Part shown: positions 1 to 64,000 of the stretch, piece after piece | Layout of the letters: every line of letters begins with the position of its first letter | How positions within the stretch are numbered: position 1 is the stretch's first letter | Assembly: GCA_965205425.1 (NCBI GenBank) | Contig: CBDBGZ010000009.1 | Coordinates: forward strand, 1,120,001 to 1,184,000 | Direction of reading: 5' to 3' | From: Nitrosopumilus sp. | Lineage (GTDB): Archaea; Thermoproteota; Nitrososphaeria; Nitrososphaerales; Nitrosopumilaceae | DNA: 64,000 bases | The notes under the pieces: model-generated | The model's database searches: none | What the model was told of the DNA's origin: nothing | What the model saw: only the letters and a program-made list of their open reading frames with translations | Translations under genes and position numbers: made by a program

Positions 1-6
1 ATCACA

Positions 7-345
7 TCAAACGAGAGATTTATCCATTTCAATAGACATTATTTCTTGTACTTTTAGAAAATAGAGTTTTGTTGAATATGGCATATCATCCAAATTGTTG
101 TCAACTACAATCATAAAATATCTAACAGCTCGTTTTGAAATATCTAGATTAAATTTCATGTGAAGAACAGGATCTTGATGAACTTTGATTTTATCCTGAA
201 GCCAAGGAGGAGCCATTTCAATTGTTTCTTTTATAATTTTATCATACCAATATGATAGATTTTGAGGATGTAAGCCCTGCTTAAGATTTGCAACATCAGT
301 ATCAATTTTTTTCATCATGTGGTTTATGATTGCCATGAGGCTCAA
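7..345 (-). CDS. hypothetical protein
   Basis: 112-aa ORF co-oriented with coaD; no motif recognised. Confidence 0.7.
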   Translation of the reverse strand: MSLMAIINHMMKKIDTDVANLKQGLHPQNLSYWYDKIIKETIEMAPPWLQDKIKVHQDPVLHMKFNLDISKRAVRYFMIVVDNNLDDMPYSTKLYFLKVQEIMSIEMDKSLV

Positions 346-388
346 TCCAAGAATTTTGTTTTATTCCAATTACTCAAAGTTAGACAAG

Positions 389-865
389 CTATTTGTCAAT
401 TGATAGCAAGTTTCCATCAATATCCATTTCTGAATTTTTGATTCTAGTAGTAGATATTCTTGAACCATCTTGTGCCAAAAACATTGGAACTACTACAATT
501 TGGACAGGTGGAAGATTCTTTTTTTCTCTTAATTTATTGAGATTATCACCTTGATTGCTAGTTTCATCACTTACAACTAGAGCTTGAACTTCTTTTTTTA
601 AAACAGCAGGTCCAAAATCATTTTCTAATTTACTGATTTCAAAAATTGTATTTGAGAATTCTTTTGAAATAACAGATTTTAAATTTTCAAGTCGTTGGAC
701 ATATTTGTTTGTCGGAACTTTGCCTTTTGTTGCAGCAAATTCATCGCTGGTTATTCCGATAATTACTTTATCAGCAATATCAAATGCATTTGAAAGTAAA
801 GTTAGATGACCTCTATGAATGATATCAAAAGTTCCACCCATTGCAACAAGAGAATACTCAGACAT
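389..865 (-). CDS. coaD: phosphopantetheine adenylyltransferase (archaeal)
   Basis: GGTFD..HRGH and RISTTRI nucleotidyltransferase motifs. Confidence 0.9.
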   Translation of the reverse strand: MSEYSLVAMGGTFDIIHRGHLTLLSNAFDIADKVIIGITSDEFAATKGKVPTNKYVQRLENLKSVISKEFSNTIFEISKLENDFGPAVLKKEVQALVVSDETSNQGDNLNKLREKKNLPPVQIVVVPMFLAQDGSRISTTRIKNSEMDIDGNLLSIDK

Positions 866-945
866 GCAATATGATTATTTTCTTTGAAAATAAATCTACT
901 AGTTTTATTGTATATTTTGGGTCTAATTTATTCAAAAAATTTGGT

Positions 946-1656
946 TTATTTGGATAATTTCATGAATCCTTCTTTAATTAAGAATTGAATTCCTTCAACA
1001 AATGAGTTATCATCTATTTGACCATCTGCCCACCATCCAGCATTGTTCTTAATCCAATCAGGGATTTTACTATCTTGAGAAACAGAGCCTTGTTCTGTAA
1101 TTGGAATATTCATGAATCCTTCTTTAATTAAGAATTGAATTCCTTCAACAAATGAGTTATCATCTATTTGACCATCTGCCCACCATCCAGCATTGTTCTT
1201 AATCCAATCAGGGATTTTACTATCTTGAGAAACAGATTCTACATCATTAGGAGTTATTTCAAATGAAATAATTGCAATTGTTGCTTTTGAATTTCCATAT
1301 TGGGCTTTAACTATGAATTTACCATCAGTAAATTTCTCACCAAGTTCTACAGTATGTAAGAAAGTGCCATCAATATCAACTGGAGTTTTTTGAGTAATAA
1401 CTAGATTATTTCCAGAGCTAAAAATTGAAATTCGTAAATTTCTTTCTTCATCATATTTGTTAACATTACCAGAAAATATTACAGATTCTCCTAGAAGATA
1501 TGATTCATTATCAGATTTTATATCTACAGTAAAATTGTTAGTACTACTTTGTTCAGGGGGACCACCATAACCCAAAACCATCTGGCCAGAAGAAGATACA
1601 ACAAGTATTGAGATTATGGAAATAACAAAAAATTTGTAAGATATCATTCTAAACAA
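946..1656 (-). CDS. secreted/surface protein with two C-terminal IPDWIKNNAGWWA modules
   Basis: signal peptide; duplicated 50-aa module typical of Nitrosopumilaceae. Confidence 0.85.
   Translation of the reverse strand: MFRMISYKFFVISIISILVVSSSGQMVLGYGGPPEQSSTNNFTVDIKSDNESYLLGESVIFSGNVNKYDEERNLRISIFSSGNNLVITQKTPVDIDGTFLHTVELGEKFTDGKFIVKAQYGNSKATIAIISFEITPNDVESVSQDSKIPDWIKNNAGWWADGQIDDNSFVEGIQFLIKEGFMNIPITEQGSVSQDSKIPDWIKNNAGWWADGQIDDNSFVEGIQFLIKEGFMKLSK
959..1236. repeat. 128-bp perfect direct repeat, 150-bp period (959-1086 and 1109-1236)
   Basis: identical sequence by direct comparison. Confidence 0.95.
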
Positions 1657-1711
1657 TACATCTTTCTTTCTGCATTTAAACGGTGAGAAGATAGTCAGAT
1701 AGAAGGTAATT

Positions 1712-2800
1712 CTAGCTTACAATTATGAGAGTATATGGACCCTGTTCAGCAATTGGAACATTATTTCTATCCCAAACAAATGTTTCAATAAAGAAGAATC
1801 CTGATTCTTCTGGAATCCAATCAATGGTTTGAGTTTCTAATCCTGTTCCAATAAATCGACCGTCAAATTTTCCTACAAACACAGTAGTTGGAGGATCATT
1901 TCTATTGTCAGGGGATTTTTTTACTTGAACGTAGTAAGTATAGGGTGTTTCATCAGTTGCTTGTTCTGCTGCAAATTCAATTTGGGTTTTACTTTTAATA
2001 TAAAATTTTGAATCAATTTTGAGTTCAGATGATTTGTTTCCATCAGAATCTTCTACAAATACTTTGGAAATTGTAATTAATTTATCAGGAACTTGAGATA
2101 GAGGTATTTCTATATCTACTAAATCAGAAATAAAAATATCAGATTCAGCAAATAAGAAAAATCCTTTGGCATTAAAATCCAAAATATCATTAAACTCAAA
2201 AGAAACTTCAGTGTTAGGGTCTACATTGCCTAGTTCAATTGTGGATACTCCTAGAATTCGTGGAGGTTCAAAATGATCATAAAAAGCAAGATAGACATTA
2301 GTGTCTATATTTGGAGCGCCTCCATTTTGTAAAACTCCTGAAAATCTAAATGAACTGTCCAAAAATATATCAGTTGAATACACATTAAGCCCTTTTTGTT
2401 TTTCTACTGAAGAGTCAAATCCCAATAGAGAAACAGATGCTTCAGTAATCTCAGAATTTGCAGTTCCTGAACGAATGGCAAATGGGGATTTTCCATTTGG
2501 AGCGATAACTTCAAGGGTTGTATTTCCTTGAGTTACTTCTAATGGCTCAACTCCATATTGAGAGAAAAAGTTTGCCTGAATTTTTACATTAGTTACAGGA
2601 GTTAGCGGATTATTATTTTCAACCAGTCCAACTACAACTGTAAATCCTTCAGAATCCTGATATACATGAATATTTTCTTCGTTAAGAGTTACAGTTAGCG
2701 TGGGTGCATTATCAGTAGTCTCTGCTGAGAAAGCCTGTGAAAATGGAACCAGTAATAAAATCATGAATGTGCATAAAATTGCCTTCATCATAATTTCCAT
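1712..2800 (-). CDS. secreted protein with FxLYD-like Ig-fold domains
   Basis: signal peptide (AFS-AE); VVGLVEN, ANFFS and LAFYD segments. Confidence 0.7.
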   Translation of the reverse strand: MEIMMKAILCTFMILLLVPFSQAFSAETTDNAPTLTVTLNEENIHVYQDSEGFTVVVGLVENNNPLTPVTNVKIQANFFSQYGVEPLEVTQGNTTLEVIAPNGKSPFAIRSGTANSEITEASVSLLGFDSSVEKQKGLNVYSTDIFLDSSFRFSGVLQNGGAPNIDTNVYLAFYDHFEPPRILGVSTIELGNVDPNTEVSFEFNDILDFNAKGFFLFAESDIFISDLVDIEIPLSQVPDKLITISKVFVEDSDGNKSSELKIDSKFYIKSKTQIEFAAEQATDETPYTYYVQVKKSPDNRNDPPTTVFVGKFDGRFIGTGLETQTIDWIPEESGFFFIETFVWDRNNVPIAEQGPYTLIIVS

Positions 2801-2922
2801 TAAGATTGGAGATTAATTTCATGTAGCATATCAAATAGTGAACAAGAAAGGTAACAACGTTAAACCCAGTTTACACTAAAAGTTAGAAGAATAAAAAGAA
2901 ATTAAAAATAGATGTAATTATT

Positions 2923-3024
2923 TTATTTTCTCTTTGCGGTAATTGCTAACCAGTAAATTAAACCTGGAGCTAAACCAACAATGAGTGGAATCCATACAGG
3001 CCATCCATCGACTACACTTGCCAT
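2923..3024 (-). CDS. 33-aa single-TM small protein MASVVDGWPVWIPLIVGLAPGLIYWLAITAKRK
   Basis: manual translation; TATA-like TTTAAATA about 25 nt upstream; T-rich tract downstream. Confidence 0.75.
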   Translation of the reverse strand: MASVVDGWPVWIPLIVGLAPGLIYWLAITAKRK

Positions 3025-3101
3025 AAGAGAAAACCGAAACTTATCCTATTTAAATCCATCCAGCAGTCTGAATTTCAGCATAGATCGGAGGAGTTGAAAA
3101 G

Positions 3102-3175
3102 TGGACCGGACGGAATTTGAATCCGTGACCCCCCGCGTGCAAGGCGGGTATACTACCAGGCTATACTACCGGCCC
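3102..3175 (-). tRNA. tRNA-Ala(TGC)
   Basis: cloverleaf; anticodon arm CCCGC-CT-TGC-AC-GCGGG. Confidence 0.95.
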
Positions 3176-3254
3176 ACATGAAGAATCAATTATCTGTGGA
3201 TTTTAATTGTTACTTCTTGGCAAGAATTTTATTTGAAAACACGATCGTTTTATC

Positions 3255-3809
3255 ATGGTACTTTTAGAATCACAAATCAAGCTAAAAGCAGGTGATATCG
3301 CACCAGATTTTGAATTAGTTGGAATTGACGATAAAAAACATTCATTGAATGATTACAGTAACTATAAGGGAATTTTAGTAATTTTCATGTGCAATCATTG
3401 TCCATATGTAAAAGCAAAAGTAGATGCACTCAATGAATTATATGAAAAATGTGGAAAGGACATAGCAATTATTGGGATTAACAGTAATGATTCCACTGAT
3501 TATCCAGAAGATAGTTTTGATGCCATGAAACAAACTGCAAAAGAAAAAGGATTTGAATTTGATTATCTAGTAGATGAAACACAAGAGATTGCAAAGAAAT
3601 ATGGTGCAATGTGTACTCCAGATCCCTTCTTGTTTAATGCACAAAAAGAGTTAGTTTTCCATGGAAAAATAGATAATGCCATGAAACCAGATGATGAGGC
3701 AACTGAAAAAACAATGATCCTCAATATGGAAAAATTAATTGCTGGAGAAAAAATCGAAAATGATTTTGACCCCTCAATTGGCTGTTCTATCAAGTGGAAA
3801 GAAAATTAA
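3255..3809 (+). CDS. thioredoxin-fold AhpC/TSA (peroxiredoxin-like) protein
   Basis: APDF, CNHCPYV, TPDPF and GCSIKW motifs. Confidence 0.9.
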   Translation: MVLLESQIKLKAGDIAPDFELVGIDDKKHSLNDYSNYKGILVIFMCNHCPYVKAKVDALNELYEKCGKDIAIIGINSNDSTDYPEDSFDAMKQTAKEKGFEFDYLVDETQEIAKKYGAMCTPDPFLFNAQKELVFHGKIDNAMKPDDEATEKTMILNMEKLIAGEKIENDFDPSIGCSIKWKEN

Positions 3810-3842
3810 ACTTAAATGACTCTAGCCTAGAGATTTGTTCGT

Positions 3843-3917
3843 GGGCTCGTAGCTCAGCTTGGCTGGAGCGTTCGACTGATAATCGAAAGGTCATGTGTTC
3901 GAATCACATCGGGCCCA
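3843..3917 (+). tRNA. tRNA-Ile(GAT)
   Basis: cloverleaf; TTCGA-CT-GAT-AA-TCGAA. Confidence 0.95.
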
Positions 3918-3923
3918 TTTTTG

Positions 3924-4817
3924 TTATTTTAAGTTTTGAGATATAGTTTGAGACCATTGTAGAATGTCCTCAATTTTTTCAGATATTAAATCTGAACTGG
4001 TTTTAGTTTTTTTAGATGCCTTACCACAAAGTGCTAATTTCATCTGTTTTCCAGATTTTTCTTTAATAGGGTTTATGGAATCTGCAAAAAAGTTTAGACC
4101 TTCCTCAGTTTGGGAAAATACCACTACAACCAAAATACCAGGTTTTTGTTTCCATATTTTTCCAATTAGTTTTTGAAAATCAAGATCAAATAACACATTG
4201 ATTGCAGAGGACATATCTCCTAAATGAGAAACCTTCCAACCATCAGAATGGTAAACTGCTGATGCTGTCTCAGAATACAATCTGCTTTGGGTATCAGCTG
4301 CAATGACAACTATGTTCTTTTTTGGATCAGAAACTTCTTGAATTTGATTGAATATTTGAAGAGATTTTGATATTGTATTGATTAGAAGATTTTGTTCAGA
4401 TGTTCCAATTTTCCCATCATCAAATAATTTCTTTACATGATCAATTGATGGGAAAATTACCTCTAAAATCAAACGATTCACAGTTCCACCAGAATGTATG
4501 CAATTTCGAATCAGAGAATAGACTTGATCTTCATTTCCTTTGATTAGATATTCAAGATATTGTGGACCTACTTTGAAATAATCATCAGGGAAATTAAAAG
4601 ACTCTTGCCCTGGTTCTAAAAACCATAAAGTAACGTTTCCAATATTTTTTTGGTGTAGTAATCCTTCAGCTGCAAAAACTTTGAGATATTTTGACATGGT
4701 GATTCTATTAACACTAATTTTTTCAGCAATCTCAACTCCAGACATTCCAGAAACAGCATCATCTAAAATTAAAATTAATTTTTGTCTTATTTCCTCAGTA
4801 GAATATCCTTTTCCCAT
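3924..4817 (-). CDS. HTH transcriptional regulator with cobalamin-binding-like domains
   Basis: N-terminal wHTH; helical cap (VKKLFDDGKIGTSEQ) and Rossmann-like domain (GWKVSHLG). Confidence 0.7.
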   Translation of the reverse strand: MGKGYSTEEIRQKLILILDDAVSGMSGVEIAEKISVNRITMSKYLKVFAAEGLLHQKNIGNVTLWFLEPGQESFNFPDDYFKVGPQYLEYLIKGNEDQVYSLIRNCIHSGGTVNRLILEVIFPSIDHVKKLFDDGKIGTSEQNLLINTISKSLQIFNQIQEVSDPKKNIVVIAADTQSRLYSETASAVYHSDGWKVSHLGDMSSAINVLFDLDFQKLIGKIWKQKPGILVVVVFSQTEEGLNFFADSINPIKEKSGKQMKLALCGKASKKTKTSSDLISEKIEDILQWSQTISQNLK

Positions 4818-5055
4818 AGTGCTTTTGGACTATGGTATTCTATAAAGACTAATTTTCATTTTGAAAATAGAGGCACAGATTTAGACGATGTTGACGCGTG
4901 TATAGGATATTTTATTCATATTTTTAATTGAGATATAACTAATCAGAATGCCTTATGAATAACTACTCTTATTTCCTAATATGGTAGAAGACGAGTCAAT
5001 TAATCTATCCAAATCTAAAAGCCATCTTGGAAAAATAGGGCTTGTGATTATGGTA

Positions 5056-6201
5056 TAGTTTAGGCATATAAATTCTGAATAAACTGTCAAGTATTTTAAC
5101 CCAAAAGATCTAGATCGTAGAATCAATTCATGAAACCATGTCAAAGAGTACAAGACAATCCAAGGTTTCCTCTGGGAATCAATTCATGAAAGGTACAAGC
5201 ATTAATTTTTTAAGAAAAACATGCAAGAATGAAAAAAATGCAAAAGCAAAGATAAGACTAAAGGCTGCAATTTTACGCAAACAAGACATGAGATATTCTC
5301 AAATATGCATCAGTCTTGATATCATACCATCAACTCTTAGTAATTGGTTAAACCAAATGAACCGAGAAGGAATATCTGCATCACGCCGCAAGAAATATTC
5401 TGGTTCTAGATGTTTCTTAGATAAAAAACAGCTAGTGTCATTAAGGAATGATCTAATTTCAGGTCCAGAAAAGTTTGGATTTAACCAATTCATGTGGAGT
5501 ACAAGAATGGTAATTACACATGTGAATAAAAAATACAACACCCTATACTCTGCAAGAGGAATGCGTGAATTACTACACCGTATCGGATTCTCATCTAAAA
5601 AACCAAGACAGACTCATCACAAATCAGCCTCAAAAGAGGAACAAACCCGTTTTAAAAAAACGCAAAAAGGAGTATCAAAAAATATTCCAAATTGGGATAC
5701 ACCACATTATGTCTGGATGAGTCAACAAACAAGATAGCTCCAAATATCAAAAAAGGCTGGTATCTAAAAGGAAAAAATACACAAACCAAAATCAACTATA
5801 CTCGAGAAAAGTTTCAATCATTTGGTGCATTGGGGGATGACGGTGTATTTTTTTGTAGGTTCTATGATAAATCAAACACAGACTCATTTCTTGATTTCTT
5901 AAAATCCTTGCAGAAACAATTTGGTAAGAAACTGTTATTGTTTGCAGATAATGCATCATACCACAAAAGTCTCAGAGTAAAAGAATTTCTCAAAGCACCA
6001 AAAAATAAAGTAATCATCAGATATTTTCCTGCATACACTCCAGAACTCAATCCAATTGAGATACAGTGGAGAGAAGAGAAAAATGGTAATGCCAATACAT
6101 TTTTTGCAAATGGAACTGAGATGAGAAAACACATGCAGAAGAGACTAGATAATGGTGATGTTAGAGTTGTTAAAATATTCAAATATTTAATGCCTTAACT
6201 A
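5056..6201 (+). mobile_element. IS630-family element
   Basis: TIR TAGTT(T/A)AGGCAT; TA duplication at 5054-55 and 6202-03; two-ORF transposase. Confidence 0.92.
5138..6198 (+). CDS. IS630 transposase (HTH ORF 5138-5737 plus DDE ORF in the -1 frame)
   Basis: LDES, DNASYH and PAYTPELNPIE motifs; slippery TTTAAAAAAA at 5651-5660. Confidence 0.9.
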
Positions 6202-6713
6202 TAATAGGCATGATTATTCTATATGCAGACGGAATCAGGCTGACTCAGATAGTTTCAGTAGGTTATCAGTTTTATGAACATCCCGAAATCCATATCCCAA
6301 TAATTGGAATTGTAATTGCATTTTTTGGAACAGGAATTTTCATTTACAATTTCAGCAAAGGAAGAAATGTAATTTAGTTATCATTCTTATTTTGTATTTT
6401 AATAATCATAATGAGTAAAACAAGAGAAAGAAACATCAAACTAAAGTATTATTTTTAATTAAATGCTATATGTTTCAATGTTCTATATGCGGTTTAAAAT
6501 TTACCGAAGAAAGACGTCTAAAGATACATTTCAAAACTCATGAAAAACGAGAGGAGAAAAATAAGATGGAAAAAAGAACAAAAATGCCTGATTTTGAGAA
6601 ACCTGATTTTTCACAGGTGAACATTTGAACTTCATGTCCAATTAACGCACCAATACCTTTAGAATAAAACATTATATACTTGGGTACTTTATTGTACGGT
6701 AAGGAAAAGTAAA

Positions 6714-7100
6714 TTGCCAAAAGCTGGATTCAAATCAATCACTGTCTCGGAAACTGTTTATGATAAATTCCACGAAGTTTATCAAAAGAGTAAAGACGAC
6801 CTAACAATGAAAGGTGTCAACAGTTTTGCCGGCTATGTAACTTACATGTTAGAGGAGATGATGCAAAAGGACAAAACCTTTGCAAGATATGCTCCAAAGA
6901 TTGAAAAAATTTCAGTTGATGATGATCGTGTTATTCTAAAAGATAATATCAAAAATAGAATTGCAGAAGTTGCAATTCAGAAAGGAGAATTGTTTTGTCA
7001 GCTCTGTGATGAGAAAGATTGTGTCCACGTTGGATTTGTATTCTCGCTACCAGATGTTTACGAAGTTCTAAACGCTAGAGGAATCAAAAATCCAAGATAA
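6714..7100 (+). CDS. conserved protein with RHH-like N-terminus and CxxC..CxH zinc site
   Basis: KSITVSETVY; CQLCDEKDCVH. Confidence 0.75.
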   Translation: MPKAGFKSITVSETVYDKFHEVYQKSKDDLTMKGVNSFAGYVTYMLEEMMQKDKTFARYAPKIEKISVDDDRVILKDNIKNRIAEVAIQKGELFCQLCDEKDCVHVGFVFSLPDVYEVLNARGIKNPR

Positions 7101-7101
7101 G

Positions 7102-7223
7102 TGGAGGAGGTGGGATTTGAACCCACGAACTCCTGAGAGACAGGATCACCCATTATTTGATCTTAAGTCCTGCATGTCCAAAAGCACATAGTGCTTACTT
7201 TGGCCAGGCTTGATTACTCCTCC
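7102..7223 (-). tRNA. tRNA-Leu(TAA) with two introns (7176-7197 in the D arm; 7147-7161 at 37/38)
   Basis: removing both segments yields a type II cloverleaf; BHB-like junctions. Confidence 0.88.
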
Positions 7224-7314
7224 AAAAGGAATAAAATCTGAGTGAAATTTAACAGTTTAGAGTAAATTGGCCCAGAATGAAGAATTATAAGGATTTTCTA
7301 CAGGGTGAATTTGT

Positions 7315-7388
7315 GCTTCGGTAGCTCAGTCTGGTAGAGCGTTACATTGGTAATGTAAAGGTCACGGGTTCAGATCCCGTTCGAAGCT
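7315..7388 (+). tRNA. tRNA-Thr(GGT)
   Basis: TTACA-TT-GGT-AA-TGTAA. Confidence 0.95.
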
Positions 7389-7526
7389 TCTTATTTTCTA
7401 ATTTAATCAAGATTTTGACCAATTTACGAAATTTGTATTTAAGCTATTCTGAGACTAGGAAAAAGTTAGTTCAAGATCAAATTATTTTATCCATAGTACG
7501 GTTAATGATTTTTGCAATAGCAATCA

Positions 7527-8387
7527 TTGAAACAAGTTTACCGACAAATTGCAACTACTCCAAAACCATTCGTCAAATGGGCAGGTGGCAAACGTCAACT
7601 AATTCCTATTCTAACTGAAAATCTTCCAAAATCCTTTGGCACTTATTATGAGCCATTTATCGGAGGAGGGGCATTATTATTCCACATACTTACTGAGAGA
7701 AAGGGACAAAAATGCAGTATCTCGGATTTGAATTCAGATCTAGTTTTAACATATACTACAATTCGAGACAAAATTGATGGACTAATTTCATCTCTAAAAA
7801 ATCATGAAAAAAATTATCAAAAAGACTCCAAGACATATTATTATTCAGTCAGAGAATCCAATCCAAGAAGCGAAATTGAAAAGACATCAAGATTACTCTT
7901 CATGAATAGGACCTGTTTTAATGGATTATACCGAGTTAACAGTAAAGGAAAATTCAATGTTCCTCTAGGCAGATATACAAATCCCAACATCGTAAATGAG
8001 GATAATCTACGCTCAGTAAATGCCATTTTGAACACAAGTAAAATTGCAATCAAATGTAGAGATTTTGAATCAGTTCTACGAGATGCCAAAAAAGGAGATC
8101 TAGTTTACTTTGATCCTCCATACCAACCAGTAAGTGATACGGCCAACTTTACAAGTTATACAAATAAGAGCTTCACATATGATGATCTTAATAGATTAGC
8201 AGAATTATGTTTGAAATTAGATTCCAAAGGATGTAAAGTTCTTTTATCAAATTCGGATTCAAAAGAAGTTGCAAAAATTTTCTCAGACAAACCTTGGAAA
8301 ATAAATAAAATTCAAGCAAATCGGTCTATCAATTCAAATTCCAAAAAACGTACTGGACACTTTGAATTACTAATTAAAAATTATTAG
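7527..8387 (+). CDS. dam: Dam-family N6-adenine DNA methyltransferase (no cognate endonuclease nearby)
   Basis: KWAGGK, EPFIGGG, FNGLYRVN, FNVP and DPPY motifs. Confidence 0.92.
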   Translation: MKQVYRQIATTPKPFVKWAGGKRQLIPILTENLPKSFGTYYEPFIGGGALLFHILTERKGQKCSISDLNSDLVLTYTTIRDKIDGLISSLKNHEKNYQKDSKTYYYSVRESNPRSEIEKTSRLLFMNRTCFNGLYRVNSKGKFNVPLGRYTNPNIVNEDNLRSVNAILNTSKIAIKCRDFESVLRDAKKGDLVYFDPPYQPVSDTANFTSYTNKSFTYDDLNRLAELCLKLDSKGCKVLLSNSDSKEVAKIFSDKPWKINKIQANRSINSNSKKRTGHFELLIKNY

Positions 8388-8486
8388 AAAAATTCAAACA
8401 AGATTTTTCAAATTTTCATTATCAAAAATTTTTGTAGAGAATACTCTAAGATAAGATAATAAAATGAAAAGGAAAAGGTTGGATTT

Positions 8487-9137
8487 TTAGTCCCACTTTG
8501 ACCAAGCGGCCATCCATCGGTATGTCCAAGTGTTCAATTTACAACCTAAAGCTGCAAATGTACATGCCAATACTGCACCTGCACCTGCACCGAGAGCAAC
8601 TGGGCTGTTATAGAATTTACCTACTTGCGGTTCGATTGGTGTCATATATGGTGGCAATGTTGGTCTTGGATATTTGAATGCCGTTTCTAGTGGGTCTGCT
8701 ACTGTTATCAGGTTTACCATGTTGAACAATGGTAATGACATTCCTACCAGTACGCCGCCAAACAGTATCAAGGAGTGCTTGTTCTTCTTTGTTGCCCAAT
8801 AGACCAAGTCCAACAGCATTGCTGAGGGTAGCCAAACTGGAGTTACAATGAAGTCATATGGATATCCGAGTGCAAACCATGCACCTTTTGCTATCCATGT
8901 GTATACTGTCATAATTAGAGCGTAGTACGTTGCTGTGCCTGGAACGCCTGTAAATGTAAGATAGTATGTAGCACCTACAATAAGCATCAACGTTTGCGAT
9001 ATTGAGAATACCGTGTACGAAGTCCAAGCCCAGTCAGTGTAGAAGATGTAGTCTCCTGCATTAATTGTTAACAGTGTTGAGTTAACTGCAACTACTACTA
9101 TGAATAAGTAGTGTGTACATCGTCTTAACCAGACCAT
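8487..9137 (-). CDS. amoA: ammonia monooxygenase subunit A
   Basis: MVWLRRCTHY...WMAAWSKWD, 216 aa. Confidence 0.98.
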   Translation of the reverse strand: MVWLRRCTHYLFIVVVAVNSTLLTINAGDYIFYTDWAWTSYTVFSISQTLMLIVGATYYLTFTGVPGTATYYALIMTVYTWIAKGAWFALGYPYDFIVTPVWLPSAMLLDLVYWATKKNKHSLILFGGVLVGMSLPLFNMVNLITVADPLETAFKYPRPTLPPYMTPIEPQVGKFYNSPVALGAGAGAVLACTFAALGCKLNTWTYRWMAAWSKWD

Positions 9138-9243
9138 ATGAAGGTGAAGAAACGGTCAGTATATAAAATTTTAGAGTGTGATGAAGATCGTTAATCTGAA
9201 CTAAAAAGGAAAATGAAAAAGAAGTGTCTGAAGGGGTTGCCTT

Positions 9244-9603
9244 CTAGTTACCAACGTACATTGATATGAATATAGTACCTGCTGTAACTGCAGCAATACT
9301 ACCTGCTACAATACCATTACTATTCTTGTTGGAACCTTCTTCCATGACTTTAACACAGAAGATGTAACCTATTGCCTCAATGATTGTTAATACGATGAAT
9401 GCAAAGTGACCACTTGGAGTTGGATATGCCCATGGATAATAAAAGTATCCTGCTGCAGTACCACCAAAGGTTGCAAGCCATGCTGCCCAGAATGAAACAG
9501 TTATCATTCCAGTCATGTTTTCAACGCGTCTACCAATCATTCGTTCTACGTCAGCGCTTGATGATCCGCCGCCGCCAGAACCGAATCCTTTAGGAAGAGT
9601 CAT
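9244..9603 (-). CDS. amoX: ammonia monooxygenase subunit X
   Basis: membrane protein between amoA and amoC; LPKGFG...DVERMIGRRVENM. Confidence 0.92.
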   Translation of the reverse strand: MTLPKGFGSGGGGSSSADVERMIGRRVENMTGMITVSFWAAWLATFGGTAAGYFYYPWAYPTPSGHFAFIVLTIIEAIGYIFCVKVMEEGSNKNSNGIVAGSIAAVTAGTIFISMYVGN

Positions 9604-9718
9604 TATGGAATTATTCTAATTCAGAATCCTTTTAAGTCTTTCTTAAACTGCAGGACCTAGTACGATCTACGGCTTTAAGAAAAATAATAAAAATAAAAAA
9701 TGTGCTAATGCACTTTTT

Positions 9719-10282
9719 CTAAGGAATTGCTCTGCTGTACAATTTGCCTTCTAAGGCCATCTTGTACATCTCTGCAACGTATGGATTCTCTCCTGGAGTT
9801 TCTGCACCTAGTTCTACGAGTCGAGCATATACTCTAACTACGTATGCGAGTGCACCCATGAAAGCCACTACGACTCCCATGTTAAACATCCAGTGATTTG
9901 GAACTGCAAAGATTTCTTCTACAAACCAGAAATGCCACATCTCATTGACACCAATAGTAAACATGGTTGCAAGGTAACCTAGAATGGTCATCTTCAATCC
10001 AGTGTTCATTGAATTATTTGGGCCTCTAAGAACTGGAATTTTTCTATCATAGATTGCTGCTGCTCCCCATCCAAGTGGTAATGTGATGAAGTGGGAATAT
10101 AGCCACCAGTGAGCTGGTGTGAAAGCACTATCTCTGATAGAGGTTTGATGCAAAGAACCATCAACGAAGTTATCAACTTCGACTGATGCTGCAGTAGAAC
10201 CCATAGCAATAACGATGAGCCAGATTTTCTTTAGTCTCTGGATCTCAACTTCTTTTGGGATTAATGCGGGCATCTGTGCCAT
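9719..10282 (-). CDS. amoC: ammonia monooxygenase subunit C
   Basis: MAQMPALIPKEVEI; DGSLHQTSIRDSAFTPAH; NEMWHFWF. Confidence 0.97.
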   Translation of the reverse strand: MAQMPALIPKEVEIQRLKKIWLIVIAMGSTAASVEVDNFVDGSLHQTSIRDSAFTPAHWWLYSHFITLPLGWGAAAIYDRKIPVLRGPNNSMNTGLKMTILGYLATMFTIGVNEMWHFWFVEEIFAVPNHWMFNMGVVVAFMGALAYVVRVYARLVELGAETPGENPYVAEMYKMALEGKLYSRAIP

Positions 10283-10535
10283 GTATATCATCATGTGAAT
10301 TCGGAATATAAAGTAAGAGTTTCAGATTAGATGTATTTTATCCAAAAAATTATAATAATATAGAAATAAAACCAAAATATTACATATTAATATGCTTAAA
10401 ATAATTTAAATTTGGTTATTTTTTCATCAATTTTAATGTTATACATCAATGATAAACATTGAACATAGTATCGATCCTCGCTGTTAAGGTAAAACATATA
10501 ACGACGTGTTTTGTTTCCTGACTTTAGGGATAACT

Positions 10536-11105
10536 ATGGTCGAAAAAAGAATTTTCGTATTTGGACTAGCTGTCGTACTCGCACTAGGAACTTTAGGTTT
10601 CAACTGGGTTGAATCCGTACTTCCAACTGCAGAGGCACACGGTGTCCAAGCACAACTCCAGAGTCGTTTCATCAGAATTGAGGATGAAACCTTCAACAGA
10701 CAATCCCTACAAACTGGCGAAACCTTGACACTTCAAGGAACTTTAGTTAGTTTAGTAGAAAGAGACCTTAGAGGATGGCTATCCATTTTCTCAGAGTCAA
10801 CCAACGCAGGTAACAGATGGGAGATGTTGGCAAGAGACCCACCAGGAAACGTCTTTGACATTCCAGGTAACGCTGTAGTCGATTACTCACTATCTGCCAA
10901 AGCACTTGAAGCAGGTGTATACCACGTACACACCCAACTCAACGTAGCAAAAGTTGGTCCAGGACTCGGTCCAGGTCAAACAGTAGTAGTTGAAGGCGAA
11001 CCAATTATCAAACCAATCCCATATACTAACATCGCATATCAATCAATTATTATCGGTGTAGGATATGTCATTACGTTTGCAACACGACCCTGGCAAGTAA
11101 TCTAA
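10536..11105 (+). CDS. amoB: ammonia monooxygenase subunit B
   Basis: signal peptide followed by HGVQAQLQSRF; YHVHTQ. Confidence 0.97.
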   Translation: MVEKRIFVFGLAVVLALGTLGFNWVESVLPTAEAHGVQAQLQSRFIRIEDETFNRQSLQTGETLTLQGTLVSLVERDLRGWLSIFSESTNAGNRWEMLARDPPGNVFDIPGNAVVDYSLSAKALEAGVYHVHTQLNVAKVGPGLGPGQTVVVEGEPIIKPIPYTNIAYQSIIIGVGYVITFATRPWQVI

Positions 11106-11198
11106 ACAAACCCACTTTTCCTTTTCATTTATTAGATTCTTCTTTACGGTTTCCGTAAGACAGCCAAGTTTTATCTTCTAGAAAACAATAATGAAAAT

Positions 11199-11513
11199 GT
11201 GCTAAGTTTCAAGATAACAAAATTAGATATTTTTCAAAGTTATTTTTTTGGAGAAACTGAATTTCGTTCTGACAAATACAAAGTGAATATACAAAATCAA
11301 AGAAGAGGAAAAGTTCTGAAGTTACCTTTTGAGATAAAACCAAAAAGTGAAAAAATTGTTGTGAGAGTATCGGGAGAAGGAGGTTTATTCATGGAAGACT
11401 ATCTACCTTACAAAGGAGAATCAGAATGGCTTGAAATTGATTCTGATGAAATAACATATTTTCTTGCAGACCATCAAGACCAATGCGATACCATTGAAAT
11501 TATGTATGAATAA
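11199..11513 (+). CDS. hypothetical protein
   Basis: 104-aa ORF within the amo region. Confidence 0.7.
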   Translation: MLSFKITKLDIFQSYFFGETEFRSDKYKVNIQNQRRGKVLKLPFEIKPKSEKIVVRVSGEGGLFMEDYLPYKGESEWLEIDSDEITYFLADHQDQCDTIEIMYE

Positions 11514-11551
11514 GAGAAAGGACTTTAAGGAATCTGGTCAAAGTCATCACG

Positions 11552-12085
11552 ATGAAATATCCTGGAATGGGGGATCCATACAAGAAAAAGAAAACTATTA
11601 GATTTCTCATCATATCTGCAATCATTGCAGTATCAATAGGATTAGGTAGTACCGTCATTCAAAGTCAATTAAATCAAGACAATCCACTCAAAGTCTGTAT
11701 TGATGATAGAGAAACCCCATACAAAATGAAGGTCAGTTTGGAATTAATCATAGATGGTCTTCCAACAGAAATTCCTGCAAACATTAACGCCGGATTAAAT
11801 GATGGAGAATGTAAAAGGACCATGTATACTTTGACTGATGATGGAACCATCTATGTTGAATGGGAAGAGGATTATCCATGGGAAATTGGTCACTTTTTGT
11901 GGATGTGGGAATTTCCTTTACGAGATATGGATCAGGACAAATCAACATTCTATGTAAATGATAAAGAGTCATCAAAATTCATCAATACTCCATTACAAGA
12001 TGGATATCACTACAAGGGAGTATTTACTACAAAGGATTATGATTCATCCAAAGACAAAGACTTCCTACCAGAACTAGAAAATTAG
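11552..12085 (+). CDS. membrane-anchored exported protein
   Basis: N-terminal TM; similar in layout to 46946-47743 but without its His motifs. Confidence 0.7.
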   Translation: MKYPGMGDPYKKKKTIRFLIISAIIAVSIGLGSTVIQSQLNQDNPLKVCIDDRETPYKMKVSLELIIDGLPTEIPANINAGLNDGECKRTMYTLTDDGTIYVEWEEDYPWEIGHFLWMWEFPLRDMDQDKSTFYVNDKESSKFINTPLQDGYHYKGVFTTKDYDSSKDKDFLPELEN

Positions 12086-12189
12086 TATTGTGGACTTTGT
12101 AAAAATTTCTAATAATTAGAACTTTATAAAAATGGCATAGTTTTCACTGAAGGATATTAAAAATAATGAAAAGATGAAAGTTGGTAATT

Positions 12190-12459
12190 TTACCAGTATT
12201 TACCGTTGTCTGGAATAAGACCGATACCTTCTCTTTCAAAGTGTCTGTCTAATTCATCAACCCATCTTTCACGGTTGTCTTTGTAAGCCCAGCCGTGTAC
12301 ACGTAACCAGAATGAGATAATTCCAAGAAGGAATATTGTGAACATAATGGTTCCGAAGATGTAAATCATTACATCGTAAAATAATGGATCATAGTTTGGT
12401 CCTAGTTGTCCTGTAATTGAAGACAGGATGCTTAGGAAAGTACCTACGATAGGAATCAT
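12190..12459 (-). CDS. amoZ: probable AMO accessory subunit AmoZ
   Basis: small membrane protein; position next to the amoY candidate and rps15 (assigned from recalled synteny). Confidence 0.6.
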   Translation of the reverse strand: MIPIVGTFLSILSSITGQLGPNYDPLFYDVMIYIFGTIMFTIFLLGIISFWLRVHGWAYKDNRERWVDELDRHFEREGIGLIPDNGKYW

Positions 12460-12601
12460 AATAATTTGGCTCTATTTGTGCGATATATACATTTCTTTTA
12501 TTATCATAAAATACGAGATCAGTATTACACTAGAAGAGAGAAATTTTATCTTTAGTATCCACTAAGAATAGATAATAAAATAAGAGAAAATTGAGGTTTG
12601 T

Positions 12602-12934
12602 TTATCCTCTTCCCATTGCTGCGTATTTGCCTGATCTTCCTCTAATGAAGAAGGCTCCTGCAATACCACCGAACACTGCACCTGCAATAACGGCTGCACC
12701 AACTACACCACCTGCATCAAGATATGGAGTTCCTGAACCAGAAGATGGATTTGCTTCAGCTGCTGCGATTCTTCTTGTTTGAATCTCAAGTATTTCTTCT
12801 AATGTGTATGATCCGGTTTGACCTTCGCTACCGATATTACCCATGTATTGTGCGAATGCTACTGCTGAACTTGCAGACATTCCGATAGTGAAGACAGCGA
12901 TTAAGGATGCTGTTAATAGTATTGTTGTATTCAT
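12602..12934 (-). CDS. amoY: probable AMO accessory subunit AmoY
   Basis: signal peptide (AFA-QY); SGSGTPYL; C-terminal TM; recalled synteny. Confidence 0.6.
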   Translation of the reverse strand: MNTTILLTASLIAVFTIGMSASSAVAFAQYMGNIGSEGQTGSYTLEEILEIQTRRIAAAEANPSSGSGTPYLDAGGVVGAAVIAGAVFGGIAGAFFIRGRSGKYAAMGRG

Positions 12935-13058
12935 ACCGTTTACCTGCTTGTTTTGGGGCCAGAGACTTATTTAACTTTTATTCTGAACCCCAAATTCGGG
13001 TATAATGTACGAGATCAGTATAAGTAACGTTTAATTCTGTTCTATAATGAGCCAAATC

Positions 13059-13508
13059 ATGGGACGAATGCACACACACAGACATGGAAAATCACATTCT
13101 ATTAGACCAGCTACACTTCGTGCACCTTCATGGATTACTCAAAGTCCTGCAGAAATTGAAGAATTAGTAATTAAATACACTAAAGATGGTTTGACCCCTA
13201 GTCAAATCGGAATTAAATTAAGAGATCAACATTCAATTCCTCTAATCAAACCAATTACCAAAAAAAGTATGGGACAGATTCTAGAAGAGAATGATTTGAA
13301 AGCAGAGATGCCAGAAGATCTTGAAAACATTGTTAGAAAAGCAGTGGGTCTTCAAAAACACCTCAAAGCAAACAAAGGAGACAATAGAAATGTCAGATCT
13401 TTGGAATTAATTGAAGCCAAAGTTCACAGACTATCAGTCTATTACAAAAGAATTGGAAGAATTTCCAAAACATGGAAGTATAAATCCGTGGTTGCTCAAT
13501 TAGAGTAA
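13059..13508 (+). CDS. rps15: 30S ribosomal protein S15 (uS15)
   Basis: MGRMHTHRHGKSHS; PSQIGIKLRDQH. Confidence 0.95.
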   Translation: MGRMHTHRHGKSHSIRPATLRAPSWITQSPAEIEELVIKYTKDGLTPSQIGIKLRDQHSIPLIKPITKKSMGQILEENDLKAEMPEDLENIVRKAVGLQKHLKANKGDNRNVRSLELIEAKVHRLSVYYKRIGRISKTWKYKSVVAQLE

Positions 13509-14929
13509 TGACAAATTCACTTGATGAATCACTTTCATTTTTCAAAGATAAAATTTCAGATTGTATAAAATCAAAAAAATCAATTTCAGTAACAACCCAT
13601 ATTGATTGTGATGGACTCACATCTGGGAGTATAGTCACTAAAGCTCTAATTAGAGCAGGATCTAATTGTACAGTTAGAACATCAAAAGAATTTAGCAAAA
13701 ATGTTCTAGAGTCATTCAAAACAGATTCTCGAGACTTTCACATAGTTACAGATTTGGGAGGAGGCTTTGCAAGTGAATTAGACAAAACACTTGGAGATAA
13801 TTGGATAGTTTTAGATCATCATCAAATATCAGATGAAGAAAAAGATAATCAAAATGTCATAAATTCATGGAAATATGGAATTGATGGAGGAGCAGATATT
13901 TGTGCAGGAGGAATGGCATATCTAGCCTCAGTAGCCTTAGATGAAAGAAATTCAGATTTATCAGCAATTGCAGTTGTTTCAGCATTAGGAGATAGGCAAG
14001 ATCAAGGAGAAAGAAAGTCATTTACTGGTAAAAATTTTGAAATTGCCAATATTGCAAAAGAGCAAGGTTTAGTCGATATTGATTTAGATTTGTTATTGGC
14101 AGGGAGAGAAACAAGACCACTTGCAGATGCCTTGGCATTTACCTCACAGCCATTTATCGAGGGATTAACTTGGAATAGAGATGCATGTTTTTCAATCCTA
14201 AATTCCTCAGGAGTCAATCTAAAAGAAGAAGGTAGATGGAGAGTTCCAGCTGAATTGAATGAAGATGAAAAAAGACAAGTGATTAAAGCAATTACAAAAT
14301 TTGCTTCTGGTAAAAATGCGACTGAAATTATGACAGAACTGATTGGGTATACCTATACATTTCCACAAGAAGATAATCGAAGTTTCTTACGCGATGGAAG
14401 AGAATTTTCAACCATGCTAAATTCATGTGGAAGAATTAATCGTTCAGGTGTAGGGATGGCAGTATGTATGGGAGATAGAAATAAAATTCTAAGAGAAGCT
14501 GAAACTATTCTAACAAATTATAGAAAAATGATTAGAGAATATATGAATATTTTATCTAATGAAAGATGGAGAATTTCAGAAAGTGATACATGTGTCATGG
14601 TAAACGGTGAAGACATAGTTCCAGAAACCATGACAGGTACAATTTCATCACTTATCGCAGGTTCTCCTAAAAATTCAGGAAAAATTGTGATCTTGAGAAC
14701 AAAGGCTGAAGAAAATACAATAAAATTCTCATCTAGGAAATCATTTGGGTGTACATCTGACATTAATCTGAGTGAAATAATGAGAACAGGCGCCGAAAAA
14801 TTTGATGGTATTGGAGGAGGTCATAATGCAGCAGCAGGAGCAAAAATAACTAAAGACAAATTGGATGAATTTCTCAAATATTTGGAAGTAAATGTCGTTA
14901 ACGTGTCAAGTTCAAGTAATTCTCAATAA
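13508..14929 (+). CDS. DHH-family phosphoesterase (RecJ-like)
   Basis: HIDCDG, LDHH and GGGHNAAAG motifs. Confidence 0.9.
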   Translation: MTNSLDESLSFFKDKISDCIKSKKSISVTTHIDCDGLTSGSIVTKALIRAGSNCTVRTSKEFSKNVLESFKTDSRDFHIVTDLGGGFASELDKTLGDNWIVLDHHQISDEEKDNQNVINSWKYGIDGGADICAGGMAYLASVALDERNSDLSAIAVVSALGDRQDQGERKSFTGKNFEIANIAKEQGLVDIDLDLLLAGRETRPLADALAFTSQPFIEGLTWNRDACFSILNSSGVNLKEEGRWRVPAELNEDEKRQVIKAITKFASGKNATEIMTELIGYTYTFPQEDNRSFLRDGREFSTMLNSCGRINRSGVGMAVCMGDRNKILREAETILTNYRKMIREYMNILSNERWRISESDTCVMVNGEDIVPETMTGTISSLIAGSPKNSGKIVILRTKAEENTIKFSSRKSFGCTSDINLSEIMRTGAEKFDGIGGGHNAAAGAKITKDKLDEFLKYLEVNVVNVSSSSNSQ

Positions 14930-15134
14930 CATATCTAAAGAAAAAGCCGAAACGGTGAAAAAAGCCTTAGAACCAGACAATGTAGATTTTCCAGAAGGAT
15001 TGAGTCTTTATGTTGAAAATATTGATAACAAACTAGTTTTTAATTTTGAAAGTAAAAAGAATATGAAGCAGCTTACCAGTACAGTTGATGAAGTTATGGA
15101 GCATATCCAAGTTGCATTAAAGGTGATAGAATAA
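14892..15134 (+). CDS. pcc1: KEOPS subunit Pcc1
   Basis: ALEPDN motif; size and context. Confidence 0.8.
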   Translation: MSLTCQVQVILNNISKEKAETVKKALEPDNVDFPEGLSLYVENIDNKLVFNFESKKNMKQLTSTVDEVMEHIQVALKVIE

Positions 15135-16399
15135 TGTTAGATCCAAAAATTGTAAAAGAAAAATCTCAAGTAATTCGAGATATGCTCAAAGCTAGATCAG
15201 TAGATTTTGATTTGGATGCATTAATTGAATCAGATCAAAAAAGACGAGAATTTATCCTCAAAACAGACGAATTACGAAAAAAGAAAAACCAAGTTGCATT
15301 AGAAATTTCACAGAAAAAAAAGGCAGGAGAAGATACTTCATCAATTTTGTCAGAAATGAAAAATGTGTCAGCTGATCTTGCAAAATTAGAATCAGAACAA
15401 GAATCTATTGAAAATACTTATTCTAAATTAGCATTAACTATTCCAAATCTTATTCATGAATCAGTTCCTACAGGTACTGATGAAAGCGCCAATCAAGAAG
15501 TTCGGAAATGGGGAAATATTCCAACTTTTGATTTCAAAATTAATGATCATATTGATATTTCAGAAAATTTAGATTTAGTAGATCTTGAAAGAGCTGCAAA
15601 AGTTGCTGGTGCTAGATTTTATTATTTGAAAAATGATCTTGTAAGATTAAATCAATCACTAATTCATTATGGATTAGATTTCCTGGCAAAAAAAGAATAT
15701 TCTTTGGTTCAACCTCCTTACATGATTAATAGAGAATCAATGGAGGGGGCAGTTATTGCGGATGACTTTGAAGAAGTCATCTACAAAGTAGAAGAAGAAG
15801 ATCTGTACATGATTGGAACATCTGAACATGCCATGGCTGCAATGAGGGCAAAAGAAATTCTTGAAGGGAAAGATTTGCCTTTAAGATATGCAGGTGTTAG
15901 TCCTTGTTTTAGAAAAGAAGCAGGTGCACATGGAAGAGATCAGAAGGGAATTTTTAGAGTTCATCAATTTGATAAAATTGAACAATTTGTATTTTCAAGA
16001 CCTGAAGATTCTTGGAAGGAACATGAGAAAATGCTAGCAGTTGCTGAAGAATTTTATCAAAACTTGGAAATCCCACATAGAGTAATGTTGTTATCATCTG
16101 GAGACATGGGGAAGGTTTCAGTAAAAACATATGACATTGAGGCTTGGATGGCAGGACAGAATGCATATAGAGAAATTGTTTCATGTTCAAATTGTTTAGA
16201 TTATCAAGCAAGACGTTTGAAGATTAGATTTAGAGATAAAACAAATGAAGACACACAATATGTTCATACACTAAATAGTACTTTGATAGCCACAACCAGA
16301 ATCATGGTTTCCATTATGGAGAACTTCCAAACTAAAGATGGACACATTAGAATTCCTAGTGTTTTACAGAGTTACATGGGAAATCAAAAAGAGATTTAG
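15134..16399 (+). CDS. serS: seryl-tRNA synthetase
   Basis: FRKEAG..GIFRVHQF; SCSNCLDYQARR. Confidence 0.97.
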   Translation: MLDPKIVKEKSQVIRDMLKARSVDFDLDALIESDQKRREFILKTDELRKKKNQVALEISQKKKAGEDTSSILSEMKNVSADLAKLESEQESIENTYSKLALTIPNLIHESVPTGTDESANQEVRKWGNIPTFDFKINDHIDISENLDLVDLERAAKVAGARFYYLKNDLVRLNQSLIHYGLDFLAKKEYSLVQPPYMINRESMEGAVIADDFEEVIYKVEEEDLYMIGTSEHAMAAMRAKEILEGKDLPLRYAGVSPCFRKEAGAHGRDQKGIFRVHQFDKIEQFVFSRPEDSWKEHEKMLAVAEEFYQNLEIPHRVMLLSSGDMGKVSVKTYDIEAWMAGQNAYREIVSCSNCLDYQARRLKIRFRDKTNEDTQYVHTLNSTLIATTRIMVSIMENFQTKDGHIRIPSVLQSYMGNQKEI

Positions 16400-16439
16400 T
16401 GACATACCCTTATATTTTGGCTTCAAAGGTCGTTAATAA

Positions 16440-17051
16440 TTGGCACGTAGAAAAGGTCGAGTAAAGGACAAGTGGCGAGAAAAACGCTGGGTTACAGTAT
16501 ATGCACCAGATTCATTTAACAACGTACCAATTGCATATGTTCCAATCACTGATGATGAAAACGCAGTAGGTAGAGTTTTAGAAGTTACATTGTATGATAT
16601 TCTAAAAGGAGATCCTTCACAACATCAATACAAAATCTATTTTCAAATTCATAAGATTGAAGGTGATAAAGCAACAACAATTTTCAAGAGATATGAGTAT
16701 TCAAAAGAGTTTTTGCGTAGTTTAGTTAGACGTGGCTCATCAAAAATTAATTTCAGTATTGATATCAAAACTAAAGACGGTTATATCTTCAGAATTAAAT
16801 TATTAGCTCTAACACATAGACAACTTAACACATCTAGACAACATGCCCTTAGATTAATTGCTCAAGAAGTGATTAACAAAACAATTCCAGAAATGACAAT
16901 TGATCAATTTGTTCAAGCAACATGTTACAGTAAAATTAATTCAGATATCATGGCAGCATTCAAGAGAGTAATCAGAGTAAGACATGTAGGTCTAGAAAAA
17001 GTAAAACTCATCAGAACTGCAGACAAAGAAACAAAATTACTAGAAGCATAA
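16440..17051 (+). CDS. rps3ae: 30S ribosomal protein S3Ae (eS1)
   Basis: KDKWREKRW; LRSLVRRGSSKI. Confidence 0.95.
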   Translation: MARRKGRVKDKWREKRWVTVYAPDSFNNVPIAYVPITDDENAVGRVLEVTLYDILKGDPSQHQYKIYFQIHKIEGDKATTIFKRYEYSKEFLRSLVRRGSSKINFSIDIKTKDGYIFRIKLLALTHRQLNTSRQHALRLIAQEVINKTIPEMTIDQFVQATCYSKINSDIMAAFKRVIRVRHVGLEKVKLIRTADKETKLLEA

Positions 17052-17077
17052 CTGTCTAGAATTATTCTTCAATAATC

Positions 17078-17506
17078 ATGGTTCATAAGATTGAAATCAC
17101 AATTGATGTAATTGTTCATGCAACAGAAGATAATTCAAAAATTTTTCAATCGTTTGAAGATATTATGGATATCAAAGAAGATGAATTTACAATTGATGAA
17201 ACAGAAGGTCATTATGAAAATCCAATAATAATGTTAAATGCAAAAATTGTAAAAAAACAGGCTCAAAATTTAATGAATAAACTCCTTGAAACATTACCTG
17301 AAAAGCAAATAAAAGAATTGATTGAAGAGGTTGAAGAAAGAACAATAGATTCAAAATTTCACATGAGATTAGACAAACAAGAATTAATCAAGGGAAATCT
17401 AGTAAGTAATGAAAAAGGCACTATAAAATTAAAAATACACACACCGATTTACAACAAAAAAGATACTATCAAAATATTTTCTGAGATTTTTCAAATTGTC
17501 AACTAG
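17078..17506 (+). CDS. DUF54-type RNA-binding protein
   Basis: HATED, GHYENPI and RLDKQ motifs. Confidence 0.8.
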   Translation: MVHKIEITIDVIVHATEDNSKIFQSFEDIMDIKEDEFTIDETEGHYENPIIMLNAKIVKKQAQNLMNKLLETLPEKQIKELIEEVEERTIDSKFHMRLDKQELIKGNLVSNEKGTIKLKIHTPIYNKKDTIKIFSEIFQIVN

Positions 17507-17536
17507 ATTAAATAGGAATAAAACAACTATCCAATT

Positions 17537-17606
17537 TGGGAATGAGGAAATAACAGCCGCTCCAGTCTGAGCGAAAGCCTTGAAGACGCCGCGACGAACC
17601 GACCCA
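17537..17606 (+). ncRNA. C/D box guide sRNA
   Basis: terminal stem TGGG/CCCA; C box ATGAGGA, D' CTGA, GC-GAAA-GC hairpin, C' TGAAGA, D CCGA; TATA at 17508-14. Confidence 0.75.
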
Positions 17607-17692
17607 TATTATCGATCAACCATTTTCACACATTGATTTTGTAGACTATTTCATGGTATTATTTTAAATACGGATAGACAAAACTCAATATC

Positions 17693-19150
17693 GTGACAGA
17701 CTATGATGTTATAATCGCAGGAGGAGGTCTTGCTGGAACCATTACAGCACAAGCTATTGCTCACTATTCAAATCAAAATTTGAAAATTTTAATCGTTGAT
17801 AGAAATACAGAATTTCTACCGGGTAGAAAATCATTAGCTGGATGGGTATGTGGAGATGCATGTTCTAAAGAAGCAGTTGATTTTATGACAGAGAGAATCA
17901 AAGTTGAATGGACTAAACCAGAAATTGAACATGATGTAAAGGGAGTCATGGCATTCTCACCAGATAAAGAAACTTCAATTCCTTTTGACGGAGATGGATT
18001 TATGTTAAATCGTCAAAAATTACCAGAAATTCAAAATGAAAGATGTAAAAAAATGGGTATTGAATTTGAATATGAAATTAATCTAACAGGTCTAATTTAT
18101 GAAGGTCAACAAGCAGTTGGAGTTCAAGGAGTAGATAATAAAACAAAACAACCATTCAAAAAAACATCAAAAATTGTAATTGACGCAACAGGAGTTACAT
18201 CTATGCTTAGAAATGGCCTTCAGAACTCTACCAAAGTAGAAAAACGAATTGATAGACGGGATTTAGAATCAACTGGAAGATACATCATGCATTTTGAAAA
18301 AGGTCAAAATGATCTTGCTGAATTTGATCCAGATTATTGTATCATTCATTTAGATCAAGACATTGCACCTGGAGGGTATGGATGGGTATTTCCAAAAGGA
18401 GATACTAAAGTTAACATTGGTTTAGGGGTTGAAAAATCTCTTTTAGATAAAAGAAACAAGAGATTGGGTAAAAAAGACAATGTTGAATCATTAATGAAAG
18501 AATATCTTTACAGAAATACTGCAATTAAAAATGCAAAGCTATCAGAAGAACCACAAGATATTAACAATAATTCAGGAGTATTCCAAGTTTCAGTTAGAAG
18601 ACAAAATGATTGTATGGTGTCAGGTGGATACGTAATGGTTGGTGATTCAGCATGGATGCCAAAACCAATTGATGCTGGAGGTATAGGACCAGCTTTGATT
18701 GCAGGTACAATTCTAGGAAATAACGTAGCTCAAGCATTAGAAGCAAATGATGTTTCTGAAGCAGGTTTGTGGCAATACAATTTAGATTACATCAAAGAGT
18801 ATGGATACAAAACTGCAGGTCTTGAGCTCTTTAGACGATTAATTCAACAAATGTCTAATGAACAAATCAGTTATGGAATGAAGCACTTTTTGGGAAAACT
18901 TGATGCTGAATCAATTAGTAAAGGTGAACATCCAGACTTTTCAGGATTAGGAAAAATTGGAATGATAATTAGAGGTGCAATGAATAAAACAGTTGCAGAC
19001 GGACTCAGATATACTTCTAAAGAAAATCAATGGTTAGTTGAACATTATAATAATTACCCAAAAGACCCATCAGGATTTGATGATTGGAATAAAACACTTC
19101 ATCAAAGACTAGAAGAAGCATTTACAAAAATAGAATCGTTTGATTCCTAG
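17693..19150 (+). CDS. geranylgeranyl reductase family flavoprotein
   Basis: GGGLAG, YGWVFPK and VGDSA..P..AGGI motifs. Confidence 0.88.
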   Translation: MTDYDVIIAGGGLAGTITAQAIAHYSNQNLKILIVDRNTEFLPGRKSLAGWVCGDACSKEAVDFMTERIKVEWTKPEIEHDVKGVMAFSPDKETSIPFDGDGFMLNRQKLPEIQNERCKKMGIEFEYEINLTGLIYEGQQAVGVQGVDNKTKQPFKKTSKIVIDATGVTSMLRNGLQNSTKVEKRIDRRDLESTGRYIMHFEKGQNDLAEFDPDYCIIHLDQDIAPGGYGWVFPKGDTKVNIGLGVEKSLLDKRNKRLGKKDNVESLMKEYLYRNTAIKNAKLSEEPQDINNNSGVFQVSVRRQNDCMVSGGYVMVGDSAWMPKPIDAGGIGPALIAGTILGNNVAQALEANDVSEAGLWQYNLDYIKEYGYKTAGLELFRRLIQQMSNEQISYGMKHFLGKLDAESISKGEHPDFSGLGKIGMIIRGAMNKTVADGLRYTSKENQWLVEHYNNYPKDPSGFDDWNKTLHQRLEEAFTKIESFDS

Positions 19151-19190
19151 ATCTAATATTAAATATTGTTTAAATTAATGAAAACATACT

Positions 19191-19985
19191 TTGGAAGAAG
19201 CTCAATATCTTGATTGGAATAATTCAACTCAAATTCTAAACAAAGCGCATGAAGCAGGTCTTTTTGTGCTTATTATTGGTCCAAAGGGAACTGGTAAAAC
19301 ATCACTAGTCAGAGATTTTGCTAAAAACAAGAATATCAATCAAGAATCAATCAATTTTAGTCTTAGAACTAGAGAAAGTCATTTGGTTGGAACTAAGACC
19401 TTGAAAGATGGAACTGTTAGTTTTGATGAAGGGTTACTGATAAAATCCATGAAGAGTGGAGATATGCTATATCTAGATGAAATTAATTCAGCAGAAGCAG
19501 ATGTTTTACTTAGATTAGATGAGGCATTAGATGATAGACGTCAAATTGTATTAAAAGAATCAACAGGAGAAGTTGTCAAAGCAAAAGAAGGATGGTTTGT
19601 AGTTGCCACAATTAATCCATTATCACATAGTGGAACAAAAGAATTACCACCACAATTACTAAGTAGATTTCCAGTACGGATTAGATTAGAATATCCACCA
19701 GAAAATATAGAATTAGAAATTGTAAAAAAATATGTTTCAGGAAATCATGAAGCAAAAATTATTCAAGCAATTAAACTAGCAAATACACTTAGACAAGCTG
19801 CTGCTGTTGAAGAATTATTTTATTCGCCTAGCTTAAGAGAGACCATTGCTTTTGGAAAATTGTTAGATAAGGGAATGTCACCAAAGGAAGTTGCAGATAT
19901 TGTTTTTGGAAATGTCTATACACAATGGGGCAATATTGAATATCAAAAGGTTAGTGACATTATCACTTCAATGTTTGGAAATTAA
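19191..19985 (+). CDS. MoxR/CbbQ/NorQ-type AAA+ ATPase
   Basis: GPKGTGKT, LDEIN, ATINP, LLSRF, PSLRE. Confidence 0.9.
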   Translation: MEEAQYLDWNNSTQILNKAHEAGLFVLIIGPKGTGKTSLVRDFAKNKNINQESINFSLRTRESHLVGTKTLKDGTVSFDEGLLIKSMKSGDMLYLDEINSAEADVLLRLDEALDDRRQIVLKESTGEVVKAKEGWFVVATINPLSHSGTKELPPQLLSRFPVRIRLEYPPENIELEIVKKYVSGNHEAKIIQAIKLANTLRQAAAVEELFYSPSLRETIAFGKLLDKGMSPKEVADIVFGNVYTQWGNIEYQKVSDIITSMFGN

Positions 19986-21548
19986 ATGCAATTAAGTGAG
20001 CTCCAAAACGATTCATTAGTGGAAATAGCAACTTTTCTTGTTAGAAGATGGTCTGAGAAAGACAACATCACAATAGAAATTTCAGATAAGACAGAAACTA
20101 AAGCACGATTAAAAGAAAATAAAGTAATCTTAACCCCATTAGAAAAAAGAATTGGGGATGATTTCCAAAAATATCGTCAATTTAGAACATCGCTATGGTA
20201 CGAAGCTATGAGAATAAAGTATTGTAAAAAAATTCTCAGCAATGATCATGCATTTGGATTTATTCTCAATACCATGGAAACTCAAAGGATTGAGCAGTTA
20301 GGTAGAGAGGTTTGGAAGGGTATGGATAATGAGATTCTTTTCAATTATACCTACATGCTTGTTTCAAGACCACAATTACACACAGTTTACGGAAAAGCAA
20401 GGGTTGTAGAAGCATTTTATCAATATTTCATGTTTGGCGTAATCAAAGGAGAAATGCAATTAAGTGATTTTGAGAAAATAAAAAAAGCAACAATATTTGC
20501 AAAAAAAATTGTTAATCAAGCAATTGATGAAAAACAAGATACTGATTGGGTAGAGAAAAATGTTAGTGAAATTATCAAAATATTAGATATTGATTCTCTT
20601 CTAACCATTCCAATATCACTACCATTTATGAAAGCTGGAATGGCATTATCTGAAGAAGAATTACTAAAGGTCTTAAAAATAATTTCAAAAAATAAAGAAG
20701 GGGATGTAGGAACTGTTGATCCCTCATCAATTCTTCGAGGAGATGATGTGTATGATGAATACAAAGTGTTGTTAGATGAAAATAAAAAAACTGAAAACAA
20801 AGGATTATCATCTGAAACTATTGGAATACAAATTCCATCTACAAGAAATGTAGATGAATCAACAATCTACGACATGCGATTGATTAATGGATTAAAAATC
20901 AAATTTAAAGAATGGAAATCAGGTTGGAAGGAACAACATCTTAGATCTGGAGATGAATTTGATGAGGAAAATTATATCGAAGAGCATGAGCCATTTTTTA
21001 CAGATGTAAAAAAATCAATAAAAACAAAAATTGTGATATTATTAGATCATTCATCTAGTATTGCATCTGATGCTATTGAATACAAAAAAGCAACTTTGGC
21101 GCTTTGTGAAGTTTTGGCTTTTCTTAAAGTAAAATTTGCAGTTTATGCCTTTAGTACAGAAAACAGAGCAATGGTATGTTGGTCAATTAAGCAAGATAAT
21201 GTCAAATGGAACAACATAACTGCAAAAAGACTAGCACAAATTGTTGCAAATGGTTCAACACCGTTGGCAGAGGTCTACGACAAAATGTTTCCAACACTTC
21301 AATCAAAAAGACCAGATATTTTTTTGACATTAACTGATGGCGAACCATCAGATCCAGATGCAGTTAGAAATATGACAAAATCATTCAAAGGATTGGGAAT
21401 AAACATGGTTGCTTTAGGATTAGGCCCAAATATTGTCAGAGCCACCACAATAGCTAACAATCTAAAACATTTAGGATATGAAAAAACTATGGCAGTAAGT
21501 AGACTAAATGATATTCCAAATAAGGTAATGAGTATTTTAGAAGGTTAA
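19986..21548 (+). CDS. VWA-domain partner protein (CbbO/NorD-like)
   Basis: DHSSS, GSTP and TDGEP MIDAS elements. Confidence 0.85.
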   Translation: MQLSELQNDSLVEIATFLVRRWSEKDNITIEISDKTETKARLKENKVILTPLEKRIGDDFQKYRQFRTSLWYEAMRIKYCKKILSNDHAFGFILNTMETQRIEQLGREVWKGMDNEILFNYTYMLVSRPQLHTVYGKARVVEAFYQYFMFGVIKGEMQLSDFEKIKKATIFAKKIVNQAIDEKQDTDWVEKNVSEIIKILDIDSLLTIPISLPFMKAGMALSEEELLKVLKIISKNKEGDVGTVDPSSILRGDDVYDEYKVLLDENKKTENKGLSSETIGIQIPSTRNVDESTIYDMRLINGLKIKFKEWKSGWKEQHLRSGDEFDEENYIEEHEPFFTDVKKSIKTKIVILLDHSSSIASDAIEYKKATLALCEVLAFLKVKFAVYAFSTENRAMVCWSIKQDNVKWNNITAKRLAQIVANGSTPLAEVYDKMFPTLQSKRPDIFLTLTDGEPSDPDAVRNMTKSFKGLGINMVALGLGPNIVRATTIANNLKHLGYEKTMAVSRLNDIPNKVMSILEG

Positions 21549-21594
21549 TTTTTCAAAATTATATCAGGATGTTATATATGAAGCAAAAAATCGA

Positions 21595-23154
21595 ATGGTT
21601 CTAGAGAAAAATATGTCTGAAAACGATTTTGATAAACCATTACTTGAAAAATTCGAGCAAGAAATTTGGAATAAAATTCCACATTTAGAAGGAGAAAAAG
21701 TAGTTAATGCAACACCGTTAATTGATCTCACTAATGATCTTAAAGAATGTGCAAAAAGTGTGTACAAATTAGATATTTCAAATTTAGATTTGAAAGTATA
21801 TGGGAAATTTGATGCCAATTTGTTATCAGGTTCAATCAAAGTTAGACCTGCAATTCACATTATGCATGATGCCATTAAAACAGGTAAATTGAAAAGTGAT
21901 CAAACAATCATTGAGGCAACATCAGGAAACTTTGGAATTGCCTTAGGACAAATGTCAAAGCTTGGATTAACTGTAGTATCACTTGTTTCAAGAAAATTAC
22001 AAGAAGGAGTGTTTAAGGAATTAAAAAATGAAGATATTCGAATAATGGATCTTGATATGGATATTTGTCCAGCACCAGGTATGAAAGATAGTGATGCTGA
22101 TGCATTAAAAGCAAAAGCAACTGCAGGTAATGTTCGTTCTCAATTAACAGAGTTAGGTTTTGATCCTACCATTTTTGATAATTCAATTTCTGAAATTGAA
22201 GCATTGTTAGCTGCACAAGACATTATCAATTTAGCAAAATTACTTGCAAAAATTTATGGATTTTTCTGTCCTGAACAATATGATAATGAATTAAACATTA
22301 ATGCTCATCAAACTATTACAGCAGTAGAAATTGAACAACAATTAAAAGAAAATTCAGATTCTTTAGAAGATTATAGAATTTGGTGTTCTTTTGGAACCGG
22401 TGGCACATCTGGAGGATTAAGCAGATATATGAATGAGAAATATGGTAAAAAAGCAATTCATGTTGTATTCCCAATTCCAGGTCAAGATGTAGCAGGTATT
22501 AGAACAAAGGCCAAAGCTGATGGTTTAAAATTATACAACTCAGATGCATATGAAGCTGAACACGAAGTAGATTTTGGACAAGCAAAACATTTGCTAAAAT
22601 TCTTTGTAGATAAAGGTCACAATATCGGTGAAAGTACTGCACTTGCGCTATACTCTATCCTAGAAAAGCTTAGTGACGGAGATAAAGGTAAATTCATAGT
22701 TGTAGTTGCAGATGGTATTGAAAAATATAGGAAGAATCTAGAAGCAATGTCAAGCAATAAGCGTATGCAAGTCTCATTAGATGAAGCATCATCAAGTGTC
22801 CAAGAATATGATAAAATAGTATGGGTTCATACATCATACACTCCAAAAGAAGAAGGAATTGAAATGATTGCTAAATCATTAGGAGTTGATAAAGAAAAAA
22901 TTGCAATACCTAAGGCCAGTACCATTAATCAATTATTATCTACACAACAAATTCCTGAAGAATTGAGTAAAGAACTAGATGGATCCAAAGGTAAATCATT
23001 GTTAATTTGTATGGCTGGAAATACATCATTAATGACGGCTCAAGTACTTGCAAGCAAAGGCATAGTAACTGAGAGTTTAAATGGAGGTATAACAAATTTG
23101 CCAGAAGGACAAGGTAAAAACCCAGGCCAATATATCAAAGCAGCTACTGAATAA
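21595..23154 (+). CDS. PLP-dependent cysteine-synthase-like enzyme with C-terminal rhodanese-like domain
   Basis: SGSIKVR, EATSGNFG, GTGGT; ICMAGNTS...LNGGI. Confidence 0.8.
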   Translation: MVLEKNMSENDFDKPLLEKFEQEIWNKIPHLEGEKVVNATPLIDLTNDLKECAKSVYKLDISNLDLKVYGKFDANLLSGSIKVRPAIHIMHDAIKTGKLKSDQTIIEATSGNFGIALGQMSKLGLTVVSLVSRKLQEGVFKELKNEDIRIMDLDMDICPAPGMKDSDADALKAKATAGNVRSQLTELGFDPTIFDNSISEIEALLAAQDIINLAKLLAKIYGFFCPEQYDNELNINAHQTITAVEIEQQLKENSDSLEDYRIWCSFGTGGTSGGLSRYMNEKYGKKAIHVVFPIPGQDVAGIRTKAKADGLKLYNSDAYEAEHEVDFGQAKHLLKFFVDKGHNIGESTALALYSILEKLSDGDKGKFIVVVADGIEKYRKNLEAMSSNKRMQVSLDEASSSVQEYDKIVWVHTSYTPKEEGIEMIAKSLGVDKEKIAIPKASTINQLLSTQQIPEELSKELDGSKGKSLLICMAGNTSLMTAQVLASKGIVTESLNGGITNLPEGQGKNPGQYIKAATE

Positions 23155-23159
23155 CAGCG

Positions 23160-23615
23160 TTGAAATGTCTTTCAGTTTCACAACCATTTGCGGATTTAAT
23201 TATTTTAGGAAAAAAGACCATTGAATTAAGGAATTGGAATACAAATTTTCGTGGAGAATTCTTGATTCATTCTCCACTAAAAATTAGAGTGGAAGATTCT
23301 AAAAGACTAAAAATTAAAAAGGAATTTGTTACAGGTGTAATTATTGGTAAAGTACAATTGTATGACGTTAAACAATATCATTCAATTAAAGAAATAAAAT
23401 CAGATCAAAAATTTCATTATGCATCAAAAAAATTTCAAAACAAAACTTTTGGATTTATGTTAAAAAATGTAAAACCATTTAGAATTCCAATCCCATGGAA
23501 AGGTCAACTAGGATTCTTTGATGTAGATATTCCAAAAACTAAAATCAAAAACAAAGAGATTGTGTCAGATATCATTGATGAAGAATTTAGATATCAATGG
23601 ATTGGACATCATTAG
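23160..23615 (+). CDS. ASCH domain protein
   Basis: LSVSQPFA..GKKTIELR; KGQLG. Confidence 0.88.
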   Translation: MKCLSVSQPFADLIILGKKTIELRNWNTNFRGEFLIHSPLKIRVEDSKRLKIKKEFVTGVIIGKVQLYDVKQYHSIKEIKSDQKFHYASKKFQNKTFGFMLKNVKPFRIPIPWKGQLGFFDVDIPKTKIKNKEIVSDIIDEEFRYQWIGHH

Positions 23616-23681
23616 AAAAATCTAAAAATTGAAAAAAATTCTTACTAGTATATATAAAGGGCCTATTTAAAGTCCCTCGTT

Positions 23682-24245
23682 ATGCCTCAAACTAAGCCAA
23701 TTGTTAGTGTTGAAAATGTTGTTGCATCTGCATCAGTAGACCAAAAAATTGATCTAATTGAAATTACTGAAAAATTTCCAGATACTGAATATCATCCAGA
23801 ACAATTTCCAGGACTTGTATTTAGATTAACAAATCCAAGAACTGCAACATTGATTTTTAGAACTGGTAAAATGGTGTGTACAGGGGCTAAATCAGAAGAG
23901 ATGGCAATCAAAGCAGTCAATACAGTTGTTCAAAAATTAAGAAAGGGTAAAATCAAGATCAAGAAAGATGCAGTTATTACAGTTCAGAATATTGTAGCAG
24001 CAATTAACCTTGGTGGAAAAATCCATTTAGAAAAAGCAGCAAGAACATTACCAAGAAGTATGTATGAACCAGAGCAATTCCCAGGGCTAATTCATAGAAT
24101 GTTAGATCCTAAAACAGTTATTCTATTATTTGCATCAGGTAAATTGGTGTGTACAGGGGCTAAAAAAGAATCAGATGTTTATCGTTCAGTTCACAATTTG
24201 CATGCATTATTAGAAGAAAAAACTCTAATGATATATGATCAATAA
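23682..24245 (+). CDS. tbp: TATA-box binding protein
   Basis: two repeats with YxPEQFPGL and GKxVCTGAK. Confidence 0.98.
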   Translation: MPQTKPIVSVENVVASASVDQKIDLIEITEKFPDTEYHPEQFPGLVFRLTNPRTATLIFRTGKMVCTGAKSEEMAIKAVNTVVQKLRKGKIKIKKDAVITVQNIVAAINLGGKIHLEKAARTLPRSMYEPEQFPGLIHRMLDPKTVILLFASGKLVCTGAKKESDVYRSVHNLHALLEEKTLMIYDQ

Positions 24246-24265
24246 TTTTTAGAAGATTTTAAAAA

Positions 24266-24487
24266 TTGACTAAAGATATTTTTGAAGATGAAAAAATTAA
24301 GCTAACTCCTAAAACAGGTTTTGATTTGATTGGCATAGATTATTTTGCAGAGCCTGGAAACCAATTATATTTAATAGAACATTTTGAAATGTATCAAGAT
24401 GCTTTGAATGCAAAAAAAGATAGAAAAAATCAAGACGAATATTTTGTGCTCTATAAAGGAACTGGAAATGAATTTTTCTGCAGATAG
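24266..24487 (+). CDS. hypothetical protein
   Basis: 73-aa ORF after tbp. Confidence 0.65.
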   Translation: MTKDIFEDEKIKLTPKTGFDLIGIDYFAEPGNQLYLIEHFEMYQDALNAKKDRKNQDEYFVLYKGTGNEFFCR

Positions 24488-24558
24488 ATTAGAAAAATCA
24501 TAAAACTTTACTAAATTTTACAATCTCTCTTATCATTCAGTTAAAAATTAAAAAAACC

Positions 24559-24809
24559 ATGCCTAGCGAAACAAGTGATTTGATTGATACATTATATGAA
24601 AAAGAAAATCCAGTTCAATCTAAACAAATTTCTAAACAAATTATTCGTAAAAGTCCAAAAGCAAAATATCAGATTTTTGATGAAATAGAGTTTACACGTG
24701 GAAGAGAAGTTCTTGGAGATCTAATTGTTCATGGAATGATAGCTTCGGGTGGAACTGACATAGATTGGCTGATTGAACACAAAGGGAGTTTCATCGTTCT
24801 AGAATTCAA
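24559..24809 (+). pseudogene. truncated PD-(D/E)xK-like protein cut by an IS end
   Basis: TDIDWLIEHKGSFIVLEF stops exactly where the IS terminus at 24810 begins. Confidence 0.6.
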
Positions 24810-24891
24810 CAGTACTTGGGAAAGTAACTACCTGACATCTTCCAAATAGTATTGAGATTTTATTCTCCTAAAGAAATCAACAATAATAACT
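24810..24891 (-). mobile_element. right-end remnant of an ISH3-like IS
   Basis: terminus CAGTACTTGGGAAAGTAA and C-terminal peptide IIVDFFRRIKSQYYLEDVR*, homologous to 43635-43737. Confidence 0.7.
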
Positions 24892-24901
24892 ATAACCATA
24901 T

Positions 24902-25993
24902 GTGCCAAAATCAGCTAGGAAATTAGATGGTACTTGCATTCGTATCAAGAAAGTAAGAAATGCAAACAAACACACTACCCTTCCTGAAAAAAAATATTTG
25001 ATGTTTGTAGGATTGGATGTTCACAAGAACTCTGTACAGGTGGCAGCAGTAGATGAGATTGGCAAATTGTTATTTAACAAAAAGATTTCCAGTGATTTTT
25101 CTGCTATTAGCAAAATTACATCCAAAATTCCAAAGAACGCAAAATATGTTTTAGAGTCATCATCTGTCTGGTATGGCCTTTATAGACACATGACAGACAA
25201 ATTACATCTTGATGTTATACTATCTAATCCATACAACACAAAGATAATAGCATCATCACTCAAAAAGACTGATAAAATTGATGCGTACCATCTTGCAAAT
25301 TTGCTACGAGGAGGATACATTGCAGAATCATTCGTGCCAGATCACACAATTGTGCAATACAGACAGCTTGTAAGACATCGACACAAGATTGTGCGCATCA
25401 TTGTAAAGATGAAGAATTCCATACATGGTATTACACTACAGGAGGGAATCCATATCAAAGCAACACCATTTTCCTCAGAACACATACGTGCACTTGGAAA
25501 ATTGGAGAGTTATAGAATAGATTCGTACCTACAAAGCATAAAATTTCACAAAAAGGAGGTTGCAAAAATAGATTCCATGATACGTCGCATGGTAAATGAT
25601 AATCCTGATGTGTGTATTTTGACATCAATACCTGGAGTTGGACCATACACTGCATTGAGCATATTCTCAGAAATTGCAGAGATTAGTAGATTTTCAAATT
25701 CTCACAAGTTATGTGCATATGCAGGGATTGTTCCATCGGTGAGAAATTCTGCAGATACAATACATCACGGAAGAATTACAAAGAGAGGAAGCACCATGCT
25801 AAGATGGTTGCTAGTGGAGGCAATTCATGCACATGTTAGATACGCACCAGATAGCGACATTACAAAATTTTACAATCGCATTAAGAAAAAGAGAGGAACC
25901 TCAAAGGCAGCAGTTGCTGCTGCATCAAAGTTATTGCGTGTCATATATTGGATGCTAAAAGAGAGGAGAGAATTTGTGCAAAATTACAGTTAG
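24902..25993 (+). CDS. IS110-family recombinase/transposase, intact (start uncertain, possibly ATG 25001)
   Basis: DEDD RuvC motifs GLDVHK, LESS, KTDKIDA; SIPGVG; YAGIVPSVRNSA (catalytic Ser); AAVAAASKL. Confidence 0.95.
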   Translation: MPKSARKLDGTCIRIKKVRNANKHTTLPEKKYLMFVGLDVHKNSVQVAAVDEIGKLLFNKKISSDFSAISKITSKIPKNAKYVLESSSVWYGLYRHMTDKLHLDVILSNPYNTKIIASSLKKTDKIDAYHLANLLRGGYIAESFVPDHTIVQYRQLVRHRHKIVRIIVKMKNSIHGITLQEGIHIKATPFSSEHIRALGKLESYRIDSYLQSIKFHKKEVAKIDSMIRRMVNDNPDVCILTSIPGVGPYTALSIFSEIAEISRFSNSHKLCAYAGIVPSVRNSADTIHHGRITKRGSTMLRWLLVEAIHAHVRYAPDSDITKFYNRIKKKRGTSKAAVAAASKLLRVIYWMLKERREFVQNYS

Positions 25994-26150
25994 GACTGCA
26001 AGTCGCGTTAGAGTTTTTGAGGGACAAGGCCTCGTCTGATAACTGCGAACAATCCTAACTAGGATGAAGATAGCATTGAGAGAATAGTCTCGTATGGATA
26101 CATGTCCGCATCTTTTGATTGAAACCATTCTCTAGCGAAAGCCATGCCCT
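25988..26150 (+). ncRNA. putative bridge RNA (seekRNA) of the IS1111-type element
   Basis: two stem/internal-loop/hairpin domains whose loop strands match the target flanks and the donor junction. Confidence 0.78.
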
Positions 26151-26198
26151 GATGTATGGAAAGAGAAGAAATGTATAAAAACAATTCACATGGATAAC

Positions 26199-27156
26199 TC
26201 TTGTTCCCTTCTCTGGCATCTTTCTTGCATATGCCTTTGCAGGGGTCTCAAGATTATCCCAGTCAAGTGACATGTGTGGCTTTATGTGATTGTACCAGTG
26301 GACCAGCTCATCAATGGTGCCAAACCATTTCTGCTTTCTCTGAATCTCGCCGTGAAATCTTTCGAGCTTGCCATTGGTTTGAGGATGGTTCACTCTTGCC
26401 ATGATATGCTTTATCTCTAATTTTACCAGTTCTTGCTCAAACTGGGATGCTCCTTTTCTCTTGTATTCTGATTGGTTTGCATAAAACTGGGAGCCATGAT
26501 CAGTTAGAATTGATGCAGGCCTACCGTGCTTTGCAATTGCCTCATGTAATACTACAAGTGCGTTATCTGTTGTTGCCTCTGCAAACACTCCATGAGAAAC
26601 GATAAACCTTGATGCGTCATCCTGGTAGCATAAGAACCATCTGCCATCATCTAGCTTCTTCCAGTCAGTATGCCACATGGAGTTTGAATATGTCCTTTCA
26701 TATCGAACCCACTTTCGTCTTCTCCTCTTCTTTGGCTGAGCTTCTGCCAACCCTTCATCTCTCATAATTTTGTGTATGGTATTGTGAGGTATGTGTGTTC
26801 CAGTAGTATCAATTATTTTCTCCAAGAATACTGCAGAACACCTGAACTTTTCAAATGTAGACTGGACAGTCTGCACCATCTGCTCTGTGATTATTCCCTT
26901 TGGCCTTCCAGACTTGCCTAGGATTGGAACTGCACCAGTACGGCGATACCGTGAGTAGAGTTTCTGCACCCACCGAACAGATATCTTCATGGATGAGGCA
27001 ACGTCTGCGTTCTTGGCACCGTCCTCTTTTGACTTGATTATCCAGGATATCTGGATTGGATCTAACTTTTGCATAATCTTGTGATTCTTTCCTCTTTTCC
27101 AAACGTATCTTGACTTTAGTCTGGAAATAATGGGGTGAACTAATTTGAGGATAATA
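26199..27156 (-). mobile_element. IS481-family element, 3'-truncated by the IS110 (transposase start about 27074)
   Basis: WHTDWK, DDASR, TDHGSQF, HPQTNGKLERFH, YNHIKPHMSL; no matching right TIR. Confidence 0.85.
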
Positions 27157-27431
27157 GACTCTACAATTTCCTTGACATTTTCTTTTGCATCTTTAATTTT
27201 GAAAGTGTAATCAAACAGTTGCCTTCCTTCAGGCCAGGATATTTTGATGTGTTTTTTGTCAGTTACCTCAACTGATGCAATCTGAGAATGCAACCTCTCA
27301 AAGAATATTCCTTTTGATTTCTGCTCCAATACAATTGCATTTGTGGTAACATACATGATTCCTTTACCATGTGGAGAATCGATTTCAAGCTCTTTTTCGA
27401 TTTTTTCATCATTTCTTAATACTAGTGTCAT
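27157..27431 (-). pseudogene. N-terminal fragment of a PH-like domain protein cut by IS481
   Basis: GIMYVTTNAIVL strand pattern; fused in frame to IS481 in the ORF track. Confidence 0.6.
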
Positions 27432-27567
27432 ACTCTAAATGCCTCCATTTTTGATAAAAGCCATATTTTCATCTGTATTATTATATGGATAAGTATTATA
27501 TTAATATTGAGTACAGTTTTTTATAAAAATTATAAAGTTTATAAAATATACCATACTCAATGATATT

Positions 27568-28449
27568 ATGGTTACTGTTGTTCCTGAGAAAAAGGGAAAT
27601 CTAACATATTATTTTCTACGACACAGCTCAGGCACTGATCAACTAAAGCGATATCTGGGAAAAACGATTCCCAAAAATATTGAACAACTAAAAGCAGATT
27701 TTCTTTTGGAATTTTATCAGAAACAATGGAATCCTAATTTTGAATCTATTTACAAAAACTATCAAAATGAAACAAAATCAATTCCATCTACCATAAAACT
27801 ACAAAATTTTGAGAGTTTTGGAATTACATTTACTTACAATACGCAAAGGATTGAAGGATCAACACTAACTCAAGAAGATACCAAAGATTTGTTAATTCAT
27901 GGTATCACTCCAAACAAAAAATCAAAAATTGACACTATTGAGACTCAGAGACATTATGATTTGTTTGTAAAACTAGTATCTTCAAAAAAACCAGATAAAA
28001 TAATATTTGATACAATTCTTTCATGGCATGGAAATATTTTTGAGCAAACACAAATTGGAGAAGCAGGTTCAGTCAGAACATATGTAGTGGGAATTAAAGG
28101 CAATCCAAAAATTCAGTTTGCAACAGTTCCAGAAATCAAACCTAGATTATCTAAGTTATTTACATGGCTTAACAGTTCTAAAAAAGATATGTCTCCAGTA
28201 GAGATTGCATGCAAAGCTCACTATGATTTTGTAGGAATTCACCCTTTTGGAGATGGTAATGGAAGAATATCTAGACTGTTAATGAATTACATTCTCTTCA
28301 AATATGATTATCCACTGATGACAATTTTTAACAAAAACAGAAAACCCTATTTCAAATCATTAGAAAGATCACAGCTAGAAGATAATTCTATACATTTCCA
28401 AAAATGGTTTATGAAAAATTATTTCAAAGAAAATAAAAAATATTTGTAA
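27568..28449 (+). CDS. Fic-domain protein
   Basis: HPFGDGNGRISR catalytic motif; TQRIEG inhibitory motif. Confidence 0.92.
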   Translation: MVTVVPEKKGNLTYYFLRHSSGTDQLKRYLGKTIPKNIEQLKADFLLEFYQKQWNPNFESIYKNYQNETKSIPSTIKLQNFESFGITFTYNTQRIEGSTLTQEDTKDLLIHGITPNKKSKIDTIETQRHYDLFVKLVSSKKPDKIIFDTILSWHGNIFEQTQIGEAGSVRTYVVGIKGNPKIQFATVPEIKPRLSKLFTWLNSSKKDMSPVEIACKAHYDFVGIHPFGDGNGRISRLLMNYILFKYDYPLMTIFNKNRKPYFKSLERSQLEDNSIHFQKWFMKNYFKENKKYL

Positions 28450-28517
28450 CTTGGGTTTGTAATTTATTAATTAGTCACTTTTACTGCCTAATTTTAGCAG
28501 ATTTCAGGATGATTATA

Positions 28518-29350
28518 TTAGAGTGTAATTTGGCCTACTCTTTTCTTTTGAACTTCATGCATTAAACATATCTCTGCAAACGCTGTTTCGTCAAAATAGA
28601 TTTTCTTTAATGAATTTCTTTTTTTAATTTCAGGATATTCACTATATTTCCTTCTGTTGATTGTTCTTCCTCCTGCTTTAGGTCTAAATCCTCCCCACTG
28701 CTTGAAAAATACTGCCACTTCTTGTTCTTTACACTGTTCTATTATTTCCTCAATCCATTTTTTTCAACTTGATGATAATGATGTCCACTTTCGCCTCCGA
28801 TAATTGCCCAATTAATTCCACGTAGGTTTACTTTTCCTACAGAATCAAGCAATGGCTCAAAACTGATAAATCTTGTATGGCATTTTACTTTCCGTAAATC
28901 GTTAATTCTTGAAACATAATTTTTATTTTCAACACTGACTCCCATCCACATAAAATTTGGAATTTTATGACCAAAATATTTGAAAAATAATTCTGAAAAT
29001 TCAGCCATTCTTTTTGGACGTTTAGTGAGAATTTGGTAATCGTGTTGATCTGCTTGAATCATAGTTGAGAAACATTTTCCTGTAAATTCAAATGTTGATT
29101 TCTCATGGAATAAATCCGACATGCTGTTTACAAAAATCTTTTTTGGTTTTTTCCATGTCAATGGTAATTCAACATCTGATGGATGTTCAATATACTGAAA
29201 TCCTTTTTTGTATTTTTGTTGTCCCATAGATTTCAATCTTTTTGTTAAAGTTTCAGCATAACAATTTTTACAACCTGGCGATATTTTTGTACATCCACTT
29301 GTGGGGTTCCATGTAGCTTCTGTCCATTCAATTTCAGAACCTATTGCCAT
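28518..29350 (-). pseudogene. DUF5131 (phage Gp37/Gp68-like) protein, frameshifted
   Basis: WNPTSGCTKISPGCKNCYAE, SMSDLFH, GGESG; FFKQWGG in another frame after an A7 run at 28758-64. Confidence 0.88.
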
Positions 29351-29355
29351 TATTC

Positions 29356-31768
29356 GTACCTGTCTAGAGTTTTGAAGTACTTTCTTTAATATTTTTTATC
29401 TATATCTTTTCTGATCAGTGTTAAATCACAATAGATAGTTGTCAACAGGTGAAGAGTTGGAATATTATCGTAACAGATATGATTCGTTGAAGAAGGAAAA
29501 CCAGCAGTTACGCAAAGAGATTGCAGAGTTAAAGCAGACAGTATCTGCACTTGCTGCAAGAAACATCAAGGCAAAACCAAACAAAATAAAACCAAGCAAG
29601 AAGAAGAACATCTCAAAACACGCTAGAAAAAGCAGAAACAGGCCCAACTAATATTGATTGTACCATAACAATTGACCAAAAAGAGTGCAACATATGCCAA
29701 ACCAAACTATCAAGCCCAACTGATTCATACACACGAATAGTAGAGGATATTATTCCTGCAAAGGCAATTGCAACAAAGTACACGATACTTAGACGATACT
29801 GCACCAATTGCAAAAAACAAATCTCAGGCAACATACACACTGCGCTACCCAATGAGAGATTTGGGATTAGACTCATGGTGCTAATCATATCACTGAAAAC
29901 CATCGGATTATCATATGGTAAAATATCTCATTTACTATCGATGCTCTTCTCATTACACATTACAGAATCTGCAATTAACCATGCAGTATTAATCACAGCA
30001 AAAATGTTTGGGAGAAGATATAGCGACGATCAAAAGTTCGCAAACATCTTTGCAGGATTTCTAAAGATATAATTTGCAACATCAAGCTTGAATTTTGTCA
30101 CTCTGAAATATTCGGACACTGCCTTGTTCATTATTGTAAACATTGCATAATACTCTGAAACCAACAATGCATATTTGCTTATCTTCCAGCACTGCTCTAT
30201 CATGTTCTTCAAGTATGGTGATCCCTTTGGCAACCAGATTAGTTTGGCATCTCTATTGTTTGCAAGGTATTCCTTTACCTTCTTTGATTTGTGAACTGAT
30301 GCTCTATCTAAAATGATTGCAATCTTGCCGTATTTCCAGTGTAACTCCTTTAGGTACTCTACAAATGTTACAGCGTTGAATTTGTCATAAACTCTGAATA
30401 GTTGATTACCATTTTCTGTAATTGTACCATACACTGCCAGACTCTCATGTCGTCCTGTATATGGAAGAAATATTCTCTTTGCAACTGGTGACCAGTACTT
30501 TTTTCCTGTTTTTGTATCCCTTACAAAGAATGCTTCATCAGCCATTGCAATGACAAATCCTTTCTTTTTTAGGCGTGAAATTCTCTTTTTGGTGCGTTGT
30601 TGCCAGCTTCTCACAGCAGATATACTTGCATGGTTGATGTGATATTTTTGTGCAGTTTTTGCAGACATGCCGTATTGGTGCATTATCTTTCTGATGTGGG
30701 TTATGTGAAATTTTACTCCAGTGGAATAAAAGATACTTTGTTGCAACATTATGGGGGTAAACAAAGTTAGCATTGCTTTTGACATGATAGCATCCATTCG
30801 AGTCTGGGAGATTATTCTTGGCCTGCCACTTCTTGGGTGGTCGTAGAGGCCATCTATCTCAAAACGACTCGTCCATTTTCTCACCCAGCTTGTGCAGTGG
30901 TGTAATGTCTTTGCAGTGCACTGTATGTCCTTTCCATCCTTTAGAATCATCAACACTGCAAGCATCCTTACTGCAACCTTGGAGTTTTCTTTTTTGTATG
31001 CTGCTTCAAGTGATTCTAACTTGTTCATCAAATTTTACCATACATAGTGATCAAAAAGTTTTTTGTTTTGGAATAATTTAGTTCACGAACTTTATCTTTT
31101 CGCTATATCATACCATGATTGCAGAACTGAAAAAAGAACTCAACATACACGGCGATGAGACAGTCTGGAGAGTCAATGGTGAGACACATTGGCTGTGGGC
31201 ATTTGTTGGAAAGTGGACTATGATTTATGAGATTGACAAATCACGTAGTGTTACTGTTCCAAAAAGAATTCTCAAGGGGTATGATGGTAACATTACAAGT
31301 GACTCGTACTCTGCATGGAACCACGTTGGAGAAACTCACCAGAAATGCCACATCCATTATCTTAGAGAAATTGATGATATTATTCAACACAAGAATCCGG
31401 GACCAGAATTTGAATCGTTTGCAAAACAACTCAAAAGAATGATCCATGATTCTCATGGCATAGCAAGAATAAAATCTGAATCAAAGAGAATCCATGCAAA
31501 GAAGAATCTTGAGCGCAGAATATCTCATCTGATATCAAGGCATTACACTGAAAAAAATTGCATTAGGTTTGTCAAAAGAATCAGACGTGAAAGAAAAATG
31601 CTCTTCATATTTTTGATTACGGGAACTGATTCTCACAATAATACAGCAGAACGGGCAATCAGACCAAACGTAGTAATTAGAAAAATCACAAACGGACACC
31701 GTTCAGAGAATGGTGCATATTCTCACAAGGTGTTGATGAGTATAAAGGAGATAAAGAAAAAGCATTAA
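29356..31768 (+). mobile_element. IS66-family element, degenerate and interrupted by IS630
   Basis: GTACCTGTC left end; coiled coil, CxxC..CxxC, GDET.W, QKCHIHYLRE, NNTAERAIRP; frameshift near 29645; 3' end missing. Confidence 0.85.
30021..31105 (-). mobile_element. IS630-family element, copy A (transposase 30030-31028)
   Basis: TIRs beginning TAGCGA; TA duplication; DEAFF, DRASVH, PKGSPYL. Confidence 0.93.
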
Positions 31769-31911
31769 AAAGTATGATTAAAGCAGTAGAGACAAATGAT
31801 TTGATAGACAAAAGTAAAAAATCAGAATTTAAGAAAATGAAACTAGATGAATTAGATTTTCATGGAATAACATTTTGTAAGTAAAATACTGAAATCAGGC
31901 TCAAAATAGCA

Positions 31912-33092
31912 TTATTTTTTCGATTTATCTTTTAGAAGTGAATCAACTGCTTGCCTCAATCTTGTAATTTCATCTTTTTGTAATTTTGAATCTTCTGTTA
32001 TTTTTACAATCTCTGACTTTTCTTCTTTGAGTTTCTCATTTTCTAGTCGTATTCTTTCCTCATCTGAAATTGTCAAAAATGGAATTGCTTTTTGGTATTC
32101 AGGGAATCGCTCAAAGTCTTCTTCCTGGTATCGCTCATAGTGTTTCTCCAAGCCTACCTTATGTCCCATCATGTCCTCTTTGTCTAGAAAATCTACTTTG
32201 GCACGCCTCAACATTGTGTTAAAGTATTTTCTAAATCCATGGTCAAGTTGTACCTCATTCCTCTTTTGGTTAGGTGCTATGGTGGTCTAAGACCAATATC
32301 AGTCACAACTGTATCTATTCTCTTTCTAACTCCTTTTTGGTTTAGTCTACGAATTACAGGATATCGAATGGATTTGATTAGTGGATCATTAGGTTTTGGA
32401 TATGCACCAATGTCTGCCTTCCAGTTTTCACGATAAATCTCTAAAGATTTGCAAGCCTCTGGAGTGATAAATGTGAAATAACTTTCAGGATCTCCTCTAT
32501 AGATTCGCAATGCTGCACCTTTGTATGTTCCATCAGTATTTTTGAAAAAGACAACATCTTTCCATGTAAAATAGTCCCAAGATTCTAATCGGAAACCACC
32601 TGATGAAAACATCAAAATTATTACTTTGTCAGTAATGTCATTTGTAACTTCAAGCATCTTTTGAATTTCTTCTTTTGTATATGCTCTGTCTTTTGATTTT
32701 GCTTCTCGTCTGGGAAGTAATTTGTGTAATGACTTCCAATGAATTGGAACACGATTAGCATCAAGTAAAACTTTGATTGGTTTGATGTGGTTTGGAATAG
32801 TTTGAGAACTAATTTCACCTGAATCGACACGTTTTCTGTCTTCTTTAATGAATGCAGCAATAATATCAGAGGCTTTATCCATATCTTTTTTTGCCAATTC
32901 AACAAAGAATTTAGCTAGAGTTTTTGCATCCCTGTTCTTAGGAGTCTTTCCAAGAGTATCAATGTAAAGTTGATTTGGAATCAGTTTGAGAAATGTGTAA
33001 AGTAGATTCTTGTAACGTCGTAGAGTTGCAGGGCTACGAATTGAGTCTAAGAATAATTGATATGGATCATTTCTTGAATTTACTTTATCCAC
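31912..33092 (-). pseudogene. tyrosine integrase, frameshifted near 32279
   Basis: SSGGFR in ORF1; HGFRKYF, MMGH and Y in the other frame; adjacent to the tRNA 3' end. Confidence 0.9.
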
Positions 33093-33149
33093 AGTGAGTT
33101 CTATATTTTGTATATATAGTGCGTCCTATTTTAGTCCCAAGAAAGGGTA

Positions 33150-33224
33150 TGGGCCCACGGGGATTTGAACCCCGGATCTTCGCCGTGTAAGGGCGACGTC
33201 ATAACCGACCTGGACTATGAGCCC
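33150..33224 (-). tRNA. tRNA-Val(TAC)
   Basis: TCGCC-CT-TAC-AC-GGCGA. Confidence 0.95.
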
Positions 33225-33303
33225 AGAAACCTACCTTGTTAAAATCCATTTAAACTTTGAGACAAGAGAAAATCTAGAAATTTGATAAAAAATCAACAAA
33301 ATC

Positions 33304-34320
33304 ATGAATGTTTCTAGTTTTTTTTCCAGTCCAATTGGATTGGGTCATGTTACTCGAGATATGGCAATTGCAGATAATTTTGAAAGTATCTCAACAAATT
33401 TTATCACAGGAAGTGGAGCTGCTAAAATTCTAAAAAATCTAGATTACAATGTACAAAATGTATACAATCCACCTTCATTCATTATTGAAAATGGAACATT
33501 AAAGAGTCCTGCAAAATGGTTATGGAATTATTATCAATATTATAAAGATTGTAAAAACATTTCACAAAAAATTCTTTCAAAAGATAAAACAAATTTAGTC
33601 ATTAGTGATGAAGATTTTGCATCATTAACTGTTGCACAAGAAATGAAAATTCCAACAGTGTTAATTACAGATGTTTTGGAAACTCATTTCACTAAAGGAA
33701 TAGCATCATTCATAGAAAAAAAGATGAATAAGTCAATGCAAAAAATAATTAAAAAATGTGACATGGTAATTTTTCCTGAAAATGGAGATGATCATGATAA
33801 TATCAAAAGAGTAGGACCAATAGTAAGAGAAACAAACTATACCAGAGAAGAGTTAAGAAAAAAATTCTCTTTTAAAAAAAATACTATACTAATATCAATA
33901 GGAGGAACAGATGCAGGGTTATTTCTAATTGAAAAAGCATTACAAGTTCTTTCAAAAATTAATCAAGATATAGAAATAGTTCTAGTATCAGGTCCTGCAG
34001 TAACAAAAAAATTTGAGAACGTTAAGAATTTAGGATTTGTAGATAATTTACATGAATTAATTTTTGCTGCAGATGTGATTATTTCATTGGCGGGAAAATC
34101 AACCATAGATGAGGCTAATGCCTATGGAACTCCTGCAATTTTTATTCCAATCAAAGGTCATTTTGAACAAGAAGATAATGCAAAAGAGCAAGGATTTGAA
34201 TTTGAAGATATTAACAGATTAGAAGAATTGATTGTAGAAAAACTAGAGCAAAAAAGAAACCAAACAAATACAGATGGTGCAAAAACAGCATCAACGATAA
34301 TACAAAAATTGATGAATTAA
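33304..34320 (+). CDS. GT28/MurG-like glycosyltransferase
   Basis: GLGHVTR, ISIGG, HFEQEDNA. Confidence 0.85.
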   Translation: MNVSSFFSSPIGLGHVTRDMAIADNFESISTNFITGSGAAKILKNLDYNVQNVYNPPSFIIENGTLKSPAKWLWNYYQYYKDCKNISQKILSKDKTNLVISDEDFASLTVAQEMKIPTVLITDVLETHFTKGIASFIEKKMNKSMQKIIKKCDMVIFPENGDDHDNIKRVGPIVRETNYTREELRKKFSFKKNTILISIGGTDAGLFLIEKALQVLSKINQDIEIVLVSGPAVTKKFENVKNLGFVDNLHELIFAADVIISLAGKSTIDEANAYGTPAIFIPIKGHFEQEDNAKEQGFEFEDINRLEELIVEKLEQKRNQTNTDGAKTASTIIQKLMN

Positions 34321-34365
34321 CAATCAAATGCTTAATAGAAGGTAAATTCGATTTGATAAAGTACT

Positions 34366-35781
34366 ATGACTAGACTAGTAGTTGCCAAATTTGGTGGCAG
34401 TGCAATAGGTCCAAACGGGGAAACAATTCCTAAAATTATTCAAAGAATTACAAATTTAAAAACAGATTCCAAAGTGATTGCAGTTTTTTCAGCCCCATTG
34501 ACAATGTATAATGAAAAAAAGCGTTCATTGACTGATGTAGTTTTAGAACAGGGAAGAAATGCAGAGAATGGAATTAGTCCATCTTTAGATATTGTAAAAG
34601 CAACATATCAAAAAATTCTGGAAATGGTTGATGATAAAAACAAAGAAAATTGCAAAAAAACAATTGATTTTCATCTAGAAAAAGCCCAAAATGCACTAGA
34701 TGAGGCTTTGAAGAATAAGGAATTTGCAAATGAAACAAGATCTCAAGCTTTGGCATTTTCAGGAGAAATTTTGATGGCACATGTGATGAATAGCATACTA
34801 AGAAGTAACGATATCAAGGCTGAGGCAGTAGGGTTTGATGATTGGCCAATTATTACAGATAATAATATTGAATTTACAAATTTTCTCACAATAGAATCCA
34901 GAGAAAAGATGGGTAAAACTGTAGAATTAGTAGAAAATAATGAAGTAGTTACCATTGGTGGATTTATTGGAAAAACAATAGATGGTGTAATTACCACATA
35001 TGAGCGAGGGGGTTCTGATAGAACTGCAGCAGATCTTGGAATTTTGTTTCATAAAAAATATGAAACCAGTATTGATTTTGAGAAAGATAGTGCAGTAGTT
35101 TCAGCTGATCCTAAAATTGTAGATTCAGGATTACGTGAAGTTATTCAGTTATCTTACAATGAAGCAAGACTAGCAGGAATGTTTGGAATGAAAATTTTAG
35201 ATCCAATTGCGATAAAAGAAATTGTAGAAAATGGTGTAGACATGCCAATTACCATTACCAATATGAAAAATCCAGAAAAAATTACTACAATTAAAAGAAA
35301 TTTGGATGAACTAAAGGGGCATCCAATTAAGATAGTTACAGGTAAAGAGAATTGTACTATTTTTAGGATTGAAACAAGTTGTATTCAAAAATTATTGACA
35401 TCATTAGAAAAAGACAAACATTATAGCGAATTTATCATTTTGTCACCCTTTACAAAAGATGGAATAGAATTTTCTAGAATATTATTTTTAGATGGAGATT
35501 ATGTTAAAAGAAATGAAAAGTATCTTTTAGGATTTGATTCACTTGCAACAATCACATACAACAGAGGAGTCATTACATTAATTGGTGATGAGATGTGGAG
35601 AGTTCAACAAGTAGCTTCTAGAACTAGTGCAAAGATTGGCGAGTCAGGATTAAACATTTTGAATATGGATGCACAAGAAGAAACATCAAGAATAATTATT
35701 GTTGTAGAAGATACTCAAGATAACATTACAAAAGCTATCAAAGCAATACATCAAGAAATTTCAGAAATTAATTTTATTTAA
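34366..35781 (+). CDS. lysC: aspartate kinase
   Basis: VAKFGGS, RGGSDRTA, SADPKIV, LSYNEA. Confidence 0.9.
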   Translation: MTRLVVAKFGGSAIGPNGETIPKIIQRITNLKTDSKVIAVFSAPLTMYNEKKRSLTDVVLEQGRNAENGISPSLDIVKATYQKILEMVDDKNKENCKKTIDFHLEKAQNALDEALKNKEFANETRSQALAFSGEILMAHVMNSILRSNDIKAEAVGFDDWPIITDNNIEFTNFLTIESREKMGKTVELVENNEVVTIGGFIGKTIDGVITTYERGGSDRTAADLGILFHKKYETSIDFEKDSAVVSADPKIVDSGLREVIQLSYNEARLAGMFGMKILDPIAIKEIVENGVDMPITITNMKNPEKITTIKRNLDELKGHPIKIVTGKENCTIFRIETSCIQKLLTSLEKDKHYSEFIILSPFTKDGIEFSRILFLDGDYVKRNEKYLLGFDSLATITYNRGVITLIGDEMWRVQQVASRTSAKIGESGLNILNMDAQEETSRIIIVVEDTQDNITKAIKAIHQEISEINFI

Positions 35782-35790
35782 TGTAAAGAG

Positions 35791-35871
35791 TGGCGTTACG
35801 GGCTTTCACCTGTAAACGCCATCATGGGTTTGTTCTTGGACCGTTATCTAGATTTAGTCCGGCGTTACCCA
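35791..35871 (-). ncRNA. candidate structured ncRNA (two hairpins)
   Basis: GC-rich intergenic island; paired stems; GAAA tetraloop on the minus strand. Confidence 0.55.
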
Positions 35872-35931
35872 AAACACGCGATACTATATGTTAGAATTTC
35901 TAGTATTTAGAGCTGATCTATATAGATCCAT

Positions 35932-36138
35932 TCACACACGCTCAGCTGCGAACCAAAGAATAATTCCAATACCCAACAAAGCATACCACTTGAAATTTTT
36001 CTTATTCATGAAAATATTGGCTGAGCCCAAATCTTCATCTTTGTATGTGGTTAAACGAATTTTTCTCATTTCAAAAGCCTGGCCGACCAAGCCTACCACG
36101 AGACAGATTATTCCAGCAAAGCCCAATGTCCATTCCAT
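35932..36138 (-). CDS. small two-TM membrane protein
   Basis: two hydrophobic segments. Confidence 0.75.
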   Translation of the reverse strand: MEWTLGFAGIICLVVGLVGQAFEMRKIRLTTYKDEDLGSANIFMNKKNFKWYALLGIGIILWFAAERV

Positions 36139-36234
36139 ACTAAAATTTACGATTAATCAGATATGTAGTTTCAGATATGCCAAATTTACTAGAAAAGATA
36201 ATTCTTTAAATTAGCATGGATTTTTTGCTCTCCT

Positions 36235-37149
36235 ATGAAAGAAATTGGAAAAATTTGGATGAATGGAAAATTAGTACCATTCAAAGATGCCAAAGTTCAC
36301 GTATTAACTCATGCATTACATTATTCGACATCAATTTTTGAGGGGATCAGATGTTATAATACTCCAAATGGATCAGCAATTTTCAGATTACCTGAACATG
36401 TAGATAGATTTTTCAAATCTGCAAAATTGTATTCAATGAAAATGCAGTTTTCTAAAAAAATAATTTCAGATGCAATTGTAAAAACTGTTCAAACAGGAGG
36501 ACTCAAAGAATCATACATTAGACCATTAGCATACTATGGATATGGAACTATGGGATTAACTCCTACCACAAATAAAGTAGATGTTTCAATTTCATGTTGG
36601 GAATGGAAAATGGGTGAATCAAAAGCAGGTAAATTTTCTGGAGCAAAATGTAAAGTTTCAAGTTGGACTAAAATTGATTCAAGATCTCAACCAATGCAAG
36701 CAAAAGCTGCATCAAACTATGCAAACGCAGCACTTGCAAGAATGGAAGCATTAGAAAATGGATACGATGAAGCAATTATGTTAAATTCTCGTGGTAAAGT
36801 TGCAGAAGGTAGTGCTGAAAATATTTTCATCATTAAAGATGACATTATTCAAACTCCTCCACTTTCAGCAGGAGGATTAGAAGGAATTACCAGAGACAGC
36901 ATTATCCAAATTATAGAAGAAAATGGTGGATTTGTAATTGAACGTGATCTAGAACGAGATGATCTTTACACTGCTGATGAGATTTTCATGACAGGAACAG
37001 CTGCTGAAGTAAAATCAGTAACTCAGATAGATAAAGTGAAAATTGGAAATGGTAAAATGGGCAATATTACTAAAGCATTGCAAAAATCATTTACTGATGT
37101 AGTTATGGGTAAAGATGAAAGATTCTTGTCTTGGCTGACATTTATTTAA
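36235..37149 (+). CDS. ilvE: branched-chain amino acid aminotransferase
   Basis: HALHY..IFEGIR, AKAASNY, LEGITR, TGTAAE. Confidence 0.93.
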   Translation: MKEIGKIWMNGKLVPFKDAKVHVLTHALHYSTSIFEGIRCYNTPNGSAIFRLPEHVDRFFKSAKLYSMKMQFSKKIISDAIVKTVQTGGLKESYIRPLAYYGYGTMGLTPTTNKVDVSISCWEWKMGESKAGKFSGAKCKVSSWTKIDSRSQPMQAKAASNYANAALARMEALENGYDEAIMLNSRGKVAEGSAENIFIIKDDIIQTPPLSAGGLEGITRDSIIQIIEENGGFVIERDLERDDLYTADEIFMTGTAAEVKSVTQIDKVKIGNGKMGNITKALQKSFTDVVMGKDERFLSWLTFI

Positions 37150-37190
37150 CATTACATGATGTTTTTTACCCACTGTAAGGATTAGAAATT

Positions 37191-37352
37191 ATGGATTCAT
37201 GTTCAACTGGCGACACACAAGAAATTTGTTGGTTTTGTAGAAAAGGACGTCATGATGATTGCATGAAAGAAATTCCTACACATGGAAAATCAGATGGTCC
37301 ACATGATTGCACTTTTGATACAAAACTTATTCCTTGTAAATGTCAACACTAA
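37191..37352 (+). CDS. 53-aa Cys/His-rich small protein
   Basis: manual translation MDSCSTGDTQEICWFCRKGRHDDC...HDC...CKCQH. Confidence 0.7.
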   Translation: MDSCSTGDTQEICWFCRKGRHDDCMKEIPTHGKSDGPHDCTFDTKLIPCKCQH

Positions 37353-37377
37353 CAATTAGTATCAAATACAAGATAGA

Positions 37378-37944
37378 TTGAAAAAAGCCATGAATTACAA
37401 TGAAGAATTTTGGAATAAATATTCGGATGAGAATGAATCAAGATACAATGAAGAATTTTCAAAATTTGTAAGAGATTTAGCTATGTCGTTACGATGTACA
37501 AGTGTTTTAGAGGTAGGTTGTGGGACAGGAATTGATTTAAGATTATTTCCAGATACATTTCAGATTAATGGTATTGATCTAAATGAAAAGGCATTAAACC
37601 TTGCAAAGAAGAAACTGCCAAGTGTAAATTTTAAAAAAGGTACAATAACTGAATTACCATTTGAAGATTCTTCCATAGATTTTGTTTTTACTCATGGTTT
37701 GATGAACTATTTAGATAATGATACATTAGAAAAAGGAATTTCAGAAATGTTCAGAGTATCAAGTAGATGGATTATGAATTGTGAAAATTATGATGAAGTA
37801 GAAAAACAAATTGATGAAAATCAAAAATCTCGCAATATGCAAAAATATTGGCTTGATTACAAAGTAAAATTTGTCAGTAATGTAGACATGCATGAAGATA
37901 TTGAGCCTGATAAACCTAGATTCACTCTATTGAAGAAATTATAA
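37378..37944 (+). CDS. class I SAM-dependent methyltransferase
   Basis: VLEVGCGTG; LPFEDSSIDFV. Confidence 0.9.
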   Translation: MKKAMNYNEEFWNKYSDENESRYNEEFSKFVRDLAMSLRCTSVLEVGCGTGIDLRLFPDTFQINGIDLNEKALNLAKKKLPSVNFKKGTITELPFEDSSIDFVFTHGLMNYLDNDTLEKGISEMFRVSSRWIMNCENYDEVEKQIDENQKSRNMQKYWLDYKVKFVSNVDMHEDIEPDKPRFTLLKKL

Positions 37945-37949
37945 TTTTT

Positions 37950-38326
37950 TTATTTTAATTTTTTATGTTGTATAGATAATACTTTTGGCAATTTAATAGT
38001 GAAAGTTGTTGGATTATTAGATGCAAAAATTTCTCCTTGATGTTGTTCTATAATATTTTTACAGCTAGCTAAACCTAACCCAGTTCCTTTTTGTTTAGTT
38101 GTAAATAACGGTTCAAATATTTTAGATAAATTATCATCAGAAATTCCATCACCTGAATCAATGAATTGTAATATTGCTATGTTATCTTGTTCAGAAATTT
38201 TAATGTTAATTTTTCCTCCTTCATGCATTGCCTGAATAGAATTTACAATCAAATTGATAAACACCGCATCAAGTTTGATTACATCACAATCAACAATAAG
38301 ATCAGATTTTGAAAGTGTTACTTCTA
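37950..38326 (-). pseudogene. histidine kinase HATPase C-terminal fragment truncated by IS630
   Basis: NLIVNSIQA, DSGDGI, FEPLFTTK, GTGLGL; N-terminus absent. Confidence 0.88.
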
Positions 38327-39409
38327 TAGCGACGATCAAAAGTTCGCAAACATCTTTGCAGGATTTCTAAAGATATAATTTGCAACATCAAGCTTGAATT
38401 TTGTCACTCTGAAATATTCGGACACTGCCTTGTTCATTATTGTAAACATTGCATAATACTCTGAAACCAACAATGCATATTTGCTTATCTTCCAGCACTG
38501 CTCTATCATGTTCAAGTATGGTGATCCCTTTGGCAACCAGATTAGTTTGACATCTCTATTGTTTGCAAGGTATTCCTTTACCTTCTTTGATTTATGAACT
38601 GATGCTCTATCCAGCATGATTGCAATTTTGCCGTATTTCCAGTGTAACTCTTTTAGGTACTCTACAAATGTTACAGCGTTGAATTTGTCATAAACTCTGA
38701 ATAGTTGATTGCCATTTTCTGTAATTGTACCATACACTGCCAGACTCTCATGTCGTCCTGTATATGGAAGAAATATTCTCTTTGCAACTGGTGACCAGTA
38801 CTTTTTTCCTGTTTTTGTATCCCTTACAAAGAATGCTTCATCAGCCATTGCAATGACAAATCCTTTCTTTTTTAGGCGTGAAATTCTCTTTTTCATGCGT
38901 TGTTGCCAGCTTCTCACAGCAGATATACTTGCATGGTTGACGTGATATTTTTGTGCAGTTTTTGCAGACATGCCGTATTGGTGCATTATCTTTCTGATGT
39001 GGGTTATGTGAAATTTTACTCCAGTGGAATAAAAGATACTTTGTTGCAACATTATGGGGGTAAACAAAGTTAGCATTGCTTTTGACATGATAGCATCCAT
39101 TCTGGTCTGGGAGATTGTTCTTGGCCTGCCACTTCTTGGGTGGTCGTAGAGGCCATCTATCTCAAAACGACTCGTCCATTTTCTCACCCAGCTTGTGCAG
39201 TGGTGTAATGTCTTTGCAGTGCACTGTATGTCCTTTCCATCCTTTAGAATCATCAACACTGCAAGCATCCTTACTGCAACCTTGGAGTTTTCTTTTTTGT
39301 ATGCTGCTTTCAAGTGATTCTAACTTGTTCATCAAATTTTACCATACATAGTGATCAAAAAGTTTTTTGTTTTGGAATAATTTAGTTCACGAACTTTATC
39401 TTTTCGCTA
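38327..39409 (-). mobile_element. IS630-family element, copy B (near-identical to copy A; +1 frameshift near the start)
   Basis: same TIRs and TA flanks; sequence nearly identical to 30021-31105. Confidence 0.93.
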
Positions 39410-39411
39410 TA

Positions 39412-40351
39412 AGATATCGCTCCAAAACCATGATGGTAAAGTCACGGGACGAAAAGAAACAAGAAAGATTACTGGAATAGTTGATGATATTCTAAAAGAG
39501 ACAGATTACAAAAAACTATCAAATGACTATCAAGATTTGTTTGATGGTCTAAAAAATGCAAAGAAAAGATACAAAAAAATGAAAATAAAATACCTCAACA
39601 CTACCTCAAAGAATGTTATCTTTGAGGATGGATTATTCAAGGCTGAAATTCTAGGTCCCATAAACATTGGAACAAAAACATCTCCTGCCTATGCTGCAAT
39701 TGGTAATGCAGGAAAAATCAGAAACGGTAATACTCTGTTTCACTAATGATTACATATGGCAAATGCAAAATTTTGTTATATGGGGATTTGAACAAAGAGT
39801 ATGAGACTGGATTCATCAGATACCATCAAGATGAGGAAAATCCTCTTCAAGCACATGTCTTTAAAGCAAATCATCATGGAAGTCAGGAAATTACTGAACA
39901 TTTCCTACAAGAAGTAAATCCTTGGGTTAGTGTCATTTCTTCAGGTGATACAAGAGATTATGCCCATCCATGTGGAAAATTATTGGGGCTTTTAGGCAGA
40001 TATTCGAGTGCTAGTATCAAAGAACCCATCGTCTTTTCAACAGAAATTGCAAGAACATATCATCCACTCAATAAAGATGAATTAAAAATCATGAGGGAAA
40101 CATCTAAATTTTTGAAATCAAAGAAAAGCAAGAAAAGCCGAGACAAAGAATTTGCTAATGTAAAACAAATTATCAAAAAAGATTCCTACTATTCCAAGGC
40201 AATTGATGGAATAATTCATGTACGAACTGATGGAGAAAGTCTAGTTGTAGGACGAGGATATGGAAATTATAAAACAAAACGTGATGGGGAAACTATAGTT
40301 CGTAAAAATTACAACAAATATGATTGGGAATTCTATCCCTTTCATCTTTAA
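39412..40351 (+). pseudogene. ComEC/Rec2-like metallo-beta-lactamase-fold hydrolase fragment
   Basis: ILLYGDL, KANHHGS, VISSG..YAHP, RTDG; N-terminus missing; frameshift near 39735. Confidence 0.75.
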
Positions 40352-40391
40352 TTTGTCTCAAAGTTGTTTATTTTAAAATCATTTACCCTTA

Positions 40392-40502
40392 TCAGACGAA
40401 TGGGTTTTTGATAATTCTATTTGCCAAAAGAACAACTAATCCTATACCTGTACCACCACAGACAAAAATTCCTAAAAGAACCAATGCATCACGTTTGTCC
40501 AT
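40392..40502 (-). CDS. 36-aa single-TM peptide
   Basis: manual translation MDKRDALVLLGIFVCGGTGIGLVVLLANRIIKNPFV. Confidence 0.55.
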   Translation of the reverse strand: MDKRDALVLLGIFVCGGTGIGLVVLLANRIIKNPFV

Positions 40503-40539
40503 TACTAGTATCTGATAATTTCTAACTTATGAAGCTTAG

Positions 40540-40842
40540 TCAAGATTTTGCAATGTCGTAATCTTCTTTTCCATTACCAAATCTCTGAGTAATGATTTTC
40601 ACTCTATGCTTTTTCCCTCTTTGAATGTCTTGAGCCAAAACTGTAGGTTTGCCATTATCATAGAATTTTGCGACAATCATCTTCCTTGAAGTGTAAAAAT
40701 TCTTTACTCCATCAAATTCTTCTTCAGTTTTTATATTGATTTCAGTAATGGTCTCTTTTCCAACTTTTTTTTCAACATTTTCAACTTTTACGATAGTAAA
40801 TACTCCCTTGTCATCTAGTTTTGAAAGTGAAGCTTCAGTCAT
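40540..40842 (-). CDS. hypothetical protein
   Basis: 100-aa ORF. Confidence 0.7.
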   Translation of the reverse strand: MTEASLSKLDDKGVFTIVKVENVEKKVGKETITEINIKTEEEFDGVKNFYTSRKMIVAKFYDNGKPTVLAQDIQRGKKHRVKIITQRFGNGKEDYDIAKS

Positions 40843-40991
40843 TTCTTACTCTTCATCTTGCCCATCAGTGTTGATATTATCACATTCAGGCATTGACATT
40901 GAAATTTGATCATTTTGTTTTATCAAATAATCCAATGTATCCATAATGATTCTAATTTTCCCCTATTGATAATTATTTTGATTTAGAAATC

Positions 40992-41266
40992 TCAAGATTC
41001 ACAACCAATTCCATCCTTGTCTCCATCAAATCTTTGAGGATCAGGCTACAAAACTGTGAAATTCTTTTCTGGAACATCTCCGCAATCCAAGTCAGGTGAA
41101 TCAACTGGAATACAAAAATCAGGATATGAAGGATCACAGTTCATTGACTCTCGTAATTCACATACAAATCTTTGAGCCCATGAATTATCTGAAAACTCAC
41201 GGGTACTGCAATACCGTGTAGAAATTTCTGCATGTCCATTATACAGTAATGCAGAGTTTAGTGATT
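40992..41266 (-). pseudogene. C-terminal fragment of a thermonuclease with Ca-binding (excalibur-like) tail
   Basis: SLNSALLYNGHA...CDPSYPDFCIP..DLDC..(stop)..FDGDKDGIGCES. Confidence 0.8.
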
Positions 41267-42176
41267 GGTGATTGTAAACCTATTACCACCAACTATTTTT
41301 GAGTAATTATTGGAAAAAACAATCAACATAATTGAGTTATCTAAAATAATTCACAACAAATCAACTGCATTGGAATTTCTCTGCAACCAATTCAAAAAGA
41401 AAAACACAATTCATTGTTCATCATGTAACTCTGAGAATTACTATATTATTTCAAGAGGGAAACTAAGATGCAAAGATTGCAAGACAGATTATAGACCGTT
41501 TGCTGGAACATGGTTTGATATCATCAACATTAATTTTACAAAATGGTTGGCCCTAGTCAAACTATTTGATATTGGGATTAGTGCAAGACGTGCAGCTAGA
41601 GAAGCAGATGTCAGTTATCCAACTTGCACTAAATGCTTTTGATTGCATCAGATATGCCATACTGTATCATCTGGCAGAATCTGACAAGAAACTAAAAGGG
41701 AAAATTGAGGCTGACGAGGCGACTATTTTGGAGGAAAAAGAAAGGGAAATCGTGGCAGAGGTGCCAAGAACAAGACCATCGTATTTGGCATACTGGAAAG
41801 AAAGGGAAAAGTTCACGTTGAGATTGTAAACAATGTCAAGGCCAAGACCCTTTTGAAAAGTACGATTAGAAAAGTCAAGAAGGGAAGTATCGTGTACACT
41901 GACAAGTGGAAGGGATACGATTCACTTGTGTTTAATGGTTACAAGCATCTCTCAATAGACCACAGCAAAATGTTTGGGAGTGGTGATGTGTACATAAATG
42001 GAATCGAAGGGTTTTGGAGTTTTGCAAAAGAGAACATGGCAAAGCATCATGGTGTTAGTCCAGAAAAGTTTTTGTTGTACATCAAGGAAATGGAATGGAG
42101 ATACAACAACAGAGATGGAAGATACTTTCTCATTATTGTTAGATTATGTGTTGGTGGTGAATAATTGATAATCACC
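41267..42176 (+). mobile_element. IS1595-family element with frameshifted transposase
   Basis: 27-bp imperfect TIR GGTGATT..ACCACCAAC; zinc ribbon, IEADE, VYTD.W.GY, NGIEGFWS. Confidence 0.9.
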
Positions 42177-42271
42177 TAATTGATAATCATCAAATGATAA
42201 ATAGAGTCAATTTGTGTTGTATCCCAAAATCAGTAGATAGTATTTTATCTAAGAATATTATATAACTCATA

Positions 42272-43147
42272 ATGCCAAATTTAAGACGAATGTTACCTTT
42301 CTTGGCATTACTTGCAGTTATACCTGCAGCATATGCAGTACCAGGTAATCTAGATGACTTTGAGGAGACACAGTTTTATGAAAAGAATGACATCCTACAT
42401 GCTTTTGATTCAATGCAAAGGCATATCACATTGGATGAAAACTATCATCTTTTCATAAATATAACAAGTGCCAAACTAGATCCTAACACATCACAATTAG
42501 ATATTGCAATTGCCAATGATTTTGCAATCTATAATGATATGTTAATGGATGTTAAAGTTGGCCCTGTAGGGCAAACCAACGAATTAGATGTAGATTATGA
42601 TGGCCAAGTAAGGTACATACTTGATGACTTTGACAATGGTAAGTTTAAAAATCTGTTCTCAGAAGAATCTAATTTTGTTGCCAAAACAAATGAAATAACA
42701 TACACTATATACAATGAAATTGATACGCCAATCTTGAGCGTATTTGGTGTGGATATTGTACCAGTTCATCATGGTGCATCAGGTACCGTTTGCAGTGGTG
42801 GGTTTGATGATCCACATTTGCCAGATTCATCGCCTACAACTGTTACAGGTTTTACATCCTTACATGATGCACAATATGCATTGTACCAGTTAGATTATCA
42901 CCGTGTTCCTGAATATGCAATATTTGGTGGTGAAGCAAGCAGAGATATAGACTTTGCAAAAACTGTAACATCTGGTGCACCTGGTGATTGTAATGATGGT
43001 CCATTCAGAGATCAGGCAATAATAAACACATACACCCATGCAGAATACAAAGTCACAGAAGATGAGCCAAATCCAGAAGTATTGTCATATTGGTGGCCAT
43101 CTTATTGGTGGGGCTTTTATGTCGAATATTGGCATGACAACTTCTAA
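42272..43147 (+). CDS. secreted protein with Trp-rich C-terminal domain
   Basis: signal peptide (AYA-VP); FRDQA..EPNPEVLSYWWPSYWWGFYVEYWH. Confidence 0.8.
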   Translation: MPNLRRMLPFLALLAVIPAAYAVPGNLDDFEETQFYEKNDILHAFDSMQRHITLDENYHLFINITSAKLDPNTSQLDIAIANDFAIYNDMLMDVKVGPVGQTNELDVDYDGQVRYILDDFDNGKFKNLFSEESNFVAKTNEITYTIYNEIDTPILSVFGVDIVPVHHGASGTVCSGGFDDPHLPDSSPTTVTGFTSLHDAQYALYQLDYHRVPEYAIFGGEASRDIDFAKTVTSGAPGDCNDGPFRDQAIINTYTHAEYKVTEDEPNPEVLSYWWPSYWWGFYVEYWHDNF

Positions 43148-43346
43148 ACTACTCCTTTTTCTTTCTTTTTTGCTCATCAGTATAATTTCATTTGTTGTAG
43201 GTGTTTATCATCCTTTGATCTTTGATATTTTGTTTTATGGTACCATTGCAGGCCCATGTGTTTGGCCTTCTGATTACCAGTATATGGGAGGGGATTTAAC
43301 TAAATTGGAGTATGATGATAAACGTGGATGTTATTTGAAACCTTGA
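43134..43346 (+). CDS. small membrane-anchored protein overlapping the upstream gene
   Basis: ATG at 43134; hydrophobic N-terminus; two Cys. Confidence 0.6.
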   Translation: MTTSKLLLFLSFLLISIISFVVGVYHPLIFDILFYGTIAGPCVWPSDYQYMGGDLTKLEYDDKRGCYLKP

Positions 43347-43351
43347 TCATT

Positions 43352-43634
43352 ATAGATCGGTTGCGTAATTGATTCAATTTGATAGAATAATCCAAATTCT
43401 CTCACAACAAGATCCAAAGCTAAGGAATAACCATCTTCAATTATGTTCAATCACACAAAACTAGCAAAAAGACCAAGAACAATTCCTATCCATAACAGGA
43501 ATAACTGTTCCACAGTTTGATTCTCTATCCAAAGAGATTCAAAAACAATACAAAACTACAGAAGAAAAGCGATTGTCAAAACAAAAAAGAAAACGCAGTA
43601 TGGGTGCAGGACGACACTTTGATCACGCCCTCAA
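43352..43634 (+). mobile_element. 5' remnant of an IS5/ISL2-like element
   Basis: FLSITGITVPQFDSL..EEKRL..RKRSMGAGRHF, a typical transposase N-terminus. Confidence 0.65.
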
Positions 43635-43737
43635 CAGTAGATGGAAAAGTAATTCATCGCACACATTCCAAATGATATCTTGCTTTGTCTGAAAACCAAT
43701 CAACGATTATTTTTTCAATGTATATTTTTAGTAGATG
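43635..43737 (-). mobile_element. second right-end remnant of an ISH3-like IS
   Basis: CAGTAGATGGAAAAGTAA; peptide IIVDWFSDKARYHLECVR*. Confidence 0.7.
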
Positions 43738-43741
43738 TATA

Positions 43742-43873
43742 TAGCGAAAAGATAAAGTTCATGAACTAAATAATTTCAAAAAACTAGAAATCAGTTGATC
43801 TTACCTATAGGTAAATACGAATAAACAAATTGAAACACCTAAAAAATAACTCACGAACTTATGCTTCTCGCTA
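43742..43873 (+). mobile_element. 132-bp MITE related to IS630 copies A/B
   Basis: TIRs TAGCGAAAAGATAAAGTTC and TAGCGAGAAGCATAAGTTC; TA duplication; no transposase. Confidence 0.85.
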
Positions 43874-44964
43874 TACCTCGGAGCATAATTCTTTGCAATT
43901 TTTCAAAACAAATAGCAATACTTTTTGATCAGTAGTTAGAAATAATTTCATGGACATCACAAATGACGAGTTATTCCAGGCCTACAAAAAAGAAAAGTAC
44001 GGTAAGAAAAAGGAAAGACTGCATGCAATGTGTAAGATTAAAATCAACGAATCCACAATTGCTGAAACTTCCAACCAAATGTTTTGTACATGCAATTCTG
44101 TAAGGAACTGGCTTGATTCATTTGAAAAATACGGACTAGAGGGCCTGGAGGACCCCCCCTCGTTCTGGTCATCCGCCATTAATCTCACACAAAAAATTAC
44201 AAAAGATAGAGCGTACATTTAAGAAAATTTCAAACGGCATGACTCCAAAGAAACTGATACAATTCATATTTTACAGAACACGCATTACATATCATATCAC
44301 TCACGTGCGTCCTTTGATGCACAAATGGAATCTAAAACCAAAGGTTCCACAAAAGGTACATGTACGAGCAGCATCCAAGGATACATGCCGCAAGTGGAAA
44401 AACCGCATCATTTCACGCATAGAAAAGGCAAAAAAGAAAGGTTTTACAGTATTCATCCAAGACGAGTCTGTATTTGTAGACGATGTACGTCTTGGTAAAA
44501 AATACTGGACAGATACACATCAACGAATGATTGTACGTTGTAGAGGATCGCACCAAAGATTTTTGGTTTATGGAAATGATGATAATCAAAGTTTTTTTAG
44601 ATCGTATGAAAAATTTAATTCAATTGCATTTATGGATTATTTGGAGGCAGCTCGTAGAAAATTTGGAAAAATATTTGTTATCGTCGATAGGGCACCGCAA
44701 CACAAAGCTAATGATGTAAAAAAATATCTGCGTAAAAACAAAGCTGTCAAACTGGCATATCTTCCAAGAGGTTCCCCGCATTTGAGTATGATTGAAGAGA
44801 TTTGGAGACAGTGCAAACATGTTAATGTTGAATCAGAATTTTATGAATCTATTCATGAGATGAGACATACAGTTATGGAATATTTTAGAACGCACAAATT
44901 TAATTTGAATATGTATCAGTATTTTGCAAGAACAATAAATTGAAAAGACTTATGATCTGGGGTA
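43874..44964 (+). mobile_element. third IS630 type, frameshifted transposase (43950-44943)
   Basis: TIR TACCYCRGAKCATAA; QDES, DRAPQH, PRGSPHLSMIE. Confidence 0.9.
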
Positions 44965-45267
44965 TAGGGATAGTCTAATTTTGTAATTTGTTGTATGGAT
45001 GGTATCCCCATCTACAATACTAGTAATTAATTGTGAAACACATTTAGCTTCTCCAATACACCTATGAGAATCAAAATCTGTTTTTGATTGAACTGGTTCG
45101 TTATTGTAAATACCTGTAAACTGTTCTAGTCCAACTTCTTTTGCTGCAACTCCTGTCTTTTCTCCTGTAGCCAAGTCAGTACCTGTTTGTGATTGATAGA
45201 CTAGTGATGCTGCAATAAATAACACAAATGGCACAACAACTAGTGCTGCAATGGATAGAGGTTTCAC
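44965..45267 (-). pseudogene. N-terminal fragment of a secreted thermonuclease
   Basis: TM anchor; SIVDGDTI...IRLSL cut at the IS630 TA site. Confidence 0.8.
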
Positions 45268-45313
45268 AAGGATTTTTTAAAATGTATGAATTTAAGAATT
45301 ACTTTTCATAGTT

Positions 45314-45571
45314 TTATGGTTTGATAGGAGGATTCAATCTTTGTTCTTCATCAATGCGGTCATAACAATCATTCAATTCATCTGGTTGACCCATGTAGAG
45401 TTCTCTGCATTCTTGTTCTAGGTATGTTTTTTGCAGTAATTGCCATGCAGCTTCATCTTGCTCTTCAGATGTTCCAACATTTGGTGGTTCAATAGATGAG
45501 GTGAAAAAAACTGTAAACCCTACACCAACAACTATGGAAATTATTACTACAATAATTATTACTGGATTCAT
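45314..45571 (-). CDS. small membrane-anchored protein
   Basis: N-terminal TM; two Cys. Confidence 0.65.
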   Translation of the reverse strand: MNPVIIIVVIISIVVGVGFTVFFTSSIEPPNVGTSEEQDEAAWQLLQKTYLEQECRELYMGQPDELNDCYDRIDEEQRLNPPIKP

Positions 45572-45870
45572 TTCTCCAACTCTTCAATTTTGGCCTGAAG
45601 CTCTTTGACTTTGTTTCTTAACTCAATGTTTTCGTCTCTTAGAGAATCCCTTTCTTTTGTGAGTATTTCATTAAGATCCATAAAACATACTGCAAAAAAT
45701 CCAAACTTAAGGGTATCACTTGTGACAATCACAAGCGCAGCTATCAGGAACACATCTGTGATTAATACAATCTCTGCAGCCTTTACTTCTGCCACTTTTT
45801 ACTCTTAATCGCTCTTTATCCATTTGTAAAACCCATAACTTACCATGTGGTTACTGCCGGATTTTAATAC

Positions 45871-46230
45871 TTGCAGTCTTGTATGACATTAGAAATGCCA
45901 CAATTCATTGTACTATACTATGCACCACAAGACTCTATGGAAAAATGGAAAAACAAGAGTCCTGAAGAAATGAAAAAAGGAATGGAAGTATGGATGGTAT
46001 GGGCTGAGAAATGCGGTGAGCATCTAGTTGACATGGGAGCTCCATTAGGTATTGGCAAACACATTATTGAATCAGGAAATACTCAAAGCAAAGCCAATGT
46101 TGGAGGATATTCTGTTTTACAAGCAGACAATATGGTAGCAGCTGAAGAATTACTCAAAGGACATCCTCATCTTGGATGGGGAGATGAATATCACATTGAG
46201 GTTCATGAGAAAATGCCTTTACCTTGTTAA
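45871..46230 (+). CDS. YCII-like protein
   Basis: WMVWAE..LVDMGAPLG; GGYSVLQA; IEVHE. Confidence 0.75.
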   Translation: MQSCMTLEMPQFIVLYYAPQDSMEKWKNKSPEEMKKGMEVWMVWAEKCGEHLVDMGAPLGIGKHIIESGNTQSKANVGGYSVLQADNMVAAEELLKGHPHLGWGDEYHIEVHEKMPLPC

Positions 46231-46240
46231 AAATTATTTT

Positions 46241-46399
46241 CTAGCTGTTTTCTAAATCAGGTTCATACTTTTCCCAAATGTTCATTTTCAACCAACATCC
46301 ATTACACATAGTTGGTTTGTCTTCCATCTCTTCAATAGAGATTGCATGATTCTGATGACAAATCTTACAGGTAAAATATTCTGTAATTAACTCTGACAT
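46241..46399 (-). CDS. 52-aa CxxC..CxxC zinc-finger protein
   Basis: manual translation ..FTCKICH..MCNGCW.. Confidence 0.65.
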   Translation of the reverse strand: MSELITEYFTCKICHQNHAISIEEMEDKPTMCNGCWLKMNIWEKYEPDLENS

Positions 46400-46632
46400 G
46401 CAAAAATTTCAAAATCATTGCCTAAAAGCATCACTATACAATATACACTAGACTCCAAATGACTTGGATTTTTTTCACATTTTGGACAATTCAGCCCTCT
46501 AGTTTCAAGACCACATTTTTTACAATATGCATCAATTCCTGCTACCTCACGCGGACCTGTTCTTGATATTTTGACAACCAAAATTATTACTAGTAAAACA
46601 CCGATTGCAATTCCAATGTATGCTAGTACCAT
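46387..46632 (-). CDS. TM plus zinc-ribbon small protein (possible frameshift near the C-terminus)
   Basis: CKKCG..CPKC. Confidence 0.6.
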   Translation of the reverse strand: MVLAYIGIAIGVLLVIILVVKISRTGPREVAGIDAYCKKCGLETRGLNCPKCEKNPSHLESSVYCIVMLLGNDFEIFACQS

Positions 46633-46667
46633 ATGTACAATAGCACTTTATAGAATAAAAGTCTCTT

Positions 46668-46886
46668 TTACACAGTTAACACATACTGGTTTGCCAAAAT
46701 TTTCTTGATATCATCAATGTATTGTCGTTTAGTACTACCTACAAATCTCCAACATGCTTGCATTTCGTCTTCTAGTATTTCATATACCAAATCAATCTCT
46801 TCACCTGCGTCAATTTCTCGTTTAGCAATAACCATTAGTTCTTGCAATCGTAGTTTTTTTCTCCATGTGTGGGCACAATCAGCCAT
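46668..46886 (-). CDS. hypothetical protein
   Basis: 72-aa ORF. Confidence 0.65.
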   Translation of the reverse strand: MADCAHTWRKKLRLQELMVIAKREIDAGEEIDLVYEILEDEMQACWRFVGSTKRQYIDDIKKILANQYVLTV

Positions 46887-46945
46887 AATTTTTCTTGAAA
46901 TTATACTCTAAAAGGATCACTATACATTGAAACTATTTTGTAAAT

Positions 46946-47743
46946 TCAAAGAGAAATATCTTTTCCAGGAATTAGATTGTTCTTTTTTGGAATGTCATAA
47001 ATTTCCAATCCTTCTAAATATTCTAGTTGTTCTGAAATTAATTTTGAATCTCCAAATGATATCAAAATTCTATCATTATGTTTTATTTCATAGAGGTTAA
47101 TGTTTGGAATAGACTTTCCATTTACAGTAATTGTCATAGAATTATCTCTATCAATACAGTTCTGGTTTGGATCTGTTTGACCTCTTAACACAATACATTC
47201 AGATGTTACTTCTAATCCAAATGATGAAAACAGCATATCCAATGGAACATCAGTTGCATGTTTATGAATCAAATATGGATTGTTACTTTCAAAATGAATG
47301 TACTTGCTTTGAAGCTGAAACCGTGGATGTGAAAAATCAATCGCGTCTCCATTAACATAAACTGTAATTGCTGCATGTGCATGCTCACTTCCAAACTGTC
47401 CAACTCCATAATGGTCTGCCATATTTTCCTCTACTGTCTTAAATGCAGTGTTATCCAAAATTTGTGAATCGATCTCATTTTGATTTAGAAAATAATACGT
47501 AAAGATTCCTGTAGCAACTAAGACAAATGCTATTCCAAATATGGCAAGTGATCTCCCTTTTGATTTTGATTCTGGTTTTATTTCAGGTACAAAATATGCC
47601 GAATTACTCTCATCCATCCGTCCTGGAAGGCTAAAATCTGAATCTTCTTTTGGTAAAACCTTCTCAGTCAAGTAATACTCATAATTGATTAATCGTATAA
47701 ATTTCCATGTTTGTAATTTTTCTATCTGTATTCTCCACCACAA
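46946..47743 (-). CDS. membrane-anchored exported protein with His motifs (true start probably downstream)
   Basis: TM; SEHAHA, IHFE, IHKHA. Confidence 0.75.
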   Translation of the reverse strand: MWWRIQIEKLQTWKFIRLINYEYYLTEKVLPKEDSDFSLPGRMDESNSAYFVPEIKPESKSKGRSLAIFGIAFVLVATGIFTYYFLNQNEIDSQILDNTAFKTVEENMADHYGVGQFGSEHAHAAITVYVNGDAIDFSHPRFQLQSKYIHFESNNPYLIHKHATDVPLDMLFSSFGLEVTSECIVLRGQTDPNQNCIDRDNSMTITVNGKSIPNINLYEIKHNDRILISFGDSKLISEQLEYLEGLEIYDIPKKNNLIPGKDISL

Positions 47744-48705
47744 TCTCCAATGACCTCAAAGAGATCATTTGATTTTGCAGTAATGTTACTAATTGATGAA
47801 ATGTCTGATTCATCTAGTTTTACATTAAACACTTTGGCATTATCATCTCTGTGTTCAGCAATACCTAGTCTAGCACCAATGATAACGCCTGCAACTTGAG
47901 GTTTATCTAAAACAAAACGTGTTGCAACATTTGCAATACTACAACTGTGTTTTTGTGCTATATCATTTAGTATAGATAACAATTCTTGGAATAACTGCCA
48001 TCCACCCCATACATCTATCATATTCTTGTATTTTTGTAAACTAGATGTAGTCAGATCACCTCTGTGAGGTTCATCAACTGCTAGATATTTCTCTGAAAAG
48101 AATCCTCCAAGTAAAGTTCCATAAGCTAGTATTTTGATTCCATGTTTTGCAAAAAATGGAGCCATTATTCTATTAGGTCTTTGGTCTAGTATGGAATATT
48201 GAACCTGGTTTGATACTATATTATGTCCGTGTTCTTTCATGATTTTGATTCGCTCAGTATCAAAGTTTGTCAATCCAATGTGTTTGATTTTATTTTCATT
48301 TTGTAATTTTGATAGAACATTTAGTGCATCAAGATAACTTGTATCATTGTAATCCCACCAATGAAACTGGAGTAAATCAATACAATCAGTATTCATTTTT
48401 TGTAATGACTGCTCGATATAGTGAGTTACAATACTATTGCTCATTGGACCTGGATTTGGAACAAATTTAGTTAATGCCTGAAATTTCTCATTATCGATTT
48501 TTTTTCTAAATTGGCCAATTAGTGATTCAGCAGGACCGTAAATGTCTGCCAAATCCCAGGTTGTAAGTCCAGAATTTTGATATTTTTTCATATCTTCAAG
48601 TGCAGAATCTGTTTCAATCTGACCATGACCTCCAGCAACTTGCCACATTCCATTAAGAATTCTACAAATCTCCAAATCTGCAAGTAGAGTTTTCTCAATT
48701 GCCAT
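47722..48705 (-). CDS. aldo/keto reductase
   Basis: DLADIYG, IDLLQFH, IGLTNF, QVQYS. Confidence 0.92.
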   Translation of the reverse strand: MAIEKTLLADLEICRILNGMWQVAGGHGQIETDSALEDMKKYQNSGLTTWDLADIYGPAESLIGQFRKKIDNEKFQALTKFVPNPGPMSNSIVTHYIEQSLQKMNTDCIDLLQFHWWDYNDTSYLDALNVLSKLQNENKIKHIGLTNFDTERIKIMKEHGHNIVSNQVQYSILDQRPNRIMAPFFAKHGIKILAYGTLLGGFFSEKYLAVDEPHRGDLTTSSLQKYKNMIDVWGGWQLFQELLSILNDIAQKHSCSIANVATRFVLDKPQVAGVIIGARLGIAEHRDDNAKVFNVKLDESDISSISNITAKSNDLFEVIGDCGGEYR

Positions 48706-48785
48706 GTACTATGCCATTTTTCTTTCAAAAAAATAGTTTACTAGGATAATATTGAAGAAAAATTGTTCTAAAGTAGAATATTATT

Positions 48786-49346
48786 TTGGATCTAGTAAAA
48801 AGTGCAGAATTATTTGCAAAGAACAAACATGCAGGACAGTTTAGAGCAGATGGAACTACGCCTTATTCAAAACATCTAGATGATGTCATAAACAGACTCA
48901 AAAGTTTGGGTGTAATTGATGAGCATATTCTCTGTGCAGGATGGCTTCATGACACCATAGAGAACACTGATACAACTTTTGATGATTTGTATGAACAGTA
49001 TGAAAGTGAAATTGCAGTTCTAGTATCATCATTATCAAAAGACATGAAATTAACTAGAAAAAAAAGAGCAAGCATATGTCACACAACTCAAAGAGGCATC
49101 TTTTAGTGCAAAATTAATCAAACTTTGTGATATCTCTGCAAACTTGAGTGATTTGAAAAACTATGAAGCATCAAAATCAAAAAAACTGCGACAGGTAAAA
49201 TAAAAAAGGCATTATCTTACTATAATCAAAAATGATCTAGTAGGAAATCCACACTATCCATATGTGCAATCTCTCTTTGAGAGTGCAAATTTAATTTTCA
49301 TAAAGTATGGTCAGAGACCAATATCTATTCAAACAAAGCAAAATTA
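48786..49346 (+). pseudogene. HD-domain (SpoT/Mesh1-like) hydrolase with frameshift and premature stop
   Basis: HAGQFR..PY..H, LHDTIE; IKLCD continues in another frame; TAA at 49201. Confidence 0.8.
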
Positions 49347-49396
49347 GCCTCAAATCTTTTCAATATTCTTAAATTCATTAATTTTTTAGAAAAAAT

Positions 49397-49810
49397 ATGT
49401 CTAAAAATGAAAATTCTGAAGAATTCCATTTGTTAGATCAACTAAACAAAAAATATTTTACAGAACTTGAGCATTCTGTTCCACACATTCAACAGACACT
49501 ATTTGATTTACAAAATGAATGTTACAAGACATGGAGAAATGCAGTTACTGCAAATACTTCTCTTTACAAAGAATTCCTAAGTACTTCTGGTTACAATTTC
49601 ATGTCTTCAAAAGCTGCCAAAGAAATTTTTGAGAATATGAGTGAAGAAGGCCTCAAATTTAGAGAATTATGGAATAAATTTACCATCTCTAATATTGAAT
49701 CTGTAAAGAACAATGCAAAAACATGGAACGATAATGCAGATACATTTGTTGAATTGAACAGAAAAATTATGCATTACTGGTTATCTACATTTAATCCAAA
49801 AACAAACTAA
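49397..49810 (+). CDS. hypothetical helical protein
   Basis: 137-aa ORF. Confidence 0.7.
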   Translation: MSKNENSEEFHLLDQLNKKYFTELEHSVPHIQQTLFDLQNECYKTWRNAVTANTSLYKEFLSTSGYNFMSSKAAKEIFENMSEEGLKFRELWNKFTISNIESVKNNAKTWNDNADTFVELNRKIMHYWLSTFNPKTN

Positions 49811-49911
49811 TCTAATGCTACTACAGCAATAATTACAACTAGACTTCCAATCATTGCCATGATTGCCATCTTGCTTTTTTCACTCCATCCTTCTTTTACG
49901 ATTACCCTCAT
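49807..49911 (-). CDS. 34-aa single-TM peptide
   Basis: manual translation MRVIVKEGWSEKSKMAIMAMIGSLVVIIAVVALD. Confidence 0.5.
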   Translation of the reverse strand: MRVIVKEGWSEKSKMAIMAMIGSLVVIIAVVALD

Positions 49912-50003
49912 GATGATATTCTCCAGATTTTTTGTATTCACTTAAGCCTATTGCTAGTTATCACAGAAATATCTAAATCACAATCATTTGAGAACTAATT
50001 ATC

Positions 50004-51287
50004 TTGGAATTACCACGTGGAATGAAAGACTTTGAGGGTAAGGAAAATGCAAACATTGAACACATTAGGAATCATTTCAAGAAATTATCAAATTTGTATG
50101 GGTTTTCATTTATGGATCCATCTCCGATTGAATTATTATCCACATTAGAGACAAAGTCTGGCCCTGGAATAAGAGATGAGATTTACTATTTCAAGGATAA
50201 AGGAGACAGGGAAGTAGCATTACGATTTGATTTTACAATGGGACTCACAAGATATGCAGCCTCTCAAAAATCAATGAAGCTTCCAGCAAAAATCTCAGCT
50301 TTTGGTGGGGTTTTCAGATATGACGAACCTCAAAAGGGAAGATATCGATACTTTCACCAGTGGGATATCGAAGTTTATGGTAAAGCCAGCCTCGAATCAG
50401 AAGCTGAAATAATAGAAATTACATCTAGATTATTTGATTCACTCTTACTCAAAGATATTACAATTGATGTCAATCATAGAAATCTTGTAGAGTCTTACAT
50501 CAACAAAGTCTTTGATTCAAAAGATCCAGAACTAGTTGCAGATATTCTACGAGCAGTTGACAAAATTGCAAAAAAATCAAAAGAGCAAATTCTAAAAGAA
50601 TTCCAAGAAAAAGGATATGAAACTCAAAAACTAGAAAAAATTCTAGAGTTCTCACAAATCAAAGGTAGCATTGTAGAGGTGGAAAAAGCATTTGACACAA
50701 CACAACTAGAATCCTGGGATGAACTAAAAGCACTAATTGATTCACTGGAGAATAGGGGAGTTTCAAATGTTAGAATTAATTTCAGTATTGTACGAGGACT
50801 AGATTACTATTCAGGAATTGTTTTTGAAGTATTTGATAAAAATTCTACTTTAGGTGCATTAGCTGGTGGAGGAAGATATGATACACTAACTAAAGCATTC
50901 AACAGAGAAGATATTGGTGCAACAGGGGTTGCAGGTGGTGTTGAAAGAATCATCTTAACAATGCAAGAACAAAAAATAATTCCAGAATCTTCACAAAATA
51001 GAGTTGCAGTGTTGTACATTAACGAAGAGATGCAAAAGGTAGCTCACTCTATTGCATCCCTACTTCGACTAAACAATATTTCAACTGACATTGATTTAGC
51101 AGGACGTAACATGAAAAAACAAATGGATATTGCTACAAATTCTAAATTTGCAATAATTGTTGGTCCACAAGAACTTGAAAATGGAAATGTAGTTCTCAAA
51201 GATATGGTAAATGGAACTGAAGGAACTATTTCGCTAGAAAAACTAACTGAAGACCCAAAATCTATTCTTAATTTAGAAACGCTCTAG
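50004..51287 (+). CDS. hisS: histidyl-tRNA synthetase
   Basis: PRGMKD, FRYDEPQKGRYR, RGLDYY, GGGRYD. Confidence 0.97.
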   Translation: MELPRGMKDFEGKENANIEHIRNHFKKLSNLYGFSFMDPSPIELLSTLETKSGPGIRDEIYYFKDKGDREVALRFDFTMGLTRYAASQKSMKLPAKISAFGGVFRYDEPQKGRYRYFHQWDIEVYGKASLESEAEIIEITSRLFDSLLLKDITIDVNHRNLVESYINKVFDSKDPELVADILRAVDKIAKKSKEQILKEFQEKGYETQKLEKILEFSQIKGSIVEVEKAFDTTQLESWDELKALIDSLENRGVSNVRINFSIVRGLDYYSGIVFEVFDKNSTLGALAGGGRYDTLTKAFNREDIGATGVAGGVERIILTMQEQKIIPESSQNRVAVLYINEEMQKVAHSIASLLRLNNISTDIDLAGRNMKKQMDIATNSKFAIIVGPQELENGNVVLKDMVNGTEGTISLEKLTEDPKSILNLETL

Positions 51288-51933
51288 TCAACATCATTAT
51301 TTCAGGACCAGTAGTTAATGATCCGACTACTACACAGTGATTATTTACCAATATTCCTGATGATACATACGGAATTCCATTGTTGATAGAACTCTGCTCT
51401 ACTTTTACGCCTAAAACATTGGATATGGTCTTCATATCTTCCTCATTAGCCTCTGGATGGATTGCACCACCAGTACCATTTGCAACAAGTACAACACCTG
51501 TTTGGTTGAATCCTGATATCTTTTTCTGAATCACCTCAACTCCTAAAACATCTGAAATGGTTTGACAGTCTTGTTTTGATAACCATGGTGAGACAACTGC
51601 ACCTTTGTCATTTGCACAGATTACATTCCCAAGTGCATTAAATTTTGTATCTAAAACTCCAACTTCTAAATCAGTTTCAGCTTTTAGATAATCATATTCA
51701 TTTTGATAAGCAGTAGTAGGTAGCAAAACTCCTTTGTTGTTCATAACTGATAATGCACCAATCAATCTTGTATTTGCAACAGCAGTTTGATGGATTTCAA
51801 TATCAAGATACTCTGCAAGTTTGTCAGATTTGGTTTGAGCAAATCCCATTGGTACTAGTCCAATACTATCATTAACACTAATGTACACTCCAAGGTTTGG
51901 TCCACGATACACATCATACTTGATAATATCCAT
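51268..51933 (-). CDS. eif6: translation initiation factor aIF-6
   Basis: ALGNVICAND; TTGPEI. Confidence 0.93.
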   Translation of the reverse strand: MDIIKYDVYRGPNLGVYISVNDSIGLVPMGFAQTKSDKLAEYLDIEIHQTAVANTRLIGALSVMNNKGVLLPTTAYQNEYDYLKAETDLEVGVLDTKFNALGNVICANDKGAVVSPWLSKQDCQTISDVLGVEVIQKKISGFNQTGVVLVANGTGGAIHPEANEEDMKTISNVLGVKVEQSSINNGIPYVSSGILVNNHCVVVGSLTTGPEIMMLTRAFLN

Positions 51934-52043
51934 ATCCAGAAAATTGATCGTTGATCGTTATGAACGTAAGGAAATTTCCCTTCCTATCAGATCGAATATC
52001 GACTTGTATGTGCATTATACAGCTATCTAGCTTTAAATAATAA

Positions 52044-52571
<528 letters not shown>

Positions 52572-52678
52572 GTTTTACGAATCTAAACCTAGAAATTTTT
52601 GATTTTTATATTATTTTTTGAATTTAGTCCCCACTAATTTTCTCTAGCTTTAAATATTATTTAGAAATATTATTTTTC

Positions 52679-53227
52679 ATGGTAGATCTACAAATACCTG
52701 AAGATTTTTGTCACGACGACGTAAAACCAAAAGGACAAACTAACCATTCCGATGGTGAGAATTTCCACTACATTTGGGGTGACGGAAGATCTGATGGTGC
52801 AGCATTTTCAAACGACGATGTAAAAGCAGCCTATGAAGCAAGAGGAGAAAAACAAGTTCCTCTTGGAATTCATGGTACTACTGTTGCAGTCGATTGGGAT
52901 TCCTGTGTAGCAGCTGGTTCATGCATGAGTGTATGTCCAGTTCAAACATTCCAATGGTACAGAACCGAAAAAGATATTCCTGCAGACAAATGTATGGGAG
53001 AAACTTTTGATGGTACTGGCTTGACAGAACAAGACGAAAGATTAGATTATACAGACAAATCACAACCAATCAGAGAACACGATTGTACTGTTTGTATGGC
53101 TTGTCAAGAAATCTGTCCTGAAGGAGCAATTCTTATCGAATCTGCTAACCAAGAATGGCACGAGAAGGCAGCCGGAACATATGTAATTATGAAATCTGGT
53201 TCTGAAAACCCACACGCACACGATTAA
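52679..53227 (+). CDS. dicluster ferredoxin paralog
   Basis: CVAAGSCMSVCP; CTVCMACQEICP. Confidence 0.92.
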   Translation: MVDLQIPEDFCHDDVKPKGQTNHSDGENFHYIWGDGRSDGAAFSNDDVKAAYEARGEKQVPLGIHGTTVAVDWDSCVAAGSCMSVCPVQTFQWYRTEKDIPADKCMGETFDGTGLTEQDERLDYTDKSQPIREHDCTVCMACQEICPEGAILIESANQEWHEKAAGTYVIMKSGSENPHAHD

Positions 53228-53301
53228 AAAGAATTTTTTCTTTTTTCTTATTTTTCTATTTTACATCAACAGATTTTAACCTCTATTGTTCAACATTTTT
53301 T

Positions 53302-53385
53302 GCAGAGGTCGCCTAGCTCGGTAGGGCGCGGGCCTTGAGAGCCTGTGTGCGCAAGCATACGGGGGTTCAAATCCCTCTCTCTGCG
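53302..53385 (+). tRNA. tRNA-Ser(TGA)
   Basis: CGGGC-CT-TGA-GA-GCCTG; long variable arm. Confidence 0.93.
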
Positions 53386-53388
53386 TTT

Positions 53389-54339
53389 TTAATTTTCTAT
53401 TTTAGCTAGTTCTGCTAACATTGCAGATAATTGAATTTCAGAATTTGCTCCGACTAAAACTCTATAATCATATTTTGCAATTACCTCTAGGATATCTGCT
53501 AATTTATCGTGTTTTGATTTGAATACTGCAGAGTTTAGATATTTTAGAAAATCAGATTCAGACATTCCATAAACTTTGATCAACTCTATCATCTTCTCTC
53601 TAGCTTCGGGTACTTTTCCAGACAAGGCAATTTTTAGAACTTCATCTACATCACTAGTTTTTGTCAATCCGGCTGATGATTTTACATTCTCCTCAGTAAT
53701 GCCACCAAGACTTGCAGTTGCTTGTAACAGATTGATTGCATGTCTCAAATCCCCTTCTGTATAATCATAAATTGCTTTGAGCCCTTTTTTGTCAGATTTT
53801 ACCTTCTCTTTTTTGGCAATTTCCTCTAGTCTGCCAATAACTTTTTCCTCAAGAACTGATGTGAACTTGAAGGTGGCACATCTACTTTGAATCGGGTCAA
53901 TGATTTTTGAAATATTGTTAGCTATGAAAATAAATCTGCAAATTTTTGCAGTATCTTCTATGATTCTTCTCAATGCAGTTTGTGCATCATTAGTCATTTC
54001 ATCAGCTTCATCTAAAATGATAATTTTGAATGGAACTTCAGCCATTCCAGCGAATCTTGAGAATTTTTTTACTTTCTCTCTGACCATTCCTATTCCTCTT
54101 TCGTCTGATGCATTTAGCTCTAATGTGTAGTCTTTAACATAATCTCCTAAAATTTGTCTTGCAATACATAATGCAACTGTAGTTTTTCCAACTCCTGCAG
54201 AACCTGAAAACATCAAGTGTGGCATATCTGTTGGATCCTTGATTAAAGCTTCTAAACTTCCAATAATTTCAGTCTGGTTTACAACTTCAGAAAGTTTTGT
54301 TGGTCGATATTTTTCTACCCACATTCCAGTTGCAGACAT
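53389..54339 (-). CDS. rfcS: replication factor C small subunit
   Basis: WVEKYRP, ELNASDERG, DEAD, IQSRC. Confidence 0.97.
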   Translation of the reverse strand: MSATGMWVEKYRPTKLSEVVNQTEIIGSLEALIKDPTDMPHLMFSGSAGVGKTTVALCIARQILGDYVKDYTLELNASDERGIGMVREKVKKFSRFAGMAEVPFKIIILDEADEMTNDAQTALRRIIEDTAKICRFIFIANNISKIIDPIQSRCATFKFTSVLEEKVIGRLEEIAKKEKVKSDKKGLKAIYDYTEGDLRHAINLLQATASLGGITEENVKSSAGLTKTSDVDEVLKIALSGKVPEAREKMIELIKVYGMSESDFLKYLNSAVFKSKHDKLADILEVIAKYDYRVLVGANSEIQLSAMLAELAKIEN

Positions 54340-54430
54340 GAGTATCGAAGGCTAATTCCCATTAATAAATCCGAATTGGTTATTGTGTAATGCTATACGT
54401 TAAAATCAAAATTTAGCATAATTCATGCGC

Positions 54431-54527
54431 GATCAGCCTGTGATTAATTAGGATCAATTGATCTCACTAAATTGTTAACAGAATTGATCGATCCGATACT
54501 TGAGGATCTAAATCAGATTAAGTGATC
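54431..54527. promoter_or_regulatory. cluster of 7 GATC sites in the rfcS / GINS-MCM divergent region
   Basis: GATC at 54431, 54452, 54460, 54486, 54490, 54505, 54524. Confidence 0.7.
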
Positions 54528-54531
54528 TCAC

Positions 54532-55062
54532 ATGGAAATAGACAAAATAGAAAAAGTGCATTCAATAGGATATCGCCTAAAGGATGCTAAGGTTACAGTA
54601 AATCAAGATTTCAAGTATAACGTGGCTGGAATGAAAATTGAAGGCACACAAGGTGATACAAATAACATGCCTCAGTGGGTAGGTAAAATTATCGCTGATA
54701 GCAACATAGGAACATTAACTTCTCCAGATATGATTACCCAACTAAAACAAGCCTTGTCAAAAGAAAAGATGGTTGGCGAATACCAAATCTCTACACTTGA
54801 TCCTCACTTTTACATCAAACTAAAAGAATCTATGAAAGAATTGAACCGAGATGATTTTGATAAAGTTGAAAGTATGATGTTGGAACTATTTAGAATGCGA
54901 AGAGGTAAACTAGTAAAAATTGCAGATTCTATCAAACTAAACTCAGAATTATACAACAAACTAACAGTTGAGGAGAATGTTTTCTACAAAACAATCCATG
55001 ATAACAGCATAGAGTTTGAAAAACAAATAAGAGGAGAACGAGATGAGCACAGCTCAAGCTAG
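54532..55062 (+). CDS. GINS subunit (Gins23-like)
   Basis: MPQWV, FYI, RRGKLV, LTVEE; directly upstream of mcm. Confidence 0.8.
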   Translation: MEIDKIEKVHSIGYRLKDAKVTVNQDFKYNVAGMKIEGTQGDTNNMPQWVGKIIADSNIGTLTSPDMITQLKQALSKEKMVGEYQISTLDPHFYIKLKESMKELNRDDFDKVESMMLELFRMRRGKLVKIADSIKLNSELYNKLTVEENVFYKTIHDNSIEFEKQIRGERDEHSSS

Positions 55063-57130
55063 TACATTTACAGATTCTGCATTATCTGATAAGGTAAAAG
55101 AATTCCTTACTAGATTCAAGGATAGAGATGGCAACTACAAGTATGTAGATGTAATCGACGAGATGATGCCAAAGAATGCCAAATACATTATCGTAGATTA
55201 CAATGATTTAGTTATAGAGCCACAAATTGAGGCAATTTTCTCAGAAAACCCTGATAGAATATTTGATGCATTCTCAAGAGCAATCAAAGAAGCATTACAA
55301 ACAAGATTCCCTGAATATGCAGAAAAAATCAAAGATGAAGTACGTGTAAGATTAGTCAATTTCCCATTAGAACGAAGTCTAAGACAAATCAATGCTGAAA
55401 CAATTGGAAAAATTACAAGTGTTTCAGGAATGGTAGTTAGAGCATCTGAAGTAAAACCACTTGCAAAAGAACTAGTCTTTGTATGTCCTGATGAACATCC
55501 CACAAAAGTAATTCAACTAAAAGGAATGGATGTCAAAATTCCAATTGTCTGTGATAATCCAGCTTGTAAACATAGAGATTTTGAGTTAAAACCTGAAGCA
55601 AGCAAGTTTATCGATTTCCAAATATTGAGATTGCAAGAACTTCCAGAGGATCTACCTCCAGGACAACTTCCTCACTATATTGATGTCACAACTAGGCAGG
55701 ATTTAGTCGATAATTCAAGGCCAGGAGACAGAATTATTCTCACTGGTGTAGTTCGTGTAGAGCAAGAATCAGTTGCCGGAGTTCAAAGAGGTCACAGTGG
55801 ATTATACAGATTAAGAATTGAAGGAAATAATATCGAATTTCTCAGTGGACGTGGTTCTAAAACTGATAGAAAGATTGGAAGAGAAGAAATTTCTCCTGAA
55901 GAAGAAAAACTAATCAAATCACTAGGTCAAAGTTCAGATGTTTATCAAAGATTAATTGATTCATTTGCTCCACACATTCAAGGTCAAGCATTAATCAAAG
56001 AAGCTATTTTGTTACTTATCGTTGGTTCCAACCAAAGATTACTTGGTGATGGAAGTAAGATTAGAGGAGACATTAACGTATTTCTTGTAGGAGATCCTGG
56101 TACTGCAAAATCTGAAATGCTAAAGTTCTGTGCAAGAATTGCACCAAGAGGTTTATATACTTCTGGTAGAGGTTCTACAGCTGCAGGTCTTACAGCTGCT
56201 GTAGTTAGAGATAAGACAGGAATTATGATGTTAGAAGCAGGTGCAGTAGTATTAGGTGATCAAGGTCTTGTAAGTATAGACGAATTTGATAAAATGAAAC
56301 CTGAAGACCGAAGTGCATTGCACGAAGTTATGGAACAACAATCTGCAAGTATTGCAAAAGGTGGTATTGTAGCTACCCTAAATGCAAGAACTTCAATTTT
56401 AGCTGCAGCAAACCCAATGTATGGAAAATATGATCCTTTCAAAAATATTACAGAAAATGTCAATTTACCAATTCCACTGCTTACAAGATTTGACTTGATC
56501 TTTGTAGTTAGAGATATTCCAACTAAAGAAAGAGATATACAAATTGCAAAACATATCATTCGAAGAAATACAACACAAGGTACTGATAAAAAATCTGTTA
56601 TTGAAGTTGACTTGCTAACAAAATATCTGTCATATGCAAAACGAGGTGAACCCGAACTAACACAAGAAGCAGAAGCTAAAATTCTTGATTACTATCTACA
56701 GATGAGAAATGTAGAATCTGAAGAAATGATTACAGTTACTCCTAGACAACTAGAAGGTATAATCCGACTTTCAACTGCAAGAGCAAGATTACTCATGAAA
56801 GACAAGGTAGAGGAAGAAGATGCTGAACGTGCAATCTTCCTAATTCAGAGCATGCTTCAGGATGCAGGAGTTGATGTCAATACTGGAAAAGTCGATCTCG
56901 GTGTGTTACAAGGAAAACCAAGAAGTGAAGTTTCAAAGATGCAATTATTCATGGATGTCCTCAAAGGTCTTGAAGGTGATAACAAAGTTCCAGTAGAAGA
57001 GAAAACATTTGTAAAAGAACTTGAAAAGAGTGAAAAATTCACTGAAGAAGAAGCAAGAAACTATATCAGAAGAATGCTCAGAGAAGCATCTATTTATGAA
57101 TCAAAACCAGGTCACTATAACCGAGTATGA
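55043..57130 (+). CDS. mcm: MCM replicative helicase
   Basis: GDPGTAKS, IDEFDKM, TRFD; no intein. Confidence 0.98.
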   Translation: MSTAQASTFTDSALSDKVKEFLTRFKDRDGNYKYVDVIDEMMPKNAKYIIVDYNDLVIEPQIEAIFSENPDRIFDAFSRAIKEALQTRFPEYAEKIKDEVRVRLVNFPLERSLRQINAETIGKITSVSGMVVRASEVKPLAKELVFVCPDEHPTKVIQLKGMDVKIPIVCDNPACKHRDFELKPEASKFIDFQILRLQELPEDLPPGQLPHYIDVTTRQDLVDNSRPGDRIILTGVVRVEQESVAGVQRGHSGLYRLRIEGNNIEFLSGRGSKTDRKIGREEISPEEEKLIKSLGQSSDVYQRLIDSFAPHIQGQALIKEAILLLIVGSNQRLLGDGSKIRGDINVFLVGDPGTAKSEMLKFCARIAPRGLYTSGRGSTAAGLTAAVVRDKTGIMMLEAGAVVLGDQGLVSIDEFDKMKPEDRSALHEVMEQQSASIAKGGIVATLNARTSILAAANPMYGKYDPFKNITENVNLPIPLLTRFDLIFVVRDIPTKERDIQIAKHIIRRNTTQGTDKKSVIEVDLLTKYLSYAKRGEPELTQEAEAKILDYYLQMRNVESEEMITVTPRQLEGIIRLSTARARLLMKDKVEEEDAERAIFLIQSMLQDAGVDVNTGKVDLGVLQGKPRSEVSKMQLFMDVLKGLEGDNKVPVEEKTFVKELEKSEKFTEEEARNYIRRMLREASIYESKPGHYNRV

Positions 57131-59253
57131 ACATAGCGAAACTAAAACTTCCTGAATCTGCAATTGAATTTCTAAAATCACAAGGATTTACAAAATTATA
57201 TCCACCTCAAGCAGATAGTGTAAAATCTGGATTACTTGATGGAAAAAGCATTCTAGTGTCTGCTCCTACTGCAAGTGGAAAAACTTTGATTGCAATGCTT
57301 GCAATGCTAAGTTATATTTCAAATAACAAGGGTAAAGTGATTTATCTTAGCCCGTTACGAGCACTAGCTGCTGAAAAGTTTACAGAATTTAAAAAATTAG
57401 AAAAAGTTGCTCTAGGAAATAAAGTCAAAGTTGCAATCTCTACAGGAGATTTTGAAAATATTGAAAAGAATCTTGAGAAAAGCAATGTGTTAATTCTAAC
57501 AAATGAAAAAATGGATTCTATTATTCGACATGGTGCAGAATGGGTTGATGATATTGGATTGGTAATTTCTGATGAAGTTCATTTGATTGGAGATGAAAGC
57601 AGAGGTCCAACACTTGAAATGATTCTTACACAACTCAAACTATTAGAAACAAAACCTCAGATTGTAGGCCTTAGTGCAACAATTACAAATTCTGATGAGA
57701 TTGCAGATTGGCTTGAATGTAAACTAGTAAAAAATGACTGGCGACCTGTTCCATTATCTGAAGGAGTATGCGATGAAGGCCAAGTCACAATGAGTGATGG
57801 AAAGATCTTTGAAGTTGAGCGCAGTTTGAGAGGAACACCTATTGATTTAGGCGTACAATCTGTACAACAAGGAGGACAATCACTTGTATTTGCTGAAACT
57901 AGGACTCGTTCAAAATCTCTAGCAACAAAAGCCGCAGACATAATTTCTCAAATATTAGAAAAAAAAGAAATTACTGACCTAGAAAAAACATCAAAAAAAA
58001 TTCTATCTGAAAATGAACATACAGAAATTGTAAAAACTTTAGCAACACTAGTAAAAAAAGGAGTTGCATTTCATCATGCAGGATTAAATCAAAAATGCCG
58101 AGAAACAATAGAAACAGAATTTCGCAAAGGCACAATCAAACTATTATCATCAACTCCTACGTTAGCTGCTGGTGTTAATCTTCCTGCAAGACGAGTTGTA
58201 ATATCTAACATAAATCGATATAATGCAAAAGTTGGAGCAAACAGACCAATAAGTATTCTAGAATACAAACAGCTTTGTGGAAGAGCTGGAAGACCACAAT
58301 ACGATGATTATGGAGAATCAATTATAGTTGGAAATGGAAACACTGAAGATCTAATTGAATATTACATTAATGGAGAACCTGAACCTATTGTCTCAAAAAT
58401 TACAGATGATAAATCTTTACGAACTCATATTCTAAGTGTTATAGTTACACATCCTGGAATTAAAAAAGAAGAGATTTTAGAATTCTTTTTACAAACACTA
58501 GGTGGATTACAATCAAGAAAACCTACAATAAAATTTGCAATTGATATATCGTTGAGATTTCTTTCAAGCAAGTTTCTCATAATAAAAAAAGGTGAAAGAT
58601 ATGCTGCAACTGAATTTGGAAAAAAGACATCAATGTTGTATATTGATCCGTTAACTGCAACATACTTTAGAGATTCAATTGAAAATGTCTCTGAAGAGAG
58701 AAAACATACTTTTGGTTTCTTACATTTGATAACTAACTGTGAAGAATTTTTCCCCAAATTCTCACTTCGACAAAGAGATTATGAAACAGCCAGTTTGATG
58801 ATAGAAAATAATTCCTCACAACTACTTGAACCAATCTCAGAGTATGATTGCTCAAGAAGTCTTTTAGCCTTGCAATCTTGGATTACAGAATCCACTGAAT
58901 TATCTCTCTCTGATAGCCTCGGAATAGAATCTGGAGACATGCACAGAATGACTGAAAATGCTAACTGGTTATCGTATTGTCTTAGGGAGATTTCCAAGCA
59001 TGTTGAAAGGGCAGATTTACTTGAAGAATTGGGAGATTTGAGGAATAGGGTAGTTTATGGAATTAGAGAAGAATTACTTGATTTGGTTAGAGTTAAAGGA
59101 ATTGGACGAGTCAGGGCTAGAATTCTTTTCAAACATGGAATAAAGAACCTTGATGATTTGAGGAAAATTCCTGTGAATAAATTAGCAGAGATTGATAAAA
59201 TTGGTTCAACCATTGCGGATAACATAAAGGCAGAGTTACGAAGGGTTAGATAA
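57127..59253 (+). CDS. hel308: Hel308/Hjm SF2 helicase
   Basis: PTASGKT, DEVH, FHHAGL, GRAGRP, HhH. Confidence 0.93.
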   Translation: MNIAKLKLPESAIEFLKSQGFTKLYPPQADSVKSGLLDGKSILVSAPTASGKTLIAMLAMLSYISNNKGKVIYLSPLRALAAEKFTEFKKLEKVALGNKVKVAISTGDFENIEKNLEKSNVLILTNEKMDSIIRHGAEWVDDIGLVISDEVHLIGDESRGPTLEMILTQLKLLETKPQIVGLSATITNSDEIADWLECKLVKNDWRPVPLSEGVCDEGQVTMSDGKIFEVERSLRGTPIDLGVQSVQQGGQSLVFAETRTRSKSLATKAADIISQILEKKEITDLEKTSKKILSENEHTEIVKTLATLVKKGVAFHHAGLNQKCRETIETEFRKGTIKLLSSTPTLAAGVNLPARRVVISNINRYNAKVGANRPISILEYKQLCGRAGRPQYDDYGESIIVGNGNTEDLIEYYINGEPEPIVSKITDDKSLRTHILSVIVTHPGIKKEEILEFFLQTLGGLQSRKPTIKFAIDISLRFLSSKFLIIKKGERYAATEFGKKTSMLYIDPLTATYFRDSIENVSEERKHTFGFLHLITNCEEFFPKFSLRQRDYETASLMIENNSSQLLEPISEYDCSRSLLALQSWITESTELSLSDSLGIESGDMHRMTENANWLSYCLREISKHVERADLLEELGDLRNRVVYGIREELLDLVRVKGIGRVRARILFKHGIKNLDDLRKIPVNKLAEIDKIGSTIADNIKAELRRVR

Positions 59254-60246
59254 TTGATTGATTTACTAATTCCAGCTATAATTTCTTGCATTGTTGCATT
59301 TCTTGTAGTATTTGTAATGACTCCGCCATTAATCAAAATTTTAGAAAAAAGAAATTTTGCAGTAAAAGATATGAATAAAAAAGAAGATGTTATGGTGGTA
59401 AGACCTGGAGGACCTGCAATCATTGCAGGAATTATTGCATCTGAAATTGTTCTTTATGCATTTTTACAAATGAATGAAATTCTTGCTATTATCATTACAA
59501 CATCTGCTGCATTTCTGATTGGTTATGTTGATGATCGAAAAGTTATGGGAGGATGGTTCAAACCCGTAGCTTTAGCAGTAGCTGCAATTCCAATAATTGC
59601 ACTTGGTGCATATGATACAGATCTTGCTTTCCCATTATTTGGAACTGTACAAATTCCTGCATTATATCTTGCATTGATACTTCTAATGATTCCTATTACT
59701 GGAAACACAATCAACTCAATAGATGTTCTAAACGGTGTTGCAAGTGGGTTTATGGTAATTGCTAGTTTTTCATTATCAATTTGTTTGTTTATTATACAAA
59801 ATTATGAAATTGTAATAGTTAGTTTACCTCTTGGATTTGTTTCACTGGCTTTTTACAAATACCATAAAATCCCAAGTAAGATTTTTCCTGGAGATTCTGG
59901 TGCACTAACTTTGGGTGCAATGTATGGTTCTATTGCAATAGTTGGGGGTGTGGAAATAATTGCAGCCGTAGCTCTCTTACCTGCAGTCATAAACTCATTT
60001 TTGTTCCTATCGAGTGTAAAACGAATAGTAGAACATAGAGAGATCAAAGGAGTTCCAGTTGATCATACTGATGATTTTAGATTAAAGGCTACTGATGATA
60101 AAACTGCCCCAATCACGTTAGTAAGATTGATTCTTGCAGGAGGTCCAATGTCTGAAAAACAAATAGGCTTTGCAATTTTCAAACTAGCATTATTTTCAGG
60201 AATCTTGGCAGTGATTACTGCATTTATGATGGGAGTATCACTTTGA
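59254..60246 (+). CDS. UDP-GlcNAc:dolichyl-phosphate GlcNAc-1-P transferase (MraY/GPT family)
   Basis: GYVDD, NSIDVLNG, IFPGDSG. Confidence 0.88.
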   Translation: MIDLLIPAIISCIVAFLVVFVMTPPLIKILEKRNFAVKDMNKKEDVMVVRPGGPAIIAGIIASEIVLYAFLQMNEILAIIITTSAAFLIGYVDDRKVMGGWFKPVALAVAAIPIIALGAYDTDLAFPLFGTVQIPALYLALILLMIPITGNTINSIDVLNGVASGFMVIASFSLSICLFIIQNYEIVIVSLPLGFVSLAFYKYHKIPSKIFPGDSGALTLGAMYGSIAIVGGVEIIAAVALLPAVINSFLFLSSVKRIVEHREIKGVPVDHTDDFRLKATDDKTAPITLVRLILAGGPMSEKQIGFAIFKLALFSGILAVITAFMMGVSL

Positions 60247-60473
60247 AGTCTGGTTTATTTGGATTTTTGTTTGGAATGTGGACTCTGATAATAATTGGAG
60301 GTGGAATCGTAGTTACACTTCTTGGACCAATTTCAATATCTGGTTTTGGAGATTTTGATTGGTTTATTGGATCTGTGATTAAAGCAACAATTGCATTAGT
60401 TCTAGTTGTAATTTGGATTTTAATTTTGTCAAAATTAAAAAACTGGATTTTCAGAAAGGAAATAAAGTTTTAA
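60243..60473 (+). CDS. small two-TM protein
   Basis: hydrophobic; overlaps the upstream stop. Confidence 0.7.
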   Translation: MKSGLFGFLFGMWTLIIIGGGIVVTLLGPISISGFGDFDWFIGSVIKATIALVLVVIWILILSKLKNWIFRKEIKF

Positions 60474-60946
60474 CTTTCTTTCCATTGTCTTTGTTTTTTG
60501 TCGTATTCCTCTCTACTATATCTAATTGAAGCAGGTGAACCCATAACAACAGAATTCTCAGGAACATCTCTTGTAACAATTGCACCCATTGCAACTACAC
60601 TATTTTTTCCTATAGTAACACCTGCTTTGATAACTGCACGTGCACCTATTATCGCATTATCTTCAATTGTAACTCCTACCATTTTATTACACATTGGATA
60701 TGGATCATTTGTTAATGCAGCATCTGGTCCTATGAATACATTTTTTCCAATTCTAGAAAGTGGTGGAATGTATGCTTGACCTTCAATTCTTGTATTTTCA
60801 CCAATCTTTACATCGTAATCAATATGTGCAAGAGATCCTATACTGACATTATCTCCAATCTCAGTATTGTCTCCTACATATGAAAAATGCCAAATCTGAA
60901 CATTTTCACCAATCTTTGCTTTTTCTGAAATAAAATTAGTAACCAT
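60470..60946 (-). CDS. hexapeptide-repeat N-acetyltransferase (WbpD-like)
   Basis: IWHF; TNDPYP; hexapeptide repeats. Confidence 0.9.
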   Translation of the reverse strand: MVTNFISEKAKIGENVQIWHFSYVGDNTEIGDNVSIGSLAHIDYDVKIGENTRIEGQAYIPPLSRIGKNVFIGPDAALTNDPYPMCNKMVGVTIEDNAIIGARAVIKAGVTIGKNSVVAMGAIVTRDVPENSVVMGSPASIRYSREEYDKKQRQWKES

Positions 60947-60950
60947 TATC

Positions 60951-61220
60951 TTACAAATGCCATGGGTTTGCCTTTGTAATAATTTTTTCAGGTAATTTGT
61001 CCTTGTAGTTTTTCAGAAATTCCATTTCTTGCTTTTTATCTCGTAACTCATCAGGAAGCATAATTGGAATTTCTTCAATAATTGGATAGAATCTAGAACA
61101 TTTTGGGCAAAATATTGCACCTTCTGATACCACATTATCTTTTTCCTTTATTTCAAATAATTCTAAAGGATGATTCTTGTCTATGGGACACGCCAAAATA
61201 TCCATCATTGTTTTGTTCAT
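60951..61220 (-). CDS. Trm112-family protein
   Basis: ILACP..C..C.R.YPI.EEIPIMLP. Confidence 0.9.
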   Translation of the reverse strand: MNKTMMDILACPIDKNHPLELFEIKEKDNVVSEGAIFCPKCSRFYPIIEEIPIMLPDELRDKKQEMEFLKNYKDKLPEKIITKANPWHL

Positions 61221-62152
61221 TTTAGATCCAGATAGATAGGAATTCCCTTTTGACTAGATAAAAGTGCAGCTTCGGCAATCTTTGTAACATTTACCGCCTC
61301 TTGTGCAGTAACTACTTGTTGATTTTTGCCTTCAATTGCACCAAGAAAACTCTGAATTTCTAATAACAGTGGTTCTTGTTTTTCATTTTGTACAGTTTCA
61401 GATCCTTCATCTCTTTCTACAATAACTTCCTGACTGATAAAATCTGATGAAATTATTGCATCAGTACACACTGCATTAAATTTCCTTACTTTTTTTGGGG
61501 TAATCCAATTTGATGAAATAATTGCAACTTTATCATTTTTGTATCCTAGCATTATGCTTGTAAAATCTTCATGTTCATGTTTTATTTTCCCTGCTCTTGC
61601 AAATACAACTTGTGGCATATCATTAAACAACCAATTTGCAGTATCGATATCATGAACTGATGTGTCATAGATGATTCCAACATCTTTAATGTGTAGGGGC
61701 ATTCTGTTTTCTCTATGAAATTCAAGCATCACTAGTTCTCCATATTTTTTATCATTAACCATTTTTTTAACAACATCTACTGCTGGATTGAATCTTTCAA
61801 TATACCCACAAGTAAGAATTACTTTATTTTTTTCTGCAAGTTTTGCAAGTGTTTGCCCATCTTCAGATTGATATGTCATTGGTTTTTCAACAAAGACATG
61901 TTTCTTTGCTTCTAACAATTTTTTTGCAATTTCTGTATGCGTAGATGTGGGAGTTACTACAAAAGCACCATCAAATTCTTCAGCATTTAGTAATTCTTCT
62001 ATTGATTCATAGTGATTAACTGAATATTTTTCTCCATATTCTTTACTTTTTTGAGAATCTGCATCACATACTGCAACTAGTACTCCTAACTGGGACAAAA
62101 CACGTGTATGATTTTTACCCCATCCGCCAGTTCCAATTTGTACAATCTTCAT
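61217..62152 (-). CDS. Gfo/Idh/MocA oxidoreductase
   Basis: GTGGWG, EKP, ERFNP, HDID. Confidence 0.92.
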   Translation of the reverse strand: MKIVQIGTGGWGKNHTRVLSQLGVLVAVCDADSQKSKEYGEKYSVNHYESIEELLNAEEFDGAFVVTPTSTHTEIAKKLLEAKKHVFVEKPMTYQSEDGQTLAKLAEKNKVILTCGYIERFNPAVDVVKKMVNDKKYGELVMLEFHRENRMPLHIKDVGIIYDTSVHDIDTANWLFNDMPQVVFARAGKIKHEHEDFTSIMLGYKNDKVAIISSNWITPKKVRKFNAVCTDAIISSDFISQEVIVERDEGSETVQNEKQEPLLLEIQSFLGAIEGKNQQVVTAQEAVNVTKIAEAALLSSQKGIPIYLDLK

Positions 62153-63070
62153 CTAATAAACCTCAGTTAACCAATGAGCATAATCCTTATTTTTGTTCAT
62201 TACTATGTCTGTATACTCTTGCATCATCTTTTTTGTAATATCACCAGGCTTTCCATTGCCAATTTGTTTAGAATCCATTGTAATAATTGGTGTAATTTCA
62301 GCTGCAGTACCTGTAAGAAAAATCTCATCTGATATGATCAATTCACTTCTTGTAATATCTCTCTCAATTACATCAATATCCAAATCTTTTCCAATTTTGA
62401 TTATTGCATCACGAGTAATCCCTTCTAAAGCTGATGATGCAAGTGATGGTGTCACTAACTGACCATTTCTTACAATGAAGATATTCTCTCCTGGGGCCTC
62501 ACTCACATTTCCATTATGATCAAGTAAAATTGCTTCATCAACTCCATTACGTTTTGCTTCTTGGGTTGCTATGATGGAATTTAGATAATTTCCTCCCATT
62601 TTTGCTTGTGGAGGAGTAGACATGTCTGAGAATTTTCTCCAAGACACTACTCCTGCTGTAATTCCATTTTTGTTAAATAAATCACCAAATGGAAATGTAA
62701 AGATTGCAACACTTGTAGGTGCTTTCTCTGTTACATGGAGATTGATTCCATAATCCCCAACAAAATAAAATGGTCTGATGTAACAAGATTTTTTAATTTT
62801 ATTTTTTTTGCAGATGCCAATTATTGCATCAGTAATTTCTTGGTCTGAAAAATTAAGTGAAATATTATAAAATTGTCCTGATCTTCTAAATCGTTTTACA
62901 TGTTCATCTAATCTAAACACATTGAGATTCTTTCCATTCCAATAAGCCCTTATTCCCTCAAAGATTGATGTTCCATAATGAATTGCATGTGTTGTAATTG
63001 GTACTTGGGCTTTTTCTGTAGGAACATACTTTCCATCAAACCATACATATTTTGATAATGGAAGTTTCAT
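62153..63070 (-). CDS. ilvE: branched-chain amino acid aminotransferase paralog
   Basis: HYGTSIFEGIR, AKMGGNY, LEGITR. Confidence 0.9.
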   Translation of the reverse strand: MKLPLSKYVWFDGKYVPTEKAQVPITTHAIHYGTSIFEGIRAYWNGKNLNVFRLDEHVKRFRRSGQFYNISLNFSDQEITDAIIGICKKNKIKKSCYIRPFYFVGDYGINLHVTEKAPTSVAIFTFPFGDLFNKNGITAGVVSWRKFSDMSTPPQAKMGGNYLNSIIATQEAKRNGVDEAILLDHNGNVSEAPGENIFIVRNGQLVTPSLASSALEGITRDAIIKIGKDLDIDVIERDITRSELIISDEIFLTGTAAEITPIITMDSKQIGNGKPGDITKKMMQEYTDIVMNKNKDYAHWLTEVY

Positions 63071-63098
63071 AGGAAACTTTTAGCTGTTGTGTATTAAT

Positions 63099-63701
63099 CT
63101 ATTTTGAATACCCTTCTTTAGGAAATTTCATTCCTACAATTCTAGTGGTTTGATCATCTCCATTTGCGTATTTTTCAACTGTTTTCCATTCATCTTCAAT
63201 GATTTTGACTATGTTTTCTGGAACATCTTCTTCCCAGTTTGATTTCCCCCCAAGAACTGAATCATATAATTTTTCTTTAACTGATGTTGCAGAAAGTGAT
63301 TTTCTTTCACCAATCTTTGGTTTTAGTCTATACATTTTCAACATGTATCCTTCAGCTTTGTCTCCTGTGTATGAAAAATAATCTCCTTCAACTCCATCAA
63401 GAATTTGTTTTCTTAATTTCCATGATTTTCTTCTTACAAGTGGTGGAAGATATTTTTTGAAAGGTGCCAAAAATGCATAATCATCAGTAATTTTGATTGA
63501 ATCCCCAAAAATAGATTCAAGCATTTTCTTTCTAGTTTCAAAATTAAATGGGAAGCTTTTACTGTTTATTTCTCTATCTTCATCTCTGAATACTACTGGC
63601 ATCACTTTGACAATATCTGCCTGTTTTTTTAATTCAGTAATTATTTCTACGTGAGCATTTGTAACTGGATTTAGATGTGCAAGATAAAGTGCTGTAATCA
63701 A
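63099..63701 (-). CDS. cytidylyltransferase/NMNAT-like nucleotidyltransferase
   Basis: HLNPVTNAH; LSATSVK; WEEDVP. Confidence 0.75.
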   Translation of the reverse strand: MITALYLAHLNPVTNAHVEIITELKKQADIVKVMPVVFRDEDREINSKSFPFNFETRKKMLESIFGDSIKITDDYAFLAPFKKYLPPLVRRKSWKLRKQILDGVEGDYFSYTGDKAEGYMLKMYRLKPKIGERKSLSATSVKEKLYDSVLGGKSNWEEDVPENIVKIIEDEWKTVEKYANGDDQTTRIVGMKFPKEGYSK

Positions 63702-63752
63702 TTACATCAACTAAATAATTCTCATATTTCAATGATTGAATTTTAAAAAGTT

Positions 63753-64000
63753 CTATCCGTATGATTCGTATTTGACTTCAAAGCTTCCATCTTCACGTTT
63801 GTCATGTTCTGTAACAAAGCCTTTAGGATTCAAAAAGTCCATCACACCGTCGATTGTTCCTTGCCATCCACAAACATAGAACATTGTGTTTTCTTTAGTA
63901 ATTTTATCGTCAATTAATTCCTCTAATGGTGAAAGTCCACTTTCTCTTGGTCTTAGGAATGTTTCAACTCTACCAATTTGACCAGCCCATGATCTGTTAA
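63753..64000 (-). CDS. ferredoxin-NADP reductase family C-terminus (partial)
   Basis: manual translation GRVE..FYVCGWQG..KYESYG*. Confidence 0.8.
   Translation of the reverse strand, partial: NRSWAGQIGRVETFLRPRESGLSPLEELIDDKITKENTMFYVCGWQGTIDGVMDFLNPKGFVTEHDKREDGSFEVKYESYG

Follow-up and report, generated by a model that had tools for sequence, protein, structure and literature searches.

A putatively chimeric IS1111-type insertion sequence with a predicted two-loop guide RNA module at its right end in a Nitrosopumilus genome

Here we describe a mobile element in the window, by which we mean the whole 64,000-nucleotide stretch of DNA that was analysed; features lie on the forward (+) strand unless another is given. 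Positions 24888-26195 read as a 1308-bp insertion sequence of the IS110 family, IS1111 type (AACTATAACCATATGTG ... CACATGGAT), in a Nitrosopumilus genome in which amoA is also present. A short repeat, R1 (24804-24887, no strand assigned), adjoins it on the left, and on the right lies the interior of an IS481-like element (26196-27431, - strand), whose transposase gene (PF00665, 1.7e-11; NF033577, 191.7 bits, below the cut-off of 224) is cut 15 codons before its end. The recombinase gene (24902-25993; PF01548, PF02371) encodes 363 aa from a GTG inside the left inverted repeat, and its conserved 330-aa core starts at an ATG at 25001; in all 23 distinct N-termini compared, the stretch between the GTG and the core keeps an open reading frame. 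The left end thus measures 14 nt to the GTG and 113 nt to the ATG. The right non-coding end comprises 202 nt (25994-26195), and this roughly 200-nt region after the gene holds five helices and two internal loops. The original prediction of an IS1111-type IS110 element of an ammonia-oxidising archaeon, with target and donor guides in an RNA after the coding sequence, is supported by family profiles, amoA, five covarying helices and guide-flank covariation.

The recombinase carries both domains of the family, the N-terminal DEDD RuvC-like PF01548 (8.9e-22) and the C-terminal Transposase_20 PF02371 (1e-22), and scores 244 bits against NF033542, the NCBIfam equivalog 'IS110 family RNA-guided transposase' (cut-off 140). 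The element had been described as compact but is not unusually so: with a recombinase of 330-363 aa and an RNA of about 120-200 nt, it comes close to the bacterial IS621 system. Residues D6, E52, D91, D94 and S250 (core numbering) are invariant among six family members. S250, within VRNSA, aligns with the serine in the ESG region of IS621, and KTDKIDA aligns with IS621 KTDTVDA, the N-terminal alignment being weak; matches to PDB entries cover the C-terminal half (IS621, 3.6e-7; ISCro4, 5.6e-8). The serine motif reads GIVPSVRNSA, in which the serine is present and followed by A, set against the IS1111 motif GL-P----S(T)G, for which the endings SG, TG and occasionally TA are among those described by Siddiquee et al. 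2024 (PMC11187229).

Five full copies are present in the same genome, spanning 24886-26197 with ATAA common to both junctions, and about 12 partial copies also occur, the copies being at different places. The ends of the element were fixed by the paralogous empty site of copy C9:39377-40690 in this genome, and also by uninterrupted R1 and IS481-like repeats. Three uninterrupted R1 copies read CAACAATAAT|AATTTCAAAG, while a fourth has the same junction with the element; of the 21 rows for the IS481-like repeat, 18 represent copies without an interruption, with the sequence GCTCATCAAT|AACTCTTG. A relative's target, TTTGCT|GATTCATAC, was found uninterrupted 135 times (0 for the reversed-pattern control), and when filled it reads TTTGCT|AACT...AGAT|GATTCATAC with no bases duplicated; the paralogous empty site likewise indicates insertion without target duplication.

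Because these empty sites put AACTAT inside the mobile unit, the first base of the element is 24888, 6 nt to the left of the boundary at 24894 in the original prediction. It follows that TAATAACT, which had been taken for left flank, consists of 4 nt of flank (TAAT) and the element's first 4 nt (AACT), and that the target built upon it, TAATAACT-AT-AACTCT, mixes flank with element, in a copy whose two flanks moreover come from two different sites. Two earlier candidates for the start, 24894 with a core AT at 24892-93 and 24900 with a core at 24898-99, were dropped on the same evidence. Among 30 relatives from the genus and the order no usable empty site was found, since the flanks either belong to repeats or have diverged too far, and only the paralogous site in the same genome served. 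A joined right-end/left-end sequence was absent from the genome and from all loci retrieved; contigs of four DNA runs contained no joints, only loose ends at copy boundaries, and so contributed no circle or empty-site evidence.

With the ends in place, the left end can be read as two layers. The outer hexamer AACTAT (24888-24893) equals the 6 nt with which the left end of a sibling element, B, begins, and is followed at 24894-24901 by the start of the own left end of another element, A, consisting of AACCAT and AT, the first two bases of the left inverted repeat. This repeat, ATGTG (24900-24904), is the inverted counterpart of CACAT (26187-26191), which together with GGAT forms the right tip (26187-26195); the final AT of the tip is the donor's crossover dinucleotide. 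Subterminal inverted repeats of the IS1111 group measure 7-17 bp; the repeat is 8 bp in B (ATGTGAAT/ATTCACAT, 6 and 4 nt from the ends of B) and 5 bp here. The spacer between the repeats on joined ends, put at 10 bp in the original prediction, becomes 16 bp in this copy with the corrected left end and is 10 bp in B.

The window copy is best read as a chimera that combines the left-end interior and recombinase of A with the outer hexamer, right end and RNA of B. Compared with the nested pair, this copy shows 99.2% identity to A over positions 1-1094 and 84.8% identity to B over positions 780-1308. Identity to B is 95-97% when right ends are compared and 62% for the recombinase, and loose contig ends place the point of divergence at 25975. 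B alone reads flank-AACTAT-ATGTGAATAAG, and where the flank is the same, A lies with AACTAT on its left and ATGTGAA on its right; the flank ATCACACAAATCC is common to both. Furthermore, a guide of A (reverse complement ATGTGAAAAC) matches the inverted repeat of B, ATGTGAAT. The chimera would have arisen because A's guides set it 6 nt inside the left end of B, with a subsequent deletion between the homologous gene ends.

The right end carries the fold on which the RNA interpretation depends. In an alignment of 42 Nitrosopumilus-type sequences (A1), 25 pairs in five helices are paired in 97.3% of cells and 10 pairs show compensatory changes, a level reached by 0 of 500 shuffles. When searched with a covariance model built from A1, metagenomic relatives with recombinases only 36-43% identical show this fold immediately 3' of the gene. 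In the alignment of these distant sequences (A4), which was fitted to the covariance model, pairing holds in 95.3% of cells and 20 of the 25 pairs are compensatory. Changes on both sides of so many pairs speak for a folded single strand, and argue against the right end being an array of protein-binding DNA sites, with the protein choosing the target. Such an array could also explain why conservation is higher in the right end (81-96%) than in the protein (42-62%); as the loop strands change along with the flanks while the protein stays nearly constant, and RNA guidance has been experimentally shown for the IS1111 and IS110 families in the work reported in PMC11187229 and PMC11208160, we consider it extremely improbable. 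An Rfam search of 24400-26700 returned three chance-level matches far below gathering scores and no matching family.

The target-binding domain (25989-26059) is closed by helix P1 (25989-95 with 26053-59), which overlaps the TAG stop codon at 25991-93, is paired in 93.2% of A1 cells and has all seven of its pairs changed on both sides in A4. Inside it, positions 26003-26048 form P2 (26003-07 with 26044-48; 98.6% of cells), the target loop and the P3 hairpin (26019-22 with 26030-33; 99.4%), both helices with compensatory changes. The strings on which the original prediction based this domain are all where it had placed them (AGTTAGGA at 25988 and TCCTAACT at 26053, TCGC/GCGA, GAGG/CCTC, AGAGTT at 26010-15 and TGATAACT at 26037-44), and its outer stem, TCGC/GCGA helix and GAGG/CCTC hairpin are upheld by compensatory changes. 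A first fold had instead suggested a local ATCCTA/TAGGAT hairpin, which was dropped as P1 shows compensatory changes; P1 had been missed because the folded region began after the stop codon.

The donor-binding domain (26062-26107), obtained with RNAalifold, consists of helix Px (26062-66 with 26103-07; GGAUG/UGUCC) enclosing an internal loop and the P4 hairpin (26078-81 with 26088-91; GAGA/UCUC). Pairing reaches 99.5% of cells in Px and 98.2% in P4, with compensatory changes in A4 in four of five Px pairs and three of four P4 pairs. Here the original prediction was right about the two-loop layout and about the position of its strings (AGAGAAT at 26079, ATTCTCT at 26127, ATGGATA at 26094-100, TGATTG at 26116-21, and AACTCT in the right flank at 26196-201), but not about the stems: AGAGAAT/ATTCTCT is paired in 81.5% of cells over its first four pairs and in 47.5% over the last three (AAT/ATT), and ATG/CAT in 79.4%, compared to 98-99% for Px and P4. 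At one column the rival hairpin P4 has nine fully compensatory sequences where AGAGAAT/ATTCTCT has one. A possible long-range AUAGC/GCUAU stem and an AGC-GNRA-GCU hairpin at 26131-41 can be made out by eye.

The loop strands were compared with the DNA flanking related insertions, and guide-target covariation of the kind the original prediction expected among homologues was found over 56 insertions on the right side and 43 on the left. The right-target guide (26008-26018) is the 5' strand of the target loop, UUAGAGUUUUU, and contains AGAGTT (26010-15), the reverse complement of the right flank AACTCT (26196-201), a relation between strand and flank that holds beyond chance across the family. 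An exact run of at least 7 nt occurs in 37 of 56 insertions, distributed over 14 of 24 guide classes, versus 1.3% of non-own pairs; the run of the window copy is 6 nt, a length reached by 3.5% of non-own pairs. Among near-identical copies this guide is the most variable part (6 of 11 columns versus 24 of 191 elsewhere, p=0.0018).

The left-target guide (26034-26044) is the 3' strand of the same loop, GUCUGAUAACU, and consists of flank bases, two junction bases and AACU, the last corresponding to the element's first 4 nt; the strand runs in the sense of the left junction. A flank match of at least 4 nt adjoining the element is seen in 27 of 43 insertions versus 4.3% of non-own pairs, and a run of at least 5 nt in 22 of 43 versus 0.9%. 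The guide of the window copy matches its left flank at only 2 nt, the junction bases.

In the donor loop, the 3' strand AUGGAUA (26094-26100) reads in the sense of the right tip, CATGGAT, extended by one base. The likeness between ATGGATA and the right tip had been pointed out in the original prediction, and the two covary: AUGGAUA accompanies the tip GGAT in 37 insertions, AUAGAUA accompanies AGAT in 14 insertions from three lineages, and AUGGGUA accompanies GGGT in L076, while three insertions are exceptional and the guide is unread in two. For the left end, a guide function had been assigned to TGATTG; this is not supported, as the strand varies (UGUUUG, CAUUUG, GGUUUG) between relatives with the same left end. 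The left-end guide is most likely AUAGC (26070-26074), in the 5' strand of the donor loop, a proposal based on 4-5 nt of complementarity to left-end positions 2-6 and on a hand-chosen register; in that register the own-lineage mean is 4.47/5 (15 lineages) versus 1.95/5 for non-own pairs, and the window copy scores 4/5. The same logic is seen in a distant relative, L131, with guide matches of 10, 9 and 8 nt. Some flanks (those of C9:483635, C9:86701, C5:207253, L059, L070, L074 and L080) fit the guide of another copy better than their own, which requires an RNA acting in trans, a change of guide after insertion, or exchange between copies.

These observations allow the originally drawn anatomy to be judged as a whole, i.e. 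a start at 24894, the target TAATAACT-AT-AACTCT, a second domain closed by AGAGAAT/ATTCTCT, and UGAUUG guiding TAACCA. Beyond the correct placement of its strings and the 81.5% pairing of four of its stem pairs, it can draw on RTAACY-AT-AACC, present at 10 of 12 left junctions in the genome, and on the fact that A alone does start at AACCAT. There is, however, no fixed ATAACY target, as copies read GGCCCT-AT, TTGTAC-AT and GTAACC-AT; together with AACTAT lying inside the mobile unit, the compensatory record of P4, the poorly paired AAT/ATT and the variability of UGAUUG, this makes the exact version very unlikely.

An A/T-rich octamer stands at a fixed distance from the tip in 42 of 42 rows of A1. 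In the window it is the TATA-like box TATAAAAA (26174-26181), which is conserved, points out of the right end and is a candidate junction promoter that may drive the recombinase only once the ends are joined. Its centre lies 26.5 nt from the GTG across the joined ends in natural A and B (our own count) and 32.5 nt from it in the chimera, 6 nt more.

The window copy has evidently been rearranged after insertion, since its two flanks derive from different sites in two unrelated repeats; the reciprocal junctions (left part of the IS481-like element with the left end, right end with the right part of R1) were not found in the genome. Alternatively, the copy may be a dead or non-autonomous chimera, immobile or in need of B's proteins or RNAs in trans, within a family otherwise as described. 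Its 2-nt left-target match, its flanks of separate origin, the 5-bp inverted repeat compared to 8 bp in B, and the lengthened TATA-to-GTG spacing all point in this direction, as do the location of some chimeric copies at flanks fitting other copies' guides and the mismatch of the internal left-end motif that in natural elements equals the donor-loop 5' strand. On the other hand, five chimeric copies, mutually 95-98% identical, occupy five different places, the core ORF is intact in all five (and in three of three nested A copies), and a near-identical chimera, L023, exists in another assembly. The variant guide AGAGTT of the window copy does fit its right flank, and for transposases 46% identical a common seekRNA is described by Siddiquee et al. 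2024 (PMC11187229). We regard inactivity of this copy as possible, if somewhat doubtful.

Overall, we find it highly probable that 24888-26195 is an IS1111-type insertion sequence of the IS110 family, an A/B chimera that moves by conservative site-specific recombination guided by a two-loop RNA from its right end. In the mechanism that we infer for it, the right end would be transcribed, probably as the 3' tail of the recombinase transcript, be processed, and fold into two stem-closed internal loops that the recombinase binds. In the target loop, pairing would take place to the right of the insertion point between the 5' strand and the top DNA strand, and to its left between the 3' strand and the bottom DNA strand, the 3' strand continuing for 4 nt (AACU) into the element's left end. 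In the donor loop, the 3' strand AUGGAUA would pair with the bottom strand of the right tip, and the 5' strand AUAGC most likely with the top strand at left-end positions 2-6. Acting on both loops, the DEDD/Ser recombinase would join the circularised element (CACATGG-AT-AACT...) to the target without duplicated bases. The predicted circle junction is CACATGGAT|AACTATAACCATATGTG for the chimera and CACATGGAT|AACTATATGTGAAT for B, and the predicted target takes the form NNCTGAT|AACTCTAA.

More evenly balanced, in our judgement, is a fuller history in which A's guides target the left terminal repeat of B, the nested pair moves on the ends of B, and a deletion yields a chimera whose recombinase, about 62% identical to B's, has multiplied with the bridge RNA of B, with an archaeal junction promoter giving a leaderless mRNA only after the ends have joined. 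If true, one insertion sequence would here be a natural RNA-guided parasite of another, and guide-RNA modules would be exchanged naturally among recombinases that have diverged.

At least 24 natural guide variants on one scaffold, together with their insertion sites, constitute a ready-made reprogramming data set, and the family informs how far a guide RNA can serve diverged recombinases. It also offers an archaeal system in which to consider the proposed link between IS110 recombinases and the Nop5 protein, and helps account for the heavy insertion-sequence load and rearrangements in these genomes. A 2003 study reportedly described an IS1111-type element that prefers the terminal repeat of another mobile element as its target. 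Unlike in that case, the target here would be the inverted repeat of a same-family sibling, with nesting leading to composites and to a chimera that swaps RNA modules.

Archaeal IS110 recombinases have already been counted in the literature, and bridge and seek RNAs were described in 2024 for bacterial elements (PMC11208160, PMC11187229), bridge RNAs being predicted in most IS1111 elements (Durrant et al. 2024, PMC11208160). A term search of open-access text found no paper on a bridge or seek RNA in Nitrosopumilus or any ammonia-oxidising archaeon, and the present element appears to be a new archaeal example of this recently described kind of RNA-guided recombinase. It resembles the IS1111 seekRNA elements ISEc11, ISKpn4, ISPa11 and ISPst6, as far as these are described in Siddiquee et al. 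2024 (PMC11187229), in its DEDD transposase with a G--P----S motif region, the long non-coding region downstream of the gene, and the subterminal position of its inverted repeats. In both, the top-strand match lies 5' of the bottom-strand match, the two matches share bases of the target, repeated sequences are frequent targets, and no target duplication occurs. It differs from them, by the same account, in its archaeal host (Nitrosopumilus), a serine motif ending in SA rather than SG or TG, and a short inverted repeat (8 bp in B, 5 bp in the chimera). Target matches are described there, whereas a second, donor-binding loop is evident here.

A modular likeness, which is only a lead, also exists to ISPpu9 of the bacterium Pseudomonas putida, an IS110-family element reported to be inserted in repeated sequences, whose transposase is followed by a small-RNA gene and whose RNA module also occurs on its own at other places in the genome (Pares-Guillen et al. 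2025, PMC12288879). With the bridge RNA of IS621, as presented in Durrant et al. 2024 (PMC11208160) and Hiraizumi et al. 2024 (PMC11208158), the predicted RNA shares two internal loops with, as proposed here, two guides each, right guides on top strands and left guides on bottom strands, and guides that reach onto the partner DNA like handshake guides. Also common to both are the DEDD and Ser active site and, by our prediction here, a circular intermediate with a junction promoter. In contrast to IS621 as presented there, the RNA lies at the 3' end instead of the 5' end and the strand order within each loop is reversed. The donor crossover dinucleotide is AT, while the two bases of the target can also be CT, TT or GT, matched by the left guide, and the bottom-strand guide extension amounts to 4 nt, as opposed to a dinucleotide in IS621.

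The recombinase gene of the window element (24902-25993, + strand) encodes both IS110-family domains (PF01548, 8.9e-22; PF02371, 1e-22) and scores 244 bits against the NCBI equivalog 'IS110 family RNA-guided transposase', passing its cut-off of 140. With residues counted from an internal ATG at 25001, D6, E52, D91, D94 and S250 are invariant across six aligned family members. The serine lies within VRNSA, a stretch that falls opposite the ESG serine region of the solved IS621 recombinase in the HMMER alignment, and the matches to PDB entries (IS621, 3.6e-7; ISCro4, 5.6e-8) involve the C-terminal half only. The window also contains an archaeal AmoA gene (ammonia monooxygenase subunit A; 8544-9092, - strand; 386 bits against PF12942), and 66 of 66 related loci in reference genomes come from Nitrosopumilus or other Nitrososphaerota assemblies; the domains, the equivalog score, AmoA and these loci therefore confirm the archaeal, ammonia-oxidising, IS110-family identity originally predicted.

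A basic, conserved N-terminal extension (24902-25000, + strand; 30-41 aa in the family) begins with a GTG that lies within the left inverted repeat. All 23 of the 23 distinct N-termini in the family keep the frame open from this GTG, the recombinase gene of one relative (L044) is without any internal ATG, and the window protein is probably 363 aa long. The source genome (G000) holds a further group of IS110-family genes with 68-69% DNA identity to the window gene (C2:53504-54338, C5:1660-2494, C9:239276-240110, C9:1194380-1195076 and C4:3-699). Elsewhere in the window, an ORF of 187 aa (23682-24245, + strand) consists of two similar halves and, by eye, resembles a TATA-box binding protein.

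Five full copies in the source genome, 95-98% identical to the window copy, are accompanied by about 12 partial ones; every full copy covers the span equivalent to 24886-26197, with ATAA at both junctions. The ends were set from three kinds of empty site. For copy C9:39377-40690 a paralogous empty site reads ...GATCAGTGACAAATTACAATATAC, and the filled site ...GATCAATG-ATAA-CTATAACC... and ...CACATGG-ATAA-TTACAATATAC. The right flank of the window copy lies inside an IS481-like element, uninterrupted in 18 of the 21 rows compared (GCTCATCAAT|AACTCTTG), and its left flank belongs to another, short repeat, R1, with three uninterrupted copies (CAACAATAAT|AATTTCAAAG). In G031, the genome holding loci L042-L052, 135 occurrences of the motif TTTGCT(T)GATTCATAC were counted (reversed-pattern control, 0), and filled sites read TTTGCT|AACTATATGTG...CACATAGAT|(T)GATTCATAC; this 15-16-nt motif evidently belongs to a dispersed short repeat on which that branch of the family lands. 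The element therefore runs from AACT (24888) to GGAT (26195) with no duplicated bases, starting 6 nt further left than the predicted 24894. Since its flanking repeats differ, the two flanks of the window copy represent two different insertion sites, and the copy was thus rearranged after insertion; a search of the source genome for the reciprocal product found none.

The IS481-like element itself (26196-27431, - strand) has about 20 copies elsewhere in the source genome, and the one in the window lost its last 15 codons through the insertion; in another copy, at C7:83045, 20 nt of the IS110-family right end remain at the identical position. On contig C5 (230348-230431 and 228197-229383), R1 plus ATAACTATAACC is fused to the reverse complement of another copy's left flank, a join that looks like an inversion broken at the left end of the element; near element position 1185, about 1.15 kb of inserted DNA also interrupts that other copy.

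Aligned right ends from 42 distinct family members share five helices, identified with RNAalifold and by visual inspection (all + strand): P1 (25989-95 with 26053-59), which overlaps the stop codon, P2 (26003-07 with 26044-48), P3 (26019-22 with 26030-33), Px (26062-66 with 26103-07) and P4 (26078-81 with 26088-91). Across this alignment 97.3% of cells are paired and both partners have changed in 10 of 25 pairs; in 500 shuffles the observed values were never attained, and sliding the partners lowered pairing to 33-45%. Searched against 80 metagenomic loci, a covariance model of the RNA core gave 20 matches at E <=1; 18 lie on the coding strand directly 3' of the recombinase gene, including relatives of far higher GC with proteins only 36-43% identical. 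The metagenomic alignment, itself fitted to the model, has 95.3% of cells paired and compensatory changes in 20 of 25 pairs. Directly after the right end of one metagenomic relative (L111, about 1330-1434) lies a tandem array with an 18-nt unit (GGTTTGTTTTGATTCTGT). Covariation thus upholds the first domain of the original prediction, while the stems drawn for its second domain do worse than P4: AGAG/CTCT pairs in 81.5% of cells, AAT/ATT in 47.5% and ATG/CAT in 79.4%, and at one column fully compensatory sequences number 1 for AGAG/CTCT against 9 for P4.

The loop between P2 and P3 carries the target guides. Its 5' strand is the reverse complement of the DNA immediately right of the element, with an exact run of at least 7 nt at the own junction in 37 of 56 distinct insertions, compared with 1.3% of pairs with other guide classes. 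Such a match was seen at least once in 14 of 24 guide classes, for example ACAATCATAAC (L053, 11 nt), GCAATTT (L032) and ATGATTCATA (L079); the AGAGTT/AACTCT match proposed for the window copy is present as a 6-nt run, a length that 3.5% of non-own pairs also attain. The 3' strand is identical in sense to the left junction, agreeing with the flank bases adjoining the element over at least 4 nt in 27 of 43 insertions (non-own pairs, 4.3%) and at least 5 nt in 22 of 43 (0.9%), and its final four bases, AACU (AACC in element A), are the element's first four. The strand therefore spells, in order, the left flank, two junction bases and the element's own end. The 7-of-8 match to TAATAACT, read earlier as a left-flank match, is real, but it is a match to the junction, with true flank agreement confined to the two junction bases. 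On both strands, matches to an insertion's own junction exceed those of non-own pairs, the guide-target covariation that had been named as the check. The target guide is the fast-changing part of the right end: when 14 near-identical right ends are compared, variation affects 6 of the 11 columns in the 5' strand and 24 of the 191 columns outside it (Fisher p=0.0018).

A second internal loop, framed by Px and P4 with the geometry of the target loop, is the donor loop. Its 3' strand, UAUGGAUAC, reads in the sense of the right tip CATGGAT and one base beyond it, as predicted for ATGGATA, and guide and tip change together: AUGGAUA accompanies GGAT in 37 insertions, AUAGAUA accompanies AGAT in 14 insertions spread over three lineages, two very close forms of element A differ by this switch, and L076 combines AUGGGUA with GGGT; there are three exceptions, and in two insertions the guide was unread. 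Like its counterpart in the target loop, the 5' strand, AAGAUAGCAUUG, closes with AU-UG ahead of the hairpin, and the five bases preceding AU-UG are complementary to left-end positions 2-6, with an own-lineage mean of 4.47/5 (15 lineages) against 1.95/5 for non-own combinations in a table read by hand, its register chosen afterwards. Left-end changes covered in this way include ACTAT, ACCAT, ATGGT, ATGGA and ATAAC. Because of how the table was read, we grade these five bases only as the likely guide for the left end. The predicted left-tip guide UGAUUG (TGATTG) is rejected, as it varies among elements with an identical left end.

The window copy is a chimera of two sibling elements, A and B. 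B alone stands as flank-AACTAT-ATGTGAATAAG...CACATGGAT. Element A, whose protein is 100% identical to that of the window copy and whose RNA is its own and different, is found at a site with B's flank, as flank-AACTAT-{AACCATATGTGCC...CACATGGAT}-ATGTGAATAAG... (braces enclose A). The reverse complement of A's 5' target strand is ATGTGAAAAC, B's inverted repeat, and its 3' target strand, AAACUAUAACC, is AACT-AT plus A's own AACC; A's guides fit exactly its nesting place in B. Positions 1-1094 of the window copy are 99.2% identical to A and B's right end follows (95-97% identical to B's right ends, about 70% to A's), with the switch at 25975 marked by contig loose ends; B's outer hexamer is kept. 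The simplest history would be that A nested within B and that a deletion between the homologous gene ends then produced the chimera. Five such chimeras with intact ORFs occupy different sites in the source genome, and one more (L023) is present in a different assembly; movement of the chimera, by itself or helped in trans, is therefore probable.

Several copies adjoin flanks better fitted by another copy's guide than by their own. C9:483635 has the AGAGTT guide, yet its flank, CATTTTA, matches the AAAATG guide carried by two other copies; at C9:86701 and C5:207253 the flank AATTTCA fits the guide of L023, which lies beside that very flank in another genome. Each of three processes could account for these misfits: action of the RNA in trans, a change of guide after insertion, or exchange between copies. 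In addition, about 30 nt inside the left end (24920-24935), within the N-terminal extension, lies a same-sense copy of the donor-loop 5' strand (26065-26076). It varies with the RNA among the lineages compared (L021, L033, L055, L035), reading AGATGGTACT in A, AGATAGCAT in B-like elements and AGATGGTAG in L055, and also CACTGG; in the window chimera the two are mismatched, the left end having A's version and the RNA B's. The motif also resembles an inverted copy of the left end's first six bases.

An A/T-rich, TATA-like octamer stands at a constant distance from the tip in each of the 42 right ends (26174-26181 in the window, 14 nt before the right end and pointing outward). Across joined A or B ends, a hand count gives 26.5 nt from its centre to the GTG, the usual archaeal TATA-to-start distance. 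The octamer is a candidate junction promoter, and joining of the ends would switch on a leaderless recombinase mRNA.

Bridge RNAs are predicted in 93% of IS1111 elements, located in the right end, according to Durrant et al. (PMC11208160), and Vaysset et al. count 662 archaeal IS110 recombinases. Our search of open-access text found no paper describing a bridge or seek RNA in Nitrosopumilus or any other ammonia-oxidising archaeon; the supplements of the papers just cited may list predictions of this sort. The family is therefore a further example of a known RNA-guided kind. Its natural guide variation is useful, and its unusual feature is that one element, A, targets its sibling, B. The IS1111 seekRNAs of Siddiquee et al. 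(PMC11187229) have the same order, top-strand match first, and the same overlap of the two matches, the guide strand assignments agree with those in the IS621 structures, and the candidate promoter here has parallels in those cited for the ISEc11 and IS621 junctions.
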